Shown here: positions 1 through 32,000 of the stretch, one piece after another | How positions within the stretch are numbered: the first letter of the stretch is position 1 | How the letters are laid out: the number at the start of each line of letters is the position of its first letter | DNA from: Xylanibacter ruminicola 23 | GTDB taxonomy: Bacteria; Bacteroidota; Bacteroidia; Bacteroidales; Bacteroidaceae | NCBI RefSeq assembly: GCF_000025925.1 | Contig: NC_014033.1 | Location: forward strand, 480,001-512,000 | Direction of reading: 5' to 3' | DNA: 32,000 nt | Notes under the pieces: generated by a model | Told to the model about the DNA's origin: nothing | The model's input: the letters and a program-made list of their open reading frames with translations, nothing else | The model's database searches: none | Translations under genes and position numbers: made by a program

Positions 1-1040
1 TTCATATTCATGTCGCGCACATACTCCAGTTGCTGGCGATTACTCTCGGGTGTGTCGCGCAGGTAGATATCATCGGTCCAACCGGCACCACGCAGCAGCA
101 CGGGCTGTCCATTCAGCGAAAAGGCGCGATAACCCTCGTCGGTGAGGTAGCTTTTTATCTCGCGAATACCAAATCGCACATCTTCGAAATCCGAAATTTT
201 GTGGTCCTCGGCAAACTCAATGTGCAAATCACACAGTTCGGGCTTGCCCATATTGTGGCACCACCACAATTTGGGCTTGTTGATATGTATTTCGGTAGGA
301 CTTACAAAGCGTTTCTTCTCGCCAGGAGCCAGACTTACGCGGTAGTTGAACTTCTGTCCGTCGGCAGTACCCTGCACGGTGCCTTCGACGGGCTTGTCCG
401 ACAGGTTGCGCAGTTCGGTGGCGATGGTGAGCCAGGCCTCGTTCAGCGTTTCGGTGTTTACACGCGAACGTACGGCTGAGTGCGACAGGGCCACATTGCC
501 GCAGGTTTTTACACGCACCTCGCGGTAGATACCCATGTTCTCGTCGGCAGGGCGCGGATTCCAGTCGGCAAAACCGATGTTGGGTTCGCCGGGCTGTGCA
601 CGAAACACCTCAACCTCCAGCTTGTTCTGTTGGGCAATCTCGTTGGTTACATCATACTCAAACTGTCGGAACGCGCCGTACATCTCCTTGCTGTTGGCTA
701 TCTGCTTGCCGTTAAGCCATACGTTGGCGCGGTAGCTGATACCATCGAAGTTCAGCACCGCATGTTCGCCCTCGTTGAGTGGTTGCAGATCGAAAGTGGT
801 GCGGTACTTCCAGCTTTTATCAAACTGTGTTTTGTTAATCCTGGCATAGTCGTCGGCAGTAAGTGCCTCGGGTTCTATGCCGTTGGCAGTGAGCGTACCC
901 ATCAGGGTGCCAGGCACTTGGGCTGGTATCCAACCATCGGGTGTTTCTACCTCCCAGTTCATATCCAATGTCTTATGCTCGGTACATGCAGCAGCCACAA
1001 CCGCCAGCATCCCCGCCGCCAAAATAGTTTTAAGTTTCAT
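1..1040 (-). CDS. Glycoside hydrolase family 2 lipoprotein (beta-mannosidase / exo-beta-D-glucosaminidase-like); C-terminal part lies beyond the window start
   Basis: Absent from the ORF track because it has no stop in the window. The reverse complement from the ATG at 1040 appeared open to position 1 when I hand-translated it, with the frame re-checked only at 841-1040 and 481-540. It reads MKLKTILAAGMLAVVAAAC (lipobox), then QVPGTLMGTLTANGI, NFDGISYRANVWLNGKQI, ENMGIYREVRVK and LWWCHNMGKPELC, typical of GH2 N-terminal domains. The + strand ORFs 30..479 and 480..1118 are antisense shadows. Confidence 0.8.
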   Translation of the reverse strand, partial: MKLKTILAAGMLAVVAAACTEHKTLDMNWEVETPDGWIPAQVPGTLMGTLTANGIEPEALTADDYARINKTQFDKSWKYRTTFDLQPLNEGEHAVLNFDGISYRANVWLNGKQIANSKEMYGAFRQFEYDVTNEIAQQNKLEVEVFRAQPGEPNIGFADWNPRPADENMGIYREVRVKTCGNVALSHSAVRSRVNTETLNEAWLTIATELRNLSDKPVEGTVQGTADGQKFNYRVSLAPGEKKRFVSPTEIHINKPKLWWCHNMGKPELCDLHIEFAEDHKISDFEDVRFGIREIKSYLTDEGYRAFSLNGQPVLLRGAGWTDDIYLRDTPESNRQQLEYVRDMNM

Positions 1041-1126
1041 ATTTTAATGTTAATACTTCGTATTGAGCCTGCTCACGCTCGACAAAGCCCAAGCAAGCTT
1101 GGCTCTGTTCTCGCTTAATCGCAGCC

Positions 1127-1160
1127 TTTAATGTTAATGTTTAATGTTTAATGTTTAATG
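1127..1160. repeat. Tandem heptamer array: TTTAATG / TTAATG / TTTAATG x3
   Basis: Read directly: tttaatg ttaatg tttaatg tttaatg tttaatg. The last two codons and the stop of the ROK gene (TTA CAT TAA on the minus strand) lie inside it. Confidence 0.95.
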
Positions 1161-1979
1161 TAAAGCTGCGGCTCCCAGCATGGCAGCGTTTGGTAAGGTT
1201 GATGGCTGGATGCGGGTGGCAGCTACGTTCTCGGGGTAGGGGAAGGTGCTGAGCTGCTGGCGCATGGGCGCTTCGTAAAGTGCGAATGCGTTGGCTATGC
1301 CGCCACCGATGATGATGGCTTCGGGGGCATAGGTAAACAGCACCGCCTTCATCAGGTTGCCCACATGCGTGCCAAACTCCTGCCACACAGCCAGCGCCTC
1401 CTTGTCGCCAGCCAAAGCCAACTTGGCAAAGTTAGCACCTGTGTCGCCATGCAGCTTACTGAAGAATCGGCTACTGCAGTAAAACTCGTAGTCGGCATCC
1501 AGATAGGGCAGCGAACCTATCTCGCCAGCCCCCGTGTTCACGCCGTTATACAGTTTGCCATCGATGATGATACCTGCGCCAATGCCGGTACCTATCGTCA
1601 GGCCCACCATATTCTGCGTGCCCTTGCCCTCGCCATAGCGCCAGGCACCCAAGGCAAAGCAGTTGGCATCGTTGTTAACGGCTACGGGCACACTAAAGTC
1701 GTTTTCGAGAATCTCCTTCAGGTGTACCTCCTGCCACGAGGGGATATTGGCCACATTATATACGATGCCCTGCTGGCAATCTACCACCGAAGGCACACCC
1801 ACACCAATGCCCGTTACCTCGGGGCGCATCAGCTGGGAAATCTGTCGCTTCAGTTGGGCAAGCACCACCTCCTCGGGCTCCTGTGCGGGGCAGGGCTCTA
1901 TCACGGTATCAACCACCGTGGCGCCATCGGTCAGTCCAACACGCATGTTGGTACCGCCTAAATCAATCGCTATTTTCAT
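1155..1979 (-). CDS. ROK-family sugar kinase (glucokinase / N-acetylhexosamine kinase-like)
   Basis: N-terminal MKIAIDLGGTNMRVGL ATP-binding motif; GTGIGAGIIIDGKLYNG and GEIG motifs typical of ROK kinases. No N-terminal HTH, so a kinase rather than a repressor. Confidence 0.85.
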   Translation of the reverse strand: MKIAIDLGGTNMRVGLTDGATVVDTVIEPCPAQEPEEVVLAQLKRQISQLMRPEVTGIGVGVPSVVDCQQGIVYNVANIPSWQEVHLKEILENDFSVPVAVNNDANCFALGAWRYGEGKGTQNMVGLTIGTGIGAGIIIDGKLYNGVNTGAGEIGSLPYLDADYEFYCSSRFFSKLHGDTGANFAKLALAGDKEALAVWQEFGTHVGNLMKAVLFTYAPEAIIIGGGIANAFALYEAPMRQQLSTFPYPENVAATRIQPSTLPNAAMLGAAALH

Positions 1980-3273
1980 CTTTATAGGTTACGTTTGCTT
2001 GTTTCAAAATGTTACGATAATAGGCCGAAACATCCTTCCAATGGTAGAAGGGGTAGCAGTCGGTCTGGATGGGGATGGATGTCTCGTTCTCGTTCATCAG
2101 GAATTTAACCAGGATATCATCCGAGCCCTGCTTGCGGAAGAAGATAAGCTGCACGTTACCTGCCATGGGGATGAGTCGGAACAGGGCAAATGTGTTATGC
2201 AGATTCTCCATATCCTGCGTGCCACCCAGAGCCTCTTTCATACCTAATATATATGAGAAAGGTAGCAGCACGCTGTCGTGACCGAAGCGCAGGCGCACCT
2301 GTTTCTTACCCGAAGCTATCATGAGGTCGGCCTCGTCGAGGAAGTTCTTCAGCAGCGGATAGATGGCGTAGTAGTTGGGGCGCGAACCAGGCATCAATCC
2401 CTCCCACAGGCACCAGCTGGCATTGTAAACATAAAAGCCGTCGATAAGTTCGTCGGTGGTAAACAGGTCGTTGAACGACAGATTCAACTCGGGCAGACAA
2501 TGCATGTTCGAGGCGATGTTCCACAAGCCATCGGCCAGCTTGTAGCCATCCACAAATCCTTCCAGTTGTTTGGAATCCTTAAACAGCATCTGCATCTGGT
2601 AGCGTCCGTTCAGCTTTTCGTGGCGGAACTTGTCCAGCTTGTCGTACAGATGTCCGTCGATACCTTTCTTGGGGATGAAAATACTGTCGTTGGGTATCAG
2701 GTAGTACATATCGTGTTCGCTGGCATCCATTGTGATGCTGAGCTTTGGATTCATGCTCTTCAGTTCCTGACAGAAGTTGGCCATCGAGAGCATGCAGCGA
2801 CGAACGGTTGATGAGTTGGCTTTTACCTCAACGGGCTGCATCAGTAGCTGTGGGTAGTTGGTAGCCAGTCGGTGGGCTATGCCCTGATGCTGTCGGGCAC
2901 CCAGCTTAGTCAGGTCGCCATCGCGATGCCATGCATCGGCAGCAGCCAGTTTTATACGTTGCAGCACCTCTACGCCTTTGGGTGTAAGCCAGCCGCGCGC
3001 CTGGGCGGTATCCATCTTGCCAATCACGTATTTGTAGGCATTGTCGTCGGTCATATAACGGGCACCGTGACGGCCGTAATGACTCACGTAGAATGGTTCG
3101 TAACCTGCAGGTGCGGGTGTTACTGTTCCCTTGGGCAGAGGGTAATTACAATAGTTGCCGGTAGCCAACTCCATGTTAGCCAACAGTTCGGCCTTTGATG
3201 TCTGGGCCTGCATGGGCGCACAGAGCATCGTAGCTGTAAAAGCACAGATAAAGGTTTGTTTTAAATGATTCAT
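1963..3273 (-). CDS. Secreted histidine-phosphatase superfamily (branch 2, histidine acid phosphatase / phytase-like) protein
   Basis: Signal peptide MNHLKQTFICAFTATMLCAPMQAQT. Catalytic RHGxRxx motif (YGRHGARYM) and downstream HD motif (RFGHDSVLLPF). Overlaps the ROK start by 17 nt. Confidence 0.75.
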   Translation of the reverse strand: MNHLKQTFICAFTATMLCAPMQAQTSKAELLANMELATGNYCNYPLPKGTVTPAPAGYEPFYVSHYGRHGARYMTDDNAYKYVIGKMDTAQARGWLTPKGVEVLQRIKLAAADAWHRDGDLTKLGARQHQGIAHRLATNYPQLLMQPVEVKANSSTVRRCMLSMANFCQELKSMNPKLSITMDASEHDMYYLIPNDSIFIPKKGIDGHLYDKLDKFRHEKLNGRYQMQMLFKDSKQLEGFVDGYKLADGLWNIASNMHCLPELNLSFNDLFTTDELIDGFYVYNASWCLWEGLMPGSRPNYYAIYPLLKNFLDEADLMIASGKKQVRLRFGHDSVLLPFSYILGMKEALGGTQDMENLHNTFALFRLIPMAGNVQLIFFRKQGSDDILVKFLMNENETSIPIQTDCYPFYHWKDVSAYYRNILKQANVTYKDENSD

Positions 3274-3302
3274 AAACTGTTTTGAATAGTTGATTTGTGG
3301 CG

Positions 3303-3310
3303 CAAATATA
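3303..3310 (-). promoter_or_regulatory. Bacteroidetes -7 promoter box TATATTTG (TAnnTTTG) for the phosphatase-ROK-GH2 cluster
   Basis: caaatata on the + strand equals TATATTTG on the - strand, 30 nt upstream of the ATG at 3273. Confidence 0.5.
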
Positions 3311-3353
3311 CATTATTTTTCTATAAGGTGGTGCATTTTTTTAGTTTTTTTTG

Positions 3354-3361
3354 TATCTTTG
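3354..3361 (+). promoter_or_regulatory. Bacteroidetes -7 promoter box TATCTTTG
   Basis: Matches TAnnTTTG, 33 nt upstream of the ATG at 3394. Confidence 0.5.
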
Positions 3362-3393
3362 CCGCCACATTATATTAATAAGGTATAAAGATT

Positions 3394-4161
3394 ATGAAGA
3401 TAGCGATTGTACAACACGATATACCCAGTAGCAATTTTTTTAATAATATGGACCGTTTGGATCCGTTGTTAAATCAGCAGCCGGGTGCCGATATGTATGT
3501 GTTGCCAGAAACCTTTGCCACAGGTTTTATGGCCGAGGGCTATGTAGGTGGGGTGGGTGCTCCGGCTCACTTTATGTTGCAGTGGATGGCGTACCAGGCC
3601 ATGCTGCATAATGCCGCCATAGTAGGTAGTGTGGCAAAAAAAGATACAGAGGGATTGCTGCGTAATCGCTTGATTTTTATGCATCCTGATGGCAAGTACG
3701 ACTATTACGATAAGCGCCATTTGTTTACGTATGCTGGCGAAACAAAGGATTATGTGCCAGGCGATCGCCGTGTGGTAGTAGAGTGGGGTGGTGTGCGTTT
3801 CCTGCTGCAGGTGTGCTACGATTTGCGATTCCCGGTGTTTTCGCGTTCGCGTGGCGATTACGACGCCATCATCTATGTAGCCAACTGGCCCGAACAGCGT
3901 CAGGATGCCTGGCAAACGCTGCTGAAGGCACGTGCCATCGAGAATCAGTGCTATGTGATAGGCGTAAACCGTGTGGGTAGCGATGCTGCTTGTAAGTATA
4001 TTGGTGGTTCGGTGGTGATTGATGCCTATGGCCGCACCATCGCCCAGTGTGCCGATGGTGAGGAGGGTATTGCTACCGTTGAACTCGACATGGAACAGCT
4101 GCAGCGTTTCCGTAAGAAGTTCCCTGTGCTGGACGATGCCGACGAGTTTAATGTTCTCTGA
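3394..4161 (+). CDS. Carbon-nitrogen hydrolase (nitrilase superfamily) amidohydrolase, omega-amidase/YafV-like
   Basis: E-K-C triad context: VLPETF (Glu), DKRHLF (Lys), QVCYDLRFP (Cys). About 255 aa, the typical size. Confidence 0.8.
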   Translation: MKIAIVQHDIPSSNFFNNMDRLDPLLNQQPGADMYVLPETFATGFMAEGYVGGVGAPAHFMLQWMAYQAMLHNAAIVGSVAKKDTEGLLRNRLIFMHPDGKYDYYDKRHLFTYAGETKDYVPGDRRVVVEWGGVRFLLQVCYDLRFPVFSRSRGDYDAIIYVANWPEQRQDAWQTLLKARAIENQCYVIGVNRVGSDAACKYIGGSVVIDAYGRTIAQCADGEEGIATVELDMEQLQRFRKKFPVLDDADEFNVL

Positions 4162-5044
4162 TGCTTTTTGGTTCTACGTGTACCGATATGTGGGTTTCCT
4201 TGCCGTAGTGTTCGCGTAGGATATTCTCCACTTCTTCGCTTTTGTTGTGAGCCTCGCGCAAACTGATGTCGTCGTCCATCAGTATGTGCAGTTCTATGGC
4301 GTAATGATTGCCTATTCGGCGCGTGTGCAGATCGTGTGGCTCTGTAACGCCAGGTATCGATCCTGCCAGCTGCAGAATCTCGCTCTCAACCTCATCGGGC
4401 AGCGAATGCTCCATCAGGTCGCCAATGCCATTACGCAGCAGGTCTATCGCCACCTTAATAATAAATAGGCCCACGATGATACCTGCCATGGGATCGAGCA
4501 CCGTCCATCGTTCACCTAAGAAGATGGCGCCACCAATGCCGATGGCTGTGCCTATACTCGACAGGGCATCGCTGCGGTGATGCCAGGCGTTGGCCTCTAC
4601 TGCCTGCGAGTTCAGCTTGCGGGCCTGCACCATCGAGTAGTGGAACACCGCCTCCTTGAGTACAATCGAAAGAAGTGCAGCCCATAGCGCCAGCATGCCT
4701 GGTGCCTCTAAGGTGCCGCCCTGTGCCCAATGGATAATTTTGGTGAGTGCGCTGTACACAATACCTACGGCTACTATCAGTAGTGCCAACCCAATCAGTG
4801 TGGTGGCCAGCGTTTCGTATTTACCATGCCCGTACTCGTGCGATTTGTCGGTAGGTTTGCCGCTGATGCGCACAAACACCAGCACGATGATATCTGTGAC
4901 AAAGTCGGACAGCGAGTGCACCGCATCGGCAATCATTGCCGCACTATGTCCCACAATGCCCGCCACAAACTTAAACAGCAGTAGCACCACATTTACCGCG
5001 CCACCCACCATTGTTACCTTATATATCTCTTTATTTCTTTTCAT
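4148..5044 (-). CDS. Cation diffusion facilitator (CDF) family divalent-metal efflux transporter
   Basis: HSLSDFVTD and HHRSDALSS metal-site motifs in TM2/TM5, plus a C-terminal cytoplasmic domain. I place the start at MKRNKE (5044); the track start at 5074 adds an unlikely MLSIYYFCTT extension. Its 3' end overlaps the nitrilase 3' end by 14 nt. Confidence 0.8.
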   Translation of the reverse strand: MKRNKEIYKVTMVGGAVNVVLLLFKFVAGIVGHSAAMIADAVHSLSDFVTDIIVLVFVRISGKPTDKSHEYGHGKYETLATTLIGLALLIVAVGIVYSALTKIIHWAQGGTLEAPGMLALWAALLSIVLKEAVFHYSMVQARKLNSQAVEANAWHHRSDALSSIGTAIGIGGAIFLGERWTVLDPMAGIIVGLFIIKVAIDLLRNGIGDLMEHSLPDEVESEILQLAGSIPGVTEPHDLHTRRIGNHYAIELHILMDDDISLREAHNKSEEVENILREHYGKETHISVHVEPKSIREH

Positions 5045-5121
5045 TGTAGTGCAAAAGTAGTAAATTGATAGCAAATAGCAAAAAAAACTGCGATTTATTT
5101 GTCAGATAGAAATAAAAACAT

Positions 5122-5129
5122 TACTTTTG
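5122..5129 (+). promoter_or_regulatory. Bacteroidetes -7 promoter box TACTTTTG for the thi operon
   Basis: Matches TAnnTTTG, about 17 nt upstream of the riboswitch P1 stem. Confidence 0.55.
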
Positions 5130-5145
5130 CAGCGCAAAATTAAAT

Positions 5146-5222
5146 ATTCGGGGTGCTGAGGCATGTGCCAAAGCTGAGAAAATACCCATAGAACCTGATA
5201 CGGGTAATGCCGTCGGAGGAAT
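5146..5222 (+). promoter_or_regulatory. TPP (THI-box) riboswitch
   Basis: attcGGGGTGCtgaggc...aagCTGAGAaaatACCCatagaACCTGATacGGgTAATgCCgtcGgaggaat matches the conserved THI element cores (GGGGUGC, CUGAGA, ACCUGAU...UAAUGCC). P1 is attc/gaat. It sits directly upstream of thiS. Confidence 0.92.
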
Positions 5223-5227
5223 GCAAT

Positions 5228-5425
5228 ATGAAAGTAAGGATTAACAACAAACAACACGAGACGCAAGCCAAAACTGTATCCGAGCTTGCCGCCCAATTGC
5301 AGTTGCCCGCCAAAGGTGTGGCAATAGCTATCGATAATGAGTTGAAACCGCGCACTACTTGGGATGACACCATCCTGCAAGAGGGCGCCACTATCACTAT
5401 TATCAAAGCTGCATGCGGGGGGTAA
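5228..5425 (+). CDS. thiS: Sulfur-carrier protein ThiS
   Basis: 65 aa, MKVRINNK..., ending in the diagnostic C-terminal GG (KAACGG). The track start at 5207 lies inside the riboswitch aptamer, so I rejected it. Confidence 0.9.
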   Translation: MKVRINNKQHETQAKTVSELAAQLQLPAKGVAIAIDNELKPRTTWDDTILQEGATITIIKAACGG

Positions 5426-5430
5426 GGGCT

Positions 5431-6051
5431 ATGTTACAGTTTATATCTCACTACACTGATAAGTATAGCTATCTGGACAGCATCCGTCTTGCCTTGCAGG
5501 GTGGTTGCCGATGGATACAGCTGCGCATGAAGGACGCTACCGACGATGAGGTGCGCCCTGTTGCGATTGAGGCCCAGAAGCTATGTAAGCAGTATGGCGC
5601 TACGTTTATTATCGACGATCGCGTGGCATTAGTAAAGGAGTTGCAGGCCGATGGTGTGCATCTGGGTAAGAACGATATGCCCATTAGCGAGGCACGCCGC
5701 CAGTTAGGCCCCGATTATATCATAGGTGGAACAGCTAACACCATCTGGGATGTAAAAGCCCACTATGCGGCTGGTGCCGACTACATTGGCTGTGGCCCCT
5801 TCCGCTTTACTACCACCAAGCAGAAGTTGTCGCCGGTATTAGGACTGGATGGCTACCGACGGATTATTATCGAGATGCGTGCGGCGCATATCGACATACC
5901 CATTGTGGCTATCGGCGGTATTACCAAGGACGATATACCCGCCATACTGGCAACCGGCATCACCGGCATTGCCCTGAGTGGTACGGTGCTAAGGGCTGCG
6001 AACCCCATTGACGAAATGAAACACTTAACAAACATAGTTAATCATGAGTAA
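5431..6051 (+). CDS. thiE: Thiamine-phosphate synthase
   Basis: [28 protein letters not shown] and VAIGGIT motifs typical of ThiE. ATG 5431 follows the thiS stop by 5 nt. The track start at 5413 overlaps thiS. Confidence 0.85.
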
Positions 6052-6804
6052 ATTAGTAATTGCAGGACGGGAGTTTAACTCTCGTTTGTTTCTGGGCACA
6101 GGCAAGTTTAACAACAATGTGCTGATGGCCCAGGCTATCGAGGCTTCGGGATCGGAGATGGTTACCGTTGCCATGAAACGTGTGGAACTCGACGACAAGA
6201 ACGACGATTTGCTGACACACATCACCCAGAACCCACGTATACAACTGCTACCCAATACCTCGGGTGTGCGTAATGCTGAAGAGGCGGTGTTTGCTGCCCA
6301 GATGGCCCGCGAGGCCTTTGGCACCAACTGGTTGAAGTTGGAGATACACCCCGACCCACGCTACTTGTTGCCCGACTCGGTTGAGACGCTGAAGGCCACC
6401 GAGCAGTTGGTAAAACTGGGCTTTGTGGTGCTGCCATACTGCCAGGCCGACCCTACGCTGTGTAAGCATCTGGAAGAGGCTGGTGCGGCTACGGTGATGC
6501 CACTGGCTGCCCCCATCGGTACCAACAAGGGTTTGAGAATGAAGGATTTTCTGCAGATTATCATCGACCAGGCCACGGTGCCTGTAGTGGTTGATGCCGG
6601 TATTGGTGCCCCCAGTCATGCTGCCGAGGCCATGGAGATGGGTGCCGACTGCGTGCTGGTGAATACCGCCATTGCCGTTGCAGGCGATCCCGTAAAAATG
6701 GCTGATGCCTTCCGTCAGGCTGTCATCGCCGGTCGCCAGGCCTTCGAGGCAGGCTTAGGAGCCATCGCCGATTGCGCCGAAGCTTCGAGCCCACTCACGG
6801 CGTT

Positions 6805-6817
<13 letters not shown>
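6044..6817 (+). CDS. thiG: Thiazole synthase
   Basis: 257 aa. [13 protein letters not shown]-terminus, TVAMKRV, LLPNTSG and [13 protein letters not shown] motifs. ATGAGTAA-type 8-nt overlap with thiE. Confidence 0.9.
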
Positions 6818-8458
<1,641 letters not shown>

Positions 8459-8461
<3 letters not shown>

Positions 8462-9259
8462 GAACTAACGAGTGAACAATGTAGGCGTTATAACCGCCAC
8501 TTGATACTGGAAGGTTTCGGACCTGAGGCACAAAGCAAACTGCTGCAGGCCAAGGTGCTGCTGGTGGGGGCAGGGGGCTTAGGCTCGCCTGTGGCCCTGT
8601 ATCTGGCAGCAGCTGGTGTGGGCACCATCGGTGTGGTGGATGGCGATACCGTGAGTATAACCAACCTGCAGCGCCAGGTGCTGCACAGCACTCCCGATGT
8701 GGGGCGCCCCAAGGTGGATGTGGCCAAGGAGCGCATGCTGGCCATCAACCCCGATGTGCATGTGGAGACCTACGAATACTATCTGAGCGAGACCAATGCC
8801 ATGGAGCTGATTAAGCCCTACGATTTTGTGATCGACGGTACCGACAACTTTGCCCCCAAGTATCTGGTAAACGATGCCTGCGTGATGCTTAACAAGGCCT
8901 TTACCATGGGTGGTATCAGCAAATATAGCGGACAGCTGATGACCCATGTGCCTGGTTCGGCCTGCTACCGTTGCCTGTTCCCCGAGCCCCCTGCCAAGCA
9001 GGATGTGGAGACCTGCGCCATGGTGGGCGTGTTAGGCTCGATAGCCGGCATGTTAGGTACCGTGCAGGCCACCGAGTGCTTGAAATACTTAGCTGGGGTG
9101 GGCCAGTTGCTCACCAACAGTATGCTTACCTTCGATGCCCTCAGCATGCAGTGGCAGCGCTTCGACTTTGGCAAGCGTGAAAGCTGCGAACTCTGTGGCA
9201 CTCATCCTTCGATACACCAGTTGAAGGAGTATGCTTTCAAACCCTGTAAATCAAAATAA
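8459..9259 (+). CDS. thiF: ThiF/MoeB/HesA-family adenylyltransferase (ThiS-activating E1-like enzyme)
   Basis: RYNRHLIL, the LLVGAGGLGSP nucleotide-binding loop, and two CxxC pairs (CYRC, CELC). Operon context with thiS. Confidence 0.85.
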
Positions 9260-9267
9260 ACGAAAAA

Positions 9268-10401
9268 ATGTTTAGTGACGAACTTAAAAACATTAGTTGG
9301 CAGGAAACCACCGAGCGCATAGCCAGCATGACCGATGCCGATGTGCGCCGCGCCTTAGGCAAGAGTCGCTGCGATGTGAACGACTTTATGGCCCTGCTAT
9401 CGCCTGCAGCCGAACCTTACTTAGAGCAGATGGCCCGACTCTCGCGTAAATACACCGAGGAGCGTTTCGGGCGCACCATGTCGATGTTTATCCCGCTGTA
9501 TATCACCAACTCGTGTTCCAACTCGTGTGTGTACTGCGGCTTTCATCGCGAAAACCCTATGGCACGCACCATCCTGACACCCGAACAGATTGAGGACGAG
9601 TACCGTGCCATCAAGCAGTTGGCACCTTTCGAGAACATCCTGCTGGTAACCGGCGAGAATCCAGCCAAGGCGGGAGTGCCTTATCTGGCAAAAGCTATCG
9701 ATATTGCCAAGCGCTACTTCTCGAACATCAAGATCGAGGTGATGCCGCTGAAGATGGAGGAATACCGCGAGCTGACCCACCACGGACTGAACGGTGTGAT
9801 CTGCTTTCAGGAAACCTACAACCGCGAGCACTACCAGCTGTACCACCCACGCGGCATGAAGAGCCGTTTTGAATGGCGTTGCGACGGGTTCGACCGTATG
9901 GGGCAGGCTGGCGTACACTCTATCGGTATGGGTGTGCTTATCGGTCTGGAGAAAGAGTGGCGCACCGATGTGACGATGATGGCGCACCACCTGCGCTATC
10001 TGCAGAAGCACTACTGGCGCACCAAGTACAGCATTAACTTCCCCCGTATGCGCCCGGCCCAGAACGAGGGATTCCAGCCCAACTGTTTTATGACTGATCG
10101 CGAACTGGCACAAGCCACGTTTGCCATGCGTATCTTCGACCACGATGTCGACATCTCGTACAGCACCCGCGAACCCGCTTACATCCGCGACAACATGTGT
10201 ACCTTAGGTGTAACCACCATGTCGGCCGAGAGCCATGTGAACCCTGGTGGCTACCACACCTATCCACAGGCTTTGGAGCAGTTTACGGTTAGCGATGAGC
10301 GTACGGCTAAGGTGATTAACACCCGATTGAAGGAACTGGGTCGCGAGCCCGTTTGGAAGGATTGGGATGCCTCGTTCGACATGTGTAAAAAGTGTGTATG
10401 A
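9268..10401 (+). CDS. thiH: 2-iminoacetate synthase (tyrosine lyase), radical SAM
   Basis: CSNSCVYCGF radical-SAM CxxxCxxC motif; 377 aa; thi operon context. Confidence 0.88.
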   Translation: MFSDELKNISWQETTERIASMTDADVRRALGKSRCDVNDFMALLSPAAEPYLEQMARLSRKYTEERFGRTMSMFIPLYITNSCSNSCVYCGFHRENPMARTILTPEQIEDEYRAIKQLAPFENILLVTGENPAKAGVPYLAKAIDIAKRYFSNIKIEVMPLKMEEYRELTHHGLNGVICFQETYNREHYQLYHPRGMKSRFEWRCDGFDRMGQAGVHSIGMGVLIGLEKEWRTDVTMMAHHLRYLQKHYWRTKYSINFPRMRPAQNEGFQPNCFMTDRELAQATFAMRIFDHDVDISYSTREPAYIRDNMCTLGVTTMSAESHVNPGGYHTYPQALEQFTVSDERTAKVINTRLKELGREPVWKDWDASFDMCKKCV

Positions 10402-10934
10402 TTATCGTAATTACACGCCCTGATTTCTTCGAGGGCGAAGCCGCTAAGATTGCCCAGCTGCTGCAAAGCGGCAGGGCCGATCTGGTACATATACGTAAAC
10501 CTAGAGCCAGCCAGAGCGAGGTAGAGCAGCTATTATTTTCCATTCCCACAGAGCTCTACTCGCGTCTGGTATTACACGATCATCACTCGCTGGCCATCAA
10601 GTATGGCTTGCGAGGGGTGCATCTTAACAGTCGTAACCCCGAGCCGCCAGCAGGGTGGAGTGGGGCAGTAAGCATCTCGTGCCACACCCTGAGCGAGCTG
10701 TCGGAGTGCCGCCGAAAGCCTTATGCCTACATGAGTCTGAGTCCTATCTTCGACAGTATCTCAAAGCGCGGCTATCGTTCAGCATTTTCTGCCGACGATA
10801 TTGCTGCAGCCCGCAGTCAGGGACTTATCGATGAACGGGTGATGGCACTGGGCGGCATTACATTCGATAAAATAACTGAAATTAAAGAAATGGGCTTTGG
10901 AGGAGCCATGATCCTCGGCGACGCATGGAGGTAG
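10398..10934 (+). CDS. Short ThiE/TenI-family protein (second thiamine-phosphate synthase paralog or thiazole tautomerase-like)
   Basis: About 178 aa. HIRKP, GVHLN and ALGGITFDKI motifs resemble ThiE/TenI. ATGA overlap with the thiH stop. The track start at 10392 is a GTG. Confidence 0.65.
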   Translation: MIIVITRPDFFEGEAAKIAQLLQSGRADLVHIRKPRASQSEVEQLLFSIPTELYSRLVLHDHHSLAIKYGLRGVHLNSRNPEPPAGWSGAVSISCHTLSELSECRRKPYAYMSLSPIFDSISKRGYRSAFSADDIAAARSQGLIDERVMALGGITFDKITEIKEMGFGGAMILGDAWR

Positions 10935-11722
10935 TATTATCAATAGCCGGTAGCGACCCATCGGCAGGTGCCGGCATTCAGCAGGACCTGAAAACCATTA
11001 CAGCCCATGGTTGTTATGGGGCTACGGTGATTACATCTGTCACCGCACAAAACACGTTAGGTGTACAGGCAGCCATGCCTGTGCCACCCGAAGTGGTAGG
11101 CCAGCAGCTGCGGGCTGTACTTTCCGATCTGGAGCCTAAGGCCATCAAGATTGGTATGTTGCCTGATGCCGAGGTGGCTCAGGTGGTAGCCGACGAACTG
11201 CGCACCTATCTGGCTCAGCACCCCGTGCCGGTGGTTTACGATCCCGTGATGGTATCCACCAGCGGTTATCCGCTGATGGCATCCGAAGCCATACAGGTGG
11301 TGGTCAGCAAGCTGTTCCCGCTCTGCACACTCATCACGCCCAACCTGCCCGAAACTAACCGCCTGCTGCAACTCATCGAAAAGCCCGTCTCCTCGTCGTT
11401 TGTACAGGTGGCTGGCGAAACCCTGGCGCGGCATTTCGGTTGCGCTTTTCTGCTCAAGGGTGGGCATGCCGATAAGCCGCAGATGATAGATTTGCTGTTC
11501 GAACCCGATGGCAGCCTAAGCACGTTTGCCACCGAGCGTATTGCTACCAGCAATCTGCACGGTACAGGCTGCACGCTCTCGTCGGCCATTGCATCCAACT
11601 TAGCCTTAGGTCACCCGCTACCCGAGGCGGTGGGTAAAGCCAAGCAGTTTATTACCGAGGCTATCCGCAAGTCGGCAGCTATCCGTATCGGGCATGGTAA
11701 CGGTCCGCTACAGATGCCGTAA
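10925..11722 (+). CDS. thiD: Hydroxymethylpyrimidine / phosphomethylpyrimidine kinase
   Basis: LSIAGSDPSAGAGIQQDLKT N-terminus, KIGML, LLKGGH and HGTGCTLSSAIA motifs. 10-nt overlap with the preceding gene. Confidence 0.9.
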   Translation: MEVVLSIAGSDPSAGAGIQQDLKTITAHGCYGATVITSVTAQNTLGVQAAMPVPPEVVGQQLRAVLSDLEPKAIKIGMLPDAEVAQVVADELRTYLAQHPVPVVYDPVMVSTSGYPLMASEAIQVVVSKLFPLCTLITPNLPETNRLLQLIEKPVSSSFVQVAGETLARHFGCAFLLKGGHADKPQMIDLLFEPDGSLSTFATERIATSNLHGTGCTLSSAIASNLALGHPLPEAVGKAKQFITEAIRKSAAIRIGHGNGPLQMP

Positions 11723-11740
11723 CTTTCAGAACATCAAAAA

Positions 11741-11771
11741 AGGACACCCTCCGTTACCGGATGGATGTCCT
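11741..11771. terminator. Hairpin between convergent thiD and the 120-aa gene (candidate bidirectional terminator)
   Basis: aggacaccctccg tta ccggatggatgtcct, with one mismatch/bulge, preceded by an A-run on the + strand. Weak T-tract. Confidence 0.45.
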
Positions 11772-11808
11772 ACTATCCCATGGATTAGAATTATATAAAT
11801 CTCTCTTT

Positions 11809-12171
11809 TTACTTGTTCAGACCGCGGTTGTTGAGTGTGATGTTCAACAACATGAGGTACTTCTTCATCTGCTCGGCGTTCAGAACGCGTCTCATGCGCT
11901 TAACATCAGTGTTAATGGCGTCCTTAACCATAGCCTCGCGATCAGCATTACCATACTGTGCAGCATAAGTCATCTCAGTGCTGAACACGTGGTGAATGTT
12001 CTCAACGGCAGCCTTCTGCTCGTCGGCCAGCTTCAGAGCGTCAGAGAGCTTGTTGATATTGATATCCATCTTGTAAGCCTCTACGTTTGCTACAGCGTTA
12101 GTGTTCTCACCCTCGGCAAATGCGGTTGTCATACTCAGCATTGCAACTAATGTCAAAATCATCTTTTTCAT
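11809..12171 (-). CDS. Small secreted all-helical protein of unknown function (possible Spy/CpxP-like periplasmic protein)
   Basis: Signal peptide MKKMILTLVAMLSMTTAFA, and two L-x-x-E-Q motifs (LADEQ, LNAEQ) reminiscent of LTxxQ. The overlapping + strand ORF 11761..12150 has no such features. Confidence 0.6.
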   Translation of the reverse strand: MKKMILTLVAMLSMTTAFAEGENTNAVANVEAYKMDININKLSDALKLADEQKAAVENIHHVFSTEMTYAAQYGNADREAMVKDAINTDVKRMRRVLNAEQMKKYLMLLNITLNNRGLNK

Positions 12172-12272
12172 CTTTTTACCCTTTCTTAATTTTACTCAGT
12201 CGGCCTTTCACGGTCGGCCTACTTTAAACATTTTTGTTATCCTTTGTTTCTTTTTGACGGTGCAAAGGTACG

Positions 12273-12280
12273 GCGACTTT
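12273..12280 (-). promoter_or_regulatory. Bacteroidetes -7 promoter box TACCTTTG for the 120-aa gene
   Basis: caaaggta on the + strand, about 100 nt upstream of the ATG at 12171. Confidence 0.45.
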
Positions 12281-12372
12281 TTGAATTAAACAAGCATTTA
12301 TATTTAATTGTGTGCGAACACAGCGCTTTTATTGATACAAATCATGTTATTGATTCAGGTCAACGATAGATA

Positions 12373-12403
12373 CAAAAAGTCCGCCTACGAATGCAGACGG
12401 ACT
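12373..12403 (-). terminator. Rho-independent terminator after the carboxylesterase gene
   Basis: The minus strand reads agtccgtctgcattcgtaggcggact followed by TTTTTG. Confidence 0.6.
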
Positions 12404-12427
12404 CTCTGTTTGTTAATACTTAATACT

Positions 12428-13966
12428 TTATTTAGCAGTTGCAGATGGTCGTGCAGGCATAGGACCGAAGCTGAATGCGGGCAGCTTCGACTTCTCGGGC
12501 TGGCCTAAGAACGAAGCCTCGGCATCCTTCTCGTCCAACTTGAATACCATAAACTTGGTGCTCTTGGCGGTGCAAGGAGTCCAGGCACCACCCTTAGGAC
12601 CGTTAGGATCGCTGTACTTTACAAAGTTGGTCCAGGCAGTAAGCATCTTCTCGCTCAGATCCCAGTCGCCCTTGGTCCAGGGGCGCCAGCAGTGCTTCAA
12701 GCTCTTGAATACAAACCACAGGTCGCTTGAGTGGAAAGCACCCTTCAGGCGCTGGGTTACTTCGGGATGACTGCCATCATCGGGCAATGGACGTGCAAAC
12801 TGGTAGGCCCAAGCCTTACCGCCCTTCTGCTCGCGAACCTTACAGAACTCGGCAATGTTGGGTGCCATGTTACCCATATCATCCAGTGTAAAGCCAATCA
12901 TATAAGGTACGTCGGCCAGTGTGCCCTGGCGGGTGGCATCGTCAAAGCTCTTCTCGCTTACGTAACCGTCGATCATAGGCATGAATGGCAGTCCGCGCAT
13001 AAATGGGAAACCGCCAGCCTGCTGCTGTCCGTCGTTGTTCACCTGATAGTAGAGTGTAGGCAGTGCAAAGATGGTCTCGGTGCTGGCGGCGCGCATCTTC
13101 TTCAGGTCGGTCAGTCCTGCCCAGTCGAACACCTTCTTAGCGTTAGCCTCGGCCTCCTGTACGGTACCGCCACTGTAGCGGCCACCCATCATGTTACCGT
13201 TGGCATCGGGAATGCTCAGTCCCTGGGCACTCATAATCACAGCCTTGTGGAACAAGCCGCGGGCCAGGGGACTCTCGCACAGCGTACGTACGCTACCACC
13301 ACCGGCGCTCTGTCCGAAGATAGTTACGTTATTGGGGTCGCCACCAAACTGGGCGATATTTTTCTTAATCCACTTCAGGGCCTCAATCTGGTCAAGGATG
13401 CCATAGTTGCCCGATACGTGGTTGGGGCTCTCGGCTGCCAGTGCAGGGTGGGTGAGGAATCCGAATACACCCAGACGGTAGTTGATGGATACCAGCACTA
13501 CATCCTTGGCACCCCATTCCTGTCCGTCGAACTCAGGCTCCGAACCGAAACCTTCGCGATAGCCACCACCGTGAATCCACAGGGCTACGGGCAGCTTCTT
13601 GTTCACATCACCAGGGGCCTTGGTCCATACGTTCAGGTACAGGCAGTCCTCGCTAAAGGCAGCCTCCTTACCATAACCCCACTCGGTGTAGTAGCCACCG
13701 GTATACTGGATGGCCTGATAGCTGGGGCGACCGAAGGTATCACAAACCTTAACACCCTTCCAGGGAACGATGGGCTGTGGTGCTTTCCAACGGTTCTCCT
13801 TGATAGGAGGTGCAGCATAAGGAATGCCACGATACACAAAAACTTCGGGATGATCGTCGGCCAGGATGCCTTGCACCTTGCCACCTTCGATTGTTAGAAC
13901 TGGGTTTTCTGCAGCACCTGCAGACGCTGCTACTAAGAGCAGGAGAGACATGAATAGTTTTCTCAT
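12428..13966 (-). CDS. Secreted type-B carboxylesterase/lipase family protein
   Basis: Signal peptide MRKLFMSLLLLVAASAGA. EDCLYLNVW, WIHGGGY and the nucleophile elbow FGQSAGG are hallmarks of the carboxylesterase type B family. Confidence 0.88.
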   Translation of the reverse strand: MRKLFMSLLLLVAASAGAAENPVLTIEGGKVQGILADDHPEVFVYRGIPYAAPPIKENRWKAPQPIVPWKGVKVCDTFGRPSYQAIQYTGGYYTEWGYGKEAAFSEDCLYLNVWTKAPGDVNKKLPVALWIHGGGYREGFGSEPEFDGQEWGAKDVVLVSINYRLGVFGFLTHPALAAESPNHVSGNYGILDQIEALKWIKKNIAQFGGDPNNVTIFGQSAGGGSVRTLCESPLARGLFHKAVIMSAQGLSIPDANGNMMGGRYSGGTVQEAEANAKKVFDWAGLTDLKKMRAASTETIFALPTLYYQVNNDGQQQAGGFPFMRGLPFMPMIDGYVSEKSFDDATRQGTLADVPYMIGFTLDDMGNMAPNIAEFCKVREQKGGKAWAYQFARPLPDDGSHPEVTQRLKGAFHSSDLWFVFKSLKHCWRPWTKGDWDLSEKMLTAWTNFVKYSDPNGPKGGAWTPCTAKSTKFMVFKLDEKDAEASFLGQPEKSKLPAFSFGPMPARPSATAK

Positions 13967-14046
13967 AATTATTGGTTTTGTTGATAATAACTAATGGTTC
14001 CTATTTTATTCAGGTTTATTTATTGACGTAGCGTGCGACAAAAGGT

Positions 14047-14925
14047 TTAAATCGAAAGCAAAGTTTGGCGTGTTTTTTGTCGGCCTATGGCTATCAGCTT
14101 TTCCGATTTGTCGTAGTCGAACCCGCCGTAACGGGCCATCTGTATATCCACCAGCACATCGGGCTTAGTCAATTGGGCCATCAGCAGCGAGTTCTGACGT
14201 ATCATCAGCGAGCTTACACGCGACAGCATGGTGTAATAGTTAAAGTCGAGGTGATCGGGTAGCAGGCGGTTCAGTATCTGTTGCGACAGCGAGTTGCTGC
14301 GTTTGCGCTTCTCGGTTATTTCCTGCTGTATCTCCCACTGCGCTTTGTAGTCGTGACCGCTCACGTCGATGCCTACCAGCAGGTCGCCCTCGTGGCGTTC
14401 CACACGGTTAAGGGGTATGGGGTTGGTAACACCACCATCTATTAGAATCATGCCGTCGCGGCGCACAGGCTCGTAAAAGGTAGGTAGCGAGATGGATGCG
14501 CGGATGGCTTCGAACAAACTGCCTTTGCGAAACACCACTTCCTTACCCGATATCCAGTCGGTAGCCACGGCGCAGTAGGGTATGGGCAACTCCTCAATCG
14601 GCACATCGGGCACAAACTCCATGATGGCCTCGATGATGCGGCTGCCTTTTACCAGGTGGTTCAGACTGAACGAGAAATCGGTCAGCTCGAGCATCTTTTT
14701 GCGGTCGATGGTTTTCATCCACTCTCTGAAGTCCTCCAGCTTGCCTGCCGCATACACACCGCCTATCAGCGCACCCATCGAGCAGCCTGCTATCGAGGTG
14801 ATATGATAGCCCTCGTTAAGCAGTTCTTCGATGGCACCGATATGTGCCAGTCCGCGGGCACCACCACTCGATAGTACCAGAGCCACATCACGCTTTGTGC
14901 TTGTTGCTGTATCCTGTTTGTTCAT
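14047..14925 (-). CDS. Patatin-like phospholipase
   Basis: Oxyanion GGARG (LSSGGARGLAHIG), nucleophile GxSxG (GCSMGA) and catalytic DGG (LIDGGVTNP). I place the start at MNKQDT (14925); the track start at 14970 runs into the promoter region. Confidence 0.85.
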   Translation of the reverse strand: MNKQDTATSTKRDVALVLSSGGARGLAHIGAIEELLNEGYHITSIAGCSMGALIGGVYAAGKLEDFREWMKTIDRKKMLELTDFSFSLNHLVKGSRIIEAIMEFVPDVPIEELPIPYCAVATDWISGKEVVFRKGSLFEAIRASISLPTFYEPVRRDGMILIDGGVTNPIPLNRVERHEGDLLVGIDVSGHDYKAQWEIQQEITEKRKRSNSLSQQILNRLLPDHLDFNYYTMLSRVSSLMIRQNSLLMAQLTKPDVLVDIQMARYGGFDYDKSEKLIAIGRQKTRQTLLSI

Positions 14926-14947
14926 TGCAATCATTCTAATTTCGCGA

Positions 14948-14955
14948 CAAAAATA
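14948..14955 (-). promoter_or_regulatory. Bacteroidetes -7 promoter box TATTTTTG for the patatin gene
   Basis: caaaaata on the + strand, 23 nt upstream of the ATG at 14925. Confidence 0.45.
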
Positions 14956-14965
14956 CAAAAAATTA

Positions 14966-15031
14966 GGCACGAATTACACGAATTTGCGCGAATTTATTAA
15001 TTTTTTCGTGTTAATTCGTGAAATTCGTGCC
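14966..15031. promoter_or_regulatory. 66-nt imperfect palindrome built from three phased CACGAATT(T)-type half-sites per arm
   Basis: Left arm: CACGAATT 14968-75, CACGAATTT 14977-85, CGCGAATTT 14987-95. Right arm: tttttCGTG 15002-10, AATTCGTG 15013-20, AAATTCGTG 15021-29. The outer 10 nt, ggcacgaatt/aattcgtgcc, are perfectly complementary. It lies between two divergent -7 boxes. Confidence 0.7.
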
Positions 15032-15039
15032 AAAACATT

Positions 15040-15047
15040 TATCTTTG
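15040..15047 (+). promoter_or_regulatory. Bacteroidetes -7 promoter box TATCTTTG for the DMT transporter gene
   Basis: Matches TAnnTTTG, 9 nt upstream of the ATG at 15056, implying a very short leader. Confidence 0.45.
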
Positions 15048-15055
15048 CATCCTAT

Positions 15056-15988
15056 ATGACACAACAAAGTATCTTCCAGCGTCCTGTTTGGGCTGCCCTC
15101 ATGGCCTTTACCGCTGCGTTTCTGTGGGGATGGGCTTACCCGTTTATCAAACTGGGCTTTGCCGAGTTCGAGATTACTGCCGACATGACGGGCAGTAAGA
15201 TGCTGTTTGCCGGCATCCGCTTCTGTATCTCGGGACTCATCATCCTTTCGATAGCCCGTTTCACCCATCGCTCGTTCCAGTTCAACGAGGCCGCCAAACC
15301 AAACCTCATCGGTAGTGCTTTGTTTCTGTTGGGTTTCACCTTACTTAATACTACGCTGCATTACGCCGCCTTCTATATCGGCCTGTCGCATAGTCAGGGC
15401 AGTCGTGCCGCCATCCTCAATTCGCTCAGCGTGTTTACGCTGGTGCTGCTGGCCTGTATGTTCTTTAAGAGCGATAAACTTACCACCCGTAAAATCCTGG
15501 GTTGCACCATCGGCTTTGGTGGTATCCTGTCGCTCAACCTGGGGGGCGAGGGTAGTGGCCAGTTCACCCTGCTGGGCGATGGTATGATTATACTCAATGC
15601 CCTGTGCGGTGCCTTTGCGGGACTGATGACACGTGGCGTAAACAAGCGTGTAGATGTGTTTGTGGGAACCGGCTACAGTCTGGGCATCGGTGGTGCCCTG
15701 CTCATCATCCCCGGCTTGCTGCTGGGTGGCACGCTGCCCCATGTAACCCTGCTCGGACTGTTCTATCTGCTCATGCTCATCGGCATCTCAACCATCGGCT
15801 TTGCCCTCTACAACAAGCTGCTTACCTGCAATCCCGTTGGTAAGATAGCCATCTGGAATTCGCTCATCCCTGTGGTAGGTGCCGTTACCTCGTGCCTCTG
15901 TCTGGGCGAGCCCTTCCTGCCTAAGTACATCCTGGCCGCCACCCTCACCACGGCAGGTATATACATTATTAATAAAGGAAAAGTTTAA
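15056..15988 (+). CDS. EamA/DMT-superfamily transporter (10 TM)
   Basis: 310 aa with about ten hydrophobic segments arranged as two EamA-like halves. I place the start at MTQQSIFQRPVWAAL. The track start at 14831 overlaps the patatin gene and the promoter region. Confidence 0.75.
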   Translation: MTQQSIFQRPVWAALMAFTAAFLWGWAYPFIKLGFAEFEITADMTGSKMLFAGIRFCISGLIILSIARFTHRSFQFNEAAKPNLIGSALFLLGFTLLNTTLHYAAFYIGLSHSQGSRAAILNSLSVFTLVLLACMFFKSDKLTTRKILGCTIGFGGILSLNLGGEGSGQFTLLGDGMIILNALCGAFAGLMTRGVNKRVDVFVGTGYSLGIGGALLIIPGLLLGGTLPHVTLLGLFYLLMLIGISTIGFALYNKLLTCNPVGKIAIWNSLIPVVGAVTSCLCLGEPFLPKYILAATLTTAGIYIINKGKV

Positions 15989-16021
15989 AATCGTACAATA
16001 ACAAACAAAACTCATAACCTT

Positions 16022-17164
16022 ATGCCTACAACTCAATATTTACTACTGTTTGCAGTCAACCTGGCGTTTATCCTCACCAACCTGTACGGATGGATTCTTA
16101 AGTGGTACTATCGCCCCAAAGCCTACAATGCGCATTTCCACGAGCTGTTTCCTGCCCAGCGGTCGGTAGGAGTGCTGTACCTGATGCAGATTATGGAGCT
16201 GCCCTACCTGTTGCAGGTGGGCGACGATGATGCACTGCTCTACGTGAATGCCTTTGCCGTGCTGTTTTTTTCGCTGCAGATGCTGGTGATGTGTCACGGC
16301 TATTTCTTTGCGGCACGAAATGCGGCCCGTGCCAGCGTGCTGGATCACAAATGGTACTGGCTGTTTATGCCGGCAGCCCTTGTGCTGGCCCCCCTGTTGC
16401 TACAGGCCCTGGGCATGGTGAAGCTGCCCGATGGTTATCGTCCTTTGGCGTTTGTGGCAGTCAGCGTGGTGTTTGCTGCCTATTTCGCCCTGTCGGTGCA
16501 CATGGCACTCAAGATAGGACAGGCCGTGCGCCGTGCCAACGAGGACACCTATGCCGATAGCGATGATTTCCCCGTGCGTTTTGCCCAGTACGTCCAGTGG
16601 TTGCCCACATTTATCTGTGTGCTGATGGCTATCAACTTCTATGCTGATAATGCTATCGTGAAAGCCGTGCGCGACGTGTTTTTTACGGGTATGAACATCT
16701 GGTTCTGCATCTTTACGCTTAACCCTTGGCGACAGCCCTATGCCGACCGTACCGATGAAATCGTTAAGGCTGCAGCCGATGATATGGCTGAACCAGCACC
16801 TGTGGCAGGCACGTTCCGTTTAACCGACGAGCGCTTTATGCAGTTGAGCCGTAAGTTGGACGACCTGCTCACCAAGGAGCGTATCTTTACCGAGCAGCAC
16901 ATCACCAGCGACTTGCTGACGGCACGTCTGGGCACCAATGCCACCTATCTCTCCGAGGTGATACGCCGCAGCGGTTACCAGTCGTTCTACGATATGATTT
17001 GCCAGCATCGTGTGCGCCATGCCATCAGTTTGATTACTGCCAAGCCCGATGAGCGCCTGCTGGTGATAGCCGAAGAGTGTGGTTTCTCGTCGCCAGCATC
17101 GATGACCAAGGCCTTCAAGCAGTTAGGCAAGCAGTCGCCTTCGGCCTATCGCCAACAAGGGTAG
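16022..17164 (+). CDS. Membrane-anchored AraC/XylS-family transcriptional regulator
   Basis: The N-terminal ~230 aa hold about 6 predicted TM helices. The C-terminal ~100 aa form an AraC-type dual HTH (LGTNATYLSEVIRRSGYQSFYDMICQHRVRHA ... IAEECGFSSPASMTKAFKQLGKQSPSAYR). Confidence 0.8.
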   Translation: MPTTQYLLLFAVNLAFILTNLYGWILKWYYRPKAYNAHFHELFPAQRSVGVLYLMQIMELPYLLQVGDDDALLYVNAFAVLFFSLQMLVMCHGYFFAARNAARASVLDHKWYWLFMPAALVLAPLLLQALGMVKLPDGYRPLAFVAVSVVFAAYFALSVHMALKIGQAVRRANEDTYADSDDFPVRFAQYVQWLPTFICVLMAINFYADNAIVKAVRDVFFTGMNIWFCIFTLNPWRQPYADRTDEIVKAAADDMAEPAPVAGTFRLTDERFMQLSRKLDDLLTKERIFTEQHITSDLLTARLGTNATYLSEVIRRSGYQSFYDMICQHRVRHAISLITAKPDERLLVIAEECGFSSPASMTKAFKQLGKQSPSAYRQQG

Positions 17165-17167
17165 GGG

Positions 17168-17230
17168 GCTTTCCTTTCGGCGTATTTCTTTCCTTTTAGC
17201 GTATTTCTGCTTTCCTCTCAGCATATTTTT
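17168..17230 (+). repeat. Three tandem ~20-22-nt direct repeats (consensus gCTTTCCTyTyrGCrTATTTyT)
   Basis: gctttcctttcggcgtatttct / ttccttttagcgtatttct / gctttcctctcagcatattttt. They end 35 nt upstream of the -7 box at 17265. The third unit can also pair with tgaggggaaa at 17233-17242. Confidence 0.8.
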
Positions 17231-17264
17231 GATGAGGGGAAAGGTGGTTTGCTGCCTGCGGGTG

Positions 17265-17272
17265 TATATTTG
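17265..17272 (+). promoter_or_regulatory. Bacteroidetes -7 promoter box TATATTTG for the micro-ORF/sulfatase/maturase unit
   Basis: Matches TAnnTTTG, 27 nt upstream of the ATG at 17299. Confidence 0.5.
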
Positions 17273-17298
17273 CAACCGCTAACAATAATGATATCTGT

Positions 17299-17430
17299 AT
17301 GAGGGAATTAGAGATTCTGCTTTACGTACTTTTCGGTGTTACCGCCGTTATCGTATTTTACCTTTTATATAAGGTAAACAGTTTTTTCAATCCTAAAGAT
17401 CGCCATGATTTAACCTCTAAAAAACGATAG
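17299..17430 (+). CDS. 43-aa single-TM micro-protein ORF (hypothetical)
   Basis: MRELEILLYVLFGVTAVIVFYLLYKVNSFFNPKDRHDLTSKKR has one 19-aa hydrophobic helix and a basic tail. Its stop (17428-17430) lies 3 nt before the sulfatase ATG. It is below the ORF-track size cutoff. There is no homology evidence. Confidence 0.4.
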   Translation: MRELEILLYVLFGVTAVIVFYLLYKVNSFFNPKDRHDLTSKKR

Positions 17431-17433
17431 ATA

Positions 17434-19089
17434 ATGAACAAGCAAAACATTCAGAAAACGCTGGTGCTGCTACCTACAAGTGCACTGCTGGCTGGTTGTT
17501 TGGATGCGACCGACAACCCTGCAAACAAAATCACGCCTACGCCTAATGCCGACGGCAAGTACAACATCATCTTTATCACTACCGACCAGGAAGCCTACAT
17601 GGAGCAGTATCCTGCTGGTAGCGACTATGCCGCTCGCGAACGCCTGCGCCAGATGGGTACCACATTCGAGAAGCACTACGCCTGTGCCAATGTTTCCACA
17701 TCAAGCCGCTCGGTTATCTACACCGGCCGCCACATCACCGAAACCTGTATGCTGGATAACACCAACTATGCCTTTGTAAACGATATGTCGCGCGACCTGC
17801 CTACCGTAGGCGATATGTTGCGCGATGCCGGCTACTATACCGCCTTTAAGGGTAAGTGGCACATTTCTGAAGATACCGAGTCGCTTGAGGAGTACGGCTT
17901 TAGCGACTGGACCGAAGGTGATATGTACGGTTCGGTTTGGGAGGGCTATAAAGAGGATGGCACCATTGCCGACCATGCCATCGACTGGCTGAAAAACAAA
18001 GGTAAGCAGCTGAACAACGACGGCCAGAGTTTCTTCCTGGCTGTAAACTTCCTGAACCCGCACGATATCATGTACTTTAACGAAACACCGGGCACGTACA
18101 TCGCAGGCGAGGCTACACCTGCACCCGACGATCCTGTTTATAAAAAGAACTACAATGTGCCTGTTCCTGCATCGTGGAACGAGTCGTTCGACAAACCTGG
18201 TCGCCCTGCTGCACATAAGGAGTACAACAAGCAGTGGCAGGATTGGGTAGGTCCATCGCCAACCGACAGCACAGGGTGGCACACCTTCCGCGACTATTAT
18301 TTTAACACTATCCAGGATGAAGACAACCACATGCTGGTGCTGCTCAAGTATCTCGAAAAAGCCGGACTGCTTAATAATTCCATCGTTATCTACACCAGCG
18401 ATCATGGTGAGATGCAAGGCGAACACGGCTTGAAGGGTAAGGGTGGTAATATCTACGAGAACAACATCCATGTGCCCCTGATTATCTATCACCCCGAGAT
18501 GAAGGGCGGTCGCCATTGTTACAACCTTACCTCGCATCTCGACCTGGCACCCACATTTGTTGATATTGCTACAGCTGGCAACGTGCAGCAGTTTAGTGCT
18601 ATCACTCAGGAGCTCCACGGACACTCGCTTATGCCTGCTGTGAAGAATCCCGCTATCGACATCCGTAACAGCGAGGGTGCCCTGTTCTGTTTCGAGATGA
18701 TATCCATGATTGATGGCGACTACGTGATGAATCCCAGCCTGAAGCCTGCCTATCGTGCCGATATGAACAAGCGCGGTTTTGTACGTGGCATCATCACCCC
18801 CGATTATAAGTTTGCCCGTTACTTTGCACCAGTTAAGTTCAACACACCAGCCGATTACGAAGCCTTGTGGGCCGACAACGATGTAGAGCTGCTGATGTGC
18901 GGTACCGACGAGACCGAGAACCTGGCATGGCCTAAGGATAATAACGCCAACCAGCAACTGGTAGAGCTGATGAACCAGAAACTGAACGCCCTGATACAGC
19001 GCGAGATTGGTACCGACGATGGTAGCGAAACCAAGAAAGGCTATAAGGGCGGTGTAGAAATGTACGATAAGAATAGGTATGACCAGTAG
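17434..19089 (+). CDS. Sulfatase (S1 family, formylglycine-dependent fold) lipoprotein with a Ser-type non-canonical maturation motif
   Basis: Lipobox LLAGC. Metal-site IIFITTDQ, GKWH, YTSDHGEMQGEHG and HVPLIIYHP motifs. The maturation motif reads S88-T-S-S-R-S-V-I-Y-T-G-R (nt 17695-17730) instead of C/S-x-P/A-x-R. Confidence 0.85.
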   Translation: MNKQNIQKTLVLLPTSALLAGCLDATDNPANKITPTPNADGKYNIIFITTDQEAYMEQYPAGSDYAARERLRQMGTTFEKHYACANVSTSSRSVIYTGRHITETCMLDNTNYAFVNDMSRDLPTVGDMLRDAGYYTAFKGKWHISEDTESLEEYGFSDWTEGDMYGSVWEGYKEDGTIADHAIDWLKNKGKQLNNDGQSFFLAVNFLNPHDIMYFNETPGTYIAGEATPAPDDPVYKKNYNVPVPASWNESFDKPGRPAAHKEYNKQWQDWVGPSPTDSTGWHTFRDYYFNTIQDEDNHMLVLLKYLEKAGLLNNSIVIYTSDHGEMQGEHGLKGKGGNIYENNIHVPLIIYHPEMKGGRHCYNLTSHLDLAPTFVDIATAGNVQQFSAITQELHGHSLMPAVKNPAIDIRNSEGALFCFEMISMIDGDYVMNPSLKPAYRADMNKRGFVRGIITPDYKFARYFAPVKFNTPADYEALWADNDVELLMCGTDETENLAWPKDNNANQQLVELMNQKLNALIQREIGTDDGSETKKGYKGGVEMYDKNRYDQ

Positions 19090-20278
19090 TGACGACTTGC
19101 GACACTATGCCATCGAGGTAAAGCCCATTGGTGCGGCTTGCAACCTGCGATGCCAGTACTGTTATTATTTAGCGAAGGGTGGTGGCCATGCCGCAGGCCC
19201 TTCGCTCATGACGGATGAGGTGCTCGAGAACTACATCCGTCAGGTGATTGATATCCACGGACGTTATGCCGAGATAGAGTTTGCCTGGCATGGTGGCGAG
19301 CCCACTATGTGCGGCATTCCCTTTTTTGAGCGGGCCATGGCGCTGCAACAGAAATACGGCGAGGGCCGCCAAATACTTAACACGCTGCAAACCAACGGTA
19401 CGCTGCTTACCGACGAGTGGTGCCAGTTCTTCCGCAATCATCAGTTCCGTATCGGCATCAGCATCGATGGTCCCGAACATCTGCACAACATCTATCGCAA
19501 GGACGCACGGGGCGATGGTACCTTCAGTCGCACCATGCACGGTCTCGACCTGCTGCTGAAACACGGTGTCGACTTCAATACCCTTACCACCGTAAATGCC
19601 GCCAACGCCACACATGCTGCCGAGGTGTATCAGTTTTTACGAGGATTCAGCAACTACATGCAGTTTTTGCCAGTTGTCGAGAGCCTGCCGCTTAATGATA
19701 GCCATAAGAATGTGGCTTTGCCCCCAGGCATCTATAGACATCAGCCTCGCAACCTGGCCCCCTTCTCTGTGCAGCCCGAAGCCTACGGCAAGTTCCTATG
19801 TACCATTTTCGATGAGTGGAGCCGCCGTGATGTAGGTCGCAAGTATGTGCAGGTTATCGAGGCTGCCATTGGCAACCTTACCCACCGCCCAGCCGGTTTG
19901 TGTGTTCACGAATCCGTTTGCGGCCATTGTGGTGTGATTGAGAAGAATGGCGACCTGTACCGTTGCGACCGCTATGTGTTTCCCGAGTATCGCATTGGCA
20001 ATATCCTGCAGGGTTCGCTCCACGATATGATGCAAACCAACCGCAAGTTTGGCGAGTATAAGCTCGACAGCCTGCCCTCCGCCTGTCTGCATTGCGATGT
20101 AGCCCATCTCTGTTTCGGTGGCTGCCCCAAGGATCGCCTGGTAGAGCGCATCACCCTTAACGGTCCCGAACGCCGCAACTACCTATGCCCCGGCTACAAA
20201 ATGTTTTTCCGCTACATCTCGCAGAAAATCAAAACACTTTTTTTGCCCATTCATAAATCAATGTTTAAACGAGTTTAA
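19079..20278 (+). CDS. Anaerobic sulfatase-maturating enzyme (radical SAM / SPASM)
   Basis: CNLRCQYCYY radical-SAM cluster motif near the N-terminus and a C-terminal Cys-rich SPASM region (CGHCG..C..C; CLHCDVAHLCFGGC). 11-nt overlap with the sulfatase 3' end. Confidence 0.88.
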   Translation: MTSSDDLRHYAIEVKPIGAACNLRCQYCYYLAKGGGHAAGPSLMTDEVLENYIRQVIDIHGRYAEIEFAWHGGEPTMCGIPFFERAMALQQKYGEGRQILNTLQTNGTLLTDEWCQFFRNHQFRIGISIDGPEHLHNIYRKDARGDGTFSRTMHGLDLLLKHGVDFNTLTTVNAANATHAAEVYQFLRGFSNYMQFLPVVESLPLNDSHKNVALPPGIYRHQPRNLAPFSVQPEAYGKFLCTIFDEWSRRDVGRKYVQVIEAAIGNLTHRPAGLCVHESVCGHCGVIEKNGDLYRCDRYVFPEYRIGNILQGSLHDMMQTNRKFGEYKLDSLPSACLHCDVAHLCFGGCPKDRLVERITLNGPERRNYLCPGYKMFFRYISQKIKTLFLPIHKSMFKRV

Positions 20279-20352
20279 AGAATTGGCAGCAAAGTTTATC
20301 ATGGTTTAAAAACAATGCCATCCTGTCCACATATATACGACAAATTGGCACT

Positions 20353-20368
20353 GGGCACGTATATTGCA
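20353..20368 (+). promoter_or_regulatory. Candidate sigma-54 (RpoN) -24/-12 promoter
   Basis: gGGCAC-gtata-TTGCA against consensus TGGCAC-N5-TTGCA. The invariant GG and GC have exact spacing. It lies about 85 nt upstream of the hsp20 ATG, and I found no TAnnTTTG box in this leader. Confidence 0.5.
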
Positions 20369-20451
20369 GTTTGGTATGTGAGCGCTGGAGCTAAAAAGCA
20401 AAGGTGCTCATAACATTGTTGAACTAAAAGTATAATTAGGAGGTATTGATT

Positions 20452-20874
20452 ATGTTACCAGTAATGTTTAAAAACAGTTGGTTCCCAACAGTATTTGACG
20501 ATTTCCTGAACACTGATTTTATGCCTCGTGCCAACAGTACAGCACCCGCAGTCAATGTCAAGGAGAGTGAGAAGGCCTACACCATGGAACTTGCAGCTCC
20601 AGGCATAAAGAAAGAATATTGCCGTGTAGCCATCAACGACGAGGGCAACCTCACCATCGCCATTGAAAACAAGGCTGAACACAAACATGAGGACAAGCAT
20701 CATCACTATCTGCGCCGCGAGTTCAGCTACTCGAACTACGAGCAGAACTACATGCTGCCAGATGATGTGGTAAAGGAGAAGATTTCTGCTAAGGTTGAGG
20801 ACGGCATCCTAACGATTACGATGCCAAAGACCGAACCTAAGGAGAAAGTTACGAAAGCTATCGAGGTTTCATAA
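20452..20874 (+). CDS. Small heat-shock protein, Hsp20/alpha-crystallin family
   Basis: Alpha-crystallin domain: PAVNVKESEKAYTMELAAPGIKKEY ... VEDGILTITMPK. Preceded by AGGAGG (20438-20443) with an 8-nt spacer. The track start at 20446 is a TTG. Confidence 0.88.
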   Translation: MLPVMFKNSWFPTVFDDFLNTDFMPRANSTAPAVNVKESEKAYTMELAAPGIKKEYCRVAINDEGNLTIAIENKAEHKHEDKHHHYLRREFSYSNYEQNYMLPDDVVKEKISAKVEDGILTITMPKTEPKEKVTKAIEVS

Positions 20875-20903
20875 AGTGATTACGTGGCATCTTAAACTAT
20901 TGG

Positions 20904-20941
20904 GAGCAACATCCATCAGCGGTGTTGCTCTCTTTTTTTTC
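20904..20941 (+). terminator. Rho-independent terminator after hsp20
   Basis: gagcaaca tccatcagcgg tgttgctc followed by tcttttttttt. Confidence 0.85.
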
Positions 20942-21027
20942 GTTGGCATCCACATGAGTTCCGCACACCGCTGAATATCCTTTCTGGCTTTGCGACACCA
21001 CCTACACCGCAGGTGCCCGCTTTGTGT

Positions 21028-22437
21028 TTACACTCCCTTGGTGAACCACGAACTGGGGATGCTGGTGCGCTCAGTCATCCAGTTGGTTGACGGATCTACG
21101 GCAATCATCATTGGGGCCTCGCCGGTCTTGGGGAACGAGACGGTGTACATTCGGCCGTCTTTGCCGTTGGCTCGGAAGGTGATGTTGTTATTGTCGTAGT
21201 TATAACCGCTCACTTCGAACTCAGCCAGGGCTTTCGAGTAGTCGATGTTGCCCTGCGTGTTGTACATCGTAGCGGTGTCGTAATCCGACTCACTCTTTAC
21301 CCACTTGGTGCTACCGATGGTTAACTCAAAGTCGATGGTGCCGCCCAGAGCACGGATGAATGCCTTGGTGGGAGCGGTGGTAGTGCTGATAACCTCGTCG
21401 CTGGTCTTAACACCATTCTCGGATGTTACCTTATGCGTATAGACGGTGTACTCCTCTACATCTACTACCACATCGTTAAAGTCGAAGTCGCCGATGGCAC
21501 CCAGGTCTTCAATCATATAGCGCTTGGCGCGGCAGGTCTTCACTTCATACTGATTCTCGGTGATAACCTTTTCCTGAGGCACATCGGGATTACCCACAAC
21601 AGCCAGCACCAGGTCGTTGTAATCATTATCGGTGCCAGCAATGGCATCCTCGATACCAATGTATTTAGCAATGTGATCGTCGGCCAGTTCGATATCGTCG
21701 AGCTCCAGTTCTACGTTTTCGGGCACATCAATATATACGGCGTGACCATTGGTGGTACCAACGGTTGGCAGTTGTTTGTTATTCTCGTTTCTCACATTAT
21801 CCAGATAAATCTCGATTGGTGTGCCCACGGGAGCCTCAATCTTTACACCACGCATATTAACGGTCTTACCATCAGGTGTGGTCATGCCGTTAATGGTCTG
21901 GAAAAAGTTGTAGTCCTTACTGAAAATAATAACAGGATCTTCGTTGCCCACTTTTACCTTCAGGTCGTAGCGATTAAGACCACCACTGAGCAAGGGGAAG
22001 ATATAGAACGAGCTGGATGGTGAAACTAATGCAACTTCGTTGCCCACCCAAATTTTCTTCTCGGGTAGCTCACTATTGATAGCGTAGAATAAGTCTGCAT
22101 TCTTTTGGATGCCACTTTGAATAATATCATAGTTCCATACCGCATTGCCAAACGTAAAGTGCTTGAGCTTCAGTTTCGACACATCCCCCCAGTCGACTCC
22201 TTTTTCCAAAACTTCTACGTTGATAGTAGATACACCACGGGTTTTAGCGAGGTTTGGCTCGCCTGTAGTGAAATCCCACGACTGGCTGGGACTAATCTGG
22301 CCATACTTGGCTACAAAACTGTTGGTGTATGCCTCTTTTTGTGCTTCTTCGTAAGTGGGGATTGTATCCTTTGTGCATGAGGATAGAATAGATGCTAAAC
22401 ACAGACCTGCAGATAATACTAAAACGTTGGTTTTCAT
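21028..22437 (-). CDS. Lipoprotein with two LruC/DUF4842-like D-x-D-x-N-D motifs (hypothetical)
   Basis: I place the start at MKTNVLVLSAGLCLASILSSC (lipobox). The track start at 22464 is a CTG. Motifs IEDAIAGTDNDYNDLVLAV and IEDLGAIGDFDFNDVVVDV resemble the EDxxxxxGDYDxNDxV signature I recall for LruC-domain proteins. Confidence 0.5.
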   Translation of the reverse strand: MKTNVLVLSAGLCLASILSSCTKDTIPTYEEAQKEAYTNSFVAKYGQISPSQSWDFTTGEPNLAKTRGVSTINVEVLEKGVDWGDVSKLKLKHFTFGNAVWNYDIIQSGIQKNADLFYAINSELPEKKIWVGNEVALVSPSSSFYIFPLLSGGLNRYDLKVKVGNEDPVIIFSKDYNFFQTINGMTTPDGKTVNMRGVKIEAPVGTPIEIYLDNVRNENNKQLPTVGTTNGHAVYIDVPENVELELDDIELADDHIAKYIGIEDAIAGTDNDYNDLVLAVVGNPDVPQEKVITENQYEVKTCRAKRYMIEDLGAIGDFDFNDVVVDVEEYTVYTHKVTSENGVKTSDEVISTTTAPTKAFIRALGGTIDFELTIGSTKWVKSESDYDTATMYNTQGNIDYSKALAEFEVSGYNYDNNNITFRANGKDGRMYTVSFPKTGEAPMMIAVDPSTNWMTERTSIPSSWFTKGV

Positions 22438-22461
22438 ATTTACAATTTTTAAATTTTTCAG

Positions 22462-22469
22462 CAAAAGTA
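22462..22469 (-). promoter_or_regulatory. Bacteroidetes -7 promoter box TACTTTTG for the LruC-like gene
   Basis: caaaagta on the + strand, 25 nt upstream of the ATG at 22437. Confidence 0.5.
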
Positions 22470-22557
22470 CGAATAATATGTCTGTATAAACGAATTTATT
22501 AAGGAATTTTACCGAATTTGTTATATTTTAACCCGATGGTTCTTATGAAAAACAAAG

Positions 22558-22580
22558 TAGCCAGCGCATTGCGCTGGCTA
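22558..22580. other. Perfect 10-bp-stem hairpin/palindrome tagccagcgc-att-gcgctggcta
   Basis: Read directly. On the minus strand it is followed by ctttgttttt, so it is terminator-like for leftward transcription. No annotated gene ends next to it. Confidence 0.6.
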
Positions 22581-22696
22581 GATTCGTAAGGAGGCTTGCT
22601 GAATAAAATCTGAATGTAAATACTACAAACTGCGTTCTTATAGTTAATAAGTACTAAATTAATGCGGTTGGAAGAGCAATGAACGGGAAAATTGCC

Positions 22697-22704
22697 TATA
22701 TTTG
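22697..22704 (+). promoter_or_regulatory. Bacteroidetes -7 promoter box TATATTTG upstream of an orphan micro-ORF
   Basis: Matches TAnnTTTG, 27 nt upstream of the ATG at 22731. Confidence 0.45.
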
Positions 22705-22730
22705 TACCAACTAAAAATCACCAAAAAGGA

Positions 22731-22838
22731 ATGCTTATGACAACTAAGAACGAAACAAAAAACGAAGAATTACAGATCGACGATAAGTTAGTCGAGACCA
22801 GTACACCGAAACAAATGCCATCTATATGGTACACTTAA
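22731..22838 (+). CDS. 35-aa hydrophilic micro-ORF (hypothetical; alternatively a small RNA)
   Basis: MLMTTKNETKNEELQIDDKLVETSTPKQMPSIWYT. Flanked by a -7 box (22697) and a strong hairpin with a T-tract (22843-22886). No homology evidence. Confidence 0.3.
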   Translation: MLMTTKNETKNEELQIDDKLVETSTPKQMPSIWYT

Positions 22839-22842
22839 AGAA

Positions 22843-22886
22843 TAAGCGCGGCACCTGCAAAAAGGTGTCGCGCTTCTCTTTTTATT
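22843..22886 (+). terminator. Rho-independent terminator (possibly bidirectional, also follows the GH3 gene)
   Basis: aagcgcggcacc tgcaaaaa ggtgtcgcgctt followed by ctctttttatt. The GH3 stop codon (22882-22884, minus strand) lies inside the T-tract. Confidence 0.75.
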
Positions 22887-25128
22887 GTATGGTAAGTACG
22901 GCTTTCTTCAGATGTTTCAGACTGCTGTCGGGACCAATCATAATCTCAAAGTCGCCTGGTTCCAGCACATATTCCAACTGGCTGTTGTAGAATTTCAGCA
23001 GGTCGTCGGTAATCTCGAACTTCACTACCTTGCTTTCGCCCTTCTTCAGGTGAATGCGCTCAAAGCCCTTCAGCTCTTTTACGGGGCGGGTGATGCTGGC
23101 CACCACATCGTGGATGTACAGCTGCACAATCTCGTCGGCATCGTAGTTGCCGGTATTGGTAACCGTTACCTGTGCTGTGCGGCCGTTAAGCGTTACATCG
23201 CTATAAGCAAAGGTGGTATAGCTCAGACCGTAGCCGAAGGGGTAGAGTGGGTCGTTACGTACATCGAAGTAGTTGCTGCCGAACTTCTGGAACTCCTTGC
23301 GATCCTCGCCTACAGGGCGACCGGTGGGTAGATAGTTGTAGTAGAGTGGCTCCTGACCTGTGACCTGAGGCATAGAGGTGGTGAGCTTGCCGCTGGGCAC
23401 CTTATCACCAAACAGTACGTCGCAGATAGCATCGCCTGCCTCGCTGCCACCAAACCATACCTGCAGGATGGCGGGCACATGGGCCTGCTCCCAGCTGAGC
23501 ACGGTGGGGCGGCCTGCAAAGTTGAGTACCACTACGGGCTTGTCCAGTTGCAGCAGGGCCTGGAGCAGTTCGCGCTGCACATCAAACATCTCGAGTGTGG
23601 CGCGGCTGCTGCTCTCGCCACTCATCTCGGCACTCTCGCCCATAGCGCACACAATCACGTCGGCATCCTTGGCTATGGCCAGTGCCTCGCGCTTCAACAG
23701 TTCGCTATCCTTGAACGGGGTGGCGCGATAAAAACCACCATCCTTCTGCAGCGTAGAGTCGCTGGTAAAGTTGCAGCCCTGGGCATAGCTCACGGTGGCC
23801 TTACCTGCCAGCGCCTGCTCCATAGCCTCTTTCAGGGTGATGTACTTGCTGTTGTCGGCTGTAGGTGCCCAGGTGCCAGCCATGTTGGCACGGTTGTGGG
23901 CCATCGGACCGATAAGGGCTATCTTGCCTTGTTTCTTGAGTGGTAGCAGCTGGTCCTGGTTCTTAAGCAGCACAAAACTCTCGGCTGCCAGATTGCGGGC
24001 TGCCTGCTTGTGTTCGGTGGTATAGATGTCGGTGGCGCGGCGTTTCTTATCAAGGAAACGGTAGGGATTCTGGAACAGTCCTAACTTGTATTTCGCCTCC
24101 AGCACACGACGGCAGGCCTGGTCGATCTCGGCCATAGTGACCTTACCCTCCTTGAGCGACTGCTCTAAGGTACCGATGAATCCCTCGGCACACATATCCA
24201 TATCGGTGCCTGCCTTCAGGGCCAGTGCCGATACCTGTGGGAGATTGCCCAGACCGTGTTTCATCATCTCGGCGATGGCGCCGTAGTCGGTAACTACAAA
24301 GCCATCCCACTGCCACTGCTTGCGCAGCACATCGTCGATAAGCCAGCGGTTGGCTGTGGCAGGGGTGTAATCTACGATATTAAACGATGTCATGAACGAG
24401 CCAGCCCCTGCCTTGGCGGCTGCCTGGTAGGGTGGGAAGAACTGGTTGTACATGCGTATGTGACTCATATCTACGGTGTTGTAGTCGCGACCGGCTTCGG
24501 CACCGCCGTACAGGGCGTAGTGCTTTACGCAGGCCATCATGTTCTCAGGACCATAGTTGCCCTGATAGCCGCGTACCAATGCCTCGGCAATGCGTGAGCC
24601 TAAGAACGGGTCCTCGCCATTACCCTCGGCAATACGGCCCCAGCGGGCATCGAGGGCGATATCCACCATGGGGCTGTAGGTCCAGCAGATGCCATCGGCT
24701 GTGGCTTCCTTGGCTGCGATGCGTGCAGCCTGCTCGATGGCAGCCAGGTCCCAACTGCACGACATGCCCAGGGGAATAGGAAAAATGGTTTCGTAGCCAT
24801 GAATCACGTCCATACCCACCAGCAGGGGAATACCCAGACGGCTCTTCTTGACGGCGGCATCCTGTAGCTGACGGATGCCATCCACACCTTTCTGATTCAG
24901 GATGGTGCCCAGCTTGCCCTGGGCTATCAGTTGCATCAGCGGACTGTTCTTCAGTTCGCCTGTGGTTGCCGATGTGCCTGGCAGCAGGTTCATCTGTCCT
25001 AACTTCTCCTCGACGGTCATCCTGGCCATCAGCTGGCTGATAAAATCATTCATTTTGGTGTCCTGAGCCGTAACGTGCAGCCCAGAGAGGAGCAGCAGGG
25101 CTCCTACAAGTAGTCTTTTTAGTTTCAT
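22882..25128 (-). CDS. bglX: Periplasmic glycoside hydrolase family 3 beta-glucosidase (BglX-like)
   Basis: 748 aa with signal peptide MKLKRLLVGALLLLSGLHVTA. GH3 blocks: KLGQMN, PLLVGMDVIHG, KHYALYG, the GFVVTDYGA nucleophile region and a C-terminal FnIII-like domain. Confidence 0.88.
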   Translation of the reverse strand: MKLKRLLVGALLLLSGLHVTAQDTKMNDFISQLMARMTVEEKLGQMNLLPGTSATTGELKNSPLMQLIAQGKLGTILNQKGVDGIRQLQDAAVKKSRLGIPLLVGMDVIHGYETIFPIPLGMSCSWDLAAIEQAARIAAKEATADGICWTYSPMVDIALDARWGRIAEGNGEDPFLGSRIAEALVRGYQGNYGPENMMACVKHYALYGGAEAGRDYNTVDMSHIRMYNQFFPPYQAAAKAGAGSFMTSFNIVDYTPATANRWLIDDVLRKQWQWDGFVVTDYGAIAEMMKHGLGNLPQVSALALKAGTDMDMCAEGFIGTLEQSLKEGKVTMAEIDQACRRVLEAKYKLGLFQNPYRFLDKKRRATDIYTTEHKQAARNLAAESFVLLKNQDQLLPLKKQGKIALIGPMAHNRANMAGTWAPTADNSKYITLKEAMEQALAGKATVSYAQGCNFTSDSTLQKDGGFYRATPFKDSELLKREALAIAKDADVIVCAMGESAEMSGESSSRATLEMFDVQRELLQALLQLDKPVVVLNFAGRPTVLSWEQAHVPAILQVWFGGSEAGDAICDVLFGDKVPSGKLTTSMPQVTGQEPLYYNYLPTGRPVGEDRKEFQKFGSNYFDVRNDPLYPFGYGLSYTTFAYSDVTLNGRTAQVTVTNTGNYDADEIVQLYIHDVVASITRPVKELKGFERIHLKKGESKVVKFEITDDLLKFYNSQLEYVLEPGDFEIMIGPDSSLKHLKKAVLTIQ

Positions 25129-25156
25129 AAATGGGTTTTAATTAAAGATTTTGGGG

Positions 25157-25164
25157 CAAAGGTA
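25157..25164 (-). promoter_or_regulatory. Bacteroidetes -7 promoter box TACCTTTG for the GH3 gene
   Basis: caaaggta on the + strand, 29 nt upstream of the ATG at 25128. Confidence 0.5.
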
Positions 25165-25186
25165 CAAAAAAGTTGGCAAAATGTAT

Positions 25187-25194
25187 TACCTTTG
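25187..25194 (+). promoter_or_regulatory. Bacteroidetes -7 promoter box TACCTTTG for the SGNH hydrolase gene
   Basis: Matches TAnnTTTG, 30 nt upstream of the ATG at 25224. Confidence 0.5.
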
Positions 25195-25223
25195 CGGCGA
25201 ATAATAAAAACAAATTAATAACG

Positions 25224-26051
25224 ATGTACAACAAAATTAATCTAAAACTACGATTGATGGTGGTGCTGCTGTGTGCTGCTTTTGCCATCCAGGCTTTGTC
25301 GCAAACCGTTTTTACACATCCTTGGCAGGGTAAGCGTGTGGCTTACTTTGGCGACTCGATTACCGACCCGCGTAACAATGGTTCGAAAATAAAGTATTGG
25401 GGCTATCTGGCCGATTGGCTGGATATCAAGCCTTACGTATATGGGGTGAGCGGACGCCAGTGGAACGATATTCCACGACAGGCGGATAAGTGCTACGAGG
25501 AGCATGGCGACAGCATTGATGCCATTATGATTTTTATTGGTACCAACGATTATAATGCGGGTGTGCCCATAGGCGAGTGGTTTACACAGAAACCCGAGAA
25601 GGTGGTGGCTGGCATACACGAGCAGAAGCACCCCGTGGACCGTTTGCACCGCTATCCGGTGATGACCGACAGTACGTATCGCGGACGTATCAACATCGCA
25701 TTAAATAAGGTAAAGCGCATGTATCCCACCAAGCAGATCATACTGCTGACACCTATCCACCGTGCGGGCTTTTATGCCAACGACAAGAACTGGCAGCCTA
25801 CCGAGGATTATACCAACCAGTGTGGCGAGTATGTGGATGCCTACGTGCAGTCGGTAAAACAGGCTGGCGAGATTTGGGCGCTGCCTGTGATTGACTGGGG
25901 CGCTATGAGTGGTCTGTACCCGCTGATGGACGAGCACGCGCAGTACTTTAAGAGTGCCGAGAACGACCGCCTGCACCCCAATGATAAAGGGCACGAGCGC
26001 TTGGCCCGTACCCTTTACTATCAGTTGCTTACATTGCCTTGCACATTTTAA
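25224..26051 (+). CDS. Secreted SGNH/GDSL-family hydrolase (esterase)
   Basis: I place the start at MYNKINLKLRLMVVLLCAAFAIQALS (signal peptide). Block I is YFGDSITD (GDS), block III is GTND, block V is DRLHPNDKGH (DxxH). Confidence 0.82.
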   Translation: MYNKINLKLRLMVVLLCAAFAIQALSQTVFTHPWQGKRVAYFGDSITDPRNNGSKIKYWGYLADWLDIKPYVYGVSGRQWNDIPRQADKCYEEHGDSIDAIMIFIGTNDYNAGVPIGEWFTQKPEKVVAGIHEQKHPVDRLHRYPVMTDSTYRGRINIALNKVKRMYPTKQIILLTPIHRAGFYANDKNWQPTEDYTNQCGEYVDAYVQSVKQAGEIWALPVIDWGAMSGLYPLMDEHAQYFKSAENDRLHPNDKGHERLARTLYYQLLTLPCTF

Positions 26052-26066
26052 GTGCGAGGCAATTTT

Positions 26067-27659
26067 TTATTTCAGCGTTACCACAACAATCGACTTAGCT
26101 GGCACCTTCATGGTAAGAACGCCCTTCTTAATCTTAGCGTCCTTGTACTCCTTTGGAGCAACCACATTAGGATGATTAAAGTCGTTGTAGTCGGCTACAT
26201 TCTTTGAGGTGAGGATGCGGCCGCTAACCTGCTTGGCGTTGAAACCAGCGAAGTTGAAATCTACGGTCTGATCCTTATCCAGACTTACGTTTGTGATGGC
26301 CAGAACGATGCTGCCATCCTTGGTCTTAGCTGCCGATGCAGAGAGCAGTGGGCAAGGACGTGTGGTGTTGTCGCTGGTCTTCTGCTTCTCCTTCCAGTAC
26401 TCGGTGCTGCACTGCACAGTCTCGCTCTGCAGATCTACAGGCAGATAAGTAGCCTCCTGGAATGGGGTGTACATCTGGAATACGTGATAGGTTGGGGTGA
26501 GAACCATGTGGCCTGTGCCCTCCTGATCGGTCAGAATCATCGACTGCAGTACGTTAACCACCTGAGCGATGTTAGCCATCTTTACACGGTCGGTGTACTT
26601 ATGGAACACATTCAGACTCAGAGCAGCTACGAAGGCATCGCGCAGGGCGTTCTGCTGGTACAGGTGGCCAGGGATAGTACCAGGCTCCTCGTCCCACCAG
26701 GTTCCCCACTCATCAACCAGCAGGCCGATGTTGTTCTGAGGATCCTTCTCGTCCATGATAGCCTTGTGCTTCTTAATCACCTCTTCGATCTCCAAGCACT
26801 TACCCAGTGCCCAGTAGTACTGATCGTTATCGAAGTTGATGGCCGAACCCTTAGGACCGTTCCAACCGGTGCAGGTGTAGTAGTGCAGAGAGATACCCTG
26901 CATGCGGGCACCAATCTTATCCATACAAACCTTGGTCCAGTTGTAATCATAGTCGCTGGCACCCGATGCAATACGATACAAACGGTTGCCACCCTGATCG
27001 CGCAGGTAGGTGTTGAACTTACGGAACTCGTCGCTGTAGTACTCAGGACTCATGTTTCCACCGCAGCCCCAAGCCTCGTTACCAATTCCGAAGTACTTTA
27101 CCTTCCAAGCTTTTTCACGTCCGTTAGCACGGCGCAGACGGGCCATTGGGGTATCGCCATCGCTGGTCATATACTCAACCCACTGTGCCATCTCCTTAAC
27201 GGTACCAGAACCTACGTTACCTGAGATGTAAGGCTCGCAACCCAGCATCTCGCACAGGTTCAGGAACTCGTGGGTACCAAACGAGTTGTCCTCGATGGTG
27301 CCACCCCAGTTGTTGTTACGCAAAGAGGGGCGCTCTGACTTTGGCCCGATACCGTCCATCCAGTGATAGTCGTCGGCAAAGCAACCGCCTGGCCAGCGCA
27401 GTACAGGAATCTGCAGAGCCTTCAGAGCCTCGAACACATCCTTACGATAACCGTTGATGTTAGGAATCTGAGAGTTCTCGCCAACCCAGAGGCCACCGTA
27501 GATACAGCTACCCAGGTGCTCGGAGAACTGACCGTAGATCTCCTTGTTGATCTTGGCTCCAGCCTGATCGGCATGAACCGTAGCTTTCACATTTTCAGCG
27601 GCTGATGCCGATGTGGCAAAAGCCAGTGCGATAGTCGCGGTAAAAATAAACTTTTTCAT
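26067..27659 (-). CDS. Secreted alpha-L-arabinofuranosidase, GH51
   Basis: Signal peptide MKKFIFTATIALAFATSASA. LRWPGGCFADDYHW, the IGNEAWGCGG acid/base region and VDEWGTWW nucleophile region are typical of GH51. Adjacent to araBAD. Confidence 0.85.
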   Translation of the reverse strand: MKKFIFTATIALAFATSASAAENVKATVHADQAGAKINKEIYGQFSEHLGSCIYGGLWVGENSQIPNINGYRKDVFEALKALQIPVLRWPGGCFADDYHWMDGIGPKSERPSLRNNNWGGTIEDNSFGTHEFLNLCEMLGCEPYISGNVGSGTVKEMAQWVEYMTSDGDTPMARLRRANGREKAWKVKYFGIGNEAWGCGGNMSPEYYSDEFRKFNTYLRDQGGNRLYRIASGASDYDYNWTKVCMDKIGARMQGISLHYYTCTGWNGPKGSAINFDNDQYYWALGKCLEIEEVIKKHKAIMDEKDPQNNIGLLVDEWGTWWDEEPGTIPGHLYQQNALRDAFVAALSLNVFHKYTDRVKMANIAQVVNVLQSMILTDQEGTGHMVLTPTYHVFQMYTPFQEATYLPVDLQSETVQCSTEYWKEKQKTSDNTTRPCPLLSASAAKTKDGSIVLAITNVSLDKDQTVDFNFAGFNAKQVSGRILTSKNVADYNDFNHPNVVAPKEYKDAKIKKGVLTMKVPAKSIVVVTLK

Positions 27660-27673
27660 GTGGTTGATAAAAA

Positions 27674-29260
27674 TTACTTGTTATCTACAGCGGCCTGTTC
27701 GATAGGCAGACAGCGCTTGTAGTTCTCGATATACTTCTCGAAACCAGCTACATCCTCGGCGGTAGGAGCTACAGAGGTACCGGTGTTACCGGCAAATACT
27801 ACATCCTCGAGGTAGTCGGCCAGGTTCTTACCGTTCTTCTTAATCAGGTAAGCAGCCAGCAGGGCGATACCCCATGCACCACCTTCGCCAGCGGTCTCCA
27901 TCACCGAGATAGGTGAGTTGAGGGCTGCAGCCAGCATGCGCTGACCTACAACGGGAGTCTTGAAGTAACCACCATGACCGGTGATACGATCTACCTTAAT
28001 CTTCTCTTCCTTCAGCAGGATGTCGTTACCAATCTTCAGCACGCCGATAGCGCCATACAGGTGGGCACGCATAAAGTTAGCCAGGTTGAACTTGTCGCCA
28101 GCAGAGCGAACGAACATCGGACGACCCTCGGCCAGACCTGTTACAGGCTCGCCTGATACGTAGTTGTAAGCCATCAGACCACCGCAGTCGGTCTCGCCCT
28201 CAAGGGCCTTGTTAAACAGCTTGCCGTAAAGCTCGTTCATATCAACCTCAATACCCAACAGCTGCTGATACTCCTTGAACAAACCTACCCATGCGTTGAT
28301 GTCGCTGGTGCAGTTGTTACAGTGTACCATTGCTACGAGGCTACCATCAGGTGTGGTTACCATATCAATCATCTCGTAAGGCTTAGAGAGTGGCTTCTCG
28401 AGCACAATCATTGAGAATGATGAGGTACCGGCTGAAACGTTACCTGTGCGCTGCTTAACGGCGTTGGTGGCAACCATACCTGTGCCTGCATCGCCCTCAG
28501 GAGGACATACGGGGCAGCCTGGCTTCAGGTGGCCTGACACGTCGAGCTTCATGGCACCCTCGGGGGTGAGGAAACCGGCATTCTCGCCTGCGTTCAATGA
28601 CTTAGGCAGAATGTCGAGTAGCTTCCAAGAGTAGCCCTTTGGTGCGATGAGCTCGTCGAACTTGCGAACCATCTCGGCATCGTAGGTCTTGGTAGCGGGA
28701 TCAACAGGAATCATACCCGAAGCATCGCCTACGCCCAGTACAAACTCGCCTGTTACCTGCCAGTGAACATAACCTGCCAGGGTGGTGAGGTACTTGATGT
28801 CGGCTACGTGCTCCTCGTTGTCGAGAATGCACTGATACAGGTGCGAGATGCTCCAACGCAGGGGGATGTTGTAGTTGAAGAGCTGTGAGAGCTCGGCAGC
28901 TGCCTTGCCTGTGTTAGTGTTACGCCAAGTGCGGAAAGGAACCAGAATCTGCTGGTCCTTGTTGAAGGCCATATAGCCGTGCATCATGGCGCTGAAGCCG
29001 ATGGCGGCCAGGGCCTCGATCTCGCAGTCGTACTGCTTCTGTACGTCCTTGCGCAGTTCGGCATAGCAGTCCTGCAGACCGTACCATACAGCCTCGGTAG
29101 AGTAGGTCCACAGACCATCTACCAACTGGTTTTCCCACTCGTGTGAACCCTGCGCGATGGGCTCGTTGTCCTCGTCGATGAGGACGGCCTTTATGCGGGT
29201 TGAGCCAAACTCGATACCGAGAATGGCCTTACCTGCCTGAATAGTTTCTTTTGCTGTCAT
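27674..29260 (-). CDS. araB: FGGY-family pentulose kinase, likely L-ribulokinase
   Basis: I place the start at [27 protein letters not shown] (FGGY N-terminal ATPase motif); an alternative start is MINM at 29269. The track ORF extends to 29563, but that N-terminal 100 aa overlaps araA and is Arg/His-rich junk. Operon context with araA/araD. Confidence 0.8.
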
Positions 29261-29286
29261 ATTGATCATTTTTTGGCTAATTATTA

Positions 29287-30825
29287 TTATCTCAGCGCTT
29301 TGTTCAGCATGAAGTATACCTCGTTGTTGCGGAGAGTCTGCTTGAAGTCGGCGATGTTGGTCTGCTTGTTGATGCGAACATACTCGATGCCCAGCATCTC
29401 GGCGAAATCCTCCCAGTACTCCTCGGTGATGTCGTAAGAGAAAGCGCTGTGGTGAGTACCACCTGCCAGAATCCAGGCTGCAGCACCAATCTCGAAGGTG
29501 GGCTGTGGAACCCAGAGAGCCGAAGCTACGGGCAGCTTTGGCATGGGCTGTGGCTCGATGCACTCTACCTCCTGAGAAATCAGGCGGAAACGGTTACCCA
29601 GGTCAACAACTGTAGCCTTGATACCAGCACCTGTCTTTGAGGTGAATACCAGACGGGCTGTCTGCTGCTTGCGGATACCGATGCCCAGGAAGTGAACCTC
29701 GAGTTTGGGCTTGTCGGTAGCAATCAGAGGACAAACCTCAAGCATGTGGCTCTGCAGACAAGAGCTCTTGTCGCCAGCGAAGTTCAGAGTGTAGTCCTCG
29801 AGGAATGAGCAACCTGTAGGCATGCCCTGCTGGATAACCCACAGTGTGCGATACAGGCAGGCTGTCTTCCAGTCGCCCTCGGCACCGAAACCGTAACCCT
29901 CCTGCATCAGGCGCTGTGAAGCCAGACCAGGAATCTGGTCGAATCCGCAGAAGTTTGGATCGTCGATGTTGGCATCGCCCAGGTCGTCGAAGTTGGTAGT
30001 GAAGGCTGTAGCGCCCTCGTCCTTCAGAACGCGGCGCAGGGCAATCTCGGCCTTGGCTGCATTCTTCACCTTTTCCCAGTAAACCTCCTCGCCACTCTCA
30101 TCAATCTTGATGGTGTAGAGTTTCTTGTACTCCTCAACCAGTTCGTCGGCTTCCTTATCGGTTACCTTCTTGAAATACTCCATCAGCGAGCTTACGGGGT
30201 AGTAATCTACGTGGTAGCCCAGGCGCTGCTCGAACTCTACGCGGTCGCCATCGGTTACGGCTACGTTGTTCATGTTCATACCGAACATCAGGCAGCGCAC
30301 GTTGTGAGCATCAGCCACACCTGCTGCCACGCGAGCCCAAACGGCAATCTGCTTCTGAGCCTTCTCGTCCTTCCAGTAGCCGCAAACCACCTTACGGGCT
30401 ACACGCATGCGAGTGCAGATATGTCCGAACTCGATGTCGCCGTGAGCACTCTGGTTCAGGTTCATGAAGTCCATGTCGATCTCGTTCCAGGGGATTTCGG
30501 CATTATACTGTGTGTGGAAGTGGCAGAGGGGCTTCTGCAGCTGCTGCAGACCCTTGATCCACATCTTGGCTGGTGAGAAGGTGTGCATCCATGTGATGAT
30601 ACCCACGCACTTCTCGTCGTTGTTGGCAGCCAGCATCACCTGCTCTACTTCCTTTGAGCTGTTGGCTGTGCCTTTATATACAATCTTTACGGGGATGTTG
30701 CCTGAAGCGTTCAAACCCTCAACCATCTCCTTTGAGTGACTGTCAACTGCAACTACAGCGTCGCCTCCGTACAGAAGCTGTGCGCCAGTTACCCACCAAA
30801 TTTCAAAATTCTCAAAACCTTTCAT
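29287..30825 (-). CDS. araA: L-arabinose isomerase
   Basis: 512 aa. [12 protein letters not shown]-like N-terminus ([13 protein letters not shown]), [22 protein letters not shown] and HMLEVCP motifs characteristic of AraA. Confidence 0.92.
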
Positions 30826-30864
30826 ATTCTTAAGTTGTTATTAGTTAATAATGTATGATTCTTT

Positions 30865-31575
30865 TTAATGTTTCTGTCCCTTTTGGCCATAGTACGCGTT
30901 GGGGCCGTGTTTGCGCATGTAATGCTTCTCAACCAGCAGCGGATTCATGGTGAGGTTGGGATTAACCGAGAAGGCTACGAAAGCCATCTTGGCACACTGC
31001 TCCATCACCTTGGCATTGTAAACGGCATTGTCGGGTGAGGTTCCCCATGAGAATGGACCGTGGTTCTTAACCAGCACAGCGGGCGTGTGATCAGGGTTTA
31101 TCTTACGGATGTTCAGAATCTCATCTACAATCACGTTACCAGTCTCCAACTCGTAGTTGCCCTTAACCTCTGCCTCGGTCATATCGCGGGTACAAGGGAT
31201 ATCCTTGTAGAAATAGTCGGCGTGAGTGGTGCCGATGTTAGGAATATCGCGACCTGCCTGAGCAAAAGCTGTGGCATAGGTAGAGTGGGTGTGAACCACG
31301 CCCTGGATGTTAGGGAATGCCTTATATAATACAAGGTGTGTAGGGGTATCCGACGAAGGGTTGAGATCACCCTCGACTACCTTACCACTCTCGAGATCAA
31401 CAACAACCATGTCGCTGGCTTTCATTACATCGTAGTCAACACCAGAGGGCTTGATAACAACAAGTCCTTTTTCACGGTCGATACCTGAGACATTACCCCA
31501 GGTAAAGATTACCAGGTTCTGCTTTACAAGGTCGAGATTTGCCTTGAATACTTTTTCTTTCAGTTCTTCTAACAT
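30865..31575 (-). CDS. araD: L-ribulose-5-phosphate 4-epimerase
   Basis: [61 protein letters not shown], the class II aldolase/AraD signature. Confidence 0.92.
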
Positions 31576-31580
31576 TGTTC

Positions 31581-32000
31581 TTACAGTTTGAAATTTGAAT
31601 CTTCGTTATAAGCGCGCTTATTAAAACGATAGAGATAAGCGCCGCGTTTTGAACTTTTCTTGTCAATCAGTTCGGTCTTCTCAATGAAGTCCATCTCCTT
31701 GACACGCTTGCGGAAGTTGCGCTTGTCGAGCTCGGTGCCATAAACGGCCTCGTAGAGCGTCTGCAACTGGGTGAGCGTAAACAGATCGGGTAGCAGATTG
31801 AAGCCTACGGGTTCGTGCGACATTTTCTGCTGAACCAGCTTGCGAGCCTTGCTTACCATCTCGTTGTGGTCGGAATAAAGCTGTGGAATCTCCTCAACGT
31901 CGATCCACTCGGCTCCATGCTCCTGGCGCAGCTTGTCGTCGTAATCCATCACATTAATCAGGGCGTAGTACGAAATTGATACTACGCGCTCGCCTGGGTC
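31581..32000 (-). CDS. Nudix-domain / winged-helix transcriptional regulator of the NrtR family (AraR-like); N-terminus lies beyond the window end
   Basis: The frame stays open to position 32000 (...[22 protein letters not shown]...). The C-terminal [24 protein letters not shown] region resembles the NrtR-type wHTH. It ends 5 nt upstream of araD. The track start at 31952 is internal. Confidence 0.7.

What the first reader, a model, noticed from the sequence alone, without database searches (positions are those of the whole stretch)
17434..20278. Ser-type sulfatase with non-canonical S-T-S-S-R maturation motif, translationally overlapped with its own anaerobic maturase
Seen in sequence:
- The sulfatase has all the fold motifs I recognise (TTDQ, GKWH, SDHGE, HVPL).
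- The formylglycine box reads S88-T-S-S-R-S-V-I-Y-T-G-R (nt 17695-17730). The modified residue would be Ser, and the position normally held by Pro or Ala is Ser.
- The anSME gene (CNLRCQYC, SPASM Cys clusters) starts 11 nt inside the sulfatase 3' end.
- No SusC/SusD pair or other PUL genes flank the pair.

Established knowledge: the sulfatase signature is (C/S)-x-(P/A)-x-R. anSMEs oxidise Cys or Ser, and most Bacteroides sulfatases are Cys-type.

Inference: this may be a dedicated enzyme-maturase pair with relaxed or altered motif recognition, acting on an unknown non-PUL substrate. Asp residues just after the lipobox Cys (C-L-D-A-T-D) hint at surface export.
Basis: partly seen in the sequence, partly recalled or inferred. 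Interest (0 to 1): 0.62.

Follow-up and report, generated by a model that had tools for sequence, protein, structure and literature searches.

The report
Variant-motif sulfatase with dedicated maturase
The only sulfatase of this rumen bacterium has a serine where the signature that marks its catalytic residue normally has proline or alanine, and in many anaerobic bacteria this enzyme family sits next to its own separate branch of the activating enzyme, which suggests, but does not prove, a matched enzyme-activator pair.

Summary
A 551-aa lipoprotein sulfatase (17434-19089) reads S88-T-S-S-R where S1 sulfatases have C/S-x-P/A-x-R. A true anaerobic sulfatase maturase (19079-20278; TIGR03942 429 bits, cut-off 349) overlaps it by 11 nt.

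New here:
- Ser at +2 is a family signature, not a one-off: STSSR in 109 of 120 homologs and in the readable boxes of 80 loci from six named phyla of anaerobes.
- 74 of those 80 loci have an anSME downstream. The other six stop at a contig end.
- These linked anSMEs form one clade (SH-aLRT 100) that excludes the "general" anSMEs.
- Six relatives with canonical STPSR lack an adjacent maturase. One STASR relative sits beside a general-type anSME.
- Two genomes keep the linked and a general anSME together.
- In this genome the pair is the only FGly sulfatase and the only anSME.

These associations rest on only 1-3 independent evolutionary events, so altered motif recognition is likely (about 50%) but not shown. 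The substrate is unknown. There is no PUL; the conserved neighbours in Prevotellaceae are a membrane AraC-type regulator, a direct-repeat operator and a small membrane ORF.

First readers of this scan noted the same motif and overlap in two other genomes. Verdict: new variant of a known kind.

The parts
16022..17164 (+). AraC-family regulator: long N-terminal region (first-reader note e1-3158938 reads about 6 TM helices; not tested here) plus a C-terminal HTH_18 domain
   Evidence: PF12833 at residues 299-379. Homologs lie just upstream of the sulfatase in 21 Prevotellaceae loci, and also in the STPSR-type loci L007, L093, L094, L095 and L113. A different AraC-family gene sits divergently upstream in L026; it clusters with ORFs of L023, L032 and L046.
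17168..17229 (+). Three direct repeats (CTTTCCTNTCNGCGTATTT) followed by an inverted GAGGGGAAAG; candidate operator of the regulator
   Evidence: TRF finds period 19-22, 3 copies. The same repeat architecture, with sequence variants, appears upstream of the sulfatase in L013, L014, L028, L030, L024, L031 and L034, with a remnant in L007. Protein binding was not tested.
17265..17272 (+). TATATTTG, a Bacteroidota -7-type promoter box
   Evidence: Read in the sequence. A TAnnTTTG box stands at the equivalent place in most of the related loci checked. The sigma-70 scan does not cover this promoter type.
17299..17430 (+). 43-aa micro-ORF with one hydrophobic helix and a basic tail; its stop lies 3 nt before the sulfatase ATG
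   Evidence: A small ORF with the same hydrophobic-core and basic-tail make-up, but a diverged sequence, sits at the same place in L013-L022, L023, L024, L026, L028, L030, L031, L034, L037, L046 and L050. Expression was not tested.
17434..19089 (+). S1-type formylglycine sulfatase precursor, 551 aa, lipoprotein
   Evidence: PF00884 139 bits. Catalytic and metal blocks are present. AF2 model pLDDT 87; all best Foldseek hits are S1 sulfatases or FGly hydrolases, TM about 0.6 and at most 22% identity.
17434..17499 (+). Signal peptide with lipobox L-A-G-C22
   Evidence: Lipobox regex hit at residues 19-22. Residues 1-31 are disordered in the model. Most Bacteroidales homologs (for example C-x-D-x-x-D-N-P in Prevotellaceae) and many Firmicutes homologs also have a lipobox.
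17695..17730 (+). Formylglycine box S88-T-S90-S-R92-S-V-I-Y-T-G-R; S88 is the residue to be oxidised and S90 replaces Pro/Ala
   Evidence: Aligned to SGPSR of 5g2v. STSSR in 109 of 120 homologs and in all readable boxes of 80 loci, apart from one STSAR.
19079..19089 (+). 11-nt overlap of the maturase start with the sulfatase stop (translational coupling inferred)
   Evidence: Short start/stop overlaps of 1, 4, 8, 11 or 14 nt occur in 35 related loci.
19079..20278 (+). Anaerobic sulfatase-maturating enzyme (radical SAM/SPASM), member of the sulfatase-linked clade
   Evidence: TIGR03942 429 bits against cut-off 349. About 44% positional match to anSMEcpe (4k37), E 1e-60, with Tyr30 and Asp297 aligned to its Tyr24 and Asp277. 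It lies in a clade with SH-aLRT 100.
19139..19162 (+). C21-x3-C25-x2-C28 radical-SAM cluster motif of the maturase
   Evidence: Translation. These cysteines, and C275, C281, C296, C336, C339, C345, C349 and C370, are conserved in at least 93% of 204 anSMEs.

Best explanation
This is a self-contained, co-inherited sulfatase-maturase module.

Expression: the regulator's operator and promoter drive one transcript carrying the micro-ORF, the sulfatase and the anSME. The anSME is translated by coupling to the end of the sulfatase reading frame.

Maturation: in the cytoplasm the radical-SAM/SPASM anSME abstracts a C-beta hydrogen from Ser88 of the still unfolded pre-lipoprotein and oxidises it to formylglycine. 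The box S-T-S-S-R is held through its backbone and the +4 Arg anchor.

Export and catalysis: the precursor is then exported by Sec, lipidated at Cys22, and hydrolyses a sulfate ester outside the cytoplasm.

The variant box: Ser at +2 is the conserved signature of this sulfatase family. The family travels with its own monophyletic anSME lineage, which I infer is matched to that variant box. General anSMEs would handle it poorly, so lineages that lost the linked anSME changed +2 back to Pro or Ala.

Substrate: unknown. It is more likely a small or lipophilic sulfate ester than a polysaccharide.

Shown: gene identities, motif register, family-wide conservation, linkage, and the separate anSME clade.
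Inferred: FGly formation at S88 (about 85%), sulfate-ester hydrolysis (about 75%), matched recognition (about 50%), and substrate class (low).
For: Identity: PF00884 and TIGR03942 both score over their cut-offs. The motif register comes from alignment to 5g2v, and the catalytic and metal patterns are present.

Family signature: STSSR in 109 of 120 homologs and in 80 loci from Bacteroidota, Bacillota, Synergistota, Thermotogota, Chloroflexota and one further phylum. Pro at +2 is 87% and Ala 9% of 4058 S1 sulfatases, and every other residue is under 1% (PMC5066984).

Linkage:
- An anSME lies downstream in 74 of 80 loci. The other six end at a contig edge, and one of those genomes holds a linked-type anSME (55% identical) near another contig end.
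- 35 loci have overlaps of 1-14 nt.
- Pairwise identities of the sulfatases and their anSMEs correlate at r = 0.94; Mantel test 0 of 999 permutations.

Separate maturase lineage: all linked anSMEs form one clade with SH-aLRT 100 on a stem of 0.34. In the 1.84-billion-protein library the next-best representative drops from 469 to 361 bits.

Natural experiment:
- STPSR relatives (L007/L008, L093, L094, L095, L096, L113) have no adjacent anSME.
- The STASR relative (L114) sits beside a general-type anSME. It is 44% identical to the window's and falls in a clade with 99 support that also holds the second anSME copies L097 and L098.
- The STSSR sister of an STPSR protein (L112) keeps a linked-type anSME.

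Non-redundancy hint: two Bacteroidaceae MAGs carry the linked and a general anSME together. They also carry canonical Ser-type sulfatases with STPSR, SAPSR and SGPSR boxes.

This genome: it holds one anSME, and the window's gene is its only FGly sulfatase. The three other PF00884 hits are 603-626-aa proteins with hydrophobic N-terminal halves and no FGly box.
Against: - No biochemistry. FGly at S88, sulfatase activity and motif specificity are all inferred.
- Published structural work, as summarised in PMC7771511, says anSME contacts its peptide mostly through the backbone and is promiscuous. A general anSME may therefore accept S-x-S-x-R.
- The motif/maturase association gives only 1 independent contrast on well-supported branches and 3 on the best tree. 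That cannot reach significance.
- Monophyly of the linked anSMEs and the r = 0.94 correlation are also expected from simple co-transfer of two neighbouring genes.
- +2 (S/P) co-varies with +6 (V/A) in most variants. This points to a structural role of the residue in the mature enzyme rather than in recognition.
Confidence: 0.5

Rival explanations
1. Linkage without altered specificity. The anSME is an ordinary promiscuous maturase. It stays next to this sulfatase only because the module moves horizontally into anaerobes that have no other sulfatase or maturase. Ser at +2 does not matter for maturation and is kept for a structural or catalytic reason in the mature enzyme.
For: - The family is patchy: 0 of 200 other genomes of the same GTDB family hold it, and phyla are intermixed in the tree.
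- Three of five carrier genomes checked have only 1-3 PF00884 hits and one anSME. This genome likewise has one FGly sulfatase and one anSME.
- anSME-peptide contacts are mostly through the backbone (PMC7771511).
- +2 co-varies with +6 (STSSRSV against STPSRSA), as expected for packing on one face of a helix.
- Only 1-3 independent contrasts support the motif/maturase link.
Against: - Two genomes retain the linked and a general anSME together.
- Every P/A variant examined (7 distinct loci) lacks a linked-type anSME, and the one that has a neighbouring maturase has a general-type one.
- Ser at +2 is conserved across phyla while Ser-type sulfatases of other families in the same genomes keep Pro.
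Confidence: 0.35
2. The enzyme needs FGly but is not a sulfatase. It hydrolyses another ester, such as a phosphonate monoester or a phosphodiester, as the FGly-dependent PMH enzymes of the same superfamily do.
For: Foldseek scores phosphonate monoester hydrolases (4uph, 4upk, 9gve) about as well as sulfatases, with TM about 0.6. No NCBIfam equivalog reaches its cut-off; the best is choline-sulfatase at 105 bits against 433.
Against: The top sequence and structure matches are carbohydrate and choline sulfatases. One lineage has an SdsA-type alkylsulfatase gene between the sulfatase and the anSME, a sulfate-ester context. Known PMHs are Cys-type (from memory).
Confidence: 0.08
3. Ser88 is not modified, and the neighbouring radical-SAM enzyme has another target, for example a peptide such as the upstream micro-ORF product.
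For: The anSME fold is shared with RiPP maturases; DynA scores 213 bits and DarW 155 bits. A small ORF precedes the sulfatase in Prevotellaceae.
Against: The protein passes the anSME equivalog cut-off, while all RiPP-maturase models score far below theirs. The micro-ORF is missing at that position in the non-Bacteroidales loci that still keep the sulfatase-anSME pair. The only partner conserved across phyla is the sulfatase.
Confidence: 0.03

Closest known systems
Klebsiella pneumoniae atsBA (Ser-type arylsulfatase AtsA with radical-SAM maturase AtsB; Szameit et al. 1999, as cited in PMC10838667)
   Same: An exported Ser-type FGly sulfatase encoded next to its own anSME-family maturase. Maturation must happen in the cytoplasm before export.
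   Different: AtsA has a canonical box with Ala at +2 (S-A-P-A-R type; from memory). The sulfatase belongs to another subfamily. Here the gene order is sulfatase then maturase with overlapping codons, and the maturase belongs to a separate clade.
Prevotella strain RS2 mucin-desulfating sulfatase MdsA with an adjacent maturase gene (Wright et al. 2000; from memory), and the S1_11 GlcNAc-6-sulfatases BT4656 (5g2v) and BT3177 (7p24)
   Same: A Bacteroidales Ser-type sulfatase with a neighbouring Fe-S maturase. These are the best PDB sequence matches (E 1e-25 to 1e-24).
   Different: Only about 20-22% identity in the structural alignment. They have the canonical S-G-P-S-R box. In RS2 the maturase is divergently transcribed (from memory). 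Their substrate context is mucin or GAG PULs, which is absent here.
Bacteroides thetaiotaomicron anSME BT0238 (ChuR) and Clostridium perfringens anSMEcpe (PDB 4k36-4k39)
   Same: Same family (TIGR03942), the same three-cluster cysteine set, and the catalytic Tyr and Asp are aligned.
   Different: Those are single, promiscuous maturases that serve many sulfatases (PMC7771511). The window's anSME belongs to a clade found only beside STSSR sulfatases in the sample. That clade has its own residues (A64, E67, R97, L197, a P215/G217 insert, H283, F301, M318, N321, F346). It is at most 46% identical to any representative outside the clade.
SulfAtlas family S1 (formylglycine-dependent sulfatases; PMC5066984)
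   Same: The fold, the Ca-binding-2 and PS00149-type patterns, the Ser nucleophile and the +4 Arg.
   Different: It fails the curated catalytic pattern at -2 (Asn) and +2 (Ser). No solved structure is closer than TM about 0.64. The subfamily number could not be assigned with the tools at hand.

Membership tests
S1 formylglycine-dependent sulfatase (PF00884 / SulfAtlas S1) | Sulfatase-fold domain scoring over the Pfam gathering cut-off | tested here: met
   139.2 bits against 25. The AF2 model matches only S1-type structures.
S1 formylglycine-dependent sulfatase (PF00884 / SulfAtlas S1) | A modifiable Cys or Ser with Arg at +4 and T-G at +9/+10, in the aligned catalytic box | tested here: met
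   S88, R92 and T97-G98 are aligned to SGPSR...TG of 5g2v and invariant in alignment A1.
S1 formylglycine-dependent sulfatase (PF00884 / SulfAtlas S1) | Pro or Ala at +2. This is a consensus feature held by about 96% of S1 sequences, not a catalytic residue. | tested here: not met
   The residue is Ser90, so the SulfAtlas-2016 catalytic pattern does not match. Residues other than Pro and Ala are each under 1% of 4058 sequences (PMC5066984). I therefore file it as a motif variant within S1, not as a canonical member.
S1 formylglycine-dependent sulfatase (PF00884 / SulfAtlas S1) | Metal-binding and catalytic blocks (D-[DQ], G-K-W-H, P-H, S-D-[NHQ]-G, Lys) | tested here: met
   NIIFITTDQ, GYYTAFKGKWH and NSIVIYTSDHG are matched. 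D51, Q52, K139, H143, H210, D323, H324 and K336 are invariant.
S1 formylglycine-dependent sulfatase (PF00884 / SulfAtlas S1) | Formylglycine present at the box, and sulfate-ester hydrolysis | not testable with these tools
   Needs mass spectrometry and enzyme assays.
Anaerobic sulfatase-maturating enzyme (TIGR03942) | Score over the equivalog cut-off | tested here: met
   429.3 bits against 349.45. It is the only such gene in the genome.
Anaerobic sulfatase-maturating enzyme (TIGR03942) | CX3CX2C plus the SPASM cysteines for two auxiliary [4Fe-4S] clusters, and the Tyr and Asp next to the target residue | tested here: met
   C21, C25, C28, C275, C281, C296, C336, C339, C345, C349 and C370 are conserved. 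Y30 and D297 align with Y24 and D277 of anSMEcpe. The roles of the Tyr and Asp are taken from PMC13638132.
Anaerobic sulfatase-maturating enzyme (TIGR03942) | Oxidises the Ser or Cys of a sulfatase box to FGly | not testable with these tools
   Inferred from linkage to the sulfatase in 74 of 80 loci.
PUL-embedded carbohydrate sulfatase of Bacteroidota | SusC/SusD pair, glycoside hydrolases or a hybrid two-component regulator in the same locus | tested here: not met
   There is none in the window. No such neighbour recurs in 80 related loci.
Choline-O-sulfatase (TIGR03417) | Score over the equivalog cut-off | tested here: not met
   105.5 bits against 433.45.
Surface-exposed Bacteroidota lipoprotein (LES-bearing) | A lipobox Cys followed by K-(D/E)2 or Q-A-(D/E)2, or a comparable acidic run | tested here: inconclusive
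   The lipobox LAGC is present. C-L-D-A-T-D has Asp at +2 and +5 only. C-x-D-x-x-D-N-P is conserved in Prevotellaceae homologs but is not the published signal (PMC5080379).

The most novel reading that the evidence does not exclude
The sulfatase-linked anSME clade and the S-x-S-x-R box form a co-evolved, partly orthogonal maturase-substrate pair. General anSMEs would not efficiently oxidise this box, and the linked anSME would prefer it. This would be the first natural example of motif-level specificity among anaerobic sulfatase maturases, which are regarded as promiscuous. It would also define an uncharacterised S1 subfamily of anaerobes that acts on a non-glycan sulfate ester.
Probability: 0.4. 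Interest if true: 0.7.

Novelty: new variant of a known kind. Interest (0 to 1): 0.55.

Why it matters
The C/S-x-P/A-x-R box is the textbook determinant of formylglycine formation, and anaerobic maturases are regarded as promiscuous enzymes that serve all the sulfatases of a cell. This finding challenges that picture. A whole sulfatase family keeps Ser at the Pro/Ala position, is tied across six named phyla to its own maturase lineage, and has canonical-motif relatives that lack that maturase.

It gives a direct way to ask what anSMEs actually read in their substrates. If specificity is real, it offers a second, orthogonal Ser-to-aldehyde tagging pair for anaerobic hosts.

It also flags an uncharacterised exported sulfatase that is the only one in Xylanibacter ruminicola and occurs in rumen, gut and digester anaerobes. 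Its substrate (a sulfated small molecule, lipid, steroid or alkyl ester?) is unknown.

Pattern-based sulfatase annotation that requires [PA] at +2 will miss or misjudge this family.

Tried and rejected
- SulfAtlas subfamily: no local copy, so none could be assigned. The PDB sequence and Foldseek rankings are flat across S1_11, S1_12 (choline), S1_7, S1_16, S1_NC and PMHs, at TM 0.55-0.64 and at most 22% identity. No substrate can be inferred from them.
- Literature: whole-word searches for STSSR, SXSXR, S-X-S-X-R and S-T-S-S-R found nothing relevant. A search for Prevotella ruminicola, rumen and sulfatase found nothing on this gene; the Synergistota paper it returned concerns glycine-reductase-like genes, not this family.
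- Primary anSME papers not held: Goldman 2013 (PMC3666706), Benjdia 2008 (PMC2440623), Grove 2013 (PMC3897223) and Grell 2015 (PMC4326806). I could not map the clade-specific anSME residues onto the peptide-binding site, so I list them only as an observation.
- Search of 200 genomes of the same GTDB family: no further carrier, so no within-family statistics.
- Phylogenetically independent contrasts of motif against maturase: 1 on supported branches and 3 on the best tree, too few for a test.
- Base composition: no sign of recent transfer; GC is 0.49-0.54 across the module, as in the flanks.
- Conserved neighbours that might hint at a substrate: none across phyla. Lineage-specific neighbours are:
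  - two lipoprotein genes, one combining Peripla_BP_6 with Peptidase_C13;
  - a 643-aa lipoprotein;
  - an SdsA-type alkylsulfatase with a DUF1254/DUF1214 protein;
  - LIP-type lipase homologs in two loci;
  - a GDSL lipase in one locus.
  These lean weakly toward lipophilic or alkyl esters and are not decisive.
- Rejected: the three other 'sulfatase' hits in the genome being FGly enzymes. They are 603-626-aa proteins with hydrophobic N-terminal halves and no FGly box.
- Rejected: the register of the box being elsewhere.


Full report
**Observation.** The window lies at 480001-512000 of a complete 3,619,559-bp genome. Its nearest named relatives are Xylanibacter (Prevotella) ruminicola strains, 99% identical over the sulfatase. 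Nucleotides 17695-17730 encode S88-T-S-S-R-S-V-I-Y-T-G-R. The sulfatase stop TAG is at 19087-19089 and the maturase ATG at 19079, so the overlap is 11 nt. No intrinsic terminator-like site lies on the + strand between the two genes.

**What the genes are.** The first protein has a PF00884 domain at 139 bits against a cut-off of 25. No NCBIfam equivalog reaches its cut-off; the best is choline-sulfatase at 105 against 433.
- phmmer against the PDB aligns 'vSTSSRsviyTGr' with 'lSGPSRacilTGk' of the GlcNAc-6-sulfatase BT4656. This fixes S88 as the formylglycine position and R92 as the +4 Arg.
- The SulfAtlas-2016 Ca-binding-2 and PS00149-type patterns match. The catalytic pattern fails only at -2 (Asn) and +2 (Ser).
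- A lipobox L-A-G-C22 follows a signal peptide.
- The AF2 model is confident (pLDDT 87, pTM 0.89). It matches only S1 sulfatases and FGly hydrolases, none better than TM about 0.64 or 22% identity. The family therefore has no structural representative.
- The second protein passes the anSME equivalog model (429 bits against 349). It aligns over its whole length with anSMEcpe (E 1e-60), including the Tyr and Asp that flank the target residue. It has all the cluster cysteines.

**The motif is a family signature.** Among the 120 best homologs in a 5.8-billion-protein collection, the box reads STSSR in 109, STPSR in 8, STASR in 1 and STSAR in 1. A scan of one genome per prokaryotic species found 525 stretches that encode a relative. 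The best 80 loci come from Bacteroidota (38), Bacillota (17), Synergistota (13), Thermotogota (4), Chloroflexota (2) and one further phylum. All are anaerobes of rumen, gut, digesters or groundwater. Every locus with a readable box has STSSR, apart from one STSAR.

Across S1 as a whole, Pro holds this position in 87% and Ala in 9% of 4058 sequences, and every other residue is under 1% (PMC5066984). The box is rare in S1 as a whole but fixed in this family.

**The pair is a conserved cassette.**
- In 74 of the 80 loci an anSME homolog lies downstream on the same strand. It is directly adjacent except in 8 Prevotella loci, where one or two lipoprotein genes are inserted.
- The six loci without an anSME end at a contig edge. 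For one of them (L065) the genome holds a linked-type anSME, 55% identical, near the end of another contig.
- 35 loci have start/stop overlaps of 1, 4, 8, 11 or 14 nt.
- No other gene is conserved around the pair across phyla.
- Pairwise identities of the sulfatases and of their anSMEs correlate at r = 0.94; Mantel test 0 of 999 permutations.
- The family is patchy. None of 200 other genomes sampled from the same GTDB family has it, and phyla are partly intermixed in the tree.
- One MAG holds two complete cassettes, each with its own anSME (RUG765: L021 and L027). A second MAG holds two sulfatase copies, one cut at a contig end (bin.85: L034 and L050).

**A separate maturase lineage.** A search of 1.84 billion cluster representatives with the window's anSME gives one representative at 469 bits (56% identity), then a drop to 361 bits and at most 46% identity. 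Linked anSMEs from other phyla are 48-56% identical to the window's.

In trees of linked anSMEs, library representatives and second-copy anSMEs, all linked anSMEs fall in one clade. FastTree gives 91 on a stem of 0.28. IQ-TREE gives SH-aLRT 100 on a stem of 0.34. Only four unlabelled representatives fall inside. Eleven positions are at least 92% conserved in that clade and rare outside it. I could not map them onto the peptide-binding site because the structure papers are not held.

**Natural experiment.**
- Six distinct loci whose sulfatase of this family reads STPSR have no adjacent anSME. They are Bacteroides helcogenes (L007, with a near-identical L008), L093, L094, L095, L096 and L113.
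- The STASR member (L114) has a neighbouring anSME, but of the general type. It is 44% identical to the window's and sits in a clade with 99 support that also holds the second anSME copies L097 and L098 of two Bacteroidaceae MAGs.
- P0071, the STSSR sister of the STPSR protein P0063, keeps a linked-type anSME at 56% identity.
- Those two Bacteroidaceae MAGs carry both a linked and a general anSME. They also carry canonical Ser-type sulfatases with STPSR, SAPSR and SGPSR boxes.

Taken together this is what one expects if general anSMEs serve P/A boxes and the linked clade serves the S box.

Caveats:
- On the sulfatase tree the P/A variants form a poorly resolved grade at the base of the Bacteroidales half.
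- The association amounts to 1 independent contrast on supported branches and 3 on the best tree.
- Co-transfer alone would also give monophyly and correlated divergence.
- Published structural work is summarised as showing mostly backbone contacts and promiscuity (PMC7771511). The +4 Arg is described as the anchor (PMC13638132).
- +2 co-varies with +6 (S...V against P...A). This suggests the residue also matters for packing in the mature enzyme.

I put matched recognition at about one half.

**This genome.** TIGR03942 finds one gene over its cut-off. PF00884 finds four places. The other three are 603-626-aa proteins with hydrophobic N-terminal halves and no FGly box. A six-frame scan for a relaxed FGly box finds no other hit inside a sulfatase domain. 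In this organism the maturase therefore has exactly one plausible client.

**Surroundings and regulation.**
- Upstream lies a 380-aa AraC-family protein with a C-terminal HTH_18 domain. Homologs precede the sulfatase in 21 Prevotellaceae loci and also in STPSR-type loci. A different AraC-family gene sits divergently upstream in L026; it clusters with ORFs of L023, L032 and L046.
- Between the regulator and the sulfatase are three direct repeats (17168-17229), an inverted GAGGGGAAAG, a TATATTTG -7 box and a 43-aa ORF with one hydrophobic helix.
- Both the repeat architecture and a small ORF of the same make-up recur in diverged Prevotellaceae loci.
- There is no SusC/SusD and no PUL.

**Substrate.** It is unknown. 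The neighbours specific to single lineages are an SdsA-type alkylsulfatase, LIP- and GDSL-type lipases, and unknown lipoproteins. They lean weakly toward alkyl or lipophilic esters rather than polysaccharides.

**Mechanism proposed.**
1. One transcript carries the micro-ORF, the sulfatase and the anSME.
2. The anSME is translated by coupling at the overlap.
3. In the cytoplasm the anSME oxidises Ser88 of the unfolded precursor to formylglycine.
4. The precursor is exported by Sec and lipidated at Cys22.
5. It hydrolyses a sulfate ester in the periplasm or on the surface.

Surface exposure is undecided. C-L-D-A-T-D is acidic but is not the published K-(D/E)2 or Q-A-(D/E)2 signal (PMC5080379).

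**Comparison with the known.** A Ser-type sulfatase beside its own radical-SAM maturase is a known arrangement: Klebsiella atsBA, and Prevotella RS2 mdsA with its neighbour (the latter from memory). Three things are new: a family-wide S-x-S-x-R box, its lock to a distinct anSME clade across six named phyla, and the loss or replacement of that maturase wherever the box is canonical.

Wild-type B. thetaiotaomicron sulfatases carry Ser (bioRxiv 10.1101/2021.07.23.453482). About 80% of gut sulfatases are Ser-type Bacteroidetes enzymes (PMC12789469). The canonical Ser-type sulfatases seen here agree.

First-reader notes of this scan describe the same STSSR box with an overlapping anSME in two other genomes. 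I did not examine those windows.

**Not done.** There is no SulfAtlas subfamily assignment and no biochemistry.

**Verdict.** A real and well-supported new variant of a known kind, of moderate interest.

Noticed in passing
window 17299-17430; L013-L050 upstream of the sulfatase: A 36-61-aa ORF with one hydrophobic helix and a basic tail sits just upstream of the sulfatase in many Prevotellaceae loci. Its make-up and position are conserved although its sequence has diverged. It was not seen at that position in the non-Bacteroidales loci.
   Followed up: partly
window 17168-17240; same position in L013, L014, L024, L028, L030, L031, L034, L007: Three direct repeats of about 19-22 nt (CTTTCCTNTCNGCGTATTT) are followed by an inverted GAGGGGAAAG. 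They lie between the AraC-type regulator gene and the promoter box. The architecture is conserved, with co-varying sequence, in diverged loci, as expected of the regulator's operator.
   Followed up: partly
L015-L022 (3544-6722 in L015) and L032 (11640-13571): In some rumen Prevotella, extra lipoprotein genes are inserted between the sulfatase and the anSME. One insert holds a 303-aa protein with no Pfam hit plus a 729-aa protein combining Peripla_BP_6/ANF_receptor with a Peptidase_C13 (legumain-like) domain. The other holds a 643-aa protein with no Pfam hit.
   Followed up: partly
L010 6456-12881 (ENA metagenome scaffold): In a lineage outside Bacteroidales the cassette is expanded to DUF1254/DUF1214 protein, STSSR sulfatase, SdsA-type alkylsulfatase (Lactamase_B + Alkyl_sulf_dimr + Alkyl_sulf_C) and anSME. 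In a sister genome (L009) the downstream part is replaced by ParE, IS605 OrfB and HNH genes.
   Followed up: partly
L094 7720-8946 and L112 2775-4001: A 408-aa LIP-type (PF03583) alpha/beta-hydrolase lies next to the sulfatase in two separate basal Bacteroidales loci, one STPSR and one STSSR. A GDSL lipase lies two genes downstream in L096.
   Followed up: no
alignment A1, residues 81-100 of the sulfatase: Family-specific invariant residues surround the box: H81, Y82, C84 (at -4), and H100 after T-G. In seven of the eight STPSR variants the +2 change S to P is accompanied by +6 V to A (STSSRSV against STPSRSA).
   Followed up: no
L076, L081, L011 (anSME region): In a few Synergistaceae and Acetobacterium records the linked anSME is split into two pieces or two ORFs, by a frameshift or an assembly error. 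These may be decaying copies or sequencing errors.
   Followed up: no
genome G000:C1:3582679-3585290 and 3080189-3081088: Three 603-626-aa 'sulfatase-domain' proteins with hydrophobic N-terminal halves and no formylglycine box. Two of them are adjacent. They are probably LTA-synthase or phosphoethanolamine-transferase-like envelope enzymes.
   Followed up: partly
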